Notes under the pieces: model-generated
Told to the model about the DNA's origin: nothing
Seen by the model: the letters and a program-made list of their open reading frames with translations, nothing else
The model's database searches: none
Assembly (NCBI GenBank): GCA_041946735.1
Contig: JBHGAY010000016.1
Location: forward strand, 63,157-127,156
Length of the DNA stretch: 64,000 nt
Direction of reading: 5' to 3'
DNA from: Candidatus Eiseniibacteriota bacterium
Lineage (GTDB): Bacteria; Eisenbacteria; RBG-16-71-46; CAIMUX01; VGJL01
Part shown: positions 1-64,000 of the stretch, piece after piece
How positions within the stretch are numbered: the stretch's first letter is position 1
How the letters are laid out: the number at the start of each line of letters is the position of its first letter
Translations under genes and position numbers: made by a program

Positions 1-249
1 CCAGGATCTCTCCGAGCTCGTGAACGAGCGACCGGCGATCTCCACTTCGGCGATCCGCCTGGCTTCCGACCCGAAGGGCAGAGGCGATACCAAAGCACTC
101 GTCGAGTTCTCGGCTCACAGGTATGATGGCGGGCCGAGTCGAACGAAATTCGTCCCTTCCGGGTCGGCTCGTCATTGCCAATCCCGTGAACCGAGAGGTT
201 CCGGCCAATCCCGATGAAGAAGATTCCAGAAGATAAGGAGTAGTTCCGC

Positions 250-1800
250 ATGCCCCTTCGCAATCGCGTTCGCTCACTTTCCATCGCGGCGATCCTCTGC
301 GCCGTCTCGACTCTCGGTTCGATAACGGTCGCGGCCCCCATCGGAACGGAGATCACGTATCAAGGCGCGCTGCAAGACGGGGGATCGCCCGCGAATGGCT
401 CGTATGATTTCCGCTTCCGTCTGTTCGATGCTATTTCCGGCGGGAATCAGGTTGGATCTGGTGTCGCGGTCGAGAACCTGGCCGTGGCAAACGGCGTCTT
501 CACGGCCGTCATCGACTTCGGCCAAAACGGATTCGGCCCGGACGGCCGCTGGCTCGAAGTCGGAGTCCGCCCCGGTGCCGATTCCGATCCCGCTCCCTAC
601 ACGATTCTGACTCCCCGGCAACAGGTAACGGCGTCGCCCGTCTCCCTGTTCTCTCTGGGGTCGGGCGACAATCACTGGTCACAGAACGGTAGCGCCATCA
701 CGAACAACAACGATGGTTTCGTGGGCATCAACCGATCGACCAGGGTGACGACTTCGGAGTACTTCGGCGTTCAAGCGGCCACCAACGGCTATGGCGGAAT
801 GTACATGGCGACCGACGGGGCGGAAGGTCTGCCATTCTATGGTTATTCCACGGGAGCCAGGAGCGCGTGGACCTACCTGGATGGGGCCAACGGGAACTGG
901 TTCGTGCACAACGGGGCCGACCGGGTCGTCGTCACGAGCACGGGAGAGGTCGGCATTGGAACACTCTCGCCGGACTACCGTCTCGAGGTGACGTCCGGCG
1001 ACGGAGACGCCATCCATGGATCGACCACCGCGGCATTCTCGGCCGGCATTTCGGGCACGGGAACGACTGCGGGGGTGAGCGGGATTTGTGGCACGAGCAA
1101 TGGGTCCGGGGTCTTCGGCCAGAACAACAGCGCGTCGGGGACGGGTGTCCGAGGCGAAACCAGTGGGAACAGCGGAGCGGGTGTTGCCGGCTATGCCCCG
1201 TCGGGAACCGGCGTGTACGGCCAGACGAGCACCGGCTATGCCATCTACGGCAGCAACGGCGGCAGCAACCTGAGCGGCTACGCCGGCTACTTCAACGGGC
1301 GAGTGCACGTCGCGGGGATTCTCTCCAAGGCGAGTGGGTCGTTCAAGATCGATCATCCGCTGGACCCGTTGAACAAGACCCTGAGCCACTCGTTCGTGGA
1401 GAGCCCTGACATGATGAACATCTACAACGGGAACGTCACGACCGACGAGAAGGGACTTGCCCGTGTGGATCTCCCGGGATACTTCGAGGCTCTCAATCGC
1501 GACTTCCGCTATCAGCTCACCGTCCTCGGAGAGTTCGCGAATGCAACGATCGCGGAGGAAGTGAAGGACAACTCGTTCGTGATTCGCACCGACAAGCCCA
1601 GCGTGCGTGTGTCTTGGCAGGTGACAGGCATTCGGCACGATGCCTGGGCGGCCGCGCACCCGATAGTCGTGGAAGAGGAGAAGTCCTCGGCAGAGCAGGG
1701 ACACTACATAAATCCCGGCGCCTACGGCACGGCAGATCTCGGAAGCGAGATGGCGACGCCTGCCGCCGATGCGGTCTCCGCCGCGGGGACGGCCCGATGA
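250..1800 (+). CDS. Secreted fibre/adhesin-like protein: N-terminal TYQG domain, Gly-rich G-V-x-G repeats, C-terminal FKIDHPLDP (tail-fibre chaperone-like) region
   Basis: 516-aa ORF, AAGGAG RBS, signal peptide (..STLGSITVAA), ITYQGALQDGG..YDFRFRLFD..WLEVGVR..LTPRQ domain, GVxG repeats, GSFKIDHPLDP..LSHSFVESP; no CTD. Confidence 0.75.
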   Translation: MPLRNRVRSLSIAAILCAVSTLGSITVAAPIGTEITYQGALQDGGSPANGSYDFRFRLFDAISGGNQVGSGVAVENLAVANGVFTAVIDFGQNGFGPDGRWLEVGVRPGADSDPAPYTILTPRQQVTASPVSLFSLGSGDNHWSQNGSAITNNNDGFVGINRSTRVTTSEYFGVQAATNGYGGMYMATDGAEGLPFYGYSTGARSAWTYLDGANGNWFVHNGADRVVVTSTGEVGIGTLSPDYRLEVTSGDGDAIHGSTTAAFSAGISGTGTTAGVSGICGTSNGSGVFGQNNSASGTGVRGETSGNSGAGVAGYAPSGTGVYGQTSTGYAIYGSNGGSNLSGYAGYFNGRVHVAGILSKASGSFKIDHPLDPLNKTLSHSFVESPDMMNIYNGNVTTDEKGLARVDLPGYFEALNRDFRYQLTVLGEFANATIAEEVKDNSFVIRTDKPSVRVSWQVTGIRHDAWAAAHPIVVEEEKSSAEQGHYINPGAYGTADLGSEMATPAADAVSAAGTAR

Positions 1801-2342
1801 GATCCGCGCCGATTGTCCTCGCCGTCTTGGCGGCCTTGTCGGTGTTCAGCGGTGCCGGACAGGCTGAGGTCGCTATGCAGCGCTTCACGATGGACGGCGG
1901 GGGTGGGACCAGCTCTGGCGGAACGTACGCGCTGAGCGGAACGATTGGGCAACCAGATGCAGGAGCGCTGTCCGGAGGAACCTATGCGCTCGCCGGTGGC
2001 TTCTGGTTTGGTGGAAGCGCAACCAGCGGGATCGAGCAGGATCCCTCGCCGGGGAACGGTGCGTGGATCACCGGCATCAGCCCGGCCGCTCCCAATCCGA
2101 TGCGCGGTCAATCCGTCCTTGCTTTCCGCCTCGCCAGGCCGGAAGTGGTGCATCTCGAGATCTACAACATCGGAGGGGAACTGGTGCGCAACCTTTTGCG
2201 TGAGCCGCGTCCGGCGGGATCGTACCGGCTGGTCTGGGACGGGAAGGACGATCGAGGATCCGAGGTCGCGAGCGGGTTCTATTTCGTCCGATTCGTCACC
2301 AGTGAGCATGAGGACACCCAGAAGCTCCTGCTCGTCCGCTAA
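1797..2342 (+). CDS. Small secreted protein with DGGG..SGTIGQ..GGFW domain and FlgD-Ig/T9SS-type C-terminal domain
   Basis: ATG at 1797 overlaps the upstream stop (ATGA); signal peptide MRSAPIVLAVLAALSV; PNPM..IYNIGGELVR..WDGKD..SGFYF..KLLLVR. Confidence 0.8.
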   Translation: MRSAPIVLAVLAALSVFSGAGQAEVAMQRFTMDGGGGTSSGGTYALSGTIGQPDAGALSGGTYALAGGFWFGGSATSGIEQDPSPGNGAWITGISPAAPNPMRGQSVLAFRLARPEVVHLEIYNIGGELVRNLLREPRPAGSYRLVWDGKDDRGSEVASGFYFVRFVTSEHEDTQKLLLVR

Positions 2343-2769
2343 TCGTCGCGTAGACGACGCCGGGAATCCACGGTTCGCCTTCGCGTGCGGAGTTGTCGAG
2401 GGTGGGGGAGTGAAACTCCTTCACCCTCGATCCGTTGTAGTAGTCACGACTTGACCTTAAAGGTCCCCCCCGTGCTCCCGTGCTATTCCGTCGGACGTCG
2501 TCATGGCTTCCTCCTTGTGCCTCTGTTTCGACCACAGAGATCTCTAGCACAGAGGGGAGCGTGACGACACTGGCTCCCCAGGAAGGCCTTCCGCCTTCCG
2601 GAAGGTCAACTGCCAAGCAAGAATCGGACTACCCCAGATGCGTTGCTGGCAGCCCCGGCACATACCTCCCGTACTCAAAAGGCAGGTCATGGTAGAATTT
2701 GCAGCGCGAAACGTGAGTCGTTCGGCAGTAGGTCGGTTCCGTGCGAAACAGGCCGCTTCCGAGGACTCG

Positions 2770-3783
2770 CGTTGCTCGGCGTGTGCTCCAAGAACGTCGC
2801 AGCTCCCGGTTCAATGGTGATCGCCGGGGACCACATCTACGTCTCCAATACATTCAAAGCGGACATCTACAGGATCCTCGCCTCCCATCTTCCGGAGTGG
2901 GTGCGAACCTTCGACGAGGCGTGGATCGACATCGCGGTCCGGGGCTCCCACGCCTATCTGACGAGCGAGGTCGGCTTCTACGGGATCCGGGTGATGGATC
3001 TGTCGACACCAGAGGTGCCGGCCATCGTCAACGATGCCCTGCCAGGACATCGTCCGGGAGATCACGCTGGGAGAGGCGCACGCCTATACGTGCGGCGAGG
3101 GGCAAGGGCCGGATCGTCTCCTGGATGCCCGCGAGGGGCGTGGTCGAAACAATCGCCGGGGACAGCGGATCGTGCACGTCGATGACGTACAGGTAGAACA
3201 GATCCGGCTCTGGGGCAGGCCCAACATTGCCACGCTCCGCGGCGCGGTCCCGGTCTGCGAGGTCGAAGACCCGCAGTACCTCTACATTGGCGGAGAGCGT
3301 CTCACAGTCGTTGATGCGCACGACCCGCTTACCCCGCGTGTTCTCGGGAACCTCGGCCCTCCTAGCGAGGTCAACGCCATCATCGCCCTGGACGAGTACC
3401 TCTTCACGACCGGCGCAGGCTGGCAGGAGGGGCTCGTTGTCCTGCCGGCGCCGTGCAACCCGGCGCATGCGATCGATGACGGCTCGCTCCTCGGTCTTCG
3501 GGACGGTCTGCGCCTCGGCGCTCCATACCCGCAGCCCTCCGCCGCGGGGATCACCATTCCCCTCGATCTGCCTGCCGACGCAACCGCGCGCGCGAACGTC
3601 TACGACGCGGGGGGGCGACTCGTACGCGCGATCGCCACCGCCTCTCTCGGGCAAGGCGGCCGGCAGGACATCGCCTGGGACGGCCGGGACGACGACGGAC
3701 ACCGCGCGCCCGCCGGGGTCTACCTGGTGCGTGTCCGCGCGATGGGAATCGAGGCGACGTGCACCGTCGTACTCGCGCACTGA
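2770..3783 (+). pseudogene. Disrupted LVIVD-repeat beta-propeller protein with FlgD-Ig/T9SS-type CTD
   Basis: LVIVD-like units (GSHAYLT..GIRVMDLSTPEVP; YLYIGGERLTVVDAHDP) split by a +1 frameshift near 3048 and by inverted segments at about 3116-3280; intact CTD (VYDAGGRLVR..WDGRD..GVYLV); no signal peptide or clear start. Confidence 0.65.
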
Positions 3784-4017
3784 CGCGCTGACGCCGCGCC
3801 GGCGTGCGCGCGGTCACCGTGGCGAGGGCACGATGCAGGGCCGCCAGAAGAGAATGGCTTTCCGTCCGATGCTGCATCCGGTGATGTCCAGATCCGCGGC
3901 AACACGATCCAGTATCCGAGCCCACGCGGGTCGATCGCGCTAACGAAGAGCGCGGAGGCGGAACTTCTCTCCGTCCCCGCGCTCGTCTGCCGGACGATCG
4001 GGATCCGTGGCCGAATC

Positions 4018-5706
4018 TCAGCGGAGCAGGACGACCGGCCTCCTCGCCACCTCGCTCCCGTCGCGCATCACACGGACGAAGTACACGCCGGCGGGCAGTC
4101 GCGTTCCGTCTGAGTCCCGCCCGTCCCAATGGAACGCGGACTCCGGCCTGTTGCGGAGGAGCCGTCCCGACGCGTCATAGATCCGGATCTCGATCCGGCT
4201 CCCGGGCTCCGTAGAAGAGAAGGCGATGCTCGCGGATCCCTGGAACGGGTTCGGAGCGATCCGCAGTCCCGAGATCCAGGAAGTGTCTTCGTAGATGCCG
4301 GCGGCAGGGCATCCGATCCCGAAGGCGCCGATCAAGCCGCAACCGGGAGGCGACAGGTCGGGCATGCAGGGGGAGTCGCGTTGGAGCGTGAAGTCGTAGG
4401 CGGATGGATCGCAGAAGAGAGGATCCTCACTGATGTTCCCGTCGAGGCCGGTCGGATCCTGACAGACGCCGCCATAGTTGCCGTTCGCATGGCCGTACGC
4501 ATCGTTGCAGTCGAAGTCGATCATGCCCTGCCCGGCGCAGGTGAAGCCGGCTCCCTCGCTTCGGTTTGCATAGACGATGTTGCGGGAGAAGCTGGGGGTG
4601 GAAGCGCCGTAGACGGCGACCCCTCCGCCATCGACAAGGGCGACGTTTCGGGCAATCGTGTTCTCCGCCACGGATCCGTAGCAGTTGTGAAGGAAGAGAC
4701 CGCCACCTTCGCCGCGAATTGGATAGTTCTCGTAGGCGGAGCTGTCGGTGTTGGCGGCGAAGAGGTTCCGCTCGATCCTCACGCCGCACTCGTATGCGTA
4801 GAGAGCTCCTCCTTCTGTCGCGCGGTTCTCGAGGAACCGATTCTCCAAGATCGTCACGTCCCCGCAGCTCTCGAGATAGATTGCTCCGCCTCGTGCGACG
4901 GCGTCTGGTTCGGCCTGCCAGCCGATCGTCTGACAGTCCGCAAAGAGGTTCCGCTCGATCTCGATCCGGCCGGGCACCGAAGATGCCTCAATGGCAGCCC
5001 CTCGTCCCGAGATGCCGTCGTCGCTCATGGCCCTGCAGTGGAGGAAGAGGTTGTCGTGGATCGCCGCGGCGGGGGCGAGCACGTTGACCCCTACGGTTTC
5101 GATGAACTGGTTCGACTCGATCCCAACCCCTCCGGCATCGACCTGCACCGCAGGGTTGGTGTAGAACCAGCGCAACTCGTTCTCTCGCACGATGGCGCCC
5201 GGGCCTCTCACCCAGACGCCGCCCCCCCAGCCGTGGTGTTCGAGATTGTTGTCCTCGATCACGACTTCTGCAGACTCCTCGAGGATCGTGATCGCCCAGC
5301 CCATGAAGCTGACGATGTTGAACCCCTCGATCCGGCTGCGTGATCCATGGACGAGGATCGTCGACTCCCAGTCATCGAGGACGAGCGTCGCCTTGGCCGA
5401 ATAGACGGAGAGCAGCGTCACGTCGGAGCGCGGCATGGTCAGCCCTTGGGCGCCAAGGTCGTAGCCACCGGGCCAGACCGCGACCGTGTCGCCAGGCTGC
5501 GCCAGGTCGAGCGCTTCTTGCACGGTCGGGATCTCGTTCGGGACCTCCCAGGTCTCGGCGTACGCGATCCCGGCCACAAGCGCGAGCAAGGTAAGACAGA
5601 CGGAGAGGCGGTTAAGAGGATGGAGACAATAGAAACGGTGGAAACCACCGAGACAGACAGGGCCGGCGCGAGCCGATCTTGCCGTCGGTCCCGTTTCCTG
5701 GTTCAT
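4018..5706 (-). CDS. Secreted right-handed parallel beta-helix protein with FlgD-Ig/T9SS-type CTD
   Basis: PTVQEALD N-terminal motif, GGA(I/L)Y and F..N repeats, GNISEDPLFC..DSPC..CGLIGA..GC, then PNPF..YDASGR..WDGRD..GVYF; true start uncertain. Confidence 0.8.
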   Translation of the reverse strand: MNQETGPTARSARAGPVCLGGFHRFYCLHPLNRLSVCLTLLALVAGIAYAETWEVPNEIPTVQEALDLAQPGDTVAVWPGGYDLGAQGLTMPRSDVTLLSVYSAKATLVLDDWESTILVHGSRSRIEGFNIVSFMGWAITILEESAEVVIEDNNLEHHGWGGGVWVRGPGAIVRENELRWFYTNPAVQVDAGGVGIESNQFIETVGVNVLAPAAAIHDNLFLHCRAMSDDGISGRGAAIEASSVPGRIEIERNLFADCQTIGWQAEPDAVARGGAIYLESCGDVTILENRFLENRATEGGALYAYECGVRIERNLFAANTDSSAYENYPIRGEGGGLFLHNCYGSVAENTIARNVALVDGGGVAVYGASTPSFSRNIVYANRSEGAGFTCAGQGMIDFDCNDAYGHANGNYGGVCQDPTGLDGNISEDPLFCDPSAYDFTLQRDSPCMPDLSPPGCGLIGAFGIGCPAAGIYEDTSWISGLRIAPNPFQGSASIAFSSTEPGSRIEIRIYDASGRLLRNRPESAFHWDGRDSDGTRLPAGVYFVRVMRDGSEVARRPVVLLR

Positions 5707-5984
5707 GGATGGGCCTCCTTTCCAGGAATCGGTTGCGCGATCAGCCTCCTGCGAGCGGGGATAAGTCTACTCCTCCGGGGCTCCCCGATCCATCAAGCGT
5801 GGGGCTAGCCTCGAGCGAGCCGGCCGGCCAGCGCTCGGGGCCGAACGAAACCCCGGCCTCGCGCTCGCCAGGCCGGGCCCTGCCCGCGCACCATGCGAGT
5901 ACCCCTGATCGATGCAGCAGGTGATCGTTCCAGGTAGGGGGCGGCGGATCCGTTTGTGCAGTGCGCGGAGAGGCTTGGATCATT

Positions 5985-6746
5985 TCAGGCGAACATCGAT
6001 CCCCCTCCCGTGACGTCGAGAATCAACCCCGTGATCCACCCGGCATCGTCGGAAGCCAGGAACAGAGCCGCCCGGGCGACATCCTCCGGCGTCCCCAGCC
6101 TCTGGATCGGATGGACCTGGGCCAATGCCTGCCTCTGCTGCTCAGGAATCCATTGAAGGTTGCGCTCCGTCAGGATCGTTTCTGGGGCGATGCAGTTCAG
6201 GCGGACCCCATGCGGTCCCGCCTGAGTGGCGACGTCCAGCGTCAGGATCTGGACCCCAGCCTTCGCCGCGGCGTACGCGATCGGTGAGCGCGGGTGGGCC
6301 ATTCGTCCACTCGTCGAAGAAATCGTGACGATGTTGCCGCTCCCGCGTTCCTTCATGCCGGGGAGGAAGCTCTTGATCGTGAGGAAGGTCGCCGTGAGAT
6401 TGGCATCGATCGATTCGCGCCATTTCGCTTCGTCGATCTCCTCCAGCGGGCCGGGTGGGATCGGGCTGCCTCCAGCGTTGGCCACGAGGATCCCTACCGG
6501 GCCAAGCTCCTCCTCGATGCGATGGCGCATAGCTTCGATCTCATCGAAGCGTGTGACGTCCGCCGCAACGGTGATTGCGTGGCCGCCGGACTGCTCGATC
6601 TCGGCTCTCACGGCGTTCATCGCCTGTCGATCCCGCCCATGTACGGCGACACGGGCTCCTTCTTCGGCGAATAGCCGTGCGATCGCGGCCCCGATGCCGC
6701 GCGAGCTGCCGGTGACGAGCGCGACCTTGTTCCGCAAACGATTCAT
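5985..6746 (-). CDS. Classical short-chain dehydrogenase/reductase (FabG-like)
   Basis: VTGSSRGIG Rossmann motif, ANAG, YAAAK catalytic motif, RLGTPEDVA..FLAS..ITG; start moved to ATG 6746. Confidence 0.92.
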   Translation of the reverse strand: MNRLRNKVALVTGSSRGIGAAIARLFAEEGARVAVHGRDRQAMNAVRAEIEQSGGHAITVAADVTRFDEIEAMRHRIEEELGPVGILVANAGGSPIPPGPLEEIDEAKWRESIDANLTATFLTIKSFLPGMKERGSGNIVTISSTSGRMAHPRSPIAYAAAKAGVQILTLDVATQAGPHGVRLNCIAPETILTERNLQWIPEQQRQALAQVHPIQRLGTPEDVARAALFLASDDAGWITGLILDVTGGGSMFA

Positions 6747-7042
6747 GGTGGGCCTCTCTTGGTTCTTCCGGGATCTTCCTCCGGGGGAGCGGCATGACAG
6801 AGAGACATCGACCCGATCATCAGAGCGTTGGAGGCTCGGCTCTGTCAACAAAGGCGATCTCGGCGAGACCGATGAGCGAGACTCGATTTGTCACCGATGT
6901 GCCGGTCCCGACGCGCCGGTCGCAACACGGGGCGTCAACGACGCGCGAAGAAGCTCTTCCCCTAGGGGCCAGCTGGCACTAGCCTGAACGCGCGTCCGCA
7001 TGCGTCGGGCATGAGGGCATGGGAAAGGGAGGGGAGGAGAGG

Positions 7043-7624
7043 ATGCCCGAATCGTCCCTCAAGCCGGCCAATCCGGCTCCACTGGGCCTTGTCGGATTCG
7101 GTTTGACGACTGTCGTCCTGAGTTCCATCAACGCTGGACTGCTCAGCCGCGACGCGCTGCCCGCTGTGATCCCGCTGGCGTTCGCCTTCGGCGGGCTGGC
7201 GCAGATCTTCGCCGGCTTCATGGAGTTCAGGAACGGCAACACCTTCGGAACCGTCGCCTTTACATCGTACGGGCTCTTCTGGTGGTGGTTCGCGCTACTG
7301 CACTGGACGATCGGAGCGGGACTGATCCAGGCGCCGTCGTCTACGGGGCTCGGGGTGACGTTGCTGCTCTGGGGAGTGTTCACCCTCTACATGTGGATCT
7401 CGACCTTCCGGTCGGTCTTTGCACTCTGGACAGTGTTCCTGCTCCTCTGGATCACCTTCTTCCTGCTCGCGGGCGGGGACTTCGGATGGGGCACCGGTCG
7501 GTTGGGAGGATGGGTCGGTCTCGTCTGCGGTCTGAACGCGATGTACGTTTCCTTCGCGGAGGTCGCGAATCAGACATTCGGGCGCGCAATTCTGCCGCTC
7601 GGGTCTCCGCTGCTGAAGACCTGA
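7043..7624 (+). CDS. satP: Acetate uptake transporter, GPR1/FUN34/YaaH (SatP) family
   Basis: ANPAPLGL signature, GNTFG..AF.SYG.FW, about six hydrophobic helices, GGAGG RBS. Confidence 0.9.
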   Translation: MPESSLKPANPAPLGLVGFGLTTVVLSSINAGLLSRDALPAVIPLAFAFGGLAQIFAGFMEFRNGNTFGTVAFTSYGLFWWWFALLHWTIGAGLIQAPSSTGLGVTLLLWGVFTLYMWISTFRSVFALWTVFLLLWITFFLLAGGDFGWGTGRLGGWVGLVCGLNAMYVSFAEVANQTFGRAILPLGSPLLKT

Positions 7625-7635
7625 CGGACCCCCGG

Positions 7636-7776
7636 CGGGGATCGCGCGCAGCTCGCGCCGGAGGACCTTGCCGGTCGGGTTGCGCGGCATCGTTTCCAGA
7701 CGAATCACCCGCCGCGGAAACCTGGTGGGGCGCGAGGTCCTCTCGGCAGTAGGCTCGCAGCGCTGTTTTCGTCGAA
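7636..7776 (-). pseudogene. 3'-terminal remnant of an acyl-CoA synthetase (ANL superfamily)
   Basis: Two adjacent frames give ALRAYCREDLAPH / FPRRVIRLETMPRNPTGKVLRRELRA, the C-terminal A10 (P...GK) motif; the rest of the gene is absent. Confidence 0.65.
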
Positions 7777-7952
7777 GCCTTACTGCTCCCTGGAGACCGT
7801 CCACGACTCCGGCCCGACGCGCCACTGCGCGCACGCCCTCGCGGCCTGCGGAATGCGCGCGCCACGATGCGTCGTTGCGCATCCTGGCCGTCCGGACCTC
7901 ATCCTCTCGGTGGCCGGGCAGCTGCGCGATGCCCCGAGTATCGCTGCTCGAG

Positions 7953-8717
7953 CTATGGGCAGTTCGCGTCTCCAGTCCGGCAGAGTTGCCGGTCATCGAA
8001 GTAGTAGCAGCCGCCTTCCGCGCCAGCACGGTACTGGATCGTCCGTCTGCCGCCGCCGGAGTAGCCGACCGTGATGGTGCCCTGTTCCCGGCTTCCCTGA
8101 ATCGCCCAGTTGCCGGCTCCTCCCGACTGGCCCGCGGCCCCCCAAGCCATCGTCTGGTTCCCCAGTCCATCCGTCGAAGAACCGGAGTAGCTCGACTCGC
8201 TCGAGTCGAAGAACTGTCCGTCCGGGCAGAGCGTGATCTTGCTCTCCGTCGATCCTGAATATCCCCAGTAGGTGCCAGCCATCATCTGCGCCAGTTGGGG
8301 ATCGCTCGGTCCGGCATCCACTGTCGGTCCTTTCACGGCGGCATCGAGAGATCCCTTCACATAGTCCATTCTCCCGTCCGACGCGCTCAAATCGATGTCG
8401 AGCCGGACGTTCTTGTCGATGAGGACGACGTCTCGCGTGATCGATCCGACCTGGACCTGATACTTTCCGGCGGGTAGATGATCGAAGCCGTACTTACCGA
8501 ACAGGTTCGTCTGATCGGTCGCGATGGGTTGGCCGGTCGATGCGTCAACGAGGACCACTTGCTCGGACGAAGCCGCTTCCGTTGAAGACTTGCCGACGAA
8601 GCCGCCGATCTTGAGACCGGCGTCTCCGGCGATGCCAGGCTCCGGTCGGGAAGAGCAGGACGCGACAAGCAAGGCAACGGTAAGAAGTCCGACGACGGTG
8701 ACAAGTCTCTCAGTCAT
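7953..8717 (-). CDS. Lipoprotein with a carboxypeptidase-regulatory-like (Cna-B/transthyretin-like) domain
   Basis: ATG 8717 with GGAGG RBS, lipobox LVASC, T...GKYGFDHLPAGKYQVQV motif. Confidence 0.7.
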   Translation of the reverse strand: MTERLVTVVGLLTVALLVASCSSRPEPGIAGDAGLKIGGFVGKSSTEAASSEQVVLVDASTGQPIATDQTNLFGKYGFDHLPAGKYQVQVGSITRDVVLIDKNVRLDIDLSASDGRMDYVKGSLDAAVKGPTVDAGPSDPQLAQMMAGTYWGYSGSTESKITLCPDGQFFDSSESSYSGSSTDGLGNQTMAWGAAGQSGGAGNWAIQGSREQGTITVGYSGGGRRTIQYRAGAEGGCYYFDDRQLCRTGDANCP

Positions 8718-8748
8718 TTTCGGGTCCCTCCAGCCTACATTGGCCGGG

Positions 8749-8764
8749 TGCAAAGATAGTTCCG
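8749..8764 (-). promoter_or_regulatory. Possible sigma54 -24/-12 promoter of the lipoprotein gene
   Basis: CGGAAC-TATCT-TTGCA (GG-N10-GC) about 30 nt upstream of the ATG. Confidence 0.35.
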
Positions 8765-9531
8765 ATCCTGTTGGCCTGGCAAGACAGGGAACCGGCAGAT
8801 AGGGGGCGGCCGACGGTTTCGAGGCCACCGTCGATCGGCGCGACCGTGGTCCTGGTCTTCTCTTCGCTAGATTGAAACGGGAAGCAGGATATCGGTCACG
8901 ATTCCGCGAACGGCGGAAACTGCGTCTGCGTTCGTGGAGGCGCAGAATCGGATCACAGAATCCGAGTCGGAGGCGCCGGGCACTCGTGCTCGTCGTCGGG
9001 TCGACGAACCTGACCGAGGCGGCGCTCGACCGGAACCTGGGGGTCGGCCCTCCGGTCTGCGCCAAGGCGCCGTGCAATTCGGCGTGACCTGGTCAGGACA
9101 GCGCGGGGGACCCGAGCGTTTGGTCTGCCGTCGGCCGGTCCTGCAAGGATCGTCGCAGGGATTGGCGGCACCATCCCCGATCAGACGGTACGATCCTGGG
9201 CCTCTCCCGGCTCGCGGGGCGCGAGGCCTTGGACCGTCGTTGCGCATGCGGCGGAGGATCCTTCCTTTCCGGCAAGGCTGACAAAGACCCGACCACCGGC
9301 GGCCTGACCGACCGCGATCGGTCCCCGGGCTTCCGACTCCCCAACGGCGCCCCTCCGATACTCGTCCCAAAAACCATTTGCATGTTCCGAGGGCCGATCG
9401 CGCATGAGCGATGTTGGACCGGCGCGAATCGACCTCGACTCTGGCTTTGCTCGACCGCGGATCGACCGCGCCACGGGAAATGGGAAACGACCCGTCGAAC
9501 CGAAGGGAATCGGATCGACAAGGAGAAAGAG

Positions 9532-10038
9532 ATGTCGTCTGCAAGGAAGCTCATGACGGTTCTCGGTCTGATCCTGGCGCTTGGCGCTCCGGCGCTGACC
9601 TTCGCGGATACGAACTGGACGGCGCACGGGGCAACCGGATCGCTCGATGAATCGAACATCGATCCCAATGACTTCACCAAGAGCACCGGCGGTCTCGCGC
9701 GGCTGAGCACCTTCACCGGGACGCTGATCGCCTACTGGACGGTCGAGAACGTGGACGCTCCGAACACTCCGACTTGGGACACGCTCTCGCTTCTCAACTA
9801 CGACAACAGCACCTCGGATACCATCCGGGCATATCTGTACCGAATGGACCGAACGACTGGCAATGTCAATCTGGTCTCCTACGTTTCGAGCACCAACTCG
9901 TCTTCGACCAAGTACGACACGGCGACCTTCACGCACAGCTGGGACTTCGACCGCTACACCTACTTCATCTACGCCTATATCAGTGGTTCGGACACCTCCG
10001 CGCAGCCGATCATCCGCGCGCTGACGGTCCGTGACTGA
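9532..10038 (+). CDS. Secreted hypothetical protein (Ser/Thr/Tyr-rich, beta-strand character)
   Basis: AAGGAG RBS, ATG 9532, signal peptide ..LILALGAPALTFA, coding-like codon usage. Confidence 0.75.
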   Translation: MSSARKLMTVLGLILALGAPALTFADTNWTAHGATGSLDESNIDPNDFTKSTGGLARLSTFTGTLIAYWTVENVDAPNTPTWDTLSLLNYDNSTSDTIRAYLYRMDRTTGNVNLVSYVSSTNSSSTKYDTATFTHSWDFDRYTYFIYAYISGSDTSAQPIIRALTVRD

Positions 10039-10119
10039 TCCGGGGACCGGCAATACGAGCCCTGTTGTCGAGATCGAGAGAAGAACGATCCAAAGGGCCG
10101 CAGAAAAGGAAGAACTTCG

Positions 10120-10950
10120 ATGATGGCAACACTGCTACGAGGTAAGGGCGCAGGGAAGCCGGGAGGCGGCGGGTCGGCGATCCCGAGACCATGGCTGGCG
10201 GTGCCCGCCGTGCTGGGTCTCCTGTTCGGTGCCTCCGCCATCGCGGCTGCCGAGCCCGTCGATGACGAAGCGAGCGCCAGCGATCATTTGGGCTGGGTGC
10301 TCATCGACACAGCAGGTGGCACCCGTGAATGGGTCGTCGCTCCTCCGGAGCCGGGGACGCCGCTGGTGTCGGATGAGACCCTCGCGGTGGATCCGGTTCA
10401 GGCGGGCAATGCCGGTTGGATCGGCATCGTGTCGGACAGGGGAACCGAGGAGTGGGTGGTTGCCCCGCCTCCTGGTGCCGTGCCGGGCGATGTGACGGCG
10501 GCCGACGCAAGCCTGGTCGACGAAGAGGCGGCCGTCTCCGAGTCGAGGCAGGACTGGGTCTATCTGGAGACGGGACCCGGGTGCGGCGAGTGGGTGGTTC
10601 GGCCCCCATCGGCGTCGGGATCTTCGGCCTCTCTTGCGAACGCGGCGGGCGCCGGCCTCCGGCTCGACGCCGTCCCGCCGGTCGTTGCGGAAGGGGAGAG
10701 GGTGACGTTCTCAACCAAGGACAACCGCGTCTCCTCGCTTCAGATCCTTGTGTTCGACGTGACAGGACGGCAGGTGTACCAGAGCGCCGACGAGCCAGGC
10801 GGGACGGTCCGGTGGGATCTTCGTGACGATCGGGGGGCGCCCCTTTCCAAGGGGATGTACTTCTACAGCGCAAGCGGCCGGACATCCGCCGGCCGTCTGC
10901 AGTCCGCCAACCCGGGTAAGTTGCTGATCCTCGGCAGCGCTTCCAACTGA
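10120..10950 (+). CDS. Secreted protein with three W..G..EWVV.PP repeats and a T9SS-type CTD
   Basis: Hydrophobic signal region, three internal repeats, VFDVTGRQVY..WDLRD..GMYFY..GKLLIL. Confidence 0.7.
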   Translation: MMATLLRGKGAGKPGGGGSAIPRPWLAVPAVLGLLFGASAIAAAEPVDDEASASDHLGWVLIDTAGGTREWVVAPPEPGTPLVSDETLAVDPVQAGNAGWIGIVSDRGTEEWVVAPPPGAVPGDVTAADASLVDEEAAVSESRQDWVYLETGPGCGEWVVRPPSASGSSASLANAAGAGLRLDAVPPVVAEGERVTFSTKDNRVSSLQILVFDVTGRQVYQSADEPGGTVRWDLRDDRGAPLSKGMYFYSASGRTSAGRLQSANPGKLLILGSASN

Positions 10951-11351
10951 GGCGAAGGGGGAACGAAGCGCACGCGTAACGAAGATCAGCCGAGTGCGCT
11001 CTGACCAGAAGGCAGAGCGAGGGGCCGCCGGCACAGGGAGGTGCCGGCGGCTCAGTACGTGGCCCGTTCGGTTCCCGGATCGACGATTTCATCGGGGGGG
11101 GACGTAGAACCGGCGCTCGTGCGGTCACACGAGCGCCGATCCCCGTTCTCGAGCCTTATCCGCGTGTTAGCCGTAAAGGCCCTTGACGTGACCCATGACG
11201 TGCGCTCGACCGCCGTGGGAGCGCCGGGGTGGAAGAAGAGGTTGGCGATCACGTACGCCTCGGCCGCAGTGCGCCTCCGCCGCAGCGCGAATCGTGGTAA
11301 AATGTCTGGCGCGGCGGTCCCCCCGGAACGATTACATGGAGGGAAATGCCA

Positions 11352-13403
11352 ATGCTTCGCAAGCGGTCTGTCTGGGCGTTCCTCGCGGTCACGCTAGTCG
11401 CTCTCGGCGCGTCAGCGTCTTCCGCATCTGTCCCGCGGGTCGTCGTGCTCGAGTCCTTCGGCTCAGTCCTCTGAGACTTCTGCGTCGGAGCCCGGTGCGG
11501 GCTCCAGGCTTTGCAGGCGGACTACGGGTTCGATTCGGTCGTCCATTTCGAGCATCACGTCAGCGAGACGGATCCGTTCTGCACGGACGAGACGCTCGCC
11601 AGGTACGAATGGTACGGGGTCAACGGCGTGCCGGCCGTTGTGATCGACGGCTCATCGAGGGTCCTGGGAACCACTAACTGCGCATCCGCGGGCAGCAAGT
11701 TCCGTAACGCGGTCAATCAGAGGATGGGTGCGACCGGGTGGACGAGCCCGGTCCGCATCTCGGCGCACATGGGGGTCGAGGGAGCCTTGGCCCGGGTCAC
11801 GGCGAACTACGCGCTCGTCGATCCCGTAGCGCTCTCGAACCTTCGCGCGACGTTCGTCTTATACGAGGACAACGTCGAATGGTGCTGCGGATCGGGAGAA
11901 GTCCACACGTGGCACGGAGTGACACGGCGGATCCTGACGGAACCGATCGTCCTCCAGCGTATCGGGGACGAAGCGACCGTCACGATGGCGTTGCCGATCG
12001 ACCCAGGATGGGACGCGGGAGAGCTGCACGCCGTCGCGTTCCTTCAGGACTCCGTCTCCAAGGAGATCTTCCAGGGACAGGTGGTTCGCGATCTCTCGGT
12101 CGTCTTCCTCTCCCACATCGACTCCGTCCCGGACGGTTCCGCCGCCGTTCATTTCCCCGGGACGTTGCGCAACCTCCTCGCGACCGAGGCGGAGTTCACC
12201 CTCCGGATCACGAACCCGTTCGGGGACTGGCCGACCGAGTTCTTCGTCGGCGGAGACCCGCAGCCGCACACGGCACCGTTCCGTCTGGCGATCGCCCCGG
12301 GCGGATCTTGCGATCTCGCTCTCCACGCCCGCACCGACACGAGCAAGGTCGCGCGTAGCGGCACGTTCGAGGTGACCTGTGAGAGCACGGGTTCGACGGA
12401 GCGCAACGACTTCCGCGTCTTCAACGGGACGCCCGCCGTGATCCTCGTGGATCATGACTGGGGGAGCGCCTATGAGGCCTCGATGATGCGCGCCCTCGGC
12501 GCGAACGGCGTTCTCTTCGATCGATGGAACGTCATGACGCGGCGAGGGACCCCTCCGCTCGGGAAGATGAAGGGGGCGGACATCGTGATCTGGTTGAGCG
12601 AGGGCGCGGTCACCGACGTGCTGACGGACGGCGACGCCGTTGGGCTCTCGGCGTTCCTCGATTCGGGAGGCGCCCTCTTCCTCGCGAGCAACTACTACCT
12701 GAACGCCCTCCAAACACAGGATCCCTCATTTGCGCGAGCCTACCTCGGCGTCGACTCCGGGAATCTCGACCTGGGATACCGCAGGATGGACGGCGTCGCG
12801 GGGGACGAGATCGGTGACGGCATGGTCCTGCCGCTCATCTTCCCCCACGAGGAGTGGGCCTCGGGAGGGGACGGCATCGTCCCGACGGAAACCGCGACGA
12901 CCGACTTCGTCGCGGAAGGGGGCTCCCGCGCGATGATCCGAAACACCACGCCCGGGGGCGCCCGGTCGGTCTTCCTTGCCCAGCGCTTCGACGCGATCTC
13001 CGAGGACGATCCAGATCCGGACAACGCACGGACCCTGGTGAGGCGCATCTTCGACTGGCTGCGTCCGCAAGGGAATGCCGGCCTCGATGATCCGCCAGGC
13101 GCGGACGCCCTGCGGGAGGGAGTTCGGATCGTCGATGTCATCCCGAATCCCTTCCGCGGCGGCGTGCGGATCGCCTTCTTCCTCCCGGCATCGGATGTGG
13201 CGATCCCTGTGCGCCTCGACATCCTCGATGTGTCGGGACGGCGAGTTGCGACGGTTCTTGACGAGACGCTCGCGCCCGGACCCCACGTCGTTCGATGGGA
13301 AGGCCGGGACGAGGCGGGGCGGCGCGTCGCCCGGGGAGCCTACCTCGCCCGTCTCGTCACGCCTGGCGGGACGAGCTCGGCGAAGGCGCTTCTTTCGCGG
13401 TAG
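11352..13403 (+). CDS. Secreted Omp28/thioredoxin-like selenoprotein (UxxC) with further domains and FlgD-Ig/T9SS-type CTD
   Basis: In frame with ORF 11511..13403: GGAGGG RBS, ATG 11352, signal peptide MLRKRSVWAFLAVTLVALGASASSA, RVVVLESFGSVL-TGA(11472-11474)-DFC, later YGVNGVPAVVIDG (cis-Pro-like motif), VLYEDN, LHAVAFLQ; PNPF..WEGRD..GAYL CTD. Confidence 0.85.
11487..11505 (+). promoter_or_regulatory. Bacterial SECIS-like hairpin
   Basis: Perfect 8-bp stem GGAGCCCG/CGGGCTCC with a GTG loop; stem starts 12 nt after the in-frame TGA and the G-led loop 20 nt after it. Confidence 0.75.
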
Positions 13404-13593
13404 GCGAGCGTCCATGGGCCGCCGCTGGATCTCGAGTTCGAGATCCGCCTGCCGGTGTCCAACGCGCAGCCACCGGCATCGAGAACCGGTGAACCGAGGA
13501 TCGAGCAACCGCCTTGTCTTCTCCGCAGGATGACAGCAGCGGAAGCAGGATCAGGAATAGAGAGAGCGCGCGCACAGCGAGTAGCCGAGTCAT
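13357..13593 (-). pseudogene. Probable truncated lipoprotein gene (signal peptide then non-protein-like sequence)
   Basis: MTRLLAVRALSLFLILLPLLSSC lipobox; ATG overlaps the stop of an upstream orphan frame; runs into the 3' end of the opposite-strand gene. Confidence 0.3.
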
Positions 13594-13914
13594 GGGACCT
13601 CCGCAGCTTCGGACCTGACGAACGCGACGTGGAAGGTCATACCCTCGCCTCGCTGGAGTTCTGGTAGATCCGTCCGGAGCTGGCTGCAATTGACCTTCCC
13701 GTTGACGCTGCCCGGCCGCACCGGATTGCTGGAGCGGGACGCCGGGTGACAACCCCGCTGAGACGGAGAATCACTTTTCCCCGCACACCGCGTGCGCTTT
13801 TGCCGTGCTCCTTCGTTCCACCAGTGATAGAGCACCGCTCGGCCGCAACCGGAGGGCCTGCTCGCGCCCCCGGCAGGAAGCCAAGACGACGAAGCGAGGA
13901 GGGAAGGAGAAGCG

Positions 13915-14487
13915 ATGAAACCAGATCGAATCGCGGCGCTCGTCGCCCTCGGACTGGCGGCCTTTGGGTCGCCGGCCCTGGCAGACGAGTTCGCCATCCC
14001 GTGGTGGACGCTCGACGGTGGCGGAACGGTCGAAACGTTGGCCGGCGGTGGCTTCGCCGTCTCCGGAACGATAGGACAGCACGACGCCGGGCAGCCCATG
14101 ATGGGCGGCACCTACCAGATCCAGGGCGGCTTCTGGACGGGGGCGCTGCGAATCGCGAGCGATGTCGCCGAGCAGGATGTCGAGGGCTCTGCGGGAGGGA
14201 CGGGAGGCCTCGTCTTCGGCCTCGACGGCTCGGCGCCGAATCCGTTCCGCACACGGTCGATCGTCTCGTTCGAGCTGCCGAGCCGGCAGCCCGTCAATCT
14301 CGCGATCTTCGATCTTTCCGGGCGGCTGTGCCGCACCCTGATCAACGAAGACGTCGAGGCAGGCCGGCACGAGCGCATGTGGGACGCGCGCGACAACGAA
14401 GGCCGCGAGGTCGCATCCGGAATCTACTTCGCGGTCCTCTCGAGCCCGCTTGGGCAACAGCGCCAGAAGCTCGTCAAGATCCATTGA
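13915..14487 (+). CDS. Small secreted protein with DGGG..SGTIGQ..GGFW domain and FlgD-Ig/T9SS-type CTD (paralog of 1797..2342)
   Basis: AAGGAG RBS, signal peptide ..GSPALA, WWTLDGGG..SGTIGQHDAG..YQIQGGFW, PNPF..IFDLSGR..WDARD..GIYF..KLVKIH. Confidence 0.85.
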   Translation: MKPDRIAALVALGLAAFGSPALADEFAIPWWTLDGGGTVETLAGGGFAVSGTIGQHDAGQPMMGGTYQIQGGFWTGALRIASDVAEQDVEGSAGGTGGLVFGLDGSAPNPFRTRSIVSFELPSRQPVNLAIFDLSGRLCRTLINEDVEAGRHERMWDARDNEGREVASGIYFAVLSSPLGQQRQKLVKIH

Positions 14488-14610
14488 TCCGATCGCCCGT
14501 CGACCCGCGTGCAATTCGATGCGATCTGCCTGCGGGATTCGTCGGGACAAAGTCCAAACAAGCAGGTCGGATCGGCGCAAGAAGCCGGGCCCGGCAGGAA
14601 GGGGAAGACC

Positions 14611-15588
14611 ATGTCTCTCAGCATGATTCGGAGGATGGCAGTAGCGGCAGCATTCGCCGCCGTTCTCAGCACGGGCGTTGCGCGGGCCACCGAGCCGGCC
14701 TCCACCGCGTTCACCTATCAAGGACAACTCACGCAGGCTGGCATTCCTGCGGACGGAGTCTACGAGTTCGAGTTCAGGCTCTACGACGCGCCGGCTGAAG
14801 GCAACCTCGTCGCCTCGATCCCAGGCCCGTACCCCGCCACCGTGACGGAAGGCCTCTTCACCGCCCGTCTCGACTTCGGCGACGCCGCCTTCACCGGCTT
14901 GCAGCTCTGGCTGGAGATGGGCGTGCGGCCGGAGGGCGATCCCGGTCCCTTCACCATCCTCAGTCCACGCCAGGAGCTCTCGGCAACGCCCTACGCGAGC
15001 GTCGCTCTGAACTCTCCGTTCCTTCGCGCTGGTTCTGGCCTCTACTACGAGGGACGCATGGCGCTCGGAAGCGATCAGCCGCCAGTCGGGATCCTCGACG
15101 TGGTCGGTCCGCCTCATGATGCGACCGTGATCTTGCCGAACAATGCGATCTCCTCGGCCGAGTGCTTGGACGAGCCTGGGATAAGCGGCGCCTTCGCCAC
15201 CGGGGAGGTCTGGTTCACCAGCGCGCCGGTGACGTTGCGCACCGCCAGCATCGAGTGCCCGGGACCAGGGTATGTACTCGCTCTCGGCAGCACCGACCTG
15301 AGCGGGGTTGCGTACAGCTCGGCAGGCGGATACGTCGGAATCGAGAACACCGCCGACCCCGGTTCCTCGGCGCCGCCCGACGCCCGCTGGGTCATCTTCG
15401 GCGACGACATGCCGAGCATCTACTACTCCTGCCCGGTCTCTGTGAACAAGGTTTTCCCGGTGACCGCAGGAAACCACACCTTCTATCTCCGCGGATGGCG
15501 CGGGTTCGGGGACAACTCGCCGCGGGCGAACCGCGCCGGCCTGACCCTTCTCTTCATCCCGTCTGCCTACGGGGCCCTGCCGCTGTAG
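14611..15588 (+). CDS. Secreted protein with N-terminal TYQG domain (paralog of the 250..1800 N-terminus) and a different C-terminal domain
   Basis: ATG 14611, signal peptide ..GVARA, FTYQGQLTQAG..YEFEFRLYD..WLEMGVR..LSPRQ..PYA; no CTD. Confidence 0.8.
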   Translation: MSLSMIRRMAVAAAFAAVLSTGVARATEPASTAFTYQGQLTQAGIPADGVYEFEFRLYDAPAEGNLVASIPGPYPATVTEGLFTARLDFGDAAFTGLQLWLEMGVRPEGDPGPFTILSPRQELSATPYASVALNSPFLRAGSGLYYEGRMALGSDQPPVGILDVVGPPHDATVILPNNAISSAECLDEPGISGAFATGEVWFTSAPVTLRTASIECPGPGYVLALGSTDLSGVAYSSAGGYVGIENTADPGSSAPPDARWVIFGDDMPSIYYSCPVSVNKVFPVTAGNHTFYLRGWRGFGDNSPRANRAGLTLLFIPSAYGALPL

Positions 15589-15717
15589 CGCCAGCATGGA
15601 AAGACCCCTCAGTCAGTCACTGAGGTGCGGAGGCGATCTTCTTCCCTTAGAGGATCGCCTCTTTCGCTTCGTTTTCGGGAGAGGACGGACAGGAAGGCTG
15701 GGCGTTTCGACGACGAG

Positions 15718-16263
15718 TCACGCTAGTATTCGCGGGTCGCGCCGGCGTCCCGGGCCGAGCCGCATGACTGCGATCCGTCGAGAGGAGTGCGCTTTCTGGT
15801 TCCGCTGGACGAGCGGAAGTAAGCGTCGCACCGCGCGAGCGAAGAGGGCGGGCGAGGCGCTCGCGCGAGCTCTCGCGCTTGCACAATCCCTTCCGCTGGC
15901 GCACCGGCCGGCCTGACGGCAGGCGATCAGCATCCGCACAGCGTCTTGCGAAAGCCCGGTCTCCCGCGCGATCCGCGGGATAGGAGCGCCGGCGCGCGCG
16001 AGACGCGCGGCGTCGGCGAGACGTCCGTCCGAGGCGAGCGGGACCGCACGACGCAGCCGTTGCGCCCGTCCGCGAAACGCGACGAACGGAACGACGCCGA
16101 TCGCGATGATGGCTCCGGCGGCGAGCCCCGCTAACCCTCCGCCCACGGCGATCCCGGATCGATCGAGCCACGCCGCTGCCGGTCCTGGCAGCTTCGGCCC
16201 GACACCGGCTACGATCAGCAGCCCCGCGGCCGTCGCGACGGCGCGCCAGGTCTTCCGGTTCAT
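15718..16263 (-). CDS. Membrane-anchored hypothetical protein with an HTH-like motif, last gene of the fliL-fliA operon
   Basis: ATG overlaps the fliA stop (ATGA), GGAGG RBS, two hydrophobic segments, LARAGAPIPRIARETGLSQDAVRML. Confidence 0.55.
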   Translation of the reverse strand: MNRKTWRAVATAAGLLIVAGVGPKLPGPAAAWLDRSGIAVGGGLAGLAAGAIIAIGVVPFVAFRGRAQRLRRAVPLASDGRLADAARLARAGAPIPRIARETGLSQDAVRMLIACRQAGRCASGRDCASARARASASPALFARAVRRLLPLVQRNQKAHSSRRIAVMRLGPGRRRDPRILA

Positions 16264-17036
16264 GCCGCCTCCTCCTTCACTCGCTCCATCTCCGCGATCC
16301 GCGCTCGCAGACGTTGGATCGTCCTCGTGTGGATCTGGCAGATCCGCGACTCTGTCAGCCGCAGCACGGTCCCGATCTGCCGGAAGGTCAGTCCTTCGTG
16401 GTAGTGGAGGGCGAGGATCGTCCGCTCCCTCTCCGACAGCGCGTCGAGAGCCGCAGCAAGCTCGCGCCGCTCCTCTGCGCGCTCGATCTCCTGTCCCGGC
16501 TCGGCGGCGCTGGCGTCGGCGATCGTCTCGGCCATTCGCGGGCCGCGCCTGCGTCCTTCCTCGCCCGGCGACTCGAGGTTCAGGAAGACCGGCGCTGCGC
16601 CGTCGTCCGCCCATTCCCGGTAGGTGGCGACCGGGATCTCCATCTCCTCGGCGATCTCCTCGCCGGCCGGCTCACGCCCGAGCCTCTGCTCGAGACGCGC
16701 GCGCGCCGCGTCGATGCGTCGGTTGCGCTCGCGCGCCGTCCGCGGGATCCAGGAAAGGCTGCGGCTCTCGTCGAGGATCGCGCCGCGGATCCGTGGCACC
16801 GCGAAGGAGCTGAAGGCGAGGCCTCGCGCGGGATCGAACGACTCGAGCGCCTGGACGAGACCGATCGTGCCGGCGCTGACCAGGTCCTCCAGCTCGAGCG
16901 TCGCGGGCAGCCGCTTCGCCAGATCGCGCGCGGCGTGGTGCACGAGACCGAGGTACTGATCGAGGAGCAAGTTGCGCGTCGCCTCGTCCCCGTACGCGCG
17001 GTAGCGCTGCCAGAGCTGATCGGTCAGGCGCGTCAT
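16260..17036 (-). CDS. fliA: RNA polymerase sigma factor FliA/WhiG (sigma28)
   Basis: EDLVSAGTIGL..FDP.RG..FA.PRIRGAILDE; region 4 LTFRQIG.VL.LTESRICQIH. Confidence 0.95.
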   Translation of the reverse strand: MTRLTDQLWQRYRAYGDEATRNLLLDQYLGLVHHAARDLAKRLPATLELEDLVSAGTIGLVQALESFDPARGLAFSSFAVPRIRGAILDESRSLSWIPRTARERNRRIDAARARLEQRLGREPAGEEIAEEMEIPVATYREWADDGAAPVFLNLESPGEEGRRRGPRMAETIADASAAEPGQEIERAEERRELAAALDALSERERTILALHYHEGLTFRQIGTVLRLTESRICQIHTRTIQRLRARIAEMERVKEEAA

Positions 17037-17082
17037 CGGCCGCTGTCCTCGCCGCCCGCGGTGAAGGAAGTCTTCCAGTCCG

Positions 17083-17988
17083 TCACTTCTCGGCCGTCTC
17101 CAGCAGGCGCGTGACGATCGGCTCGACGGCTGCCTGTGCCTCAGCCTCCGCCACGAGCAATCCTCCGGGCATGCGCGCGGCCCGCGCGAGCGAGGGGCGC
17201 TCCGGCACGGCGCCGAGATACGAGAGCGGGCGATTCAGGAACCGGCGTGCCGCGTAGTCCAGCCGCTCGAAGACGGCCGTGCCCTCGCGCTCCTCGGCGG
17301 CTCGATTGACGAGGACGTCGATCGGGAGCGAGGGAGCCTGCATCGTCGCCACTTTGATGAGCGCGTAGGCGTCGCTCAGCGAGGCCGGCTCGGGCACGGC
17401 GACGACGATCATCCTGTCGGCCCGCACCGCCGAACGAATCGGACTTTCGATGCCCGGCCCGCCATCGACGACGACCACGTCGTGGTCCTCGTAGGCCGCG
17501 GTCAACTTGACGTGCAGGCGCGCCCGCTCGAGCGGATCGGCGGCGGCGCGCAGGCGGTCGCCGCTCGCCTCCGACGGCAAGAGCCACAGCCGGTCGACGA
17601 CCGACACGAGCTTCTCGCGCGCCTCGACCTGTCCGGTCAGGACCTCGTCGAGGTGAACCGCCGGGCGCACACCGAGAAGCAGGTGCAGATGCCCTCCTTC
17701 CTGCGCGCCGTCGAGTAACAGGACGTTCCGCGCCCGTCTCTGGAAGGCGCCGGCGAGCAGCACGGACAGCACCGACTTGCCGACGCCTCCCTTGCCGCTC
17801 CCGAGAACGATCACCTGCTCGGGACGACGGGAAGGCGGGGCCTGGCATGCTGCCGGCCGCCGCTGCTGCTCGAGCCCCAGATGCTGCCGCGCGGGTGCGT
17901 CGTGCGACTGCTCCGGCGCCGAAGCGATCGAAGCGATCGGCCGCCCGCCCGCGCGGTGCCTCGTCAGAGGAATCTCGATCTCGATCAT
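17083..17988 (-). CDS. flhG: MinD/ParA-type flagellar number regulator FlhG/FleN
   Basis: SGKGGVGKS deviant Walker A, PEPASLSDAYALIK; lies between flhF and fliA. Confidence 0.88.
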   Translation of the reverse strand: MIEIEIPLTRHRAGGRPIASIASAPEQSHDAPARQHLGLEQQRRPAACQAPPSRRPEQVIVLGSGKGGVGKSVLSVLLAGAFQRRARNVLLLDGAQEGGHLHLLLGVRPAVHLDEVLTGQVEAREKLVSVVDRLWLLPSEASGDRLRAAADPLERARLHVKLTAAYEDHDVVVVDGGPGIESPIRSAVRADRMIVVAVPEPASLSDAYALIKVATMQAPSLPIDVLVNRAAEEREGTAVFERLDYAARRFLNRPLSYLGAVPERPSLARAARMPGGLLVAEAEAQAAVEPIVTRLLETAEK

Positions 17989-18848
17989 TGCGGCCTCCCG
18001 CTCGTGCCGGCGCGCGGCGCCTGCCGCAGATCGCCGGGGATCTCCTGGCCGTCGCTCGCCCAGCGCATCGCCAGCTCGTGCTCGCTCGCCAGCTCCGCGA
18101 TCGACCCGATCGACGGGTCGTCGCCGAACTCATCGAGCTTGGTCGGAAGCAGGTGCGTGACGCCGTCGGCGCGATGCTCGGCGATCCAGCGTCGCGCCAG
18201 TCTCGGATGCAGCCCGGCCGGCAGCGCGAGATGCACCTCGTCGGGAGCGAGCGCGCGCAGCATCTCGCGGACGAGCCCGATCTCCGCGCGACGCCCGGGC
18301 CCGCGCCCCGGCGTGTCGACGAGCAGCACGTCGCAGCCGCGCAGGCGCCGCACCGCGTCCGGCAAGTCGGTCGGCTCATAGGCGGCGGCGAACGGAATCC
18401 CCGAAAGCGCGGCGAACTGGCGGGACTGCTCGATCGCGCCGACGCGGTGGCTGTCCAGCGTGAGCACCGCGCACGACTTCCCGCCGAATGCCTGCGGGTG
18501 CGAGGCAAGCTTCGCGATCGTCGTCGTCTTGCCGCCTCCGGTCGGACCGACGAGCGCGAGCACGAAGGGCCGCCCGCCCCGCTTCGCCCGCTCCGGGATG
18601 GGGAACGGGACGGGCGTCGGACGCGACGCGGGACTATTGCCTGCCATCGACACTGCCGACGCGGGGTCACCGGCGACCAGCTCGAACCACGCGGCGGCTC
18701 CCTCACCGGCGTGCGGGCCGTGTCCCGCGGCACCGCGGCCGCCGCTCCTCCTGCGGATCTCCAGGACGACGGCGTCCTCGCCGATCGTCTCCTCGGCGCG
18801 CGCGAGCAGCGCCGGGATGCTCGTTCCCGAAAATGTCTCAAGCGGCAT
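17985..18848 (-). CDS. flhF: SRP-family GTPase FlhF (short form)
   Basis: GPTGGGKTTTIAKLA, DSHRVGA, DTPGR, TKLDE, GQEIPGDL; N-terminal GEDAVVL motif. Confidence 0.9.
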   Translation of the reverse strand: MPLETFSGTSIPALLARAEETIGEDAVVLEIRRRSGGRGAAGHGPHAGEGAAAWFELVAGDPASAVSMAGNSPASRPTPVPFPIPERAKRGGRPFVLALVGPTGGGKTTTIAKLASHPQAFGGKSCAVLTLDSHRVGAIEQSRQFAALSGIPFAAAYEPTDLPDAVRRLRGCDVLLVDTPGRGPGRRAEIGLVREMLRALAPDEVHLALPAGLHPRLARRWIAEHRADGVTHLLPTKLDEFGDDPSIGSIAELASEHELAMRWASDGQEIPGDLRQAPRAGTSGRPQ

Positions 18849-21054
18849 GGGGAAGCTCCCAGATTCGGACGGTCTGGATCGGCGTCTGCGGCGGTAACTC
18901 GGCGAGCGAGATGACCGGCAGGCGCGGGAGTGTCGGCTCGATCAGCTTGCGGATCCCGACGCGCAGCGAGGGCGGTGTCACGAGCGGCGGGACCTGGCCG
19001 TCCCGCTTCTGCTCGTTCGTGATCTTCGAGAGCGACTCGAGCGCGCGGGCGAGCTGCTCCGGCTCGAGCGCTGTCCGCTGCCCCTCGCCGGCGGGCGCGA
19101 CGCGCGGGCTGAAGAGCTGCATCAGGGCGACCTCGAGGCGCGGTCCCACCGTGACCGCCTGCAGCGGCCGGTCGGTCCCGCCGAGCATTTGCACAATCGT
19201 GAGCGAGAGCGCGCGGCGCACCTGCTCCGCCAGCGCCTCGGGATCCTTCGTCATCTCGGCCGCGTCGGAGAGCGTCTCGAGGATCGCCGCGAGATCGCGG
19301 ATCGGGATCCCTTCGCGCAGCAGCTTCTGCAGCACGCGATGGACGGTGCCGAGCGAGACGCGGTTGGGGATCACGTCCTCGACGAGGGCCGGGTTCGTCT
19401 CCTTCAGGCCGTCGAGCAGCTCGCGGGTCGCCTGGCGCGTGAGCAGCTCCGCGGCATGATCGCGGATCGTCTCCATCAGGTGCGTCGCGAGGACGGCCGG
19501 CGGCTCGACGACGGTGTAGCCGCTCGCCTCCGCCTGGCTCCGCCGCTCCGGACCGATCCAGACGGCGGGGATTCCGAAGCTCGGATCGCGCGTCGCGAGC
19601 CCGTCGACGGCGAGCGCGGAGCCGGTCGTGTCGAGCGCAAGGAGATGCCGAGGCAGCAGCTCGCCCGAGGCGACCCGCACGCCGCGCAGCCGGATCACGT
19701 ACTCGTTGCCTGAAAGCTGGATGTTGTCGCGGATCCGCGCCGGCGGGACGATCATCCCCAGCTCGAACGCGAGCTGCTTGCGCAGGATTCCGATCCGCTG
19801 CAGCAGGTCTCCGGACTGCGATTCGTCGACGAGCGGCACGAGCGCGTAGCCGATCTCCAGCTCCAGCGGCTCGACCTCGACCACCTCGCGCGGGTCCGGC
19901 GTGCCGGCGGGCGGAGCGCCGGACGGGATCGCGGCGTTCGAGCCCGCTGCGCCCGCCCCGCGCGCGTCCGCGTTCGCGGTCGCGCGCTGTCGCCGCGAAA
20001 CCAGGTACGCGACGCCGCCCGCCACGCCGGCGAGCAGCAGGAACGGCGCGGCGGGGAGCCCCGGGACGATCGCGAAGAGCGCGAGGATCGCGCCCGCGGT
20101 GCCGATGGCGCGCGGGTTGCGCGTGAGCTGGTTGCCGAGCGAGGGGCCCATCGCCATCCCGCCCGAGCCGTACGTCACGAGAATGCCTGCCGCCGTCGAG
20201 ACGATCAGCGCCGGGATCTGCGTCACGAGGCCGTCGCCGACGGTGAGGGAGCTATAGGTCTGGAGCGACTCGCCCGCGGAAAGTCCCTGCTGCGTCATGC
20301 CGATGACGAAGCCGCCGATCAGGTTGATCGCCGTGATCAGGATGCCGGCGATCGCGTCGCCTCGCACGAACTTCGCCGCGCCGTCCATCGAGCCGTAGAA
20401 GTCGGCGTAGCGGCTGATCTCCTCGCGACGCCGACGCGCCTCCATCTCGTCGATCAGACCGGCGCCCAGGTCGGCGTCGATCGACATCTGCCGTCCCGGC
20501 ATCGCATCGAGAGTGAAGCGTGCGGCGACTTCGGCGATGCGGCCCGCCCCCTTCGTGATGACGACGAAGTTGATGACGACCAGAATCAGGAAGATCACGA
20601 GCCCGACGACCGTGTTGCCGCCGATCACGAAGCTGCCGAAAGCGGAGATCACCTTGCCGGCGTGCCCCGTGCTGAGGATCAACCGCGTGCTGCTGACGTT
20701 CAGGCCGAGGCGCAGCAGCGTGATCAGGAGCAGCAGGCTCGGGAAGATGCTGAACTCCAGCGGGTCGCGCGCGGAGAGGACGACCAGAAGGATCACGATC
20801 GACAGCCCGAAGCTGAGCGCCAGGAACGCGTCGAGCAGAAACGGTGGCAGCGGGACGATCAGGAGCGCCACGACGGCGACGACGCCGATCGCGAGGTAGG
20901 TCTCGATCGTCGGCGAGATCGACAGGCGCAAGCGGGCGGGGGCGGTGGGCTCGGAGCGGCCGGCGCCGCGCGAGGGCGTGGTCCGTCCCGCCGGACTGCC
21001 GGAGGCGGTCGAGACGACCGGCGCGGCGGCCTGCGCGAGCGTGACTTCGCTCAT
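18838..21054 (-). CDS. flhA: Flagellar export gate protein FlhA
   Basis: FPSLLL..LNVSSTR, RIAEVAARFTLDAMPGRQMSIDADL, FYGSMDGAAKFVRGDAIAG. Confidence 0.97.
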   Translation of the reverse strand: MSEVTLAQAAAPVVSTASGSPAGRTTPSRGAGRSEPTAPARLRLSISPTIETYLAIGVVAVVALLIVPLPPFLLDAFLALSFGLSIVILLVVLSARDPLEFSIFPSLLLLITLLRLGLNVSSTRLILSTGHAGKVISAFGSFVIGGNTVVGLVIFLILVVINFVVITKGAGRIAEVAARFTLDAMPGRQMSIDADLGAGLIDEMEARRRREEISRYADFYGSMDGAAKFVRGDAIAGILITAINLIGGFVIGMTQQGLSAGESLQTYSSLTVGDGLVTQIPALIVSTAAGILVTYGSGGMAMGPSLGNQLTRNPRAIGTAGAILALFAIVPGLPAAPFLLLAGVAGGVAYLVSRRQRATANADARGAGAAGSNAAIPSGAPPAGTPDPREVVEVEPLELEIGYALVPLVDESQSGDLLQRIGILRKQLAFELGMIVPPARIRDNIQLSGNEYVIRLRGVRVASGELLPRHLLALDTTGSALAVDGLATRDPSFGIPAVWIGPERRSQAEASGYTVVEPPAVLATHLMETIRDHAAELLTRQATRELLDGLKETNPALVEDVIPNRVSLGTVHRVLQKLLREGIPIRDLAAILETLSDAAEMTKDPEALAEQVRRALSLTIVQMLGGTDRPLQAVTVGPRLEVALMQLFSPRVAPAGEGQRTALEPEQLARALESLSKITNEQKRDGQVPPLVTPPSLRVGIRKLIEPTLPRLPVISLAELPPQTPIQTVRIWELPHAA

Positions 21055-22202
21055 ACGGTGGCCCTCGCGCCGGCTCCCGCGGCGCCGGACGCGGCAGAGC
21101 CGGCCGAGCGGGCGATGGCCTCGCGCATCGAGCGGAGGCCCCCGCGCTGCCGGTAGACGTAGGCTAGGATCTCGGCCACCGCGGCGTAGAGCGCCGGCGG
21201 GATCGGCTTGCCGATCTTCCCCGTGGCGAGAAGCGCGCGCGCGACCGGCTTGTTCTCGACGATCGGCACGCGGGCGTCGTTGGCGAGCGCGCGGATCCGC
21301 TCGGCAAGCTTTCGCTGTCCCATCGCGACGACGATCGGCGCGGCCGCCTTCGCCGGGTCGTACTTCAGCGCCACGGCGATCCGCGTCGGGTTGGTGACGA
21401 CGACGTCGGCGAGCTTCACCTGCTGGAGCATCCGACGCCGCGCCTCGGCCCGCATCATCGAGCGGATCCGGCTCTTCACGAGCGGATCCCCTTCGCTCTC
21501 GCGATGCTCGTAGATCACCTCCTGGCGCGTCATCCGCAGGCTCTTCTCCATCCGCCAGTGCTGGAACGCGTAGTCGAAGAAGGCGATCGCGAGGAACGCG
21601 AAGCCGACGAGGACGGCGAGGCGCAGCAGGAGCGAGCGGATCACGAGCGCGATCTCGTGCGGGCCTGATTCGGAGAGCGACATCAGTTCCGGCCAGCTCC
21701 GCCGGATCATCACGTAGGTCAGCAGCCCGAGAATGGTCAACTTCACGAGCGACTTCGCCAGCGTGAAGAGCGACTCGACGCTCGCGATCCTTTTGAAACC
21801 CGCGATCGGATCGAGGAGCGAGAAGTTCGGCTGGAGCGGCTTGAGCGTCAGGACCCCGCGCGCCTGCCAGGCGCTCACCGCGAGGACGATCAGCGTGAGC
21901 CCGACCAGGAACGGCAGGATCGCCCGGGCGAAGCCGAAGCCGAGGGAACGCACGATATCGACCGCGCCCGCGGCGGTGAGCGGATCGGCGGCGAGGCGGG
22001 CGGCGGAGTCATGCGTGAACTGGACGGCGAACGCGTAGATCGGCGGCCCGCCGGCTGCAGAGAGCAAGAGCGCGCCGCCGAGAATGCCGATCGCCGCGTT
22101 CAGCTCGGGACTTCGCGCGACCTTCCCTTCCTCGCGCGCCTGCTGCCGGCGTCGCGGGGTCGGGGCTTCGGTTCTCTCCTGGCCACCCGAATCTTCGGAC
22201 AT
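21051..22202 (-). CDS. flhB: Flagellar export switch protein FlhB
   Basis: RTEAPTPRR..AREEG, SEGDP.VKSR, VVVTNPTR.AVALKY, VA.IL..VY. Confidence 0.96.
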   Translation of the reverse strand: MSEDSGGQERTEAPTPRRRQQAREEGKVARSPELNAAIGILGGALLLSAAGGPPIYAFAVQFTHDSAARLAADPLTAAGAVDIVRSLGFGFARAILPFLVGLTLIVLAVSAWQARGVLTLKPLQPNFSLLDPIAGFKRIASVESLFTLAKSLVKLTILGLLTYVMIRRSWPELMSLSESGPHEIALVIRSLLLRLAVLVGFAFLAIAFFDYAFQHWRMEKSLRMTRQEVIYEHRESEGDPLVKSRIRSMMRAEARRRMLQQVKLADVVVTNPTRIAVALKYDPAKAAAPIVVAMGQRKLAERIRALANDARVPIVENKPVARALLATGKIGKPIPPALYAAVAEILAYVYRQRGGLRSMREAIARSAGSAASGAAGAGARATV

Positions 22203-22219
22203 CCCTCGCTTCTCCTAGC

Positions 22220-23032
22220 TCAGCTTCCGCCGCCGAGCGGGCGGAACGCGTCGAGGACCGCTTGCACATTGCTGTCGAGACCCTGCATCCATCCGCCGAT
22301 CGTCGCGGCGATCAGCGGCAGGGCGGCGCCGACCATCACGAGGCCGATGCCGATCGAGAGCGGGAAGGCGACCATCATCGTGTTGATCTGCGGGACGGCG
22401 CGATGCAGGAGCGCCATCGCGAGGTTGACGAGGATCAGCGTCACCATGACGGGCGCCGCCGCGGAGAGCGCGAGCGCGAAGAGTCGCCCGAAGAGGGCGA
22501 GGATGCCGGCCGCGCCGTCCGTGAACGCGAAGGGATGGCCGGGCGGCAGCGCCTGCAGGCTGGCCGCCAGCCCGCGCAACAGCACGAGGTGGCCGTTCGT
22601 GAGGACGAAAATCAGCAGCGCGAGAGTGCTCTGGATCTGCCCGACGCCGGCCGGCTGCGGCTCGGCCATCGGCGAGAGGACCGGCCCGAGCGAGAGACCC
22701 ATCTGGATCGAGATCACTTCGCCGGCGAGCGAGGCGCCCTGGACCAGCATCGCCGCGGTCAGTCCCACCGCGAGCCCGAGCAGGAACTCCATCGCGAGCG
22801 GCAGCGGAAGCTCGATCGCCTGCTCCGGCATCGCGGCCGTCGGCGCGAGCGGCAGGAGGAGGATCGTGATCAGGAGCGCGATCGCGGCGCGCGCCACGCG
22901 CGGGAGCGCGGAGAGCGACCAAAGCGGCGCGGCGATCATGAGCCCGCCGACCCGCGCCGAGACGAACGCGAACGTCGGCCAGCGGTCCGGCGCGAGCAGC
23001 TCGACCAGGAAGCCGGGGATCGGGAGGTTCAT
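22220..23032 (-). CDS. fliR: Flagellar export protein FliR
   Basis: Multi-TM, AGEVISIQMGL, NGHL, RAVPQIN...AFP; ATGA overlap with fliQ. Confidence 0.93.
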   Translation of the reverse strand: MNLPIPGFLVELLAPDRWPTFAFVSARVGGLMIAAPLWSLSALPRVARAAIALLITILLLPLAPTAAMPEQAIELPLPLAMEFLLGLAVGLTAAMLVQGASLAGEVISIQMGLSLGPVLSPMAEPQPAGVGQIQSTLALLIFVLTNGHLVLLRGLAASLQALPPGHPFAFTDGAAGILALFGRLFALALSAAAPVMVTLILVNLAMALLHRAVPQINTMMVAFPLSIGIGLVMVGAALPLIAATIGGWMQGLDSNVQAVLDAFRPLGGGS

Positions 23033-23298
23033 CCGGCGAGCGACCCCATCTGGTTGACGACGGTGACGAGGTACTCGACGAGCCGGACGATGATCCACGG
23101 CAGCGCGAAGAGGAACACGGCCCCGAGCGCGAGGAGCTTCGGCACGAACGTCAATGTCTGTTCCTGGATCTGCGTGACCGCCTGGACGAGACTGATCAGG
23201 ATGCCGACGGCGAGCGCCGTCACGAGCATTGGCGCGGAGACGAGCGCTGCGAGCATGACGGCGCGCCGGACCAGCTCGACCGCGAAATCGCCGGACAT
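23029..23298 (-). CDS. fliQ: Flagellar export protein FliQ
   Basis: QAVTQIQEQTLTFVPKL signature. Confidence 0.96.
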   Translation of the reverse strand: MSGDFAVELVRRAVMLAALVSAPMLVTALAVGILISLVQAVTQIQEQTLTFVPKLLALGAVFLFALPWIIVRLVEYLVTVVNQMGSLAG

Positions 23299-23323
23299 CG
23301 TGCTCGCGATCCTCCCTCTCCTG

Positions 23324-25282
23324 CTAGTGGAAGCTGGCGACCAGGTTGCGGACGACCAAGGTCCAGCCGTCCGCGAGGACGAACAGCAGGAGCTTGAACG
23401 GCAGCGAGACCATCATCGGCGGCAGCATGAACATTCCGAGCGACATCAGGACCGAGGCGACGATCAGGTCCACGACGACGAACGGCAGGAACAGGACGAA
23501 ACCCATCTGGAAGGCGGCGCGCAGCTCGCTCGTCACGAAAGCGCTCACCACGGTCACGGTCGGGATCTGATCGACCGAGTCGACCTCTTCGACCCCGCTC
23601 ATTTCGCTGAACATCGCCAGGTCCTTCTCGCGAGTGTTGACGAGCATGAACTCGCGGAACGGCTTGACCCCTTCGCGGAACGCCTCCTGCTGGGTGATCC
23701 GTCCGTCGAGATACGGCTTCAGACCGGCTTGGTGCGCCTGCTGCAGGACCGGGTTCATCACGACCCCGGTCAGGAGGATCGCGAGCGCGACCAGGATCTG
23801 TCCCGGCGGCGTCGTCTGCGTGCCGAGCGCGGGGCGGAGGAAGTGCAGGACGATCAGGATCCGCGTGAAGCTCGTCATCAGGAGGAAGAGGGCCGGCAGG
23901 AGCGTCATCGCGCCGATCAGGACGACGAGGCCTACGGCACCCGAGAGGTGGAGCACGTCTCCGCCCTGGCCGATCGTCACCTCGACCTGCGGCGGGACCG
24001 GCCCGCGGACGCCCAGGCGGCGAGCCTCGGCCGAGAGCGCGGCCGCCTCGCCGTCGATCACGGACGCGTCGCCCGGGTCGAGGGCCGGCGCGGGGATCGT
24101 CACGTCGGTCGGGATCGTCTCGACGGTGCGCGGCGTGGGATCGGCGTTCGCGGGGACGTCGGCCACGGGGGACGAAGCGCTGTCTTCCGGCGCAGCGGCC
24201 GCCTCGCTCGCGGCCGTGGATGCGGCGGTGGTGTCGAACACCCCGTCGTGAACGAGCTCGAGCGCGAGGGGCGCTTGCGCAAGCGTGTCGGCGAGCGCGG
24301 GGGCCTGGAGGTCGGCCGGGACGTCGACCTGGAGATCGACGACGGGAGGAGCCGCCTCTTCCTGCGCCGCCGCGACGGTCGCGAAGGCGAGGAGAGCGAC
24401 GACGATCGCCGGGAGGAACGGATCGTGCGCGTGAAGGCGCGCGAGCGCGAGCGAAGGCCCGGGGCCGATGCGGCTCGCCGCGTCCGGCTTCTCGAGGAGG
24501 CGTGGGCGGCGGCGGGCGGCCGGAGCGGCGGCCGGAACGGCCGGCATCGGCGGTGGTGTCGAAGGCGCGGCTGCGGCCTCTCGCCTGGCGGTAGCCGTCT
24601 TTGCCGTCGTGCGGCGCGGCCGCTTCGCTTCGGCCGTCGGCGTCGCCAGCTTCGGCGTCGCCGGCTTCGCAACCGATGTCCGGCACGCGGTTCTCTTCCG
24701 CGGCGCGGGAGGCGGCGCCAACGGCATCGGAGCGGAAACCGCCGGGCGTCGCAGCGGCGTGAGAGCGGCGACGCGGATCGCGCCCGCCGCAGCGGTGAGG
24801 CGACCGGCGTTCACGATCCCTTCGAGGCCGCGCAGGCCGTGCAGGCCGCGCAACCCGCGCACGCCGGGCAACCCTCGCAGGCCGCGCAGCCCGCCGAGCT
24901 GCATCTCGAGCGCGCGCCCGAAGGAGATCGCGCCGCGCCGCTCTGCGGATGGTGCCGCTGAGTTCTCGGCAGCCCGCTCCTCGGCAGCGCCCCCGTCGAC
25001 GCCGGCGAGTGCATCGCGGCGCTCGTCGCCCGACAGCTCCACCAGCATCCGCGAACCGCCTTCGCTCGTGGAGATGACGAGCAAGCGCGGTCCCACCTGG
25101 ATGAGAGCGATCCCCTGCTTCGGTCCGAGCGAGACGCGCTTGAGAACACGGAGCGTGAGGCCGCGCGCCGCGGTGCTTCCCGTCCCCTGCATCCGTCGCA
25201 GCAGGTGCAGGCTCGCGAAGAGGAGGCCGAGCGTCAGCAGCAGCGCGCCGGCCATCCCCGGGATTCCGCTTCCTCCTGTCAC
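23324..25282 (-). CDS. fliP: FliO-FliP fusion with a long Ala/Pro/Arg-rich linker
   Basis: GTG at 25282 overlaps the fliN stop; FliO-like N-terminus (TM then LRVLKRVSLGPKQGIALIQVG); FliP C-terminus (MTSFTRI, PPGQIL, SELRAAFQMGF, MFMLPP..SLPFKLLLFVLADGW); one open frame. Confidence 0.9.
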   Translation of the reverse strand: MTGGSGIPGMAGALLLTLGLLFASLHLLRRMQGTGSTAARGLTLRVLKRVSLGPKQGIALIQVGPRLLVISTSEGGSRMLVELSGDERRDALAGVDGGAAEERAAENSAAPSAERRGAISFGRALEMQLGGLRGLRGLPGVRGLRGLHGLRGLEGIVNAGRLTAAAGAIRVAALTPLRRPAVSAPMPLAPPPAPRKRTACRTSVAKPATPKLATPTAEAKRPRRTTAKTATARREAAAAPSTPPPMPAVPAAAPAARRRPRLLEKPDAASRIGPGPSLALARLHAHDPFLPAIVVALLAFATVAAAQEEAAPPVVDLQVDVPADLQAPALADTLAQAPLALELVHDGVFDTTAASTAASEAAAAPEDSASSPVADVPANADPTPRTVETIPTDVTIPAPALDPGDASVIDGEAAALSAEARRLGVRGPVPPQVEVTIGQGGDVLHLSGAVGLVVLIGAMTLLPALFLLMTSFTRILIVLHFLRPALGTQTTPPGQILVALAILLTGVVMNPVLQQAHQAGLKPYLDGRITQQEAFREGVKPFREFMLVNTREKDLAMFSEMSGVEEVDSVDQIPTVTVVSAFVTSELRAAFQMGFVLFLPFVVVDLIVASVLMSLGMFMLPPMMVSLPFKLLLFVLADGWTLVVRNLVASFH

Positions 25283-25650
25283 GCCGCCGCCGACGTCCCG
25301 CACCCCGGCGCGGCGCCGCCCAGGAGCCTCGTAAGGCGGACGCCGAAGCGATCGCCGACGACCACGACCTCGCCCTGCGCGAGCTTCCGGTCGCTGACGT
25401 AGACGTCGACCGGCTCGCCGACCATCCTCTCGAGCGGGATCACCGATCCGGCGGAGAGCTGCAGGAGATCCTGCACCGTCATCTCCGTCCGTCCAATCTC
25501 GATCACGACCGGGATCGAGATGTCCAGCAGGCTGGCGAGACCCGCGCTTCCGTCTTCGGTCCCGCCACCGGCGGCGACCGCTCCGTCCGGGGCGCCCTGC
25601 TCCTGCGACCACGCCGCCTGCGCCTGCGATTCGCTCGGCGATTGCTCCAT
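25279..25650 (-). CDS. fliN: Flagellar motor switch protein FliN
   Basis: LLDISIPVVIEIGR..GSVIPLE..GEPVD..GEVVVVGDRFGVR. Confidence 0.95.
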   Translation of the reverse strand: MEQSPSESQAQAAWSQEQGAPDGAVAAGGGTEDGSAGLASLLDISIPVVIEIGRTEMTVQDLLQLSAGSVIPLERMVGEPVDVYVSDRKLAQGEVVVVGDRFGVRLTRLLGGAAPGCGTSAAA

Positions 25651-25652
25651 GC

Positions 25653-26801
25653 TCACGACACCCTCCCTTTGCGAGCGCGCGGACCCTGCGGCGGGCCCGA
25701 CGCGGGAATGGCCTGCACGATCCGGACGGCGAGCTGCTTGCGATCGCGACCGGCGGCGGCGAGATAGCGAAGCGATCCGTTCAGGCGGACTTCGAGTAGC
25801 GCGTCGGCCGGGATGCCGGTGTCGATCGTCCGGCCGGGATGGAGAGACGCGACCTCGCGCGCGGACAGCACGAAGCGGGGGAGCCGCGCATCGACGGTGA
25901 GCCGGACCTGCGCGAGCGAGCTGAGGATCGCCTCGCTCTCCGGCCCGCCGGCCGCCGTCGCCGCGCCATCCGGATCGCCTGCGGTCGCGCCGTTGGCAGC
26001 GACAGCGCCGCCCGCGCGCCCATGCGCCACGCCATCCGCCCGCTGCAGCATGGGCGCGACCACCCTCATCGGCGCGGCGTACACGAGCGACCCGCGCGTC
26101 GCGCCGGCGCTCACGCGGAAGGTCGCGAGGAACATCTCCTCCTCGGGCGCCGGCAGCGGGAGCATCTCCGGATCGGCTTCGTGCTGCAGCGGCCGCGCGA
26201 TGAGCTTCCACCGTCCTTCCCAAGCGATCGCGAGCCGCTCGAGGATCGTCTCGGCGAGGGCGCGGATCGTCCCCTCCTCGATCGGCGTCATGCGCCGCCC
26301 GAGCGGGGCCGTCCGCTCGCCCGGACCGCCGAAGGAGCGGTCGATCAGGAACGAGACGAGCGGCGGCGAAAGCTCGATCACGCCATGCTCCGCGCCGCCG
26401 CCATCGCCGCCCGCCCCGAACACGAACGCCGCGCAAGGCGAGGGCAGCGAGGACAGGAAGTCGATCGACGGGACCGATTCGACGCCCGCGAGCGAGATCT
26501 CGATCGGTGTCCGCAGGCGCGTCGACAGGACCGCCTGCGTCGCGGCGGCGAACCGGCCTTGGATGGAGTCGAGGAGCGGGCGCTTGTCGGGCGCGATCGC
26601 CGCCGGACGCGTGAAGTCGTAGGGGACGACGACGACCGGCTCGGCTTGGACGCTCTCCTCGGGCAGACCCTGGACGATCGCGTCGATCTGCCTCTGCGTG
26701 AGGATCGTCGAGAGGATCGTCGCCGGCGCGTTCGCTGCCCGCGTTGTCGTCATCGGCTCCGTCATCGGCTCCGTCATCGGCTTCGCCATCGATGGCCTCA
26801 T
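25653..26801 (-). CDS. fliM: Flagellar motor switch protein FliM
   Basis: LTQRQIDA N-terminal motif, YDFTRP, FGG.G..R.MT.IE, C-terminal SpoA-like domain; start ambiguous (several in-frame ATGs in a 12-bp repeat). Confidence 0.88.
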   Translation of the reverse strand: MRPSMAKPMTEPMTEPMTTTRAANAPATILSTILTQRQIDAIVQGLPEESVQAEPVVVVPYDFTRPAAIAPDKRPLLDSIQGRFAAATQAVLSTRLRTPIEISLAGVESVPSIDFLSSLPSPCAAFVFGAGGDGGGAEHGVIELSPPLVSFLIDRSFGGPGERTAPLGRRMTPIEEGTIRALAETILERLAIAWEGRWKLIARPLQHEADPEMLPLPAPEEEMFLATFRVSAGATRGSLVYAAPMRVVAPMLQRADGVAHGRAGGAVAANGATAGDPDGAATAAGGPESEAILSSLAQVRLTVDARLPRFVLSAREVASLHPGRTIDTGIPADALLEVRLNGSLRYLAAAGRDRKQLAVRIVQAIPASGPPQGPRARKGRVS

Positions 26802-26808
26802 CGCGCGC

Positions 26809-27318
26809 CTACTGCAGGACGAACTGCGGAAGGTAGACACGGATCCAAGCCGGATTGCCGGCGAGCGGAGCGACCGCTTCGCCGAGCATTTGCTTCAAGG
26901 AATCGCGGGCGTAGGGCTGGACGAGCAGCTCCATCCGTTGCGCGGAGAGGAGCGCGGTGATCTCGTCGCGCGCGCGTACCTCGTTCTCGCGGAGCAGCGC
27001 GTCGGACTTCGCGTCGGGAACCTCGAACGCGACCGAGGCCATCAAGAAGCGCGTCCCCTCGGAGCCGGCCGGATTCACGATGACGTTCTCGAGCTGGAAG
27101 ACGGGTCCCCGCACCTCGGCAGCGGCGTGCTCCTGCCCTTGCTTCTGCTTCGATGCCGCCGCCCCGGCGTCCGTCCCCGTGGCTGCCCCCGCCGCCTTCG
27201 ATGCGCGCGCGGCCAGGATCCGAGGACCCACCACCTGGCTGCCCGCCGCCCCGCCAAGAATCAGCGCGCCGATCATCATCCCAAGAAAAAGGAGCTTGTT
27301 GCGTTCGAGCTTGATCAC
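26809..27318 (-). CDS. fliL: Flagellar basal body-associated protein FliL
   Basis: GTG start with AAAGGAG RBS, N-terminal TM, IVNPAGS.GTRFL, RDEI..LLS, VYLPQFVLQ. Confidence 0.92.
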   Translation of the reverse strand: MIKLERNKLLFLGMMIGALILGGAAGSQVVGPRILAARASKAAGAATGTDAGAAASKQKQGQEHAAAEVRGPVFQLENVIVNPAGSEGTRFLMASVAFEVPDAKSDALLRENEVRARDEITALLSAQRMELLVQPYARDSLKQMLGEAVAPLAGNPAWIRVYLPQFVLQ

Positions 27319-27404
27319 CGCCCTTGGTTCTCCTTTCGCCCGCAGTCCCGGCGCCCGCGCGCGCAGGCCACCCCGCACGAGGCGCGTTCCCCCGCATCCC
27401 GCTC

Positions 27405-27420
27405 AGCAATCGGCGTACCA
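27405..27420 (-). promoter_or_regulatory. Sigma54 -24/-12 promoter of the fliL-fliA operon
   Basis: TGGTAC-GCCGA-TTGCT versus consensus TGGCAC-N5-TTGCW, about 87 nt upstream of fliL. Confidence 0.8.
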
Positions 27421-27658
27421 GCGGAGGCAGGGCGGAGCGTCGCCGGCTTGCTGACTCACAACCTTGCCCTGCTCCGTCAGTTACATGCCGGAGGGACTGC
27501 CACACCGCCGATGATTCCCGGACCGCCCCAGCCAGCCTCCACCGTCGGCCCTGCAGGGATTGCCGGGCTCGGGCGGCCGATCTTTCCGGTCGGTCGGGGA
27601 GTTGTTGCCGGTGGGGCAGGTGCAGAAGCGGGCCGGCGGAGCGGGGGAGCCGGCTCCG

Positions 27659-27682
27659 CCGTCGACCGTCGACCGTCGACGG
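27659..27682. repeat. Short heptamer tandem repeat, about 3 x CCGTCGA
   Basis: ccgtcgaccgtcgaccgtcgacgg in the intergenic region upstream of 27750. Confidence 0.55.
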
Positions 27683-27749
27683 ATCCTGCACGTTTCGCTA
27701 AACTCGAGAGGCGCAATTCCAGCAGCGTGTCCTATCTGAAGGGGAAGGG

Positions 27750-28982
27750 ATGGCCACCACGATGCGCAATGTCTCCGCAGCTTCCGGCTTCGTCGCTTCG
27801 GCCTCCGGCGCCTTTCTGTTCCTCGGCGCCTTTCTGCTCCTCGGCGCCTCTCTGCTACTCGGAGCCGTTCCGGCGGCCTTCGGGGTCGTCCGCACGGTCT
27901 ACCCCGACGGCTCTGGCGAGTACCCAACGATCCAGGCGGCGGTCGATGCCTCGGTGGACGGCGACGTGATCGAACTCGCTCCGGGCACGTTCACCGGCGC
28001 CGGCAATCGAGACGTGGAGGTTCCCGCTCGGTCGCTCACCATCCGCTCCCAGTCGGGCGATCCCGACGCCTGCGTCGTCGATTGCGAGCACGCCGGCCGT
28101 GCGTTCTCCTTCGTGGCGCGCGCGGCGGGGCAGGCGCTCGAAGGCATCACGATCACCGGCGGGCTGACCACCGAGGGTGGCGGCGGCGCGCTCCGGCTGA
28201 ACTCCGGAGTGACCGTCTCGGACTGCGTCTTCCAAGGCAATCACACGGAGTATGGGGGGGGTGCAGTGGTCGTGGACGAAGTCGCCCCGGTCTTTCTCCG
28301 CTGTCGGTTCCTGGACAACTCCGCGCAATACGCCGGCGGAGCCTTAGCCGGAGGCGGCACGGCGCCACAGCAGACATCCCCCGTGTTCGAGGACTGCCAG
28401 TTCGTGGGGAACGTGGCGGCCGACTTCGGCGGCGGCGCGGTCTTTCTCGAAGCGGTCGCGCTCCGGGATGCGACGTTCCGCGGCTGCACGTTCGCGCGAA
28501 ACAGCGCGCAGCGCGGCGGCGCGCTCCTGCTCTACGGATTCTCGCCACTCCTCGAAAGCTGCACGTTCGTCCACAACGCGGCTTCCGGTGGCGGCGGCGT
28601 GGTCGAGTGCGTCTTCTCGGGCTACTGGCCGGCCAGTCCGACGATTACCAACACGATCCTTGCCTTCTCGACTGTGGGCGCGGCCGTGACCTGCTCGGCC
28701 GGCAGCCAGCCCACGCTCCTTTGCTCGGACGTCTACGGCAACGCGGGAGGGGACTGGGTCGGTTGCATCCAGGATCAAGCCGGGGAGGAAGGGAACATCA
28801 GCGAAGACCCGCTCTTCTGCGGGGACGAAGAAGACGACTACACGATCGCGAGCGGCTCGCCCTGCGCGCCACAACACGATCCCGACTGCGGCCTGATCGG
28901 CGCCTGGCCGGTCGGCTGCGATGGACCGGTGCCGGTCGTCGTGACGAGTTGGGGACGGATCAAGAGAGGATATGGTCGCTAA
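27750..28982 (+). CDS. Secreted right-handed beta-helix protein (GGA/FxxN repeats) with C-terminal SWGRIK tail
   Basis: DGSGEYPTIQAAVD, GGA repeats, GNISEDPLFC..SPC..CGLIGAWPVGC, ends PVPVVVTSWGRIKRGYGR. Confidence 0.85.
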   Translation: MATTMRNVSAASGFVASASGAFLFLGAFLLLGASLLLGAVPAAFGVVRTVYPDGSGEYPTIQAAVDASVDGDVIELAPGTFTGAGNRDVEVPARSLTIRSQSGDPDACVVDCEHAGRAFSFVARAAGQALEGITITGGLTTEGGGGALRLNSGVTVSDCVFQGNHTEYGGGAVVVDEVAPVFLRCRFLDNSAQYAGGALAGGGTAPQQTSPVFEDCQFVGNVAADFGGGAVFLEAVALRDATFRGCTFARNSAQRGGALLLYGFSPLLESCTFVHNAASGGGGVVECVFSGYWPASPTITNTILAFSTVGAAVTCSAGSQPTLLCSDVYGNAGGDWVGCIQDQAGEEGNISEDPLFCGDEEDDYTIASGSPCAPQHDPDCGLIGAWPVGCDGPVPVVVTSWGRIKRGYGR

Positions 28983-29060
28983 CAGTTTCCGAGGGTAAAC
29001 CACCGTGGGTTTTGTCTTTCCGCGCTGAAGCGATCCTGCCGTTCCTTCGAAGGAGGAATC

Positions 29061-30293
29061 ATGCGAGCCGCGGCCGCCGTTTTGCTCCTATGGCTAATGT
29101 CTCTTGTCTGGTTCTTCTCCGGCGCCGCCTTTGCCGACAAGATCGGCGGTCCCGAGAAGCTATGGCGTCCCATTTCCCCACCCGCGCGAGCCATCTATCC
29201 GGAGCAGGAGCCCAACGATTCCTGCCCGGGGCAGTTGATTTCCGGGGGGGACACCGTCTCGCCCGCTTCCTATGACCCTTCCAGCGACGATGACTGGTAT
29301 CAGTTCTTCGCTGTCGCTGACGTCCAGGTAACGATTGCGACCGGGACCTACGACGGTTCGGACGTGGACACGTATCTGGAGCTGTACGACTCGGACTGCG
29401 TGACCCTGCTGGCCTACAACGACGACGGCGGTCCGGGACTGTTCTCATTCCTCTCGAACTTCCAGGTCCCGCACACCGGCTATTACAACATCAAGAGCTT
29501 CTCCTACGGACACCACTACACCGGCTTCTACGAGCTATATCTGTATGGCGCCCCTCCGCCGATACCCGATCCGAACGATGTCTGCACCACCGGCTATGTC
29601 ATTTCCCGATGCGGAACCGGCACTGTGAGCGGCGACATGTCGCCGGATCACGACGACTACGATCCCGGAGCGGATGGCTGCGCCAATGGATATCCCGAGG
29701 CAGGAATCGACGTGACGTACCAGATGGATCTCGAGCAGGGCGATTGGGTCGACCTCACGTACAACACTCCGAACCACGACGCGGCCATCTACATCATCAC
29801 CGACTGCGAAAATCCGGCGGGGTCTTGCGTGGTTGGAGCGGACGCGGGATACGACACCGAGACGATCAACTGGATCGCTCCAGCGGCAGGCACCTACTAC
29901 GTGATCCTGGATCACTACGGCACCGGCCAAGGCGCAGGACCGTGGACACTCGAGTACGACATGCTGAACTGCCCGCCGCCGGGCGCGGGGGCCTGTTGCT
30001 ACGAGAACAACTCGTGTCACGTTCTTTGGCAGGAGGAATGCGAGGCCAGTGGCGGCATCTTCCATCCGGAGTGGGAGAACTGCGACGTCGCCGACTGCGG
30101 GGTTACCGACCCGCCGCGCGCGTGCTGCGTCGACGGCGATTGCTACTTCGTTCCCTTCGATATATGCGTGATCGAAATGGGCGGTCAGTGGATGGGCGAT
30201 CCGTCGTGCGAGGGGGTCGAATGCCCTCCGGTTGCGGCCATCTCCGTTACCTGGGGCAAGATCAAGGCTTCCTACCGAGGCGCGACCGAGTAA
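29061..30293 (+). CDS. Secreted protein with PPC-like domains, Cys-rich (G/R)ACC repeats and C-terminal TWGKIK tail
   Basis: AAGGAGG RBS, signal peptide ..GAAFA, EQEPND..DWY..DTYLELY..NDD, GACC and RACC repeats, ends PVAAISVTWGKIKASYRGATE. Confidence 0.85.
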   Translation: MRAAAAVLLLWLMSLVWFFSGAAFADKIGGPEKLWRPISPPARAIYPEQEPNDSCPGQLISGGDTVSPASYDPSSDDDWYQFFAVADVQVTIATGTYDGSDVDTYLELYDSDCVTLLAYNDDGGPGLFSFLSNFQVPHTGYYNIKSFSYGHHYTGFYELYLYGAPPPIPDPNDVCTTGYVISRCGTGTVSGDMSPDHDDYDPGADGCANGYPEAGIDVTYQMDLEQGDWVDLTYNTPNHDAAIYIITDCENPAGSCVVGADAGYDTETINWIAPAAGTYYVILDHYGTGQGAGPWTLEYDMLNCPPPGAGACCYENNSCHVLWQEECEASGGIFHPEWENCDVADCGVTDPPRACCVDGDCYFVPFDICVIEMGGQWMGDPSCEGVECPPVAAISVTWGKIKASYRGATE

Positions 30294-30319
30294 GACCGGC
30301 AGGCGAAAGGGGGATGTGA

Positions 30320-30679
30320 GAAGGACGGGAGACAGCGGCCATCCTGCATGCGTCGGGGAAGGCTCCCGGATCGACGAGCCGCGCCTACCATGCCGCCTTT
30401 CACGCTGCCCGAGCTCTGCTCCTGACCTTGGGACTCCAGCCGCGCAGCCACGAGGGAGTGCGCCACCTGCTCTCTCCTCTCTTCGTGAGAAGCGGCAAGC
30501 TTGATCCTCGGCTCGCGCGAGCGCTATCGAGTGTCGCGAGGACTCGCGAAGACGCAGACTACGACGCGGCCGCCGTCTTCACGACCGCCGACAGCGAGGA
30601 GGCGCTTCGCGCGGCGGAGCAGTTCCGGGCGGCCGCACGCGCGATCCTTCAGGTGGACGGTTGGTTGAAGCGAGGGTAG
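30320..30679 (+). pseudogene. 5'-truncated HEPN domain gene
   Basis: Frame extended upstream of ORF 30428 gives SRAYHAAFHAARALL..SHEGV..REDADY; in-frame TGA at 30317 and no usable start; no nucleotidyltransferase partner nearby. Confidence 0.7.
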
Positions 30680-31196
30680 CGAGTCCTCTTTGGGCAGGTC
30701 GGCGCCGAGCTAGGCCGTCGGGCCGATCTTGCGCCGCCGCATCTTCCGCCATCCGGCCCGGCACAGCACCTCAGGGGGAATGTGGGGCCGCCGGCCATCG
30801 AGGCATCTCAGCACCGGCGGCCCCAGGCTGACTTTCACCCGGCGCCCCGTCGGGCGCCGGCCCGTAGCGTTTCCGCAGCGCGGCGGCCGGCTACGCGGCC
30901 GGGTCCATCGAGGCGCCGGCCGTCCCGGCCGTCCCCGTCCCGGTCGTCGCGTCCGATGTCGCCTTCACTTCAAGCGGGATGAGAGCGCGCGCTCCCGGAC
31001 GATTGCCGCGCCTCCAGGCTTGAGCCGGGGAGAAAGGGCCTCGGTGGCGGGGCGACGACGACTCCTCGTGCGTTCCGGGTTCGAGATGTCACGGGTTCGA
31101 GATTGGAGGAGCAGAGCGGACGGCCTACAATTGCCTCCCGGTACAATCGAGCCGGCGCTCTCTGTGGAAGTACGAATGAGAGGGGAGGCACGTACG

Positions 31197-31961
31197 ATGC
31201 CCAAGAGCCTCGGGTCGCTCGGGGGAGAAGAGCCGGGTTCCTTGCTGTCATTCGAGCGCGTGCCGGCCGTTCGCTCCCGCGTTGTCGCCGTGTACCTTCT
31301 CGCGGCGCTCGCGCTGGCGCTGGCCGTGCCGGGGGCGCGGTCCAACGGCGCGGCGGAGAAGAGCGCCGGCGGGACGGGGAGGAGCGACCTCCAGCGCACC
31401 TTCGTGGGACCGGACGCCTTTGCAGTGAGCTTCGATTCGGAGTGGATCCGGCTCGCCGTCCTCGGCGACAGCCTGGAGGTCCGAGCGAGCTACTTCCTCC
31501 GCTGCCGCGAGCCCGACGGCGCTCGCGTCACCCTGTTCTTCCCTTTCCCGGAGGACTCGCTCCTCGGTCCGGCGCGGATGATCTCGCTTCATGCAGGCGT
31601 CGAGCGCGCCGCGCTGTCGGCCATCCCGTGGCGTCCGATGCCTCCCACGTCTGCCATGTCTGCGGTCCGGTTCGAGACGCCGCCGTGCACCGGGGACACT
31701 GTCTTCGTCGACGCGGTCTACCGGCAGCAACTCCTGGGCCCCTACGCCCGATACATCGTGACGACCACCCGGGCCTGGCATCGCCCGCTCCGGCACGCCC
31801 GGTTCGACGTCCGTTTGCCCGAAGGCGCGGTCCCGATCGACTTCAGCTTTCCGTTCGAGGCCCGCGAGGACTCGGTCGGGCGCTTCTACTCCTACGAGGT
31901 CGACTCCTTCTATCCGGATCGCGACATAATCGTCCGCTGGAAGGGGGTAACGGGCGAGTAG
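31197..31961 (+). CDS. Secreted hypothetical protein (possibly DUF4424-like)
   Basis: GGGGAGG RBS before ATG 31197, hydrophobic LLAALALALAV segment, FFPFP, YIVTTTRAW.RPL..A.F motif. Confidence 0.6.
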   Translation: MPKSLGSLGGEEPGSLLSFERVPAVRSRVVAVYLLAALALALAVPGARSNGAAEKSAGGTGRSDLQRTFVGPDAFAVSFDSEWIRLAVLGDSLEVRASYFLRCREPDGARVTLFFPFPEDSLLGPARMISLHAGVERAALSAIPWRPMPPTSAMSAVRFETPPCTGDTVFVDAVYRQQLLGPYARYIVTTTRAWHRPLRHARFDVRLPEGAVPIDFSFPFEAREDSVGRFYSYEVDSFYPDRDIIVRWKGVTGE

Positions 31962-32204
31962 CTCGAACGTTGTAGCCACCCGCTGCCAGCAGGCGGTCCC
32001 GCGGCTCCTGTCAATCCGACGCGTCCTCCTGCGGCTCCCGGATGGGCGGCGATCGTTGCTTGCGACCTGCACGCACACGCCTCGCGATTGATGTCCTGGC
32101 AGGAGAGGCGCATACTCTCTGCGCGTCATTCCATCGTGATTGCGGTTCCGGGGGTGCCGCAGCCCGGACAGCGCGCGGCGGGTACCCGGAGGAAGGAGAC
32201 CACC

Positions 32205-33176
32205 GTGCCGCGCCACACCTTCACCGCTCCGCGTTCGATCGCGCTTCTCGTCCTGATCCCTCTCGCCGGCGCTCTGAGCGGACTCGTCGATCCGCAAGCG
32301 GCGCAAGCCAACCTCGGCCCGGCGGCGTTGATCTACTTCGATGTGCGTCCGTTCGAGGGCCCTTACCCGTGTGAACCGCCTTCGATGGACTGCGAGGACA
32401 TGCAACAGACGACCCCCGCGGAGGGGTACGTCGAATTCAAGATTTACGTCCAGAGCAACTCCGGGACCCCCGTGACCAGCTTCACGGCCGACATGACTTG
32501 GCCGGATGAATGGTGGCTCTACGACTTCTCGTTCTGCCAGGGGGGAACCGGCACGTTGGATTACTGGGGAGGGAATCCGCACCGCCTCGAGGTTCACTTC
32601 CCGTGCGAGGGCCAGCCGTATCCCTTCCTCGCTGTGCATATGATCATGTCGGTTCACGGCTATGGCAAGCTGACCACGGACAACGCCCACTTGTGGGCAC
32701 ATTGCCCACCCGAGGGACATGACGTGATAGCCGACTCCATGTACGGCGAGGCGGGTCCCGGCTGCGAGTTCACGAACCAGCCATGCGACTTCTGGGAATT
32801 CGCCTGTGAGCCTAACTTCTCTCAGGACCACTTGGACTTGTCGGCTGTTGCGGGCGGAGACGCCCATGGCGAGATCTCTTTCAGCGCGGGGTATTGGTGG
32901 ATGTACGAATGGTACCCCTGCTCGCACGATTGGGACACACAGACAGGCGAGACATGGTGCACCGCCGACTGCGTGGAGGGCGGGGACGCGTTCGAGACGA
33001 TCCTCAGGGTCGACGCTGACGCGGCCGAGCTGGAGCCCGGCGTCTACGAGACCTGGGTGCAGGTCGAGAGGTGGCAGCACACCCTCGCCCGCTGCATCGA
33101 CGTGACCCTCACGGTCAGCGAGCCCACGGCGGTTTCAAAGGTGAGCTGGGGGGCCGTCCGGGCGATGTTTCGATAG
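32205..33176 (+). CDS. Secreted Cys/Trp-rich protein with BACON-like domain and C-terminal SWGAVR tail
   Basis: AAGGAG RBS, GTG start, signal peptide, ELEPGVYETWVQV..VTLTV, ends PTAVSKVSWGAVRAMFR. Confidence 0.8.
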   Translation: MPRHTFTAPRSIALLVLIPLAGALSGLVDPQAAQANLGPAALIYFDVRPFEGPYPCEPPSMDCEDMQQTTPAEGYVEFKIYVQSNSGTPVTSFTADMTWPDEWWLYDFSFCQGGTGTLDYWGGNPHRLEVHFPCEGQPYPFLAVHMIMSVHGYGKLTTDNAHLWAHCPPEGHDVIADSMYGEAGPGCEFTNQPCDFWEFACEPNFSQDHLDLSAVAGGDAHGEISFSAGYWWMYEWYPCSHDWDTQTGETWCTADCVEGGDAFETILRVDADAAELEPGVYETWVQVERWQHTLARCIDVTLTVSEPTAVSKVSWGAVRAMFR

Positions 33177-33304
33177 GTCTGAGTGTGAGAAGCCACCGGC
33201 GGGAGCCGGTCCCGCCGGTGGCATTCGCCTTGGGGGGCGATCACCCGAAATGTACTGGCGCGGTGTCGCCCCCCGTTCAGACTCTAGAGACTCTGAGGCG
33301 ATCT

Positions 33305-34102
33305 TCAGTTCCCGATCGGCTGGATGTCGATCGACTCCACCGGCCAGCCGGTTGGTTCGTATCCTCCCTCGGGCGCCCTCGGGAAGATCTGGACCGCCCG
33401 CACCCTCGCGTACGTGCCCTCCGGATAGCCGGAGCCTTCGTGCAGGTAGCCGGTCGCTTCCATGTGAATCGTGGCATGCAGGATCTCCTGGTCCGGCTCG
33501 GTGAAGAGGAGCAGCTGGAAGAGATCCGGGATCGGCGCGCCCGGCTGCGGGTTGATGAAGTCGAGATCCATGTAGAAGTCACCGAGGGCAGGCGGAGCGC
33601 CGGCGAGAACATCGGTCACGCGTGAGCCGAAGATCAACGGGTCGAGGTAGTAATCTTCGATCTCGGCCACCCACGCCAGGATGTTGCGGGCGTGCACGCG
33701 AAGGTGGATGAGGGCCCGACCGTCCGGCAGCGTTCGCTCGGTAAGGTTGCCCGTGATATCGGTGCCCAGCGACATGGCGCCGCCGGACTCCTGCTGCAAC
33801 CAGCGATCCGCGTTGCCGAGGTACTCGAACATGAAGTTCAGGATGAAGTCGGAGTTGGACCAGCAGACGAAGTTCTTGAGCGGCGGCTCGTAGTCGATGC
33901 ATCCTCCCATCCCGTCGGGAACGCAGTAGGTTCCTTGCGTCGAGGTGTAATCCGAGAACGGCCGCTGTACGGCCTGCCCGGCGATCGTGGAAATCGCCTC
34001 GTATGATGGAGCAGGCGTCGTCGGCGGAGTCGAGTCGTTGGAACAACCAAGACCAACCGACAACAGGGCGAACAACACGAGCAGACGTCGTGACGGTGAC
34101 AT
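33305..34102 (-). CDS. Hypothetical lipoprotein
   Basis: GGAGG RBS, ATG 34102, MSPSRRLLVLFALLSVGLG-C lipobox followed by a Pro/Thr linker. Confidence 0.75.
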   Translation of the reverse strand: MSPSRRLLVLFALLSVGLGCSNDSTPPTTPAPSYEAISTIAGQAVQRPFSDYTSTQGTYCVPDGMGGCIDYEPPLKNFVCWSNSDFILNFMFEYLGNADRWLQQESGGAMSLGTDITGNLTERTLPDGRALIHLRVHARNILAWVAEIEDYYLDPLIFGSRVTDVLAGAPPALGDFYMDLDFINPQPGAPIPDLFQLLLFTEPDQEILHATIHMEATGYLHEGSGYPEGTYARVRAVQIFPRAPEGGYEPTGWPVESIDIQPIGN

Positions 34103-34537
34103 CAGTCCCTCCTGTGTGGTGTGGCGTGCGTCAAGAACTCGAGCGGACATCCCCGGCATTGCGGCCGCCGCGATGTCAGGGCATCGCTTGCCGTGACGAT
34201 CGGCGCTAAGGCAGCATCTGGCTGTTGCGCGCCGCTCCCTCACCGTTTCGCGACTTCGCGTGTGCCCTATGGATGACCGCGGCGCCAGTCTAGGCGGATG
34301 TTAGGTTTGGGACAACGAAGGGCTTCGCGAAAGGTCCTGAGACTTCCCGGTGATCCTCGATATGGGGATGATTCCTGCACGGCATCCGGGAGAATTGCGC
34401 AACGGCATAACGGCATCGTGGGGACATCGACCAACACGCCGTAATCGCCGGCCGCATCCAGGGGGGACGCGGCCGGCGGGCGCGAGCGATAGGACCTGCC
34501 CGGAGAGCCTCTCCTACTGTCCTTCTCTTCTACTCTC

Positions 34538-36139
34538 TTACCTATGAACGCCGAGTAGCAGGAGCTTCTGCGCCGCGGCGCGCTCCCCGCGGTTGCCGGT
34601 CGATTCCAGCCGCGCGAAGTAGACCCCGGTCGGCAACGACATGCCCGCCTCGCTGCGGCCGTCCCAGCGAACGGCGGCCGAGGCGGAAGCGCCCTCGCCC
34701 CCCGCGGCCGGTAGCTCGATCCGGCGGACGACGCTCCCTTGCACATCGTGGATGGTGACGATGCACGCGCCGGCCCCGCCGAACGCAGGCGCAGGCCCAG
34801 TCGCCGCGAGCCGGATCTCGTTTCCAGGACGGAAGGGGTTGGGGAACGCGAGCGACGCCAAGCGTGCGCCGGGGCCCATGTCCGTCTCGACCGAGGCAGG
34901 GGCCGGGTGCAGTCGCTCGGCCAGGGTGTAGCTCGTGATGCCATCCGCGAGCGTCCAGAAACCGGCGGTCCAGATGTCGCAGTCCCCCACGATCTCCATG
35001 CCGCCGCTGCGGATGACGTAGGTGGCGCCGGGGACATCGGCCGGGACCTCGGTCCAGCTCACGCCGTCCCAATGCCAGTAGCCGTTCCATCCGGAGGACC
35101 ATAGGTCGTTGGGGGCGACCGCGGCGAGGGAGCCGCCGGAGTTCGGCGGCGGGGGCATCATCGTCCACTGCGAGCCGTTCCAGCGCATCAAGAGCGCGCC
35201 GTCTGCATCGCTGCCGCCGATCGCCCAGACGTCGTTGGGGCCGGTGGCGACGAGGTCTTCGATGCCGCTCTGGTGAATGTCCTCCATCGGGCTGGGGACG
35301 TGCGACCACTCGTGACCGTCCCAGTGGTAGGTGACGGCCCGGAAGGTGCCGGCGATGTTGCGGTAGTCGCCGGCCGCCCAGACGTCGTCGGACGCGATCG
35401 CGACGACGGCGTCCAACTCGTGGTGGCGGTTGGCGACGAGCGGGACGTCGACGTCGGTCCATTCCGATCCGTCCCAGTGCAGCGCCATCGGGACCGATGC
35501 GGAAGAGGCGTCGCCGTAGCCGTTCGCGATGCCGACCGCCCAGACGTCATCGTGCGCGATCGCCTCCACCTCGTAGGCGAAGCCACCCCGATCGGCGTAG
35601 GGATACTCCACCTGCGGCCGCAGCGTGACGGTATCGACGTAGTCCCAGGAGTCGTTGCGCCAGCGCATCACGAGCGGGAGGTTGTTGGCCGGGGGGCTGG
35701 TCGTGACGTTGCCGGCGATCCAGACATCGCCGTTGGGGGCGTGGTCGACGCCCACCGTCTCCGGATTGGTTCCCAGGTCATCGGTGGGCGGCAGATCGAC
35801 GAAGTTCCAGGCGGATCCGTTCCAGCGGATCGCGATCGGCCCGCTCCCGGCGGGCTCGTTGCGCCAGAGGCCGACCGACCAGGCGTCGGACGGCGAGAGG
35901 GCGGTGATCGCGGTCAAGCGGTTGACGCTGTTGCCGGCGTTCGGCGTGGGCACGTGCTCCCAGGGACCGCAAAGGCCTAGCGCGGCGACCGGCGACGAAG
36001 CGGCGACGACGGCCAGCATGAGGAGCATGGCGGTCTCTGCGAGTCCGACGACCGGGCGAACGCGAGCGAGGTCCGGGGTGCGATGCCGGGTGCGAAGCGG
36101 AGCGAGATGCGGGGTAGGGCGCGGCACTGTCGGGCACAT
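34538..36139 (-). CDS. Secreted beta-propeller-like protein (DVWAVG..W(D/N)G..W repeats) with FlgD-Ig/T9SS-type CTD
   Basis: About seven repeats; PNPF..IHDVQG..WDGRS..GVYF..KLLLL; AAGGA RBS. Confidence 0.82.
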   Translation of the reverse strand: MCPTVPRPTPHLAPLRTRHRTPDLARVRPVVGLAETAMLLMLAVVAASSPVAALGLCGPWEHVPTPNAGNSVNRLTAITALSPSDAWSVGLWRNEPAGSGPIAIRWNGSAWNFVDLPPTDDLGTNPETVGVDHAPNGDVWIAGNVTTSPPANNLPLVMRWRNDSWDYVDTVTLRPQVEYPYADRGGFAYEVEAIAHDDVWAVGIANGYGDASSASVPMALHWDGSEWTDVDVPLVANRHHELDAVVAIASDDVWAAGDYRNIAGTFRAVTYHWDGHEWSHVPSPMEDIHQSGIEDLVATGPNDVWAIGGSDADGALLMRWNGSQWTMMPPPPNSGGSLAAVAPNDLWSSGWNGYWHWDGVSWTEVPADVPGATYVIRSGGMEIVGDCDIWTAGFWTLADGITSYTLAERLHPAPASVETDMGPGARLASLAFPNPFRPGNEIRLAATGPAPAFGGAGACIVTIHDVQGSVVRRIELPAAGGEGASASAAVRWDGRSEAGMSLPTGVYFARLESTGNRGERAAAQKLLLLGVHR

Positions 36140-36383
36140 GGCGAGTCCTTCCTTTCCGTCTTTCTATGGACGAGGGTCCTGGACGAGGACCCCGCTTCTC
36201 CGTCGGTGGGCTCGTAGGCCGGCGGCTCGTCTGGCGTCCCGTCCCGGTGCAGGTCCGCTGGATCGCCTCGACCGCCGCGCAATTGCATGGTAGCGGGGGG
36301 CAGGCTCCTTGATACATCCGTCCGAAAGTTCGCCACTCGGCAGGCTCGGAAGTCCGCGTCCCCCGGATGCCGCGCGCTCAGCC

Positions 36384-36430
36384 AAACGAAGCGGGGGCGG
36401 GGCGCCTTCGCATGGCGCCCCCGCCCCCGC
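36384..36430 (-). terminator. Intrinsic terminator of the flgB-flgE operon
   Basis: About 16-bp GC stem (36391-36406 / 36414-36430, one bulge) followed by TTCGTTT on the minus strand. Confidence 0.7.
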
Positions 36431-36440
36431 CCTGACGCGG

Positions 36441-36518
36441 ACCGACTACCGAGTGCCGACTACCGACCGCCGGCTACCGACTGCCGGCTACCGGCTACGC
36501 GGCTACCGACTGCCGACT
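36441..36518. repeat. Degenerate heptamer tandem array, about 11 x RCCGRCT
   Basis: accgact accgagt gccgact accgacc gccggct accgact gccggct accggct acgcggct accgact gccgact, abutting the flgE stop. Confidence 0.85.
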
Positions 36519-37767
36519 ACCGCCTGAGGTTCACGAGCTCGTTCAGCATCTCATCGGCCGTCGAGATCACGCGGGCGTTCGCCTGGAACCCGCGCTGAGC
36601 GACGATCATGTTGCTGAACTCCTGCGATACGTCGACGTTCGAGCTTTCGAGCGCGCCCGGCGTGATCGTGGACGAAGCCGATCCACCCGCGAAGGAGAGG
36701 ATCGCCGCCCCGGAGTTCGGAGTCTCCTCGTAAACATTGTCGCCGGAGCGGATCAATCCGCCGGGATTGTTGAAGCTCGCGAGCGAGATCTGCGCAAGCA
36801 CGCGCGTGGTTCCGTTCGAGAAGGTGCCGTTCACCATCCCGCGGGAGTCGACGCTGACGTTGACGAGGTCGCCCGCCTGGTAGCCGTCCTGGCTGTTCAC
36901 GACGGCGTTCGAGGCGTTGGCGAATCCCGAAAGACCGTCGAACCCGCCGACCGTCCCCGGGTCGAGCGTGATCTCGAACGGCTCGGCGTTGGGCGGCGTC
37001 AGCGTGATCGACTCGCCGCCGCCCGGATAGGTGAAGCTTTCGAGGCTACCGTCCGTGCCGAAGGTGACCGTCCCCTCGGTGTCGGGCGTGACCGGAGCGG
37101 TGTCGCAGGTGGCGACCCACGACCAGGTGCCCGGGCCGGTGTTCGTGAACAGGATCTGGAGATTGTGCGGAGTGCCGAGCGCGTCGTAGACGGTGATTCC
37201 CATCGAGTGGGTGTCGTCGACCTCGGCGTCGGCGTCGAGGTTGCCCGTGAGCGACACCAACGACGTCTCCTTGGCCGCCGCTTTGGCTCCGAGCGCGATC
37301 TCCACGTCGCTGATCGCCGCGGTGCCGTTGAACTTTCCGTTCTCGTCCGCGTTGACGCCCTGCAGAATGTAGCCCGAGAAGGGAGAGACGAGCCGGCCGT
37401 TCGCGTCGAGCTGGAAGTTGCCGGCCCGCGTGAAGACGCGGTTCTGTCCGTTGCTCAGCACGAAGAGGCCGTCCCCCTGGATCGCGAGGTCGAGCGGCTG
37501 GCCCGTGTTCTCGAGGCTCCCCTGCGTGAAGAGCTGGTCGATGCTGCCGACGTTGGTTCCGGTCCCGACCTGGACCGGGTTCATCCCACCGGTCATGTCG
37601 TCGGGCCGCTGCGCCTTCGACAGCACCTGCACGAACGCTTCCTCGAACGTCGCGCGCGATGCCTTGAACCCGATCGTGTTGACGTTCGCGATATTGTTGC
37701 CGATCACGTCCATCCGGACCTGGTGGCTCCGGAGCCCGGACACGCCGGCGAAAAGAGCACGCATCAT
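36517..37767 (-). CDS. flgE: Flagellar hook protein FlgE
   Basis: GVSGL..MDVIGNNIANVNT.GFK, DLAIQGDG, TRAGNF, LESSNVD..EF..MI.AQRGFQAN. Confidence 0.97.
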   Translation of the reverse strand: MMRALFAGVSGLRSHQVRMDVIGNNIANVNTIGFKASRATFEEAFVQVLSKAQRPDDMTGGMNPVQVGTGTNVGSIDQLFTQGSLENTGQPLDLAIQGDGLFVLSNGQNRVFTRAGNFQLDANGRLVSPFSGYILQGVNADENGKFNGTAAISDVEIALGAKAAAKETSLVSLTGNLDADAEVDDTHSMGITVYDALGTPHNLQILFTNTGPGTWSWVATCDTAPVTPDTEGTVTFGTDGSLESFTYPGGGESITLTPPNAEPFEITLDPGTVGGFDGLSGFANASNAVVNSQDGYQAGDLVNVSVDSRGMVNGTFSNGTTRVLAQISLASFNNPGGLIRSGDNVYEETPNSGAAILSFAGGSASSTITPGALESSNVDVSQEFSNMIVAQRGFQANARVISTADEMLNELVNLRR

Positions 37768-37913
37768 GGCTTCTCAATCCTCCCCTGAGAGATCGTTCTC
37801 TTCCGTCCTGTCGTCTCTCCCGCTCGGCTCCGCCGGCGGAGCTTGGTTCAACTTCGTGGCGCGTCCGCCCGATTCATAGCGCGTCTCGCCCGATTCGCGG
37901 CGCATCTCGCCCC

Positions 37914-38570
37914 TCAGTCCCTCGGTCCCTGGAATTCCGCGACATCGTCCAGGCGAACCTCGATGTCCGCGTCGGCGAGGCGGAGGAGAATCTCTCCGCC
38001 CTCGAACGAGACCCCGCCGACGATTCCGCGCGTGTAGGTGATGACCGACACGGCTTCGCCCTCGGAATCCTTCACCTCGATCTTGTAGTGGTAGGAGCCG
38101 GGGGGAAGCCCCTCGGGAAGATCGACGTCCTGTCGTCCACCCGGGAGGCTTCCAAGCTCCCGGCTCGCCACCTCGCGCCCGTCCTCGTCGAACAGGCGCA
38201 GCGTCGCGGCTCCGCCGGCGTCCGCCACCTCGATCCGGATCCGTCCGGCGCCCTCTTCCGGGATCGCCACGCGGTCCCCCTCGGCGGTCACCTCGCGCCC
38301 GAGCAACGCGGCGCTGAAGGCGGTCTTCGAGAGGAGGGCGTTCAGGTGGAGCGTCTCGCCCTGGCTCATCAAAGCGTCGTTCACCTCGGTGAGCTGCTCG
38401 ACGCTCGTGAACGTCGCGAGTTGCGAGGCGAACTCGTGCGGCTGGAGCGGGCTCAGAGGATCCTGATTCTGCAGCTGCGTGACGAGCAGCTTGAGGAACT
38501 GGTCCTTGCCGAGCGCGGTCCGCTCGGCCGGGTTGCCGGCTGCGCTCGACCCGATCGGATTGAGGATCAT
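37914..38570 (-). CDS. flgD: Flagellar hook capping protein FlgD
   Basis: LGKDQFLKLLVTQLQNQDPLSP..SQLA.F..VEQL. Confidence 0.95.
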   Translation of the reverse strand: MILNPIGSSAAGNPAERTALGKDQFLKLLVTQLQNQDPLSPLQPHEFASQLATFTSVEQLTEVNDALMSQGETLHLNALLSKTAFSAALLGREVTAEGDRVAIPEEGAGRIRIEVADAGGAATLRLFDEDGREVASRELGSLPGGRQDVDLPEGLPPGSYHYKIEVKDSEGEAVSVITYTRGIVGGVSFEGGEILLRLADADIEVRLDDVAEFQGPRD

Positions 38571-38577
38571 CGGCTGC

Positions 38578-40644
38578 CTACCTTTCCTGGTGACGCGCTC
38601 CGCGCCACTCGCGCACCTCGCGCCCGTCGCGCACCTCGTGCCCGCCGCGCCACTCGTGCCCCTCGTGGTCCCCGCGGTTCTCGCGTTTCCCGCGCCCCTC
38701 GGCCGGATCGTGCCCGCGGCGGGAGCCGTCCCCATCGTTGGCGCGCCGGTCGTGCGGCGTGTCGTCCTGGCGTCCCGGCTGCGAATCGGCGGCGGCCGGC
38801 GCCGCCTGCGCCATCTGGTGAACCGACACCTTCGCGGCGGAGAAGCCGCGATCGGCGAGGGATCGCTGGAGTTCGTTCAAGTCGGTTCCGAGCCGCCGGA
38901 CCGTCTCGGGATTCGCGGAGTAGATCGCGGCCTGCACCGACTCGCCGCGGACGGTCAGACGCAGGTGCCCGTCGATTCCGCCATCGCCGCGCAGGTCGAT
39001 CGTGATCGGTCGGCCGGGCATCGTGGACGCCGCCTCGAGGTTCGGCTCGGCGGGCGGAGTGGCGGGATCGGCCCCACTCGCCTTCGTCAAGGCGAGGCCG
39101 TTGGCAGCGTCGATCGCACGCGCGGATTGTGAGCCGTTCGGCGCCATAGGGACCGGAGTCGCTTGATCGAAAGTCCGCGGCGACGCCGGACCGGAAGCCG
39201 CCTGCGCGGTCGTAGTGGCGCCCGCGTGGCGCCCGGACCGGCGCGCCGGCGAGTCGATCACGTTCACGCCTGGCCGTCCGAGGTTGCGCGTCGCAGCCGG
39301 AGTCCTCGGATCGTCCGCTGCTCGCTGCTCCACGATCCGCGAGCGCCCGTCTACCGGCTGCGCTGCGTGCGGATCCGGCTTGGGCAGCTGAGATTCGTTC
39401 GGCGACTCCGCCGCCTGCGTAGAGGACGCCGGAGCGGGCGTGCCCGCCGATCGCCTGTAGCCCTCGGAGAAGGCCACGCGCGTTGCCTCTCCGGCCGGCG
39501 GTTTCGGCGCGGAGCCGGCCGGCTCCTCCGTCATCGCATGGCCAGCGAGCGATTCCGCCGACTTCGCGCCGGCGACGTCGAGCAGCTCGAGCGCTCGCAA
39601 CGCGCGCGTTGCTTGGCGGTCCGCCTCCTGGGAAGGAGAGAGAAGCCGATACTCGGGCGGCGGTGTCGCCGCAGGCGCCCGCGCCGCCAGCGGGTCAGCG
39701 GAGGCAGGAAGCGTCTCGCCGAGGGGGATGCCATGGCGCGTCGTCGTCTCCGCGGTCGGGTCCGCTGTCCCTGCAGCGACGTCGTGCGGCATCGGAGTCG
39801 CGGCCGCCGGGTCCCCTTCGCCATGGAGGATCGGTGGAAGGATGGCCCACTCGGCGACCCATTCGGAGCGCGTGCGCACGAGCGGGATCGCATGCGTGCG
39901 AGCGAAGGAAGCCGGCGGAGGTGCGGGGGTCGAGGCCGCAGACGGCTGTTCCGTCGATGCCGCGGCCGAGCCCGTCGGCGCGGTCCCGTCGAGGGCCGGG
40001 CTTGCGCCGGGTTGCGGTCGAGCTGTTCCGGCGCTGGATGGCTTCGCCGCTGCGGCGAGCATCTGAAGGAAGCGGGCGGTCCTGGCGAGCGAAGCCGGCC
40101 GCCTCTCCTCCGCCAGCTTCGGCTGTGCCGGCTCCGGCGCCTGTGCCACTTGCGGCGCCTGTGCCAGCTCCAGCGGCTCGGCCGGCTTCGCGCCTTGCGC
40201 CGTGCCTCCCGCCTTCACCGTCCGTGGCGTGATGGAAGCGGGATGCGGGTGCAGCGGCCGTCCGTCGAGCTGGGGGCGCCGATCGTCCAACGACGGGCCT
40301 TCGTGAGAAGGAGCGCCCGTGGAGGCGCTGCCGCGACCGTGATCCGGCGCGGGCTTCGCCTCGGCCGTGTTCTCCGGCGCTTGCGGCTCCTCCCGCTCCA
40401 AGCCGGGTGCCGTCCCGCCGTGCTGCGTCGTCAACTCCGCCTGTCGCCTCTCTTGTTCCGTGGGCGGAGGCGACTGCGGCGTGTGCGGCGGCGTCCGCGT
40501 CTCCTCAGCCGCGCCTCCCTGCTGCATGGCCGCTGCGAACGCGTCGTCGAACGATTCCATCTCCTCTTCCCGCCTGGGACCCGTCGTCGGGTGCGGTTGC
40601 TCCGAGAAGTTCGGTGGAGGCAAGGGCCGGATCACGATCGTCAT
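38578..40644 (-). CDS. fliK: Flagellar hook-length control protein FliK
   Basis: Long Pro/Ala-rich disordered region, C-terminal domain (ITIDL..GHLRLTV..L...L.EL...L...G), position before flgD. Confidence 0.75.
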   Translation of the reverse strand: MTIVIRPLPPPNFSEQPHPTTGPRREEEMESFDDAFAAAMQQGGAAEETRTPPHTPQSPPPTEQERRQAELTTQHGGTAPGLEREEPQAPENTAEAKPAPDHGRGSASTGAPSHEGPSLDDRRPQLDGRPLHPHPASITPRTVKAGGTAQGAKPAEPLELAQAPQVAQAPEPAQPKLAEERRPASLARTARFLQMLAAAAKPSSAGTARPQPGASPALDGTAPTGSAAASTEQPSAASTPAPPPASFARTHAIPLVRTRSEWVAEWAILPPILHGEGDPAAATPMPHDVAAGTADPTAETTTRHGIPLGETLPASADPLAARAPAATPPPEYRLLSPSQEADRQATRALRALELLDVAGAKSAESLAGHAMTEEPAGSAPKPPAGEATRVAFSEGYRRSAGTPAPASSTQAAESPNESQLPKPDPHAAQPVDGRSRIVEQRAADDPRTPAATRNLGRPGVNVIDSPARRSGRHAGATTTAQAASGPASPRTFDQATPVPMAPNGSQSARAIDAANGLALTKASGADPATPPAEPNLEAASTMPGRPITIDLRGDGGIDGHLRLTVRGESVQAAIYSANPETVRRLGTDLNELQRSLADRGFSAAKVSVHQMAQAAPAAADSQPGRQDDTPHDRRANDGDGSRRGHDPAEGRGKRENRGDHEGHEWRGGHEVRDGREVREWRGARHQER

Positions 40645-41252
40645 CTCTCCTCCTCGGTAGCGCCGGGGAGAAGCCTGCGACCGATCCGCGCGGCCCGGTC
40701 TTCGGGCAGGCGCGCGAGGAGGTCGGCCGCCTTCCGCGCGCCGACCGCGTGCAGGATCTCCTCGACCTGTTCGTCGGTGAACCCGGCGAGCAGCTTCGCC
40801 GCGTCCGCCGGCTTCATATTGTTCAGGATCTTGGCGAACTGCTTGTAGCGCGTGCCCGGTGCGGCTGCGGGCTCCGCGGGGCCGGAGGACACCGGTTGCG
40901 CTGCTGCAGCGGACTCTGCGCTCGCTGCCCGCTGCGCCTGCGGCTCGCTCGCCGTCTCCGCCGAGGTTGCCGCCGCCGTCTCCTCAGCCATCTTCTCCGC
41001 CTCCTCTTCCGCCGCCACCGCCGCCGTCTCCGCGCCGCCCAGCTCCGCATCGACCGACGGCTTCACCTCCGTCACCGGCGCGCCTGCGGCCGCAAGGTCC
41101 GTCTCCGCCACCGCGCCTGCGTCTGCGTCTGCGCCTGCACCCGCCGCGCCCGGCTGCCCCTTCGGCGCCGTCATCAGCCGCGCGCCCGTCCCGGCCGTCA
41201 GCGCGACCACGAAGACCACCGCCGCGATCACGATCCACCGCCGTCGGATCAC
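40641..41252 (-). CDS. MotE/FlbB-like (MgtE N-terminal-like) flagellar protein
   Basis: N-terminal TM, FAKILNNMKPADAAKLL..KAADLLA; lies between fliJ and fliK. Confidence 0.75.
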   Translation of the reverse strand: MIRRRWIVIAAVVFVVALTAGTGARLMTAPKGQPGAAGAGADADAGAVAETDLAAAGAPVTEVKPSVDAELGGAETAAVAAEEEAEKMAEETAAATSAETASEPQAQRAASAESAAAAQPVSSGPAEPAAAPGTRYKQFAKILNNMKPADAAKLLAGFTDEQVEEILHAVGARKAADLLARLPEDRAARIGRRLLPGATEEER

Positions 41253-41708
41253 CTAACCCTCCTCCGCCGTCCGCCGGAGCCGGAGCTGCGCGACGTCGTC
41301 GAACTCCCGCTGCTCCTGACGCGACTCGTCGACCGACCATTGGGCGCGGCGGCGCTCCTTCAGCCGCTCCACGACCCGCCGTCCCTTTCGCGCCTCGCCG
41401 AACCGCGTCTTCTCCGTCTCGACCTCCTCGCACGCCTTCTGGTGCGACTCCTCCGCGGCCTCGACCTCGCCGGCCGCCGCCTTGATCGCCAGATCGAGAT
41501 TGTGCAGCACTCCCGCCTGGGTCACGCCCGCCTCGGCCGTCTCGGAGATCTGCTCCCCGCAGCGGCCGAGCTTCTCCTCCGCCTCCTCGAGCGCCTCCTT
41601 GCGGGACCGTTCGGCGCGCAGCGCGCGCCCGAGCTCCCGAGCCCGCTCCTTCTCCTCTCGCTGGCGAAGGTCAAGCACGCGATCCAACCGGAACACGAAC
41701 CTTCTCAT
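41253..41708 (-). CDS. fliJ: Flagellar export chaperone FliJ
   Basis: FVFRLDRVLDLR, coiled coil, ERLKE..EQREFDD. Confidence 0.92.
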   Translation of the reverse strand: MRRFVFRLDRVLDLRQREEKERARELGRALRAERSRKEALEEAEEKLGRCGEQISETAEAGVTQAGVLHNLDLAIKAAAGEVEAAEESHQKACEEVETEKTRFGEARKGRRVVERLKERRRAQWSVDESRQEQREFDDVAQLRLRRTAEEG

Positions 41709-43191
41709 TCCTCTCTCCCTTCAGGTGCTTGTCGATGAGGGTCGCCAGGTGCTGGAGGCGCACCTGCGTCTCGGGAAGGCTCGAGGAGTCGTGCGCCTCT
41801 TGCCGCAGGAACGCCTCGATCTGCGACCGCAGCGCGATCGCCGCGTCGACCTGCGGATCGGCTCCCGGCTTGTACGCTCCGACCGCGATCAGATCCTCGT
41901 GGGACCGATACGCGGCCTCGAGCCGCAGCAGGGCGTTCGCCGCCTCGAGATGCTGCCTGGGAATCACGGCGTCGCGTACGCGGCTGACGCTCTCCAGCAC
42001 GTCGATGGCGGGGAAGTGCTTCGCGTTGGCGAGCTGCCGCGAGAGGACGATGTGGCCGTCGAGGATCGAGCGGGTCGCATCGGCGATCGGCTCGTTGAAG
42101 TCGTCCCCCTCGACCAGGACCGTGTAGAGCCCGGTGATGCTGCCCTGCCGCGCCGTCCCGGCCCGCTCGAGCAGCCGCGGCAGATTCGCGAAGACCGACG
42201 GGGGATACCCCTTCGTAGTGGGCGGCTCCCCGACGGCGAGCCCGATTTCGCGCCACGCCATCGCCACGCGCGTGATCGAGTCCATCATCAAGAGGACGTT
42301 CCGCCCCGAGTCGCGGAAGTACTCGGCGATCGCTGTCGCGACGAGCGCTCCGGTCGCGCGCACGACGGCCGCCTGATCGCTCGTCGCCGCGACGACGACG
42401 GAGCGCCGCAGTCCGTCGGTCCCGAGATCCCGTTCGATGAACTCCCGCACCTCGCGCCCGCGCTCTCCGAGAAGCGCGATCACGTTGACGTCGGCGGTGG
42501 TGTGGCGGGCGATCATGCCGAGGAGCACGCTCTTGCCGACGCCGCTCCCCGCCATGATCCCGATCCTCTGCCCTTGGCCGAGCGTGATCAGGCCGTCCAA
42601 GGCGCGCACGCCGGTGCCGAGCGGCTGCGCGATCGGGGAACGCTCGAGCGGATTCGGGAGCCGTCCGAGGAGCGAGCAGCGACGCCGCGAACCGATGCGG
42701 TCGCCGCCGTCGATCGGGCGGCCGAGGCCGTTCAGGACGCGACCGATCAACCCCTCGCCGGCGTCCGCGTAGAAGCCGCGCCCGAGCGGGATCACGACGG
42801 CTCCTGGATGGATCCCCTCGATCTCGCCCAGCGGCATCAGCAGGATTCCCTGCTCGTGGAAGCCGACCGCCTGCGCCAGCATCGCCGGGCGGTCCTCCGG
42901 GGCGATCCGGCATACCTCGCCGACCGCCACCGGCAGCGACGTCGCCTCGACCACCTGGCCGATGACGCGGCGCACGCGGCCGCACAGCGTGAAGCGAGGA
43001 CTGGCCTCGACCCGGGCGACCGATTCCTCGAGCCATCCTCCGGAGGCCGATGCGGCGGCGGAGCCGGAGACAAGGCCGGAGACAGAGCCGAAGCCCGAGC
43101 CGGAGAAAGAGCCGGAGCCCGAGCCGGAGGCGGGGCCGAAGCCATCGGCGCCGTCGGCGTAGAACGGCTCAATCGAATTCCAGCCGCTCAT
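41671..43191 (-). CDS. fliI: Flagellar export ATPase FliI
   Basis: AGSGVGKS Walker A, GERGREV, MDSITR, GEPPTTKGYPPS, LDGHIVLSR..FPAID; Ser/Gly-rich N-terminal extension; start uncertain. Confidence 0.96.
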   Translation of the reverse strand: MSGWNSIEPFYADGADGFGPASGSGSGSFSGSGFGSVSGLVSGSAAASASGGWLEESVARVEASPRFTLCGRVRRVIGQVVEATSLPVAVGEVCRIAPEDRPAMLAQAVGFHEQGILLMPLGEIEGIHPGAVVIPLGRGFYADAGEGLIGRVLNGLGRPIDGGDRIGSRRRCSLLGRLPNPLERSPIAQPLGTGVRALDGLITLGQGQRIGIMAGSGVGKSVLLGMIARHTTADVNVIALLGERGREVREFIERDLGTDGLRRSVVVAATSDQAAVVRATGALVATAIAEYFRDSGRNVLLMMDSITRVAMAWREIGLAVGEPPTTKGYPPSVFANLPRLLERAGTARQGSITGLYTVLVEGDDFNEPIADATRSILDGHIVLSRQLANAKHFPAIDVLESVSRVRDAVIPRQHLEAANALLRLEAAYRSHEDLIAVGAYKPGADPQVDAAIALRSQIEAFLRQEAHDSSSLPETQVRLQHLATLIDKHLKGERNEKVRVPVGSRA

Positions 43192-43930
43192 GGATGCTCC
43201 GGATCGCGAGGTCGAGGCGCCCGTCGAGGATCTGGTTCGCTCCCTCGAGGACGAAGCCGCCGCGTTCCATGGTGGGATCGGCAAGCCAGTGGATCGTGCG
43301 GGCGCGCCCGCGCGACGCGAGCGCCTCGATCTCCGGCGTGAGGATCTCGAGATCGGCTGGGTGCAGGCGCCCTTCCACCGGCTCGTCGACGTGCAGCATC
43401 TCGATCGCGCGCCCGACCAGGTCGCGCAGGATCGTCGGGTCGCCCGAGACCTCGCGCTCGATCAGCTTCGAAGCGACCGCGAGGGAGAGGACGCGGACCT
43501 GCCGCGAGAGGTCGCGCGCCAGATCGGCGCGCAGGGCCCCGAACGCGTCGGCCGCCGCCGCCGCGGCCTCGAGCGCCGGCGCGATCGCCCGCTCCGCGCG
43601 CGCGGTCCCTTCGCGCAGCCCCTCGACGTGTCCCTTCGCGTACGAGGCGTCGATCTCGGCGATACGCCGCGCTTCGGCAGGGCTCTCGGTCGGCCGCCGT
43701 CCGGCCACCGCGCCCGCGGCCGAGGCCGCGCCCGCACCCGCGCCGCCCGCGCGCGCTGCCGCCGCCGCACCGGCGAGATCCGCCAGCTCCCATGGACGCG
43801 GCATGCGGCTGCTCGCCGCTGCGCCGGCCTCGCGCGGCGCGTCGTCGCCGCCGGCGACCCCGAAGCACGCCGGAGCCCACCGGCGGGTCTCTTCGCGCTC
43901 CGGGGCGCTGGGGTCAAACGACGATGTCAT
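43169..43930 (-). CDS. fliH: Flagellar assembly protein FliH
   Basis: AxxxGxxxGxxxG repeats (YAKGHVEGLREG), LHPAD, DP...GG. Confidence 0.9.
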   Translation of the reverse strand: MTSSFDPSAPEREETRRWAPACFGVAGGDDAPREAGAAASSRMPRPWELADLAGAAAAARAGGAGAGAASAAGAVAGRRPTESPAEARRIAEIDASYAKGHVEGLREGTARAERAIAPALEAAAAAADAFGALRADLARDLSRQVRVLSLAVASKLIEREVSGDPTILRDLVGRAIEMLHVDEPVEGRLHPADLEILTPEIEALASRGRARTIHWLADPTMERGGFVLEGANQILDGRLDLAIRSIHERLEFD

Positions 43931-44981
43931 CGCCCCCGCTCTCCCTCTGGACCACGATCTCCCCGTCCGACTCCAACCGGCGAACGACCTCGATGATTCG
44001 CGCGTGGGACGCTTCCACGTCCTTCACGCGAACAGGACCGAGAAGCTCGATCTCCTCCTCGAGCGCCTCTCCCGCCCTCTCCGACATGTTCGCCTTGATG
44101 TGAGCCTTCAGCTCCTCGCTCGCGACCTTCAGCGCGAGCGCGAACTCCTTCGTGTCGATCTCGCGCAGCAGCTTCTGGATCCCCTTGCCGTCGACCGACA
44201 GGAGATCCTCGAACGTGAACATCAGAGCCCGCACGCTCGCCGCCAGCTCCGGGTTCCTGTCCTGGATCGAGTCGAGGAGCTGCGGCTGCAGGTCGTCGCC
44301 GGAGAGGTTCAGCACCTTCGCGACAGCGGCCGGCCCTCCGCCCGGCGCGAGACCGGTCGCGAGCGTGAGGTCGGTCTTGCTCCGCAAGGTCGTCTCGACG
44401 AGCGAGAGGACCTCCGGGGAGACGCGATCGATCCGCGCCATCCTGTAGAGGATGTCGCCGGCCAGAGTCACGTCCATCCGCTTGAGCACCTCGAACGCCG
44501 CCTTGGATTCCAGGTGAGCGAGGATCAGCGCGGCCGTTTGCGGATGCTCGCCGCGCACGATCGAGAGCAGCGTCTCGGGCGCGGCGGTCTTCAGCCGGGC
44601 GATTCCGTTCTCTTCCACCTGCTCGCGCACCCGCGCCCAGAGCGCCTTGGCCGTGTCGGCCCCGAAGGCCTGGCTCAGCAGCTTCTGCGCTGCCTCCGGG
44701 CCCTCTGCGCGCGTCATCTCCGGCGCTTTCACCTTTTCGCGGTACTCGCGCAGGACGTCCTGCACGACCTCCTCAGGCACCACCGGGAGTGTCGCCATCT
44801 CGCGCAGCACGATCTCGAGCTGTTCGGGCGAGAGCTGACGCAGCAGCTCGCTGCCTTCCTCGTCGGCGAGCGCCATGCAGACGATCGCGCACTTCTGAGC
44901 CCCGGTCAGGGAGCGGGCGGTCGCCTTGCCGCCTCCGCCTCCGCCTGCGGATCCGGTCGCCGTCCCCGCGCCGGCCATCAC
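43914..44981 (-). CDS. fliG: Flagellar motor switch protein FliG
   Basis: LTGAQK.AI, EHPQT.A.IL, MFTFEDL, NMSERA, GPVRVKDVE. Confidence 0.97.
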   Translation of the reverse strand: MMAGAGTATGSAGGGGGGKATARSLTGAQKCAIVCMALADEEGSELLRQLSPEQLEIVLREMATLPVVPEEVVQDVLREYREKVKAPEMTRAEGPEAAQKLLSQAFGADTAKALWARVREQVEENGIARLKTAAPETLLSIVRGEHPQTAALILAHLESKAAFEVLKRMDVTLAGDILYRMARIDRVSPEVLSLVETTLRSKTDLTLATGLAPGGGPAAVAKVLNLSGDDLQPQLLDSIQDRNPELAASVRALMFTFEDLLSVDGKGIQKLLREIDTKEFALALKVASEELKAHIKANMSERAGEALEEEIELLGPVRVKDVEASHARIIEVVRRLESDGEIVVQRESGGDDIVV

Positions 44982-46510
44982 GACTCCGCCAGCCAGCTCT
45001 TCACGACGCGGGCGGATGTCTCCGCCGGCACGTGCGTGAGGGCGCCGGATGCCGCCGGCCGTCCAGCAGGAAGAGCGGGAATCGAGCCGGCTACGCCGCC
45101 GGGCAGCAGCCCGCCGGACATCGACTCGTCCGCGTCGCCGCCCGCGCCACCGCCCAGCGCGCGCGCGCGAGCCGCGGCTGCGGCGGAGCCGGAACCGGAG
45201 CCCGCTGCGCCCCCGCGCAGCGCCCGCAGCGCGAGAACGAGCAGCGCCGCGACGGCGAGGAGCGAGAGCAGCGGCTTCACGAACTTCTCGGCGATCCGCG
45301 TCGGATCGAAGCCGGGCTTCGGCGTCGGCGCGCCCGCGTCCGTGCCGGTCAGGTCGATCTTCCCGAACGGGATCGACAGGACGGTCAGCCGGTCGCCGCG
45401 CGACGGGTCGATGCCGATCGCGTCGCGCACCATCCCCTCGAGGTCAGCGACGCGCACATCGGCCGCGCCTGCCCCCGCGCCCGGTCCGATCGCCGTCTCG
45501 TCGACGAGCACCGAGGCGGTCAGCCTCTCGATGCGCCCCGAGGCGCTGAGGTTCTTCTCGATCCGGCGGGAGGTCTGGTAGGAGTTGTTGACCACGACCT
45601 GGGAGCCGCCTCCGGCCCCCGGATCGGTCTCGCTCCGCTGCTCGCTCGTCAGGGCCTGCGACTCGGGATCGAACGTCTCGATCGTGCTGTCGATCTGGTC
45701 GAAGTTCATCTCGACCGCGACCTGCGCCCGCACCTTCCCCGGTCCGGTCACGGTCTCGAGCAGCCGCTCGACCTTCTCGGCCATGTGCTGCTCGACCGAC
45801 CTCTCCGTCTCGAGCTGCCAGCCGGTCAGTCCCGCGACCGATCCGCTCCCCGAGGGGATCGAGAGGACGCGCCCTTCGTCGTCCATCACGGCGACGTTGT
45901 CGCTCGTCAGCCGCTCGACGCTGTTGCTGACGACGTAGGTGATTCCCTGCACCGTTTCGGGGGAGAGGACGGCGTTGCCGTCGAGCGTCAACACGACCGA
46001 GGCGCTCGCCGGCCGCTCGAGCTTGCGAAGGGGGCTCGCGGTCGGCAGCACGAGATGGACCTGGGCGGCCTTCACGCCGCGGATCGAGCCGATCGTGCGT
46101 GCGAGCTCCCCTTCGAGGGCGCGCTGGTAGGTGACGCGTTGCGTGAAGTCGGTCATCCCCCAGGACGGTTTGTCGAACAGCTCGAGGCCGGGGCGCCCGC
46201 CTCGCGGGAGGCCTTCCTTGGCCAGCGCGACTCGGGCGCTCGCGGCCTGCTCGGCCGGTACGAGGATCTCGGTGCCGCCCGCGTCGAGCCGCGTGGAGAT
46301 CCCCGCCTTGCGAAGTTTCTCCTCCATCGTCCCGACGTCGGCGAGATCCAGATCGCGAAAGAGAGGGACGTAGGTCGGCGTCGACGCCCAGCGGCCGACC
46401 GACCAGACGATCACGATGGCGAGAAGGCCGGCGCCCAGCAGCAGGAAACGGCGGGAGCCGGAGGCGTTCATCGTCCCGAAGGCGCTTGAAAGCGAAGAGA
46501 GAGGGCTCAT
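44978..46510 (-). CDS. fliF: Flagellar M-ring protein FliF
   Basis: GLELFDKPSWGMTDF.Q..YQRALEGELARTI, ASASV, RGD; two TM segments. Confidence 0.96.
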   Translation of the reverse strand: MSPLSSLSSAFGTMNASGSRRFLLLGAGLLAIVIVWSVGRWASTPTYVPLFRDLDLADVGTMEEKLRKAGISTRLDAGGTEILVPAEQAASARVALAKEGLPRGGRPGLELFDKPSWGMTDFTQRVTYQRALEGELARTIGSIRGVKAAQVHLVLPTASPLRKLERPASASVVLTLDGNAVLSPETVQGITYVVSNSVERLTSDNVAVMDDEGRVLSIPSGSGSVAGLTGWQLETERSVEQHMAEKVERLLETVTGPGKVRAQVAVEMNFDQIDSTIETFDPESQALTSEQRSETDPGAGGGSQVVVNNSYQTSRRIEKNLSASGRIERLTASVLVDETAIGPGAGAGAADVRVADLEGMVRDAIGIDPSRGDRLTVLSIPFGKIDLTGTDAGAPTPKPGFDPTRIAEKFVKPLLSLLAVAALLVLALRALRGGAAGSGSGSAAAAARARALGGGAGGDADESMSGGLLPGGVAGSIPALPAGRPAASGALTHVPAETSARVVKSWLAES

Positions 46511-46544
46511 GCGTCGCTCGTTCCTTGCTCCTCGGTTCCTCGTC

Positions 46545-46865
46545 CTACTGCATGTTCATCAACGTGCGGTAGGTCTCGGTCAGCTTGTTGCGAATCTCGA
46601 CGAGGAGGTCGAGGGCGATGCCCGCTTCCTCGCTCGCCGCCATCACGTCGTGGATCTCGACCGGCTCGCCTCGCAGGAACGCGGCGATCTTCTCCTGCGC
46701 GTTCGACTCGAGAGCGGAGGCGTCGCCGACCGCCTTCTTCAGCAGATCCGCGAAGGAGGCGGAACCGTCGGCGCCGCTCGTGCGCGGCGCGAGCCGCCCG
46801 CCGTCCTCCACCGTTTCCCACGGCCGCAGGATCGCTTCGCCTGCCGTCCGGATCGGGATCGTCAT
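46545..46865 (-). CDS. fliE: Flagellar hook-basal body protein FliE
   Basis: SFADLL..HDVM.A..A.I.L..IRNKL.E.Y..LMNMQ. Confidence 0.95.
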   Translation of the reverse strand: MTIPIRTAGEAILRPWETVEDGGRLAPRTSGADGSASFADLLKKAVGDASALESNAQEKIAAFLRGEPVEIHDVMAASEEAGIALDLLVEIRNKLTETYRTLMNMQ

Positions 46866-46892
46866 CGCCGTCCTCTTCGCAGCGGCCGCGGC

Positions 46893-47210
46893 CTAGCCGC
46901 GCACGTCGATGCGCTGCCCGGTCGGCGCCGGCATCGCATCGGAGGGTCTCCCGCCCGGCCGGTAGGTGATGGGACCGAGGGACGCCTGCTTCTCGAAGAA
47001 CTCGCGCTCGTCGGGAGTGAGCAGATCCCAGAAGGAGGACTGCGCGGCGAGCGAGGACGCGGCCGGCGGCTCCTGCGCCTGCCTGCCGCCCGTCGCGGCG
47101 GCGGCGGCTTGGCCCGCCCTGCCCCCAGCCGCGGCGCTCCTGGTGGGCGCGGCCGAGAATGCCTGTGGGATGGCGGCAGCTCCCGTCGGACCAGAAGGAT
47201 GAATCTCCAT
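46893..47210 (-). CDS. Small hypothetical protein in the flagellar operon
   Basis: Purine-rich RBS, co-oriented between flgC and fliE, DLLTPDEREFF..GPITY..GQRIDVRG. Confidence 0.65.
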   Translation of the reverse strand: MEIHPSGPTGAAAIPQAFSAAPTRSAAAGGRAGQAAAAATGGRQAQEPPAASSLAAQSSFWDLLTPDEREFFEKQASLGPITYRPGGRPSDAMPAPTGQRIDVRG

Positions 47211-47229
47211 CTCTCTTCCTCGACCTTCC

Positions 47230-47769
47230 TCAGATCTCCAGAGCGCGTTTGAGCATGCTCTTCGCGGCCTGGAAGACGCTGGCGTTCGCTTCGTGGATGC
47301 GGCGCGTGATCATCAGGTCGACCAGCTCGGTGCTGACGTCGACGTTCGGGTACTCGACGAACCCGTCGGCGTTCGCGTCGGGATGGCCGGGGTCGTAGAC
47401 GAGCCGGCCGGGTCGCGGGTCTTCGAGGACGCGCATCGAGCCATCCGCGGGCGGCGCCGCCGCGGCCGGCGGCGTGGCTGCCGTGGCGGCGGACTCGTCG
47501 TCGACGGTGCGCGAGTCCGGCGGCGCTCCCGACGCCGGCGCTCCTGCCGCCGGCGCTGCGGCCTCGCCGCCCCCTTGGCCTGTGACCGCGATCTGCCGGC
47601 GGTACGGGCCGCCGCCGGCGGTCCGCGTCGTCTCCGCGTTCGCGAGATTGCGCGCGATGATCTCCAGGAAACGCTGCTGTCGCGCCATCCCTCGCACGCT
47701 CGTCTCGAGCGACGGGAGGAATTGACGCGCCGGCCTTGGCTGGATCGGCAGCCGGATCGGACTAGCCAT
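47230..47769 (-). CDS. flgC: Flagellar basal body rod protein FlgC
   Basis: NLANAETTRT..GGPYRR, YDPGHPDA..G.V.YPNV..E..D.I. Confidence 0.96.
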   Translation of the reverse strand: MASPIRLPIQPRPARQFLPSLETSVRGMARQQRFLEIIARNLANAETTRTAGGGPYRRQIAVTGQGGGEAAAPAAGAPASGAPPDSRTVDDESAATAATPPAAAAPPADGSMRVLEDPRPGRLVYDPGHPDANADGFVEYPNVDVSTELVDLMITRRIHEANASVFQAAKSMLKRALEI

Positions 47770-48091
47770 GCTGGCGCACCGCCGCGCGCAACCGCTGGTA
47801 GGCGAGGGTCAAGAGTCGCGCATCGGTCTCGTAACGGAGCTGGGTGTCCGCGAGCGCCGCCATCTGCCGCTGCAGCTCCGCCTCGTCGAGAGGCTCGGCG
47901 TTGCGTGCGCGATCGGCGCCGCCCCCGCCGTCCTCTTGAGCGTTCAGCTCCGAGGCGAAGTCCGAGCGGCTGCTGCGCGTGAGCGCGGAAGCGACCCGCT
48001 CGGCGATCGCTTCGTGCGTGGCCATCGTTTCCTCGAGACCGCCGCGAAGCATGCCGGTCGTCGAGGAGGCTCCGAACAGCCCACGGATCAT
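47762..48091 (-). CDS. flgB: Divergent flagellar basal body rod protein FlgB
   Basis: First gene before flgC, GGAGG RBS, C-terminal ELQRQMAALADTQLRYE; lacks the canonical NIAN..TPGY motif. Confidence 0.65.
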   Translation of the reverse strand: MIRGLFGASSTTGMLRGGLEETMATHEAIAERVASALTRSSRSDFASELNAQEDGGGGADRARNAEPLDEAELQRQMAALADTQLRYETDARLLTLAYQRLRAAVRQHG

Positions 48092-48125
48092 GGTTCCTCC
48101 TGGAGAGAGTCCGGGGCCGGTCAGA

Positions 48126-48141
48126 AGCAAGCCGCATACCA
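48126..48141 (-). promoter_or_regulatory. Sigma54 -24/-12 promoter of the flgB operon
   Basis: TGGTAT-GCGGC-TTGCT about 35 nt upstream of the flgB ATG. Confidence 0.8.
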
Positions 48142-48376
48142 GGGCAGGAACGTGACACGGAAGTCGCGGCTGCGTCGTCCGTTGCAGGTCCCGATCGCAG
48201 CGCGCGCGAGACGTCTCGGGGGCAGGGAGCGGAAGAGTCTACCGGTGCAGGCCGGGAGATCTTGCCGCCCCGGCTCGCCGGCGATCGACGCGACTTGGAG
48301 CCTCAGGCATCGCGTCGCGTCGCGTGACAGCGGCGCGCGTTCGCGGCGCTCGCGCTGAGCGTTTTTCCCCAATTCC

Positions 48377-48403
48377 TCAAGTTCACCGCACACCCTCCGA
48401 TCC
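48377..48403 (+). promoter_or_regulatory. Sigma28-type promoter of flagellin 1
   Basis: TCAA-N15-TCCGATCC. Confidence 0.7.
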
Positions 48404-48478
48404 TTCGCGATGCCGGCACCCAGCCGGCACCGGCAGAAGCCCGGCAGAAAGTCACACGTCCCTAGGAAGGGGTGCAGA

Positions 48479-49294
48479 ATGGCCATCAACGACATCACCC
48501 TCGCCGGCGGAATGCGCCAGAACCTGGCGAGCCTGCAGCTCGTCGCGGCTCTACAGGCGCGCACCACCGAGCGACTGTCGACCGGAAAGCGGGTCAACTC
48601 CGCGGTCGACGATCCCTCCGCCTACTTCGCCGCTCAGAACCACTTGAGCCGCGCCAGCGACCTGGCGGGGCGCAAGGACGCGATGGGCGAGGCGATCCAG
48701 ACAGTCCGCGCTGCTACGGAAGGAATCGAGGCGATCACCGACCTGATCGATCAGGCGAAAGGTCTCACCGCCTCGGCCCGCGGTTCTACGACGGCCGACC
48801 GGCAAGCCCTGGCCGTTCAGTTCAACGACCTTCGAAACCAGATCGACGCGCTCGCGGGAGACGCCGGCTACCGGGGAACGAACTTCCTCGCCGACGACAG
48901 CCTGGTGGTCGAGTTCAACGAGGCGGGCGATTCGAGCTTGACGATCACCGGGTTCGACGCGACGACCGGCGGCGACCTCGCGATCGACGCGGCCGCCAAC
49001 GACTGGGCGACCGACGCCGACATCGACGCGGCCGTTACCGATCTCGACGCCGCCCTGGGCACGCTCCGCACCCAGGCGAAGACCCTGGCGGCGAACCTGA
49101 GCGTCGTGACGACCCGGCAGGAATTCACCACGAATCTCATCACCACCTTGACCACGGGGGCCGACAACCTGACGTCCGCGGACCAAAACGAGGAGGGAGC
49201 GAACATGCTCGCCCTCCAGACGCGGCAGCAGCTCGGCATCGTGGCCCTGAGCCTCTCGTCCCAGGCGCAACAGAGCATCCTCCGTCTCTTCTAG
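48479..49294 (+). CDS. fliC: Flagellin 1 (271 aa, alphaproteobacterial type)
   Basis: ITL..GMRQNL.SLQ..RLSTGKRVNSA.DDP.AYF; ADQNEEGANMLALQTRQQLG..ALSLSSQAQQSILRLF. Confidence 0.95.
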   Translation: MAINDITLAGGMRQNLASLQLVAALQARTTERLSTGKRVNSAVDDPSAYFAAQNHLSRASDLAGRKDAMGEAIQTVRAATEGIEAITDLIDQAKGLTASARGSTTADRQALAVQFNDLRNQIDALAGDAGYRGTNFLADDSLVVEFNEAGDSSLTITGFDATTGGDLAIDAAANDWATDADIDAAVTDLDAALGTLRTQAKTLAANLSVVTTRQEFTTNLITTLTTGADNLTSADQNEEGANMLALQTRQQLGIVALSLSSQAQQSILRLF

Positions 49295-49420
49295 GCGGAG
49301 CGGACTGGTCGGTGGGGGGATGGCGCGAGTCGGACGAAGCCTCCCCCCGTTTCTCCCCGGGGCGGCACTGCGAATGAAGGGCCGATCCGGGCGGGGACCG
49401 ACAGGAAAGCGAGGAGATCC

Positions 49421-49810
49421 ATGGCGCTCCGGCTGACGTTGAAGCCCAACGAACGGGTGATCATCGGCGGGGCCGTGCTGCGGAACGGAGCGGGCCGGAC
49501 CTGGCTCTTGATCGAGAACCAGGTTCCGGTCTTGCGAGGTTCCGACATCCTGAGCCCGCAAGCCGTGCGGACGCCGTGCGAGAGAATCTATCTGGCGCTT
49601 CAGTTGATGTACGTGGACCCCGAGAACGCCGTGCAGCACGAGGGGACCTTCCGTGAGCTGGTCTCCGAGGTCTGCGAGGCGGCGCCGAGCTGCCATACCT
49701 GGATCGACAGGGTCCAGGATTCGGTGGCACGGGGACAGCTCTACCAGGCGTTGAAGGCGGCTCGAGTTTTGCTCGAGCACGAGCGGGAGTTGATGTCGAA
49801 TGTTTCGTAG
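49421..49810 (+). CDS. flbT: Flagellin regulator FlbT
   Basis: MAL.L.LKPNERVIIGGAV..N..IENQVP.LR..DIL..TPC.RIY..QLMY..YQALK..R.L..E. Confidence 0.93.
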   Translation: MALRLTLKPNERVIIGGAVLRNGAGRTWLLIENQVPVLRGSDILSPQAVRTPCERIYLALQLMYVDPENAVQHEGTFRELVSEVCEAAPSCHTWIDRVQDSVARGQLYQALKAARVLLEHERELMSNVS

Positions 49811-50177
49811 TCCTGTGCAGGCGTACGAGGCCGGGAGCAAGACGAGCGCGTCGAGTCGCGAGCTGGAAGCGGCCGCCCTGTTCAAGGCGGCCCGGTCGCT
49901 CGAGACCTGCAAGGATGGATGGAACGAGCCGCAGAAGCGGGAGACCCTCGACGACGCCCTGCGGCAGAATCTGCGGCTCTGGAGCCTGTTCCAGGCGGAA
50001 CTCGCGCGCCCGGACCACGAGCTTCCTCTCGATCTGCGGGTGGACCTCCTCAGGTTGTCCGCTTTCGTCGATCGGAGGACGTTCGATCTGATGGCGCATC
50101 CGGAGCCGGAGAAGCTGCAGGCGCTGATCGACATCAACCGGCACATCGCCTCCGGGCTGGCAGCGACCCCGTCCTAG
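49800..50177 (+). CDS. flaF: Flagellin assembly/regulatory protein FlaF
   Basis: AY..RELEA..L..AL..N.RLW..FQ..LP..LR..L..LS.F..LIDINR.IA.GL. Confidence 0.93.
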   Translation: MFRSPVQAYEAGSKTSASSRELEAAALFKAARSLETCKDGWNEPQKRETLDDALRQNLRLWSLFQAELARPDHELPLDLRVDLLRLSAFVDRRTFDLMAHPEPEKLQALIDINRHIASGLAATPS

Positions 50178-50326
50178 ATCGAAGGACGGAGCGCGCGCAC
50201 GCGCACGACGGCCGAAGCGGTGGAAGTCGGCCGCATGGCGGTCCGTCATCGAAAGGAGAAAGACAGGGGCCGCGGGAACCGGGATCCGGTCCTCGCGGCC
50301 CGCTCGATTGCGAGTGCGGAGGCGGC

Positions 50327-50389
50327 GCGAGTGGGCGCAAGGGCGCTGCGAGTGGGCGCGAGGGCGGCGCGAGTGGGCGCAAGGGCGCC
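50327..50389. repeat. Three tandem 21-bp direct repeats
   Basis: gcgagtgggcgcaagggcgct / gcgagtgggcgcgagggcggc / gcgagtgggcgcaagggcgcc, plus a partial copy at 50310-50326. Confidence 0.85.
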
Positions 50390-50492
50390 CCTCGTTCGGG
50401 GCGGCGGCCACCTCTTCACCGGCCGAATCCGCTTGCGACGCGCCGCCGCGACGGTCTAGATGGGTGAGGAAGAAATCCAGCAGGGAGTCTTC

Positions 50493-53063
50493 ATGAGCGC
50501 TGATCGCAGAATGCGAGACCTCCACCGCCTCGTCGAGTCCGGCCGCTACGAGATCCTGAGCCTCGACCTCTTCGACACGGTCCTGTGGCGGATGGTCCCA
50601 GAACCGGTCGACGTGCACTTCCTGGTCGCCCGCCGCCTACTCGACGGCGGATCGATCCACGATTCCTCCAGCATCGAGAGCTACGTGACCGAGCGGGTCC
50701 GGGCGGAGGAGAGAGCCAGGAAGGCGAAGAAGACGACCCCCGAGGTCACGCTAGCGGAGATCTTCGCCGAGTTCCCGGCCGGCTACCTGCGCGGAATCTC
50801 GCCCGCGCAGGCGGCAGAGGTCGAGTTCGAGGTGGAACGGAGCGTCGTCCGCGTGGACGCGGGGATGGCCGGGCTGATCGGGGAAGCGCGGCGGCGTGGC
50901 CTGAAGATCGCTTTCGTCTCCGACACCTACTTCGAGAGGCGGCAGATCGAGGCGCTGGCCACCATCCCGGCGGATCACCTGATCCTCTCGTGCGAGCACG
51001 GCCTTTCGAAGTATGCGGGACTTCACCGCGTCCTGCTCGAGCGCTCTCGCGTCGCCGGCGACCGGATCCTGCACGTCGGCAACGACTACCGATCGGACGT
51101 CGAAGGCCCCGGCGTCTTCGGGATCGAGCGCTTCTGGTATCGCAAGTACCCCGATCCGTTCACCGGGATGGTTGGCCGGGAGCTTCCGCGAACCTATACG
51201 CTTCGGCGCGACCTCGTCTCGTCCTCGGATCTTGGCCTGACGACGCTGCGCGGCCGCGCGATGTTCCACTGCGGCGACGACGAGCACGCCGCATGGGGAG
51301 CGGGCGTTCTCGGGCCGATCGTCTGCGGGTTCGCCGACTGGGTCGTCGAGAAGGCGCGCTCGCTCGGCATCGAGCGGCTGCTGTGCCTCATGCGCGAGGG
51401 GAGGATCTTGAAGCGCGTGATCGATGGCGCGATCGATGGGCCGGTTGGCGCGATCGACGGCTCAGGTGGCTCGAGTGGCGGCTTGGCGAACTCCGCGAAC
51501 AGGATCGAGACCGTCGAGCTCTTCGCGTCGCGCTACGCGGCCCTCCGCGCGGCGATCTTCGAAGGAACCGAGGAGGAGATCGCCTCGTTCGTCCATCGCC
51601 CGACGCCGCAGCCGCTCGAGCGGATCCTGACGCAGCTCGGCCTCGACCCTCGTGACCTCGACGCCGGGGACCCTTCCCGCCTGCTTTCGCCGGACGAAGC
51701 CAGGCGCCTCGTCCGCGCGATCGCGCGAAACGCGCGGCTGCGAGCGAAGGTCGTGGCGGCGAGCGCCGAATGCCGGCGCCGCCTGCTCCGCCACCTCCTG
51801 CCCGCTCTGGGCAGCGGCCGCGGCGGCCGCGGCGGCCGCGGCGGCCCCGGCCGCGACGCGACGATCGGCATCGTCGATCTCGGTTATCGCGGCACGATCC
51901 AGGAATGTCTCCAGCGGATCTGCGATCACGAGGGGCTGGGCGTCCGGACCCATGGCCTCTATCTCGTGACGGGCGGCGAGGTGCACCACACGCAGGCGAC
52001 CGGCGCCGTGGTCGAGGGCTGGCTCGCCGAGAACGGCCAGCCGGTCGGGATGGCCCACTCCTTCATGCGTTCGCCCGAGATCATCGAGCAGAGCCTGATG
52101 GCGGACTGCGGCACGACGACCGGCTACGCGGAGGACGGCCGGCCGATCCTCGACGAGTTCCGGATCGACGACGCGCAGCGCCGCCAGATCGCTTCGATCC
52201 AGGAAGGGCTTCTCGTCTATGCCGGGCTTTGGCAGGAGCACAAGAAGAGCGTCCTGCAACCTGCCGGCCGCCTCGACGGCGCCTGTCTCGACCGCCTGAA
52301 GCCGCTGTACCAGGGCATCTGCATCCGTTCGGTCGCGCGGCCGCTCGACGTCGAGCTGCGGCTTTTCGGCGGCTGGCGGCACGACGAGAACTTCGGGTCG
52401 GCAGGGGCGCGCACGCTGACCGAGGTGCCGGACCTCGATCCCTGGGAGAAGAGCCACATTTCCGCCCATCAGGTCGCGAGCCTCCCACACGGACGGCTCT
52501 ACTGGCCGTTCGGCTTCGCGCATCAGGTCAGCGCGAACATGGGGGAGGCGGTCGCCGGGATCTTCCTCCGCTCAGTCGATCCGGAGATCCTCAAGCACGC
52601 CGGTCCGCCCCGCCCGCTCGTTTTCTACTGGGACTCGGGCGCCGGTTTCTCCAATCAGCAGGCAGCGGTGCAGGAGTACCGGCTGAACAATCGTGGCAAT
52701 CTGTGGCATCGCATGAGCCTCAAGCTCGAGCGCGGGCGCAACCGGGCCGTCGGCATCAGTGTCGGCCTGGTCGGCGAAGTGCTCCAGATCACCGGAGTGC
52801 TCGTGCGCGTCGAGCCGGCGTCGCGGCCCACCGGCGAGCGCCGGGTCGTTCGATTCCCTCACGAGGCGATCGAGAAGCTGGGCTACGAGCCGCTGCACGG
52901 CAACCTCTATCTCGTCCGCGAAGATCCGGCCCTGCTCGTCGTGCCGACCGAAGGGATCGAGGACTTCACCGGGATGATGCACGTCGACCTCTTCTTCTCG
53001 ATCCTGTCGCCCGCCGGCGCCTGCGCTGTAGGGGCTGCGGCAGCTCCTTCCGAGGGATCGTGA
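50493..53063 (+). CDS. Large HAD-superfamily hydrolase-domain protein of the type found in glycan loci
   Basis: SLDLFDTVLWR (motif I), VSDTY, LHVGN...DV, LMREG, IVDLGYRGTIQ; GGGAG RBS. Confidence 0.8.
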   Translation: MSADRRMRDLHRLVESGRYEILSLDLFDTVLWRMVPEPVDVHFLVARRLLDGGSIHDSSSIESYVTERVRAEERARKAKKTTPEVTLAEIFAEFPAGYLRGISPAQAAEVEFEVERSVVRVDAGMAGLIGEARRRGLKIAFVSDTYFERRQIEALATIPADHLILSCEHGLSKYAGLHRVLLERSRVAGDRILHVGNDYRSDVEGPGVFGIERFWYRKYPDPFTGMVGRELPRTYTLRRDLVSSSDLGLTTLRGRAMFHCGDDEHAAWGAGVLGPIVCGFADWVVEKARSLGIERLLCLMREGRILKRVIDGAIDGPVGAIDGSGGSSGGLANSANRIETVELFASRYAALRAAIFEGTEEEIASFVHRPTPQPLERILTQLGLDPRDLDAGDPSRLLSPDEARRLVRAIARNARLRAKVVAASAECRRRLLRHLLPALGSGRGGRGGRGGPGRDATIGIVDLGYRGTIQECLQRICDHEGLGVRTHGLYLVTGGEVHHTQATGAVVEGWLAENGQPVGMAHSFMRSPEIIEQSLMADCGTTTGYAEDGRPILDEFRIDDAQRRQIASIQEGLLVYAGLWQEHKKSVLQPAGRLDGACLDRLKPLYQGICIRSVARPLDVELRLFGGWRHDENFGSAGARTLTEVPDLDPWEKSHISAHQVASLPHGRLYWPFGFAHQVSANMGEAVAGIFLRSVDPEILKHAGPPRPLVFYWDSGAGFSNQQAAVQEYRLNNRGNLWHRMSLKLERGRNRAVGISVGLVGEVLQITGVLVRVEPASRPTGERRVVRFPHEAIEKLGYEPLHGNLYLVREDPALLVVPTEGIEDFTGMMHVDLFFSILSPAGACAVGAAAAPSEGS

Positions 53064-54598
53064 GCCGCTCGACCTTGCAGAAGGCGTTCGAGCTGCACCA
53101 GGCCGGCCGCCTCGACGAGGCCGAGCGGATCTACGAGAAGTTCCTCACCGCCGCGCCCGAGCATGCCGAGACGCTCCACCTGTTGGGCTGCCTGCGCCTG
53201 CAACGCGGCAGGATCGACGAGGCGCTCGACCTGCTCCGGCGCGCGGTCGATCACGAGCCGCTCGTCGGCCGCTACCACGAGCACCTCGCGGATGCGCACC
53301 ACCGCGCGGGCCGTGCCGACCTCGCGGAGTCGGAGGCGCGCCTCGCGCTTCGCTGCGATTCCTCGCTGCACCGTCCGCGGAACCTGCTCGGCCTGCTGGC
53401 CCTCGAGCGCGGCGAAGCGGTCGAGGCGATCGACTGGTTCAGCCAGGCGCTGCGTGCGAAGGTGCCCTACGCCGACGCGATGGTGAATCTCTCCGTCGCC
53501 CTGAACCGGACGGGGGAGTTCGAGCTGTCGAAGGACTATGCGGAGCTTGCGCTGAAGGTGGAGCCGTCGAATCCGAAGGCGTGGACCAACCTCGGCATGG
53601 CGCTCCGCGGTCTGCGCCGGCTCGCGGACGCCAAGGCGGCGTTCGAGCGCGCCGGGGCGTTCCCGATGGCCCGCTTCAACCTCGGCTACTGCCTCCTTCT
53701 CGAGGACGATCTAGCGCGCGGCCTCCCGCTGTGCGAGGAGCGCAAGCGCCTGCTCGGCCTGGGTCTGGGCAAGGGGATGACGATCCCCGAGTGGTACGGA
53801 GGGGACGCGAAGCAGAAGCGGCTCCTCGTCCTTCACGAGCAGGGGTTGGGCGACACGATCCTCACCGCCCGCTTCCTGCCGGAGGTGCGGCGGCGCTGCC
53901 GCGACCTGCTCGTCGTCGTGCAGCCGCCGCTCGAGCGGCTGCTCGCGGGCGCCTTCCCCGATCTGGCCTTTGCCGCTGCGCTGCCGGAGGGCGCGGCCGA
54001 CGACTTCGACCTCTGGTGCCCCGCGATGAGCCTGCCGCTGCTTCTCGGCATCGATCACGCGGACCGGATCCCGAACGAGCCGTGGATCCGGCTCGCGTCC
54101 GCCCGCCCTCGACCGGCGCCTGCGGCCGCGGCCGGTCCTGGCCCGGCTCGGGCCCGAGTCGGCCTCAACTGGGCCGGCAATCCGTCCTACGCTTATGACG
54201 CGATCCGCTCGACGAGCCTCGACCACCTCCGGCCGCTCCTCGCGATCGAGGGGATCGACTGGATCTCGCTTCACAAGGGTTGCCGCGAAGTTGAAGCCGA
54301 ACGCCTCGGCCTGCCGCAGCCTCTGCGCGACGCGGCGGACTTCGCAGACACGGCGGAGGTGCTGGCGGGCCTCGATTGCGTGGTATCGACGGAGACGGCG
54401 GTGCCGAACCTCTCGGCCGCGATGGGCATTCCGACGATCGTCCTGACGATGCCGGACTACGACTGGCGCTGGCGATCGTGGTATCCGGGCGTCACCGTCT
54501 GCGACCAGGATTCGGTGGGGGACTGGGAAAGCGCCGTGGCGAAAGCGGCCGCGGCGCTACGCGCCTGCCTCGCCGCCCGTGCGGCGGCCGATCCCTGA
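53060..54598 (+). CDS. TPR-repeat glycosyltransferase (GT-B fold, GT9-like), candidate flagellin glycosyltransferase
   Basis: GTG overlaps the upstream stop; N-terminal TPRs; EQGLGDTI..RF, MSLP, GLNWAGNP, DFADTA..LD.VVS.ETAV..L..AMG. Confidence 0.85.
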   Translation: MSRSTLQKAFELHQAGRLDEAERIYEKFLTAAPEHAETLHLLGCLRLQRGRIDEALDLLRRAVDHEPLVGRYHEHLADAHHRAGRADLAESEARLALRCDSSLHRPRNLLGLLALERGEAVEAIDWFSQALRAKVPYADAMVNLSVALNRTGEFELSKDYAELALKVEPSNPKAWTNLGMALRGLRRLADAKAAFERAGAFPMARFNLGYCLLLEDDLARGLPLCEERKRLLGLGLGKGMTIPEWYGGDAKQKRLLVLHEQGLGDTILTARFLPEVRRRCRDLLVVVQPPLERLLAGAFPDLAFAAALPEGAADDFDLWCPAMSLPLLLGIDHADRIPNEPWIRLASARPRPAPAAAAGPGPARARVGLNWAGNPSYAYDAIRSTSLDHLRPLLAIEGIDWISLHKGCREVEAERLGLPQPLRDAADFADTAEVLAGLDCVVSTETAVPNLSAAMGIPTIVLTMPDYDWRWRSWYPGVTVCDQDSVGDWESAVAKAAAALRACLAARAAADP

Positions 54599-54623
54599 CA
54601 CGCGCGCCCCCCGGGGCGCCGGA

Positions 54624-55490
54624 TCAATCCATGTAGTCGAGGATGTCGATCGAAAGGACCTGCCCGACCATCTCGTAGGCGCGTTCGAGGGCCGACTGCG
54701 CGGACATCACCTTCAGGATCGCTTCGGCCGGATCGACGTCGCGGGCTTCGTCCCGGCGGTCCTCGAGGTTCAGCGACCTCGACGAGAGCCGGTCGTTGGC
54801 GTCCCTCACCTGGCCGAGCCGGATCCCGATCTCCGACTCTGCGAGCAATGCCAGCTGCTGCGCGTCGTCGAGGACGGGGATCGTCGCCTGGATCGACTCC
54901 GCCGTCCCGCTTTCCAGCTCCTGGAGCAGGGCGTCGATCGCATCGATGGCAGGCGAGAAGATCTGGTCTCCCGTGTGGTTCGTCTCGATCTGCACGGCGT
55001 CATCGATCGCGATCTCCCGGATCAGTCCATCCCCCACGTAGCTGCCGTCGGGAAGGAAAGGCGCGTCGGCGGTCTCCCCGCCGCCGAAGATGTACTCGTC
55101 GCCAATTCGGGTGTTGCCGAGGGAGAGGAGCTGCACGCGAAGCTGCCGTAGGCTCACGGCCGCCGCCTGGCGAAGGGGATCGTCGGGATCGTCGCTCGCC
55201 CCGGACATCGCCATCTCCTTCGCCTGCGTCAGCAGCTCGCGCACGGAGCCGAGCACCCCCTCCTCTGTGGAGAGGCGGGTCTCGGCCGACGAGGTGTTGC
55301 GCCGGTACTGGGCGATCGACCGGATGTGCGCGTCGAGTCGCATGATCTGTGCCGCGTCGATCGGTCCGTCGGAGATGGAGCGGATGCGGCGGCCGCTGTT
55401 TGCCTGCTCCTGGGCGGTCGAGAGGGATTGGAGATTCCGGTGAATGCTGCGGAGCGTGCTCTGCACGAGCATGCGGTTCGAGATGCGCAT
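54624..55490 (-). CDS. flgL: Flagellar hook-associated protein 3 FlgL
   Basis: MRISNRM..Q..SGRRI..SD.P, LGNT....YIFGG..PF, DVD.AEA..S.QSALE..ILDYM. Confidence 0.92.
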   Translation of the reverse strand: MRISNRMLVQSTLRSIHRNLQSLSTAQEQANSGRRIRSISDGPIDAAQIMRLDAHIRSIAQYRRNTSSAETRLSTEEGVLGSVRELLTQAKEMAMSGASDDPDDPLRQAAAVSLRQLRVQLLSLGNTRIGDEYIFGGGETADAPFLPDGSYVGDGLIREIAIDDAVQIETNHTGDQIFSPAIDAIDALLQELESGTAESIQATIPVLDDAQQLALLAESEIGIRLGQVRDANDRLSSRSLNLEDRRDEARDVDPAEAILKVMSAQSALERAYEMVGQVLSIDILDYMD

Positions 55491-55540
55491 GAGCTTCCCC
55501 TTCTCCTGTGGATCGTCCTGCCTCTTCCGGCCTCCCTTCA

Positions 55541-55568
55541 GTATCGGAGCGAGCGGGCGCGAGCTTGA
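55541..55568 (-). promoter_or_regulatory. Sigma28-type promoter of flgL
   Basis: TCAA-N16-TCCGATAC on the minus strand. Confidence 0.6.
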
Positions 55569-55628
55569 GCGAGGGCATTGCATTCCGCATCCCGGGCGGA
55601 TGAGCCGGAAAAATCTTCCGCTCGCGTC

Positions 55629-55655
55629 TCAAGTTCGCGGCGCGCAATCCGATGC
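55629..55655 (+). promoter_or_regulatory. Sigma28-type promoter of flagellin 2
   Basis: TCAA-N15-TCCGATGC. Confidence 0.7.
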
Positions 55656-55738
55656 TTGTAGAGCCGGCATCCCGCCGGCGCCCCCAGCAGAACGCCAGGG
55701 TCCGGAAGTGACACATCCCTAGAAGAGGGGGAAACCGA

Positions 55739-56554
55739 ATGGCCATCAACGACATCACCCTCGCCGGCGGCATGCGGCAGAACCTTGCGAGCCTCCAACT
55801 CGTGGCGGCTCTGCAGGCGCGTACCACGGAACGCCTCTCGACGGGCAAGAGGGTCAACAGCGCGGTGGACGATCCGTCCGCCTACTTCGCCGCTCAGAAC
55901 CACCTCTCTCGCGCGAGCGACCTCGCGGCCCGCAAGGACGCGATGGGTGAGGCGATCCAGACGGTGAGGGCAGCGATCGAGGGCATCGAGGCGATCACCG
56001 ATCTGATCGAGCAGGCGAAGGGTCTCACGGCTTCGGCGCGTGGGGCGACCGCTGCGGACCGGCAGACGCTGGCCGCCCAGTTCGACGATCTCCGCAGCCA
56101 GATCGACGCTCTGGCCGGCGACGCGAGCTATCGCGGCACCAACTTCCTCAGCGACGACACTCTGACCGTCGACTTCAACGAGGATGGTAGCTCGAGCCTG
56201 ACGATCACCGGCTTCGACGCGACGAGCGGTGGGGACCTGGGGATCGACGCGGCCGCCAACGACTGGGCGGCGGATGCGGACATCGATGCCGCGGTCTCCG
56301 ACCTCGACGCCGCTCTCAACACGCTGCGCACGCAGGCGAAGACGCTGTCCGCGAACCTGAGCGTCGTGACGACCCGGCAGGAGTTCACGACGAACATCAT
56401 CACGACGCTGACGACCGGCGCCGACGACCTGACGTCGGCGGATCAGAACGAGGAAGGAGCGAACATGCTCGCGCTGCAGACGCGCCAGCAGCTCGGGATC
56501 GTCGCTCTCTCCCTCTCGTCCCAGGCGCAGCAGAGCATCCTCCGGCTTTTCTAG
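55739..56554 (+). CDS. fliC: Flagellin 2 (271 aa, close paralog of flagellin 1)
   Basis: Same motifs; about 24 substitutions versus flagellin 1 by manual alignment, concentrated centrally. Confidence 0.95.
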   Translation: MAINDITLAGGMRQNLASLQLVAALQARTTERLSTGKRVNSAVDDPSAYFAAQNHLSRASDLAARKDAMGEAIQTVRAAIEGIEAITDLIEQAKGLTASARGATAADRQTLAAQFDDLRSQIDALAGDASYRGTNFLSDDTLTVDFNEDGSSSLTITGFDATSGGDLGIDAAANDWAADADIDAAVSDLDAALNTLRTQAKTLSANLSVVTTRQEFTTNIITTLTTGADDLTSADQNEEGANMLALQTRQQLGIVALSLSSQAQQSILRLF

Positions 56555-56876
56555 CCGGAGCGGAGGAACCGGGGACGCGCGCTGAGTACTCCTCGGGCGG
56601 CGCGTCCTCCGGCGAATCCGCCTCCTTCGACGCAACGGAACCGGCTTAGCCAGGACCTCTCCGTTCCGGCGGCCGGAAGGTTCCGCGAAGCCCAAGGGCC
56701 CGGGTGAGCGGATGCCTGGTGTCGAAGGTGCCGGGGGAAGAACGAAAGCCCTTTCCGAGCGATAGCGAAGGCTTTTCCCGGACGGGTGCCTCGAGCAAGG
56801 GGCGGCCTCCACGGAGCGATCCGCGGGGGCCGTTCCGCTTTTTCGTCGGCCCAGCCCTTTCGCGGTCGATCGCGGC

Positions 56877-56903
56877 TCAAGGTTTTCCTCGACCGACCGA
56901 CAC
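56877..56903 (+). promoter_or_regulatory. Sigma28-type promoter of flgM
   Basis: TCAA-N15-ACCGACAC. Confidence 0.55.
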
Positions 56904-56987
56904 TAGGGGTAGCGTGAAATTGCCCAATCGCGCCGGCCGCCGGAGGCCGGTGGGGTCCCGAGAGGATCCCGGGCGGAGGAGGACCCG

Positions 56988-57314
56988 ATGGCCATCGACC
57001 CGACCCAGTCGCAACCCACACCGAAGCCGGGACTCGGCCGGCTCGGCCGGTCGCTCTCCGGCGGGGTTCATGGCACCGACGGGCGCCCCCGTCCCGCGAC
57101 ACGCCCCGTACCGCCCGCCGACGACTTGCAGATATCCCCGATGGCGCGGGAGCTTCAGGAGATTCTCCGGTCGGATTCCGCGAACGAAACGGCCGAGCTG
57201 TCTCCAGAGAAGTTCCGCGAGGTCCTCGACCGGATCCGCAGCGGCTACTACGACCGTCCGGAAGTGCGGGAGGAGATTCTTCAGAAGCTCGCCGGAGAGC
57301 TGGGAATCGCCTGA
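56988..57314 (+). CDS. flgM: Anti-sigma28 factor FlgM-like protein
   Basis: GGAGGAGG RBS, 108 aa, DDLQISPMAREL..EKFREV..RIRSGYY. Confidence 0.75.
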   Translation: MAIDPTQSQPTPKPGLGRLGRSLSGGVHGTDGRPRPATRPVPPADDLQISPMARELQEILRSDSANETAELSPEKFREVLDRIRSGYYDRPEVREEILQKLAGELGIA

Positions 57315-57336
57315 TCGCGGCGGAGTCTTCGATCCG

Positions 57337-58104
57337 ATGAAAGCCCTCGTGGTCGATCCCTCCGCCGCCGTGCGGCGAATCGCGTCGCGCGCGCTCGAGT
57401 CCCTTGGATGCGAGGAGATCATCGAAGCCCAGGACGGCGCGAGCGCGCTCACTCTCCTCGACGCTGCCGATGTCCAACTCGTTCTGACGGAGTGGAGCCT
57501 GCCGGGTGGGGGCGGCCACGAATGGATCGAGAAGATCCGGTCGCAGCCGGCTCTCGCTTCGGCGTCGATCGCGATCCTCACGAGGAACCGCAACCGCGGC
57601 GACGTCCGGGAGGCGGTCCGCCTTGGCGCCGCGGCGTACCTTCTCAAGCCGATCGGGATGGAAGCGCTGCGGGACCGGCTGGCTGCTCTGCTGCCGCTCG
57701 GCGGCCGGGGAGTCGCCGCCGGGGATGGCCGGGACGGCGTGAAGCGTGGCGCGAACGAAGCGGATGCGGAGCGGGCGGTCGCCGAGGCGATCGAGAAGCG
57801 GGAGACGCCGCCGGACTTGCCGCCGGTCGATGAGATCCGCGCGGTGATCCCCGAGCCGCCGATCGGTGACGGATCGGGGACGACACCGGCACGGGGGCCG
57901 GACGGAGAGCTCGTGATCGAAGGGGAGGCGCAGGGAGACGGCGCGCAGTCCGGCGATCCGGCTTCTGCTGGCTCCACTCCGGCCGGCCCTGCACCGGCCG
58001 AGGAAGCGTCCGGCGTTCATGCAGGCGATGACCCTGCGTCCGTCACGCCGCTCCCCACATCCGACTCGACTCCATCCGGCGAGCCGGAAGCAAAGGCGGC
58101 ATGA
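57337..58104 (+). CDS. Atypical CheY-like receiver (phosphoacceptor Asp replaced by Glu) with an acidic Pro/Ala-rich tail
   Basis: MKALVVDPS..EAQDG..LVLTEWSLPG..ILT..GA.AYLLKP. Confidence 0.8.
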   Translation: MKALVVDPSAAVRRIASRALESLGCEEIIEAQDGASALTLLDAADVQLVLTEWSLPGGGGHEWIEKIRSQPALASASIAILTRNRNRGDVREAVRLGAAAYLLKPIGMEALRDRLAALLPLGGRGVAAGDGRDGVKRGANEADAERAVAEAIEKRETPPDLPPVDEIRAVIPEPPIGDGSGTTPARGPDGELVIEGEAQGDGAQSGDPASAGSTPAGPAPAEEASGVHAGDDPASVTPLPTSDSTPSGEPEAKAA

Positions 58105-58116
58105 CGGCTGCCGGAG

Positions 58117-59475
58117 CTAGACCGCGTTCTCCTCGTATTCGTGCAGCTTGTTCCGCAGGGTCCTTTCGCTGATCCCAAGCAGCTTCGCGGCACGCGCGCG
58201 GTTGCCGCCCGTGGCTTCGAGCGCTTTCTCGATCGTGATTCTCTCGATGTCCTTCAGATTGAGGACCGCCTTGGCAGAGGACGACCTGCGGCCGTCGCCT
58301 CCCGGCGCGGCGAAGCCGTCCAGACCGAAGCTCTCGGGCTCGATCGATCCGGACCGGGTGAGGATGACGGCACGCTCGACGGCGTTCTGAAGCTCGCGAA
58401 TGTTCCCCGGCCACTCGTGTTGGCGCAGGGTCTGGAGCGTGCGCTCGGGGACGGAAGGCGCCTTGACCCCGAGCTCGCGGGCGGCCTGCTCGACGAAGTG
58501 CTTCACGAGCAGAGGCAGATCCTCCATCCGCTCGCGCAGCGGAGGGGTGCGAACCGGCATCACGCAAAGCCGGTAGTACAGATCCTGCCGGAAGCGCCCC
58601 GCCTCGATCTCCGCCTTGAGATCCCGATTGGTGGTGGCGACGATACGGACATCGACTTTGACCGGCTTCTGCCCTCCAACCCGTTCGAACTCTTGCTCCT
58701 GGAGCACCCGCAGCAGCTTCGCTTGAAGCTCCGGGCGCATCTCGGACACCTCGTCGAGGAGCAGAGTTCCTCCATGAGCTCGTTCGAACGCTCCGGGGAA
58801 ACGGGCTGTCGCTCCGGTGAACGCTCCGCGCTCGTGACCGAAAAGGGTGCTCTCCACGAGCCCCTCGGGAAGCGCTGCGCAGTTTACTGTGATGAACGGC
58901 GCTTCCCGTCGTGACGACTGCTCGTGAATCGCCCGGGCGAACAGCTCCTTGCCGGTCCCCGATTCGCCCTGGAGGAGGACAGTCGCCCCGGTCGGCGCGA
59001 CTGTCGACAGAATGTCCATCACCTTGCGCAGCGCCTTGCTTTCGCCGACGATCGCGCGCTCGCCGCGCAGGGAGCGGATCTCCCGCTCGTAGTTCTCGTT
59101 CTCGCGCCGCAGGCGGCAGACCTCGAGAGCATTGTTCACGGCCAGACGAAGCGCCTCGAATCGGAAAGGCTTCGTGAGGTAGTCGATCGCGCCCCGGCGC
59201 ATCGACTGGACGGTGTGCTCCACGCTCGCGTACCCGGTGGTGAGGATGACCGGGATCTCCTGTCCCTCTTCACGAAGCTGATCGAGCAGATCGAGTCCGG
59301 AGGCGCCGGGCATCCGCGCGTCGGAAATGATCAGGTCGAATGGCTGCTGCTGGATGACCTTCAGCGCGTCTCCTACGCTGCTGGTCAACACCGCCTGATG
59401 TCCGATCTTCGCCAGGTAGTCCTCGAGCACCGCCACCGCCAGGGGCTCGTCATCGATACAGAGGATTCTGGACAT
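58117..59475 (-). CDS. Sigma54-dependent response regulator (NtrC family), likely flagellar activator
   Basis: Receiver (IDDE, SDARMP, KP), GESGTGKE, GAFTGA, LLDEV, WPGNIREL, Fis-type HTH (LLGISERTLRNKL). Confidence 0.93.
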   Translation of the reverse strand: MSRILCIDDEPLAVAVLEDYLAKIGHQAVLTSSVGDALKVIQQQPFDLIISDARMPGASGLDLLDQLREEGQEIPVILTTGYASVEHTVQSMRRGAIDYLTKPFRFEALRLAVNNALEVCRLRRENENYEREIRSLRGERAIVGESKALRKVMDILSTVAPTGATVLLQGESGTGKELFARAIHEQSSRREAPFITVNCAALPEGLVESTLFGHERGAFTGATARFPGAFERAHGGTLLLDEVSEMRPELQAKLLRVLQEQEFERVGGQKPVKVDVRIVATTNRDLKAEIEAGRFRQDLYYRLCVMPVRTPPLRERMEDLPLLVKHFVEQAARELGVKAPSVPERTLQTLRQHEWPGNIRELQNAVERAVILTRSGSIEPESFGLDGFAAPGGDGRRSSSAKAVLNLKDIERITIEKALEATGGNRARAAKLLGISERTLRNKLHEYEENAV

Positions 59476-59698
59476 CTTTCTCCTGTCCGGTCTGCGATAG
59501 CACTTGCTCACGCCCACAACCGAAACCACTCGCGTGCGAGGATACCACACCATCCGCCGCTCTGCAGCCCTTCTCGTCGATGGCGGCGGTTACGTTCTCT
59601 AGTCTCTCGAATTGTCTGGCGCGGAGCTGGGAGGGACCGGCGACGCTCGGGGGAGCCGCGACACTTGGGTCTTCTGAACTACTGGGCAGGTCAGGGAC

Positions 59699-60712
59699 TT
59701 AGGGCCTGAAACCTCCCGCCATCCGGAGCGACCAGGGGATCTCGGTTTCATCGGGGATCTCTTCGTTCCAGGACCTGAGGAGCGCCCGGCAGGCGGAGCA
59801 GAAGTCGTTTCCCGCGTCGGTCGTCTCTGCGCGGCCACGCGCGTCCGCCATCAGGCACCCCGGGGTGGCGCAGTGGGGAAGGCCGAGCGTGTGGCCGATC
59901 TCGTGAACCGCGACCTTGGTGAGACGCGTTCGGGCGGCCGCCGCGGTAACGCCGGCGCGACACCGGAAGAAGGAGACGACGCCCACGGGGTCCGCGTAGG
60001 AAGCCAACCCCATCATCCCCCAGTCCCGAGCGCTATCTGTCGTCGTGGAGATGTCCGCGGCGGTCACGCCCAGGATCCGGTAGCCGCCCTCCGGAAGGCG
60101 CGTCTCCAGGAAGCGCAAGAGCTTCTCTGCGCGGTAGCGGTGGCGCTGGGCGTAGTACGCCTCGGTCGGAAGCGGGACGCGGGGAAGGACACGGACTTCC
60201 CGGCCGAAGAAGGAGTCGAGCGCCTCGACCACCGCGGCGATCTCGCGAGGGCCGATTCCGGGACCCAGCGGTTGAATGTACAACGGCGCCGGAGCCTCCA
60301 GGCGACGAGCTTCCTGAGATTCCAGCGCTTCCTCGCCATCCTGCCGTTCCCGCGTTTGCGGCTCCTGCGCTTCCTGACTTGCCGAAGCTGCGACAGAGCA
60401 GGCAACCGCTGACTCGCTGCATCTCGGGGTGATCCCGGCCACTTGCGCAGTCACCGGCTGCTCGGCAATCTCCGGCTGCGGCGCGCGAACGGCGGGCGAT
60501 GACGGTGGCGCCCCGGCTTGGGCCGGACCCGGCTCCGCCTCGGCGACAGTTCTGAAGCCGTCGGGGAGTACGTCGAGGTGAAACGCGCCGGCGCCGAGGA
60601 GAAGAATCGCGCTCAGCAGCGCCGCCTTGCGCGCAAGGCGGACGAAATCGAGTCGGGCTTTCGATTTCGAGGCCGCCACGGTCCTCCTGCTCCGCATCCT
60701 CCTCATCTTCAT
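59699..60712 (-). CDS. Archaemetzincin-like Zn metalloprotease (peptidase M54) with N-terminal anchor
   Basis: HEIGHTLGLPHC..C.M..FC..C. Confidence 0.88.
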   Translation of the reverse strand: MKMRRMRSRRTVAASKSKARLDFVRLARKAALLSAILLLGAGAFHLDVLPDGFRTVAEAEPGPAQAGAPPSSPAVRAPQPEIAEQPVTAQVAGITPRCSESAVACSVAASASQEAQEPQTRERQDGEEALESQEARRLEAPAPLYIQPLGPGIGPREIAAVVEALDSFFGREVRVLPRVPLPTEAYYAQRHRYRAEKLLRFLETRLPEGGYRILGVTAADISTTTDSARDWGMMGLASYADPVGVVSFFRCRAGVTAAAARTRLTKVAVHEIGHTLGLPHCATPGCLMADARGRAETTDAGNDFCSACRALLRSWNEEIPDETEIPWSLRMAGGFRP

Positions 60713-61185
60713 CTTCCTTGGCTCCCTCCTCGGGAGTCGCTGAGGGACTCGATCAGGGGAGAGTCGTGCCTGTCCACTTCAGGGAACGGAAGTATCGTTG
60801 CGCGGGCTGAGTTTCGTGGGATCGAGCGCAGGTCGGGAGGGAAAGATGCTCATGCCCCTGGAGAACAGCATAGGCAGCGGCGTTCCTCAGCGGCAAGGGG
60901 AATCGATACGAGTCTTTCACGTTCCAGGCCTGGACGCGGGCCGGTTTCGGCGACTGTCTCGTCACACGGAATGTACAAACGGTGCAGGGACGGGCGGGAG
61001 ACCGAGACGAGCCGCTCGGCTCACGCAATCCTCGCGGCGCCAACCTCCGCGGGTCCGCCTTCTCTGCGGCAGTCGATCCCGCTTGCCGCGTCGAGTTCTT
61101 CGCTCTAGCCTCTCGACGAGCGCGCTCCGCCTGAGCGCGCTCCGCTTGCCGGGGCCTGCGAAGAGGGCGTGGAGGGGAGCCGCGG

Positions 61186-61833
61186 ATGCCGTTCGATTCG
61201 TTTCTCGCGATGGTCGTCAACCTCTTCTTGATCATCGATCCCGTGGGCTCGATCCCGCTGGTCGCGGCGCTCACACGCGGAACCCCGGCATCCCGCCGGC
61301 GCCGGATGGTCGCCCGCGCGGTGCTGATCGCCTTCCTCGTTCTCGGCTTCTTCGCGATCGCCGGGCGTCCGGTGCTCCGTTATTTCGGCGTGCAGATCCC
61401 CGCCGTGAGGATCGCCGGCGGCGTCCTCCTGTTCTTCATCGGCTTGGAGATGCTCTACGGGAGGATCAGCCGGACCGAGACGACCGAAGGCGAGGAGCTG
61501 GAGGCCGCGGGCAAGGAGGACATCAGCATCACTCCCCTCGCGATCCCGTTGCTCGCCGGCCCGGGGAGCATTGCCGCCGTCCTGCTGCTCGCCGGCTCCC
61601 TGTCCGGGGCCGGCGGGACCGGCCCGGGAGGGCTGCTGCTCCTGCTCGCCGCAATCGCTTCGGTGATGGCGATCTCCTTGCTGCTGCTCTGCTTGACGGA
61701 TCCCTTGATCCGCCTTCTCGGCCAGATCGGGATCAAGGTGATCGCCCGCGTCATGGGGCTCCTGCTCCTGTTCGTCGCGACGCAATACGTTCTCGACGGG
61801 CTTCTGGCGGCCGGAGTTCTCCGGCGGCCATGA
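61186..61833 (+). CDS. marC: MarC family integral membrane protein
   Basis: IIDPVG..P, IAGG.LL, PLAIPLLAGPGSI, RVMGLLL. Confidence 0.92.
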   Translation: MPFDSFLAMVVNLFLIIDPVGSIPLVAALTRGTPASRRRRMVARAVLIAFLVLGFFAIAGRPVLRYFGVQIPAVRIAGGVLLFFIGLEMLYGRISRTETTEGEELEAAGKEDISITPLAIPLLAGPGSIAAVLLLAGSLSGAGGTGPGGLLLLLAAIASVMAISLLLLCLTDPLIRLLGQIGIKVIARVMGLLLLFVATQYVLDGLLAAGVLRRP

Positions 61834-61945
61834 CGGCAGGCCCGCGACGCGCAAGGCGCCGCAAGTCTTGCGCCGGCCCCGAACGTCCCTGTAGCTTCAT
61901 GCTTCCCAAGTTGGTCCGTGCGATCGCAGTGGAGGGGAGGAAGCC

Positions 61946-63373
61946 ATGAGTCTCCGCGTCTACGACAACCTCACCAGGGAGAAGAGGACATTCGAGCCGG
62001 TCCGCCCGGGCCAGGTGGGGATGTACGTATGCGGGATGACCGTGCAGGACAAGCCTCACGTTGGCCACATGCGGGCGGCGATCGTCGGCGACCTGCTGCG
62101 GCGGCACCTCCTCCACAGCGGCTACAAGGTCACGTTCGTCAACAACTTCACCGACGTGGACGACAAGATCATCGAGCGTGCCCGCGAGGAAGGGATCGAC
62201 TATCGGCGGATCGCCGAGCGGAACATGCAGGCCTACCTGGCCTACGTGAAGCTTCTCGGGATCCTCCCCGCAGATCACTATCCCCTCGCGACCGAACACA
62301 TCCCCGAGATTCTCGATCTCATCGGCGTTCTCGTGCAGAAGGGGGTCGCCTACCCCGCCGGGGGCGACGTCTATTTCCGGGTCGAGGCGTTTCCCGAGTA
62401 CGGCAAGCTGTCCGGCCGGCGTGTCGATGAGCTGCGCTCAGGCGCCCGCATCGAGATCGGGGAGCACAAGGAAAGTCCCCTCGACTTTGCCCTGTGGAAG
62501 GGAGCCCGCGAGGGCGAGCCTTCGTGGCCGAGCCTCTGGGGCGATGGACGCCCGGGCTGGCACATCGAGTGCTCTGCCATGTCGATGAAGTATCTCGGTC
62601 CCCGCTTCGACTTCCACGGGGGCGGCCTGGACCTCATCTTCCCGCACCATGAGAACGAGATCGCCCAGTCGGAGGCGGCAACCGGCCAATCGTTCGTGGA
62701 CTTCTGGGTGCAGAATGGGCTCGTGCTGCTCGGTGGCGAGAAGATGTCGAAGTCCACGAAGCATTTCTTCTTAATTGAGGACGTGTGCGCTCGGGTCGAA
62801 CCCCGGATCATCCGCTACTACTTGCTTTCCACGCACTTCCGGTCTCCGATCGAGTTCAGCGAGGAGCGGCTTGCCGAAGCCGGGCAGGCGCTCGGGCGGC
62901 TGACGCAGGCGGTCCAGTCGGCTGAGGAGATCGTCGGCCCGGCCGGGACGGGGGAAGTCGAAGAGTATCGCGAGGACGCGGCCGGCTCGACCGAGGCGCG
63001 GGAGGCGTATCGCCTCTTCCACGAGGCGATGGACGACGACTTCAACAGCGCCCGCGCGCTGGGCCATCTCTTCGACCTCGCCCGGACGATGAACCGATGG
63101 ATTGCGGAAGGAGAGACGGGATCGGAGGCGCGCCAAGCGGTTGCGGGCGGCAGGCGCACCCTGCTCCACCTTGCCGGGGTCCTCGGCCTGGATCTCGCTT
63201 CTCCCGGTGAGATTTGCGTGCCGCCCCACGTCGAGGAACTGGTGCGCAGGCGCGGCGAGGCGAGGGCCCGGAAGGACTGGGCGGAGGCGGATCGACTCCG
63301 GAAAGAGATCGCCGCGGCCGGATACGTTCTCGAGGATCGCGGTGGACGTACGGTCGTTCGCACGGATCGTTGA
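61946..63373 (+). CDS. cysS: Cysteine--tRNA ligase
   Basis: [56 protein letters not shown]. Confidence 0.98.
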
Positions 63374-63446
63374 CCGTGCCTACGCGCGGACTCGACCCGG
63401 CCGCCTAAGCCCGCAGGCGCCGGCCGTCTAGCCGCTTCCTATTTTG

Positions 63447-63475
63447 TTGACAGCAGTTGCGGCGGTCCGTAATCT
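63447..63475 (+). promoter_or_regulatory. Sigma70 promoter of the tRNA cluster
   Basis: TTGACA-N17-TAATCT. Confidence 0.8.
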
Positions 63476-63626
63476 TCGAACCTTCGACGGCAGGCCACGC
63501 TACAACCGTGCTCTGCGGTCTTCCTGAGATGACCAGCAGGTGTGCGTTGCGCCCCGACCGACTTCCCGGGATCGGTCGTAGCGGTGCGCATGCCCGTTTG
63601 CTGCGGGCCGATGCGCGCCCACGGAC

Positions 63627-63698
63627 GCTGGCGTAGCTCAGGGGTAGAGCAGCTGATTTGTAATCAGCAGGTCGGGGGTTCAAATCCCTTCGCCAGCT
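63627..63698 (+). tRNA. tRNA-Thr(TGT)
   Basis: Acceptor GCTGGCG/CGCCAGC, anticodon arm GCTGA-TT-TGT-AA-TCAGC, GGTTCAAATCC T-arm; CCA not encoded. Confidence 0.96.
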
Positions 63699-63795
63699 CA
63701 GTTCGCGGCTGGGGTGCCAGAAGTTCCGAACCGATCGCGTTCGCGCGTCATCGGTTTCCTTCGCCGGTGACGGCGATCCGGATCGTTTCGAGGTC

Positions 63796-63878
63796 GGGGA
63801 GGTTCCCGAGCGGCCAAAGGGAACAGACTGTAAATCTGTCGGCGTATGCCTTCGAAGGTTCGAATCCTTCCCTCCCCA
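63796..63878 (+). tRNA. tRNA-Tyr(GTA)
   Basis: Acceptor GGGGAGG/CCTCCCC, ACAGA-CT-GTA-AA-TCTGT, long variable arm, GGTTCGAATCC. Confidence 0.96.
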
Positions 63879-63941
63879 AGTCCTTGGTTCGGAAATGTCT
63901 GTGTGTGGTGGATGTGCGGGGTCGTACGACGGGTTCTCGTT

Positions 63942-64000
63942 GCGGGAGTAGCTCAGTGGCTAGAGCGTCAGCCTTCCAAGCTGAGGGTCGCGGGTTCGAA
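63942..64000 (+). tRNA. tRNA-Gly(TCC), truncated by the window end
   Basis: GCGGGAGTAGCTCAG.., TCAGC-CT-TCC-AA-GCTGA, GGTTCGAA; Thr-Tyr-Gly order matches the common cluster upstream of tuf. Confidence 0.93.

Follow-up and report, generated by a model that had tools for sequence, protein, structure and literature searches.

The window analyzed here, a 64,000-nucleotide stretch from the genome of an uncultured soil bacterium of Candidatus Eiseniibacteriota, contains a single 683-codon frame running from ATG 11352 to TAG 13403, interrupted only by the TGA at 11472 to 11474 (Table 1). When TGA is read as U, 11352 to 13403 translates into 683 residues, among which U41, in the context RVVVLESFGSVL-U-DF-C, is the only recoded position. 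Within the same frame lie an open reading frame (ORF) of 42 amino acids (11346 to 11474) and another of 630 amino acids (TTG 11511 to 13403). The initial annotation held that the 630-amino-acid ORF has no signal peptide and that the same frame upstream supplies a ribosome binding site, an ATG, a signal peptide, and U-DF-C. Both statements agree with the sequence. The TTG-started form opens with LQADYGFDS and has no signal-peptide-like stretch, while upstream the GGAGG and ATG 11352 are followed by residues that read by eye as a signal peptide (LRKR as the basic start, a hydrophobic segment, and the small residues ASASSAS) and then by U-DF-C. An in-frame ATG is also present at 11346, 3 nt from ATG 11352, and GGAGGAGG precedes the ATG of paralogues.

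A promoter scan returned 0 sites, and the single terminator-like site inside the gene equals chance expectation. Among neighboring ORFs, one at 10120 to 10950 had a weak PorU-tail/CHU_C match and one at 7953 to 9077 had weak SdrD_B/CarboxypepD_reg matches; the remaining neighboring ORFs matched no informative family. Sequencing error at the TGA, a concern raised by the initial annotation, was excluded by contigs from two other studies that span the codon (11370 to 12185 and 11300 to 11483) with 0 differences.

Table 1. Features of the predicted selenoprotein gene, in window coordinates
Feature	Coordinates	Strand	Basis
Shine-Dalgarno-like GGAGG	11338..11342	+	9 nt before ATG 11352; read from sequence
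Full CDS, predicted selenoprotein precursor, 683 residues + TAG	11352..13403	+	TGA=U translation; full-length alignment with four paralogues
Putative signal peptide, residues 1-26, cleavage site predicted	11352..11429	+	By eye; paralogues all have the same layout
N-domain, thioredoxin fold then Ig-like beta-sandwich (HBP35/Omp28/DUF1223-like)	11433..12086	+	Model, Foldseek, profiles
UGA codon 41, predicted selenocysteine, first position of U-x-x-C	11472..11474	+	Sec/Cys column; HBP35 WCGYCP alignment
Cys44, predicted resolving cysteine of UxxC	11481..11483	+	Invariant column in 76 N-domains
SECIS-like hairpin, 8-bp stem + GUG loop	11487..11505	+	12 nt after UGA; overlaps codons G-A-R-C-G-L
Second all-beta (Ig-like) domain, residues ~247-360	12090..12431	+	Model secondary structure; model residues 8-118 all strands
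Alpha/beta domain, class I glutamine-amidotransferase-like (ThuA-like) fold, residues ~361-573	12432..13070	+	VIA-align
C-terminal FlgD-Ig-type domain, likely type IX sorting tail	13125..13400	+	Pfam FlgD_ig; PorU-model tail match

The codon at position 41 was compared across 77 distinct N-domains, including N-domains from other phyla. At this column, 51 homologues encode TGA, 25 encode TGC, and 1 encodes TGT, a distribution that bears out the proposal of a 683-residue protein with Sec41. When only this genome and those of its family or order were considered (39 N-domains), the counts were 32 TGA and 7 TGC. Only two columns are invariant in the 76 aligned N-domains, the U/C41 column and the Cys three residues on, and the 76-sequence tree requires at least 8 changes between Sec and Cys, 7 of which are forced by well-supported branches. 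The genome itself encodes eight N-domain copies (six with TGA and two with Cys at this column). Tandem arrays occur in relatives.

The question of whether the genome holds selA, selB, selC, and selD is answered by a complete set of matches above curated cutoffs in an assembly that is 94.8% complete. The tRNA-Sec reached 72.1 bits (gathering score, 47) and was called by ARAGORN as tRNA-SeC with anticodon tca, selA scored 478.9 bits (cutoff, 267.9), selB scored 349.1 bits (cutoff, 242.25), and selD scored 388 bits (cutoff, 125). The selD gene (contig C2, 108941 to 109867, minus strand) carries one in-frame TGA of its own. Its recoding signal is laid out like the present one: 12 nt separate the UGA from an 8-bp stem, which is capped by a 3-nt loop with G as its first base. 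The two genes encode unrelated proteins, and the SelD loop is GGA, in contrast to GUG here.

An 8-bp hairpin with a G-led loop had been reported 12 nt past the TGA, and it was recovered at 11487 to 11505 as GGAGCCCG/GTG/CGGGCTCC. A folding energy of −21.9 kcal/mol (z score of −2.96) was obtained for the 42 nt that follow the TGA, with 1 of 200 shuffles as good, and the hairpin is present in the minimum-free-energy structure with an ensemble frequency of 74%. A wider segment of 65 nt had a z score of only −0.85, not better than shuffles, and three paralogous hairpins were no more stable than their shuffles (z scores of −0.75, −0.30, and +0.85). Because the genome is 68% G+C, hairpin stability alone proves little, and it is conservation and covariation, not stability, that carry the case for the hairpin.

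The core GCCCG-GTG-CGGGC is identical in all four TGA paralogues compared from the same genome and is absent from the Cys paralogue. Across the 51 TGA copies, 68.8% of cells were paired, versus 60.9% in shuffles, and the covariation score was 0.204, versus 0.116 in shuffles; none of 500 shuffles reached either value, although these tests overstate significance because the sequences are kin. The unshifted register of the hairpin was the best among seven slides of the same 51 copies. Among 31 distinct copies from within the family or order, columns 27 and 35 form a C-G pair in 22 and, through double changes, a G-C pair in 9, so that pairing holds in all 31, and 30 of the 31 open the loop with G. 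The opening base of the loop ends an Arg codon (CGG in 29, AGG in 2, and CGT in 1; n = 32). Over the rest of these domains, 40% of Arg codons (97 of 241) have G in that position. These covariation results rely on pair counts for one specified structure and not on an RNAalifold consensus. RNAalifold returned no consensus pair for all 51 TGA copies and just a 3-bp helix (−1.8 kcal/mol) for the 32 close copies; distant TGA copies have hairpins in other registers. A scan of 11300 to 11700 against Rfam at E values up to 10 found no relevant family, with a chance match to a long noncoding RNA at an E value of 4.

The comparison favored the expectation that the hairpin would be confined to TGA copies. 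TGA copies retain it, and five of the seven Cys copies among close relatives lack it, but the other two (L043 and L050) retain a GCGCG-CTG-CGCGC hairpin. Since these Cys copies keep it, part of the hairpin could be explained by the encoded peptide A-R-C-A alone. The family also illustrates clearly how a SECIS hairpin can limit the choice of the peptide that it encodes (A-R-C-G or A-R-C-A).

Assignment of the protein as Omp28/thioredoxin-like holds at the level of fold, as judged by a structural model, Foldseek, and profile searches. The model of the N-domain (pLDDT of 97.1) combines a thioredoxin fold with an Ig-like sandwich; a strand at model positions 4 to 10 is followed by a helix at positions 17 to 31, and U and C occupy positions 14 and 17, respectively. 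Foldseek matched this domain to HBP35 of Porphyromonas gingivalis (5y1a; TMq of 0.76, E value of 1.4e-10), to 2axo (TMq of 0.61, E value of 1.4e-10), and to Omp28 (2r2c; TMt of 0.66, E value of 2.1e-4). In profile comparisons with the PDB, U-x-x-C aligned with CPHC of thioredoxin 1fo5 (E value of 3.1e-10), the motifs were likewise aligned in 1nho (E value of 1.9e-8), and Sec41 fell on the first Cys of the HBP35 WCGYCP motif (E value of 2.1e-8). The lone interrupting stop sits where the initial annotation had placed it, at the first position of a CxxC motif.

Farther downstream, the amidotransferase-like domain aligned by VIA-align with 2gk3 (Z score of 19.1, root mean square deviation of 2.8, 197 residues aligned), 3rht (Z score of 17.3), and 1t0b (Z score of 16.1). 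No conserved Cys or His was found among the invariant or near-invariant columns of this domain in alignment A5. Foldseek searches with a 443-residue C-terminal model returned low-TM multidomain matches only.

UxxC proteins with a thioredoxin fold are the commonest type of selenoprotein known. The profile with the closest bearing on this one is NCBIfam NF045500, “Omp28-related selenoprotein,” which matched residues 28 to 245 on profile positions 38 to 266 (E value of 4e-11), with its C-terminal part (positions ~267 to 377) unmatched. The score was 42.9 bits against a curated cutoff of 200; paralogues scored 38 to 54, the best score in the phylum was 73.4, and the cutoff was reached by 0 of 151 genomes of the phylum and 0 of 5 genomes of other phyla. 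NF045500 is listed as “Hypothetical protein GOS_C” in a table of a 2026 review (PMC13188914, in excerpt), and GOS_C was predicted in 2008 from ocean metagenomes as a protein with a UxxC motif and a thioredoxin-like fold whose TGA is followed by a SECIS-like element (PMC2398784, in excerpt). The initial annotation therefore overstated the novelty of this protein, as a related UxxC family has been in print since 2008.

Compared by profile and description only, the present protein and NF045500/GOS_C share a homologous N-domain, UxxC, a thioredoxin-like fold, and a SECIS-like element, and in both, Sec and Cys forms coexist. On this profile evidence, the protein is a distant branch of the selenoprotein group first predicted in 2008. 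The two differ at the C terminus. There, the final ~100 positions of NF045500 correspond to regions of thrombospondin-type-3 and dockerin type, whereas this protein goes on with Ig-like and amidotransferase-like domains and ends in a FlgD-Ig tail. The idea that this part of NF045500 might be a type IX tail was dropped after the two matches scanned showed dockerin and thrombospondin-type-3 repeats.

HBP35, a hemin-binding surface protein, shares the arrangement of thioredoxin fold and Ig-like sandwich in its N-domain and has a C-terminal domain for export, the role predicted for the tail of the present protein. Unlike the present protein, it has Cys at the active site and lacks the second Ig-like and amidotransferase-like domains, and identity over the structural alignment is 16%. 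Replacement of C48 and C51 of HBP35 by Ser abolishes its insulin-reducing activity, so the CxxC is needed for disulfide reduction (PMC2907840, in excerpt). Fold elements and weak profile matches are also shared with Omp28 (PF11551; 2r2c) and DUF1223 (2axo, Atu2684). Scores against these two Pfam models were far below gathering thresholds, at 14.6 bits for Omp28 (E value of 0.029; threshold, 34.9) and 13.7 bits for DUF1223 (threshold, 30.7), and neither family is described as a selenoprotein in the entries compared. In a literature search with thin coverage of subscription journals, no paper joined a selenoprotein with Omp28, Eisenbacteria, or HBP35. The same search found no secreted outer-membrane UxxC selenoprotein of bacteria; one genome paper matched both selenocysteine and “type IX secretion.”

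If the TGA were a true stop, the locus would consist of a 40-codon leader ORF and a separate 630-amino-acid gene starting at TTG 11511, or else of a pseudogene with a nonsense mutation. This is the structure that gene callers yield, and, as the initial annotation anticipated, the gene is shortened in databases, with entries of 630, 639, and 633 amino acids that begin just past the hairpin. TGA also serves as the terminator of a short paralogue on contig C71 and of 9 among 43 Sec-type family genes for which the end was read. Against such a stop stand the 51 of 77 homologues that share the TGA and the other 26 that have Cys in its place, the intact layout of the full-length Cys form P0010, and the upstream 40 codons, which are conserved in frame and give the signal peptide and the first strand of the fold. 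The shortened form would have no export signal and would lose that strand along with the two active-site residues. Termination at this codon is very improbable. It is scarcely credible, too, that a variant code or near-cognate suppression inserts Trp or Cys at the UGA without selenium. When selenium runs short, Cys is known to take the place of Sec at UGA codons of other systems. In this family, however, Trp was found in none of the 77 homologues, TGA terminates genes in this genome, and the Sec machinery is complete and accompanied by a matching hairpin. With homologues, hairpin, and machinery considered together, the in-gene TGA is very probably a genuine Sec-recoded codon within a thioredoxin-like active site.

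A different alternative accepts the protein as a genuine selenoprotein and concerns only its destination. The initial annotation had assigned a C-terminal secretion domain, and the tail is indeed of the FlgD-Ig type seen in PorU. It exceeds the Pfam FlgD_ig cutoff of 27 bits both in the whole protein (29.2 bits) and alone (32.4 bits), as would also be the case were it simply an extra Ig-like module of a protein that is periplasmic or otherwise anchored. This alternative gains from the weakness of the match between residues 594 to 669 and positions 999 to 1076 of the PorU model (22.6 bits versus a whole-model cutoff of 420) and from the finding that none of the canonical type IX sorting-domain models in NCBIfam and Pfam matched the tail at E values up to 0.1. 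It must be set against the presence in the genome of both PorU (596 bits; cutoff, 420) and SprA (355.9 and 127.6 bits, or 492.2 with in-frame neighbors; cutoff, 200). The PorU model has 54 matches in the genome, most of them on tail positions ~960 to 1095 and at the ends of large frames, and the FlgD-Ig domain is the last domain in long and short family forms alike, which also speaks against a mere extra module. HBP35, the structural relative, is moreover reported to be Por secretion system cargo (PMC3120885, in excerpt). A location other than that of type IX cargo is accordingly regarded as rather unlikely, and the FlgD-Ig tail probably, with moderate confidence, routes the protein via type IX secretion.

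From these sequence features, we infer that selenocysteine is inserted into this protein and that its signal peptide is cleaved. In the proposed sequence of events, SelB carrying Sec-tRNA(Sec) would bind the hairpin 12 nt downstream, causing the ribosome to read UGA-41 as selenocysteine, and the precursor would pass the inner membrane by means of its signal peptide. The type IX system would then most likely recognize the FlgD-Ig tail and deliver the protein to the cell surface or the medium. The active part would be the thioredoxin fold with U41-x-x-C44, in which Sec is predicted to replace the attacking cysteine of the HBP35 CxxC center. Holding or presenting the substrate is the probable role of the Ig-like and amidotransferase-like domains. 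By analogy with HBP35, the N-domain is likely, with good confidence, to act as a thiol-disulfide oxidoreductase outside the cytoplasm.

For annotation, the consequence is that every Sec copy of this family is stored publicly as an N-terminally truncated “hypothetical protein” without its signal peptide and active site. NF045500, the curated model expected to detect the family, falls far below its cutoff across the phylum and catches none of the 151 genomes. A dedicated model would repair many genes at once. The picture of the mechanism of selenocysteine insertion is unchanged. A bolder and still tentative reading is that Eisenbacteria and neighboring phyla may possess multicopy selenoenzymes delivered to the cell surface by type IX secretion. 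In them, a selenol-based thioredoxin center would be combined with Ig-like and amidotransferase-like domains in an as yet undescribed extracellular redox enzyme whose substrates lie outside the cell. If true, these would be the first selenoproteins in print that are type IX cargo, as far as the literature search shows. Sec and Cys have been exchanged repeatedly within the family, through which this little-known soil phylum gains a selenoprotein that is predicted to be exported, is probably displayed at the surface, and occurs as several paralogues in each genome.

Read through its single in-frame stop as selenocysteine (Sec), the thioredoxin-like candidate gene encodes 683 residues, with U41 within ...LESFGSVL-U-DF-C-VGARCGL..., and it is very probably a genuine selenoprotein gene that has been mis-called, with Sec recoding at the TGA. 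The ORF listing divides the frame into a 42-aa piece (11346 to 11474) and a 630-aa piece beginning at TTG 11511, which the initial annotation had extended upstream across the TGA to an ATG with its own ribosome binding site; both elements are present, and residues 1 to 26, judged by eye, resemble a signal peptide (LRKR, a hydrophobic stretch, and ASASSAS). Contigs from two other studies, X2 (11370 to 12185, depth 10.9) and X3 (11300 to 11483), carry the TGA with 0 differences. Run X4, from another metagenome, does not span the TGA; one of its low-depth contigs links 11841 to 11950 via 30 other letters, and probably represents a different strain or another organism. Run X7 yielded no reads. As predicted for annotation pipelines, Sec forms in public protein sets are stored as truncated hypothetical proteins of 630, 639, and 633 aa that begin right after the hairpin; a 686-aa Cys form is complete.

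Coordinates of the gene, its paralogues, and related features (bare positions, window; C, contigs of the same genome unless preceded by a relative's genome, G; L, loci)
Feature	Position	Strand	Remark
Gene under study	11352-13403	+	long form, TGA
Coding frame	ATG 11352 to TAG 13401-13403	+	sole interruption TGA 11472-11474
GGAGG	11338-11342	+	9 nt upstream of ATG 11352
SECIS-like hairpin	11487-11505	+	GGAGCCCG-GTG-CGGGCTCC; 8-bp stem, 3-nt loop; 12 nt 3' of TGA
ORF, 374 aa	7953-9077	-	
ORF, 276 aa	10120-10950	+	directly upstream
ORF	10301-11128	opposite	
ORF, 608 aa	13771-15597	-	directly downstream
selD	C2:108941-109867 (L018)	-	selenoprotein gene, one in-frame TGA, ...ACAG-U-ASKI...
Long TGA form	C23:404-2428		N-domain copy
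Tandem pair, long TGA forms	C24:3-1922 and C24:2116-4146	-	N-domain copies
Short TGA form	C71 about 58176-59627		signal peptide + N-domain + tail
Short TGA form	C18 about 14389-16344	-	signal peptide + N-domain + tail
Long Cys form	C12:233465-235486		N-domain copy
Cys N-domain inside larger frame	C26 about 52100-52860		N-domain copy
Cys copy, relative	L043, N-domain 2761-3417	-	
Cys copy, relative	L050, N-domain 584-1240	-	
Dockerin type I + thrombospondin type 3 matches	L147:1501-1782	-	
Dockerin type I + thrombospondin type 3 matches	L151:1501-1776	+	
Tandem arrays, relatives	G022:C10 about 35.4-48.6 kb; G015:C7 about 841-854 kb; G019:C8; G007:C15		

The column occupied by U41 holds Sec or Cys throughout the family. 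Among 39 N-domains (thioredoxin fold plus beta-sandwich) from this genome and the same family or order, 32 carry TGA and 7 carry TGC; across a wider set of 77 distinct N-domains that includes other phyla, the codon is TGA in 51, TGC in 25, TGT in 1, and Trp in none, the pattern anticipated for a Sec site. Relatives bear Candidatus Eisenbacteria names, and remoter full-length ones are labelled Krumholzibacteriota and Fibrobacteraceae. This column and the Cys three residues on are the only invariant ones in an alignment of 76 N-domains. A FastTree phylogeny of these requires at least 8 Sec/Cys changes, 7 of them forced by well-supported branches, and places the gene as a long branch within a clade (support 99) made up of 37 Sec forms and 4 Cys forms. 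Genomes of the same order contain tandem arrays of 3 to 5 family members, most of them carrying a single in-frame TGA. Terminal stops across loci L021 to L135 are TAG (23), TAA (11), and TGA (9) in Sec-type genes and TAG (13), TGA (10), and TAA (1) in Cys-type genes.

The machinery for Sec insertion, which had been proposed as a check, is encoded in the 4.89-Mb assembly (72 contigs, 94.8% complete). All four components exceeded their cut-offs: tRNA-Sec at 72.1 bits (gathering score, 47; ARAGORN anticodon tca), selA at 478.9 bits (cut-off, 267.9), selB at 349.1 bits (cut-off, 242.25), and selD at 388 bits (cut-off, 125). Sec forms of selD are well known, and after the TGA in this selD come a spacer of 12 nt and an 8-bp stem capped by a GGA loop, a geometry matching the hairpin of the gene under study; one selB product could plausibly read both.

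An N-domain profile search found eight copies in this genome, six with TGA and two with Cys. Long forms and the C71 short form alike have the TGA at precursor codon 41, and because the C71 form also terminates at TGA, this codon carries both meanings within one gene. All four long TGA copies share GCCCGGTGCGGGC, the long Cys copy has TGC plus GCGTATCAGGGAC at the same place and lacks the hairpin, and the C18 copy reads ACCCG-GTG-CGGGT, a double change that preserves the outer pair. Hairpins of three paralogues folded no better than shuffles.

At the gene itself, the 8-bp hairpin with a G-led loop described in the initial annotation forms within the 42 nt after the TGA (−21.9 kcal/mol; z, −2.96; equalled by 1 of 200 shuffles), with a z of only −0.85 in a wider 65-nt window; since the genome is 68.4% G+C, stability alone is weak evidence. 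Comparison among relatives is more informative about pairing. When 51 TGA copies, aligned without gaps, were scored against a specified 8-bp structure, 68.8% of cells were paired versus 60.9% in shuffles (reached by 0 of 500), covariation scored 0.204 versus 0.116 (0 of 500), and the true register outscored all six slid registers. In a close set of 31 distinct copies picked by taxonomy (this genome and the same family or order), columns 27 and 35 paired in all 31 (C-G in 22, G-C in 9), coupling a synonymous Ala or Ser codon change to a Gly-to-Ala change (GCC with GGG or GGC, GCG with GCG, and TCG with GCC). The loop opened with G in 30 of the 31; this base is the last one of an Arg codon (CGG 29, AGG 2, CGT 1; n = 32), and among the 241 other Arg codons of these domains, G is the final base in 97.

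Conservation of the full stem is partial. Its outer three pairs are kept in only about half of close relatives, and RNAalifold returned no consensus on all 51 TGA copies and just 3 pairs on 32 close copies. Remoter TGA copies have different hairpins at about equal distance, such as GGGCC-CGTGC-GGCCC and GAGYGCC-CGTGA-GGCGCTC. Mean folding energy over the 45 nt after the codon was −14.9 kcal/mol in TGA copies versus −11.7 in Cys copies (Mann-Whitney p, 1.4e-4, overstated because the sequences are kin). The expectation that the hairpin would be confined to TGA copies held for the long copies of this genome, but the L043 and L050 Cys copies retain GCGCG-CTG-CGCGC. Their first loop base is C, not G, and they are nested among Sec forms. 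They look like recent Sec-to-Cys conversions, and they also show that the peptide A-R-C-A can bear a hairpin by itself.

The Omp28/thioredoxin-like assignment agrees with structure prediction. An AlphaFold2 model of the N-domain (11433 to 12086) from 76 sequences (pLDDT, 97.1; pTM, 0.92) shows a thioredoxin fold and, after it, a beta-sandwich, with the DUF1223 structure 2axo and the Porphyromonas gingivalis surface protein HBP35 (5y1a; TMq, 0.76) as top Foldseek matches, both at E 1.4e-10, and Omp28 (2r2c) at 2.1e-4. The N-domain profile matched small archaeal thioredoxins (1fo5, 3.1e-10) and HBP35 (2.1e-8), with U-x-x-C aligned onto the CxxC of each. The HBP35 report describes a recombinant protein that outpaced Escherichia coli thioredoxin at insulin reduction and an inactive C48S/C51S mutant (PMC2907840). 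By analogy, the gene product would be redox active, a reading held less firmly than Sec recoding. The remaining 443 residues, modelled from 50 sequences (pLDDT, 91.7), form an all-beta domain, an alpha/beta domain, a disordered linker, and a terminal beta-sandwich. The fold of the alpha/beta domain is ThuA-like, resembling class I glutamine amidotransferases (Z of 19.1 to 2gk3, with an rmsd of 2.8 across 197 residues, 17.3 to 3rht, and 16.1 to 1t0b); the conserved columns of this part include no Cys or His, and a classical amidotransferase triad is therefore unlikely.

In the region of the proposed C-terminal secretion domain, FlgD_ig was the sole Pfam match over threshold (residues 607 to 666; 29.2 bits; cut-off, 27), beside weak matches of the protein to Omp28, DSBA, and DUF1223, and an NCBIfam scan gave a weak match to the PorU model's tail. 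Both PorU (596 bits against a cut-off of 420) and SprA (a summed 492.2 bits against 200) are encoded in the genome, and most of its 54 PorU-model matches, among them the one in this gene, fall on the model's tail positions where large frames end. We infer export by type IX secretion with less confidence than Sec recoding. At its C-terminus the upstream 276-aa ORF weakly matches the PorU tail and CHU_C, and it may be further type IX cargo; the ORF on the opposite strand (10301 to 11128) had no match. The 374-aa ORF has weak SdrD_B and carboxypeptidase-regulatory-like matches, both under cut-offs, and the downstream 608-aa ORF, without a Pfam or NCBIfam match, may or may not be a real gene in such G+C-rich DNA.

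The novelty first claimed for this protein is overstated: a related UxxC selenoprotein family has been in print since 2008. For GOS_C, that report gives 74 sequences with Sec and 312 homologues with Cys, and it describes a Trx-like fold, a UxxC motif, and elements resembling SECIS (PMC2398784). The corresponding NCBIfam model, NF045500 ('Omp28-related selenoprotein'), appears as 'Hypothetical protein GOS_C' in the table of a 2026 review (PMC13188914) and matched the gene at E 4e-11 yet with 42.9 bits against a 200-bit cut-off, which was reached in 0 of 151 genomes of the phylum and 0 of 5 elsewhere. The N-domains are homologous, but this family falls outside that equivalog: the profile's C-terminal third matches regions of dockerin and TSP3 type (L147 and L151; Ignavibacteriaceae MAG), unlike the continuation here, and the catalogued family probably ends in a calcium-binding docking module. 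A literature search with little coverage of subscription journals found no paper tying Omp28, HBP35, Eisenbacteria, or type IX secretion to selenoproteins. The gene represents a divergent, multidomain, probably type IX-exported branch of an already published selenoprotein superfamily, no surprise to specialists but of use in annotation and in studying the biology of a phylum about which little is known.

Follow-up and report, generated by a model that had tools for sequence, protein, structure and literature searches.

A short C-terminal tail exchanged with T9SS-type domains in an Eisenbacteria-like genome, and a candidate barrel–lipoprotein module for its recognition

Results

Tail-bearing proteins in the analysed window

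The window, the whole stretch of 64,000 nucleotides analysed, comes from an Eisenbacteria-like genome (G000, the source genome). Direct reading located the shared ending that the sequence-only reading had described at the end of three proteins. The features needed here are as follows.

27750..28982, forward strand: right-handed beta-helix protein with predicted signal peptide, TWG-tail cargo (PF13229, E 2e-9)
28926..28982, forward strand: tail 1, PVPVVVTSWGRIKRGYGR and stop, core S-W-G from 28947 (direct reading)
29061..30293, forward strand: Cys-rich protein with PPC domain and predicted signal peptide, TWG-tail cargo (PF04151, E 4e-7)
30228..30293, forward strand: tail 2, PVAAISVTWGKIKASYRGATE and stop, four residues beyond the usual length (sequence)
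32205..33176, forward strand: protein without known family, predicted signal peptide, TWG-tail cargo (sequence, Pfam scan); the ORF opens at 32088, and the gene-calling script favours the start at 32205
33123..33176, forward strand: tail 3, PTAVSKVSWGAVRAMFR and stop, canonical length (sequence)
4018..5706, reverse strand: beta-helix paralogue of 27750..28982 with a T9SS type A-like C-terminal domain (CTD) at about 4018-4257 and no tail (domain matches, alignment)
34538..36139, reverse strand: adjoining CTD protein without tail, comparison class (domain match)

None of the three tail proteins matches TIGR04183 or PF18962, while the C-terminus of the paralogue at 4018..5706 matches FlgD_ig, Por_Secre_tail and TIGR04183 above the cut-offs. 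The two beta-helix proteins align (27% identity, E 9e-27) as far as the block GNISEDPLFC..SPC..CGLIGA..GC and diverge beyond it, one into the tail and the other into the CTD, just as had been noted from the sequence.

The tail in the source genome

In the source genome, 87 ORFs have the C-terminus P[VT]A[TV]E..[TS]WG.[VIL][KR]..[YF]R. A looser motif has 137 six-frame matches, 84 of which sit 10-14 residues ahead of a stop, and among 3433 script-called genes it is terminal in 75 (about 3 expected) and internal in 5. A profile seeded with the terminal matches found 88 terminal and 2 internal sites above 15 bits, in agreement with the strictly C-terminal position for which an HMM check had been proposed; removal of one spurious ORF gave the 87 tail ORFs. 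Signal peptides were scored by a crude rule, so that all fractions are approximate: 61 of 80 called tail genes and 154 of 251 CTD genes carry one, compared with 18% of 2542 other non-membrane genes. The expected enrichment on signal-peptide proteins was thus found, and no membrane helix follows residue 50 in any of the 80 called tail genes, as had been claimed for the tail. It comprises about 17 residues and is predicted to be helical.

The tail proteins have a median length of only 244 aa, compared with 588 aa for CTD bodies, and their domains include CHRD, spondin, lamin-tail, beta-helix and PPC, with a weak match to choice-of-anchor R. Alternatively, the motif might belong to the passenger folds or be a DNA repeat translated by chance. 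Against this, the 87 tails fall into 36 BLAST clusters (largest 42) with varied synonymous codons, and their bodies span at least ten named folds. The helix does seem to belong to the fold in one family, lipoprotein A and the B-like paralogues described below, and there this objection, already raised in the sequence-only reading, holds in part; 86 of the 87 tail ORFs lie outside that family. We regard this explanation as largely refuted and give it next to no probability.

Comparison of 75 tail peptides with Pfam gave two stray weak matches only, although HMMER filters may lose peptides this short. In NCBIfam nothing came near the cut-off for the three window tails, ten single-copy proteins and four lipoproteins (see below). 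In the part of the open literature covered by our search, with subscription journals and supplements outside it, the tail, the lipoproteins and the barrel are not described; within these databases and texts the tail is unnamed, as had been suspected.

Relation to CTDs and to other sorting signals

The source genome has 259 ORFs with a T9SS-type CTD, none of which also has the tail. This exclusivity, already noted for the window, is partly trivial since a protein has one C-terminus. A CTD profile built from the genome matched none of the 88 tail ORFs. The claim that both endings are interchangeable holds more widely than in the beta-helix pair: tail and CTD replace each other at the same junction in five protein families. 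SprA, PorV and PorU are all present in the source genome; a search for GldM gave no match there, nor in controls.

The tail resembles the T9SS type A CTD (TIGR04183, PF18962; here PF13860-like) as a C-terminal address on signal-peptide proteins with unrelated bodies, and the two share a similar linker and the same genomes. It differs from it in length, predicted helical structure, lack of a CTD match and much smaller cargo. As far as the consulted parts of the sources go, the type A CTD is an Ig-like C-terminal domain of 70-100 residues (PMC11285876), and TIGR04183-like domains are reported from Poribacteria in a paper whose consulted part does not mention the tail (PMC3909097).

PEP-CTERM/exosortase, LPXTG/sortase and GlyGly-CTERM/rhombosortase systems likewise use short portable tags on unrelated surface-type domains. 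Unlike these tags the tail lacks a membrane helix, and its candidate reader is a lipoprotein-barrel module instead of a membrane peptidase.

A predicted barrel and two NTF2-like lipoproteins

Phylogenetic profiling, which had been suggested as a way to a partner of the tail, turned up a co-occurring predicted barrel with two lipoproteins. Their genes precede secD in the source genome.

C12:139724-141646, reverse strand, outside the window: predicted outer-membrane barrel
C12:139100-139660, reverse strand, outside the window: NTF2-like lipoprotein A
C12:138364-138996, reverse strand, outside the window: NTF2-like lipoprotein B

For the barrel, with its about 640 aa, neither Pfam nor NCBIfam gave a family match, and its structural neighbours in the Atlas are unnamed barrels. 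LptD/LptE-type barrels have 26 strands and a lipoprotein plug. Like these it is large, single-copy and encoded with lipoproteins, but here the lipoproteins are two and NTF2-like, a family match is lacking and there is a link to a peptide tag. T9SS type B CTDs with PorP/SprF barrels offer another parallel, a cargo class needing its own barrel partner; the type B CTD, however, is a folded domain, and the present barrel matches nothing in either database.

Lipoprotein A ends in a [TS]W[GS].L[KR] pattern, and lipoprotein B stops just short of it. AlphaFold models were obtained for A (pLDDT 93; helix 155-160 about 97) and for a B paralogue with the portable tail (pLDDT 94; linker 76-81, tail end 95), where the high values mean confident placement of helix and tail but do not establish their site. 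The models thus predict the helix that had been postulated for the tail, and they place it in cis on an NTF2-like domain in both proteins. The NTF2-like fold of A and of the B paralogue, a curved beta sheet with three helices, was recognised by Foldseek (E 1e-7) and in a further structure comparison (122 residues aligned at rmsd 2.4, Z 14). Tandem B-like domains also occur, with a TWG helix after each.

A profile built from 86 cargo tails has its best score within the last 30 residues in 73 of the 92 A proteins, against 14% for shuffled sequences; the same holds for 12 of 12 A proteins from Bacteroidota, where the match lies 11 residues before the end. Nevertheless, only 44 of the 92 A helices lie above the 95th percentile of shuffles. 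Alignment of the single-copy tail protein (see below) with A by hhalign was weak (probability 24%), and a PDB sequence search with the A profile gave one chance match (E 0.2).

Among NTF2-fold proteins, A and B resemble, for example, the beta subunits of ring-hydroxylating dioxygenases (fold Z 12-14), with less than 20% identity and no specific relative. The tail in the model, as far as residues 182-183, lines up with the C-terminal residues of several such subunits, which we take to fill the NTF2 cavity; a literature search on cavity filling by the beta-subunit C-terminus found nothing.

The predicted docking in cis on a lipoprotein domain would also suit a simpler role within the envelope, with the tail as a tether or assembly handle that keeps proteins on B or on each other and no crossing of the outer membrane. 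One lipoprotein and one redoxin among the tail cargo fit such a role, and export of the tail proteins is itself a prediction. However, cargo bodies also occur with T9SS CTDs, and CHRD, spondin, lamin-tail, beta-helix and PPC, like choice-of-anchor, are domains of the kinds carried by surface-sorted proteins. We consider a purely periplasmic role very unlikely.

Distribution of tail, module and SprA

In the own phylum the tail was found in 113, the A/B family in 116, the barrel (one barrel query) in 91 and SprA in 118 of 121 genomes; SprA is also present in 36 of 36 further genomes. Among 151 genomes of the phylum Bacteroidota A/B occur in 55. A single-copy tail protein is present in 53 of these 55 and in none of the 96 A/B-negative genomes; 49 of the 53 were recognised by an end matching TWG[SM][IL]K..F, and the profile added four out of five more. 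All 18 Bacteroidota matches fetched represent one signal-peptide protein of about 135 aa. Three TWG-like matches in A/B-negative Bacteroidota genomes lay in frames of only 12-15 aa and were discarded. The barrel was found in 14 of 27 A/B-positive and 0 of 17 A/B-negative genomes of this sample, at loci not adjoining A-B.

All 31 genomes of the Zixibacteria sample have SprA, and 11 have A/B. The same 11 carry the barrel (0 of the other 20) and a single-copy signal-peptide protein of about 140 aa that ends in TWGKIKALF[KR] and has the tail as its most conserved part. The 20 genomes without the module are spread over three separate groups in the SprA tree. This client has no match in the source genome or in eight other tail-rich or related genomes, nor, one weak hit aside, in 18 genomes of the Bacteroidota sample; the two single-copy clients therefore differ in body.

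Exceptions occur in both directions. Seven genomes (G061, G077, G081, G093, G094, G121, G151) lack an A/B match yet show 1-4 matches to the tail; all are drafts, five of them 85-94% complete. G122 lacks the module and has one tail match at a contig edge. The module is present without a strict-pattern tail in 11 genomes (8 of the own phylum, 3 of the Krumholzibacteriota sample), and G241 has A/B without the single-copy tail protein. Tail matches in G169, G123, G323, G296 and L068 lie in frames of 12-17 aa and were rejected as chance, and L046 (17 aa) was excluded from the tail alignment. Tail records labelled Gemmatimonadota, Latescibacterota and Acidobacteriota at NCBI were not counted as phyla. 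Related genomes are not independent, so that Fisher tests overstate the co-occurrence, which amounts to some four changes altogether. Across the sampled related phyla the distribution of the tail mostly tracks the barrel-A-B module and not SprA, which sets it apart from the type A CTD with its link to SprA.

SprA is present in all tail-bearing genome groups tested, and T9SS is therefore a candidate pore. The tail might then be a miniature T9SS signal: its cargo would leave through SprA by way of a PorV paralogue or of barrel-A-B as adaptor, and PorU would cleave it in the linker common to both endings. PorP-like barrels serve as adaptors for T9SS type B CTDs. Besides the general presence of SprA, this idea draws on the exchange of endings in five families, on PorU and eight PorV matches over the cut-off in the source genome, and on CTD linkers with the tail's linker pattern (66/209 vs 3.4%), which hint at common T9SS processing. 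The domain of the single-copy protein is also found within CTD proteins. On the other hand, 20 of 31 Zixibacteria genomes combine SprA with absence of both the module and the single-copy tail protein, and the known CTDs, in the part of the source consulted, are beta-sandwiches of 70-100 residues (PMC11285876), far from a predicted helix of some 17. On balance we judge a miniature T9SS signal unlikely.

PorU-like genes were looked at in 11 genomes. The idea that a second PorU-like sortase is dedicated to the cargo, cutting and anchoring it, would fit a second PorU-like gene in the source genome (C1:130696-134796) and further PorU-like matches in five of five tail-positive genomes of the Bacteroidota sample. 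But no tail gene lies within five genes of the copy in the source genome, and two Zixibacteria genomes with module and tail have a single PorU match among the candidates scored (at most 40 in each), as do three negatives. Such a sortase is in our estimate very unlikely.

Discussion

The reading that we prefer, at a probability of roughly 55%, sees in the tail a portable peptide at the C-terminus which binds the helix-less lipoprotein B and so directs small exported cargo to the predicted barrel, a likely second way to the cell surface apart from the CTD/SprA route. The cargo, whose terminal motif is exchanged with CTDs, is predicted to leave the cytoplasm by Sec via its signal peptide. A has a predicted helix of its own at the terminus, which in the models packs on its NTF2-like domain; B, ending just before this position, may keep a vacant helix site and accept cargo tails in trans, a binding that we infer from the cis models. 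The barrel would then pass or hold the cargo. The old client may be one single-copy tail protein; the spread of the tail to dozens of genes would have taken place in Eisenbacteria and Krumholzibacteriota.

More tentatively, and with a little less than even odds, this may represent an undescribed system of the FCB group for protein export or display at the outer membrane, in which a large barrel and two NTF2-like lipoproteins read a ten-residue C-terminal helix by complementation. It would serve a single conserved client in some of the Zixibacteria and in Ignavibacteria/Rhodothermia-like genomes, and in Eisenbacteria and Krumholzibacteriota it would have been expanded to about 2% of the proteome.

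If this is true, a tag carried at the C-terminus by dozens of proteins per genome across several uncultured phyla would have a reader, and a conserved barrel with two lipoproteins without family match would have a function. Proteins usually rely on folded domains or membrane anchors to cross the outer membrane or attach to it; a soluble helix of ten residues that completes a lipoprotein fold would work on another principle and would make a very compact tag for display. Relatives of the single-copy client carry the name Rhodothermales. This group has cultured members, which brings the question from uncultured bacteria within experimental reach.

Tail genes in the window and in the source genome

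According to the sequence-only reading, three genes of the window end in the same short C-terminal peptide (TWG tail), which replaces the T9SS-type C-terminal domain (CTD) of related proteins. The genes concerned and their neighbours are as follows.

27750–28982, 29061–30293 and 32205–33176, plus strand: three tail genes
4018–5706, minus strand: CTD-bearing paralogue of the first tail gene
30428–30679, plus strand: short ORF between two tail genes, which we take to resemble a HEPN-domain fragment
23324–27378 and 36517–37767, minus strand: fliP, fliN, fliM, fliL and flgE, presumed flagellar genes flanking the tail genes

All three tails were found where they had been placed. Because presumed flagellar genes lie on both sides, the tail and CTD genes between 27750 and 36139 form a block within a presumed flagellar cluster. 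The alignment of the two beta-helix proteins (27750–28982 and 4018–5706) reaches the junction with 27% identity (E 9e-27); beyond it 27750–28982 continues into the tail and 4018–5706 into a CTD matching PF13860, PF18962 and TIGR04183.

In the source genome, the motif [ST][WF]G.[ILVM][KR] matches 137 times in six frames, 84 of them 10–14 residues ahead of a stop. Above 15 bits, a profile seeded on terminal matches yielded 88 terminal sites against 2 internal ones, which bears out the claimed C-terminal confinement. One terminal site was a spurious frame and was dropped, leaving 87 tail ORFs with the consensus P[VT]A[TV]E..[TS]WG.[VIL][KR][AGS]L[YF]R-stop. Among 3433 script-called genes, 75 matches were terminal (3 expected) and 5 internal. 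The 87 bodies fall into 36 clusters, and the tail codons are varied. Perfect tails also end frames of 45–72 aa (C9:12063–12200, C48:4667–4885, C18:32680–32892, C45:59549–59734, C1:146488–146667), possibly remnants or frameshifted genes left by tail shuffling.

Other properties claimed for the tail held as well. A CTD ends 259 ORFs, none of which also has the tail. By a crude rule, signal peptides were found in 61 of the 80 called tail genes (8 tail ORFs, mostly short, are uncalled) and 154 of 251 CTD genes, compared to 18% of 2542 other non-membrane genes. None of the 80 has a later membrane helix, which separates the tail from membrane-anchored C-terminal tags. By BLAST, 26 of 88 tail bodies match a CTD body, and in 18 the match runs as far as the junction; five families are involved. 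Tail proteins have a median length of 244 aa, CTD bodies of 588 aa. Of 20 cargo (tail-bearing) proteins picked for variety, 10 had a Pfam match (redoxin, spondin, lamin-tail, cupredoxin, CHRD, BNR, DUF4350, DUF7901 twice, DUF3344).

A predicted barrel and two lipoproteins

The tail ORF C7:10674–11300 is a lipoprotein with three paralogues in the genome. Two of them (lipoproteins A and B) lie in tandem on contig C12; a 640-aa gene with a barrel-like sequence precedes them, and secD follows. The order A-then-B is repeated in loci fetched from relatives, and in 26 of 30 the barrel lies upstream. By sequence, A ends in a tail look-alike (W.D.R...TWGYARL), while B terminates just past W.D. A profile of 86 cargo tails scored best within the last 30 residues in 73 of 92 A proteins (14% for shuffles), and only 44 of the 92 exceed the 95th percentile of shuffles. 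The same was true of the position in 12 of 12 A proteins from the Bacteroidota sample, which end [ST]WS.[LFM][KR]..F.. in the same register as the tail.

AlphaFold models of A (pLDDT 93; helix 155–160 about 97) and of the C7 paralogue (pLDDT 94; loose linker 76–81; tail end 95) show an NTF2-like fold with no specific relative. The final residues of the modelled tail line up with the C-terminal ends of dioxygenase beta subunits. These ends probably fill the NTF2 cavity; a literature search on this point returned no confirming paper. Among the B-like paralogues, many have the portable tail, and some consist of tandem domains with a TWG helix after each, so that there the helix is independent of a free C-terminus. 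P0018, P0020, P0022 and other lipoproteins of 360–630 aa have two or three such NTF2-like domains.

Distribution among genomes

Within the own phylum (n = 121) the tail pattern occurs in 113 genomes (control matches total 3), the A/B family in 116, the barrel in 91 (one query) and SprA in 118. The 26 genomes of family f8 have 0–4 strict tail matches each, most of them with barrel, lipoproteins and SprA; f8 may be a tail-poor lineage or have a variant ending. Scanning 5 of 64 parts of GTDB gave at least 127 stretches, the named ones mostly labelled Eisenbacteria, Krumholzibacteriota and Latescibacterota. In the sample centred on a Krumholzibacteriota record, the tail occurs in 28 of 31 genomes and A/B in 28 of 30 searched. 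Seven draft genomes have 1–4 tail matches and no A/B match, and eleven have A/B and no strict tail match. Single genomes labelled Acidobacteriota (G126; L106, L166) and Gammaproteobacteria (G128; L162) show 4 tail matches plus two A/B matches, and 2 tail matches, respectively.

In the sample around a Zixiibacteriota record, SprA is present in 31 of 31 genomes, and A/B and barrel in the same 11. These 11 also encode a single client, a small protein with a signal peptide and the ending TWGKIKALF[KR]. The 20 module-negative genomes form three separate groups in a poorly rooted one-gene SprA tree. One further pattern hit (G169) was a chance match; another (G122) lies at a contig edge.

Around a Bacteroidota record, A/B was found in 55 of 151 genomes (two matches in 54). 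A TWG..K..F end occurs in 49 of the 55; of the others, G264 left out, a profile found the tail in 4 and none in G241. The 96 A/B-negative genomes contain no real match to the pattern. All 18 fetched tail proteins are one protein of about 135 aa with signal peptide, FN3-like domain and RTWG[SM][IL]K[AE][MLI]F[RKQ] (relatives named Rhodothermales). The barrel profile matched 14 of 27 A/B-positive versus 0 of 17 negative genomes, and in these loci the barrel lies away from A-B. Clients of both samples (L194–L201, L222–L241) have different small beta-rich bodies and nearly identical tails; the Bacteroidota body also occurs within CTD proteins.

Profiling for a co-occurring partner, as the sequence-only reading had suggested, returned barrel, A and B. 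With about four independent changes, the co-occurrence is a strong pattern, though few events underlie it.

A possible reading of the tail

The tail is terminal, portable, exchanged with the CTD and co-occurring with barrel, A and B. Export of the cargo by Sec, a helical tail and its placement in cis on the NTF2-like domain are predicted. The site on B may be vacant and accept cargo tails in trans, and the barrel would pass or hold the cargo, whose small size might indicate a pore narrower than SprA. We give slightly better than even odds (about 0.55) to this reading, in which lipoprotein B reads the tail in trans and the candidate barrel passes or holds small cargo.

The source genome also encodes T9SS proteins.

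C13:32392, C24:20241, C11:94853, C35:24939, C72:4379, C11:14038, C10:72674, C4:78206: eight PorV-family matches over the cut-off
C1:130696–134796: second PorU-like gene, one of the peptidase C25 matches

SprA and PorU are present. Three PorV matches (C13, C11, C35) belong to a repeated cassette, in which they come after a large barrel-like gene and one for a CTD or CTD-like protein. Peptidase C25 matches lie at 16 places, and all 15 mapped to called genes have a terminal CTD.

The main alternative, which we consider rather unlikely, keeps SprA as the pore and makes the module or a PorV an adaptor; consistent with it, nearly every genome tested has SprA, and the linker pattern of the tail recurs in CTD linkers (66 of 209 versus 3.4%). 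A second PorU as reader would agree with extra PorU-like genes in 5 of 5 genomes from the Bacteroidota sample; the single PorU match in each of two tail-positive Zixibacteria genomes speaks against it, and we regard it as improbable. We attach equally little weight to a purely periplasmic tether.

We propose that the tail works like a C-terminal sorting signal. The CTD of T9SS is described in PMC11285876 as a folded domain of 70–100 residues, a definition that the tail does not fit. Tails, clients, module lipoproteins and barrel matched no Pfam or NCBIfam model, and no description of the tail, the lipoproteins or the barrel was found in the literature searched, outside subscription journals and supplements, in line with the earlier suggestion of an undescribed signal. 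The case for novelty rests on four parts without family assignment and on how the tail would be read. We put forward only tentatively that tail and module are an undescribed outer-membrane export or display system reading a C-terminal helix. If SprA is the pore, the tail would be a new variant of T9SS sorting.
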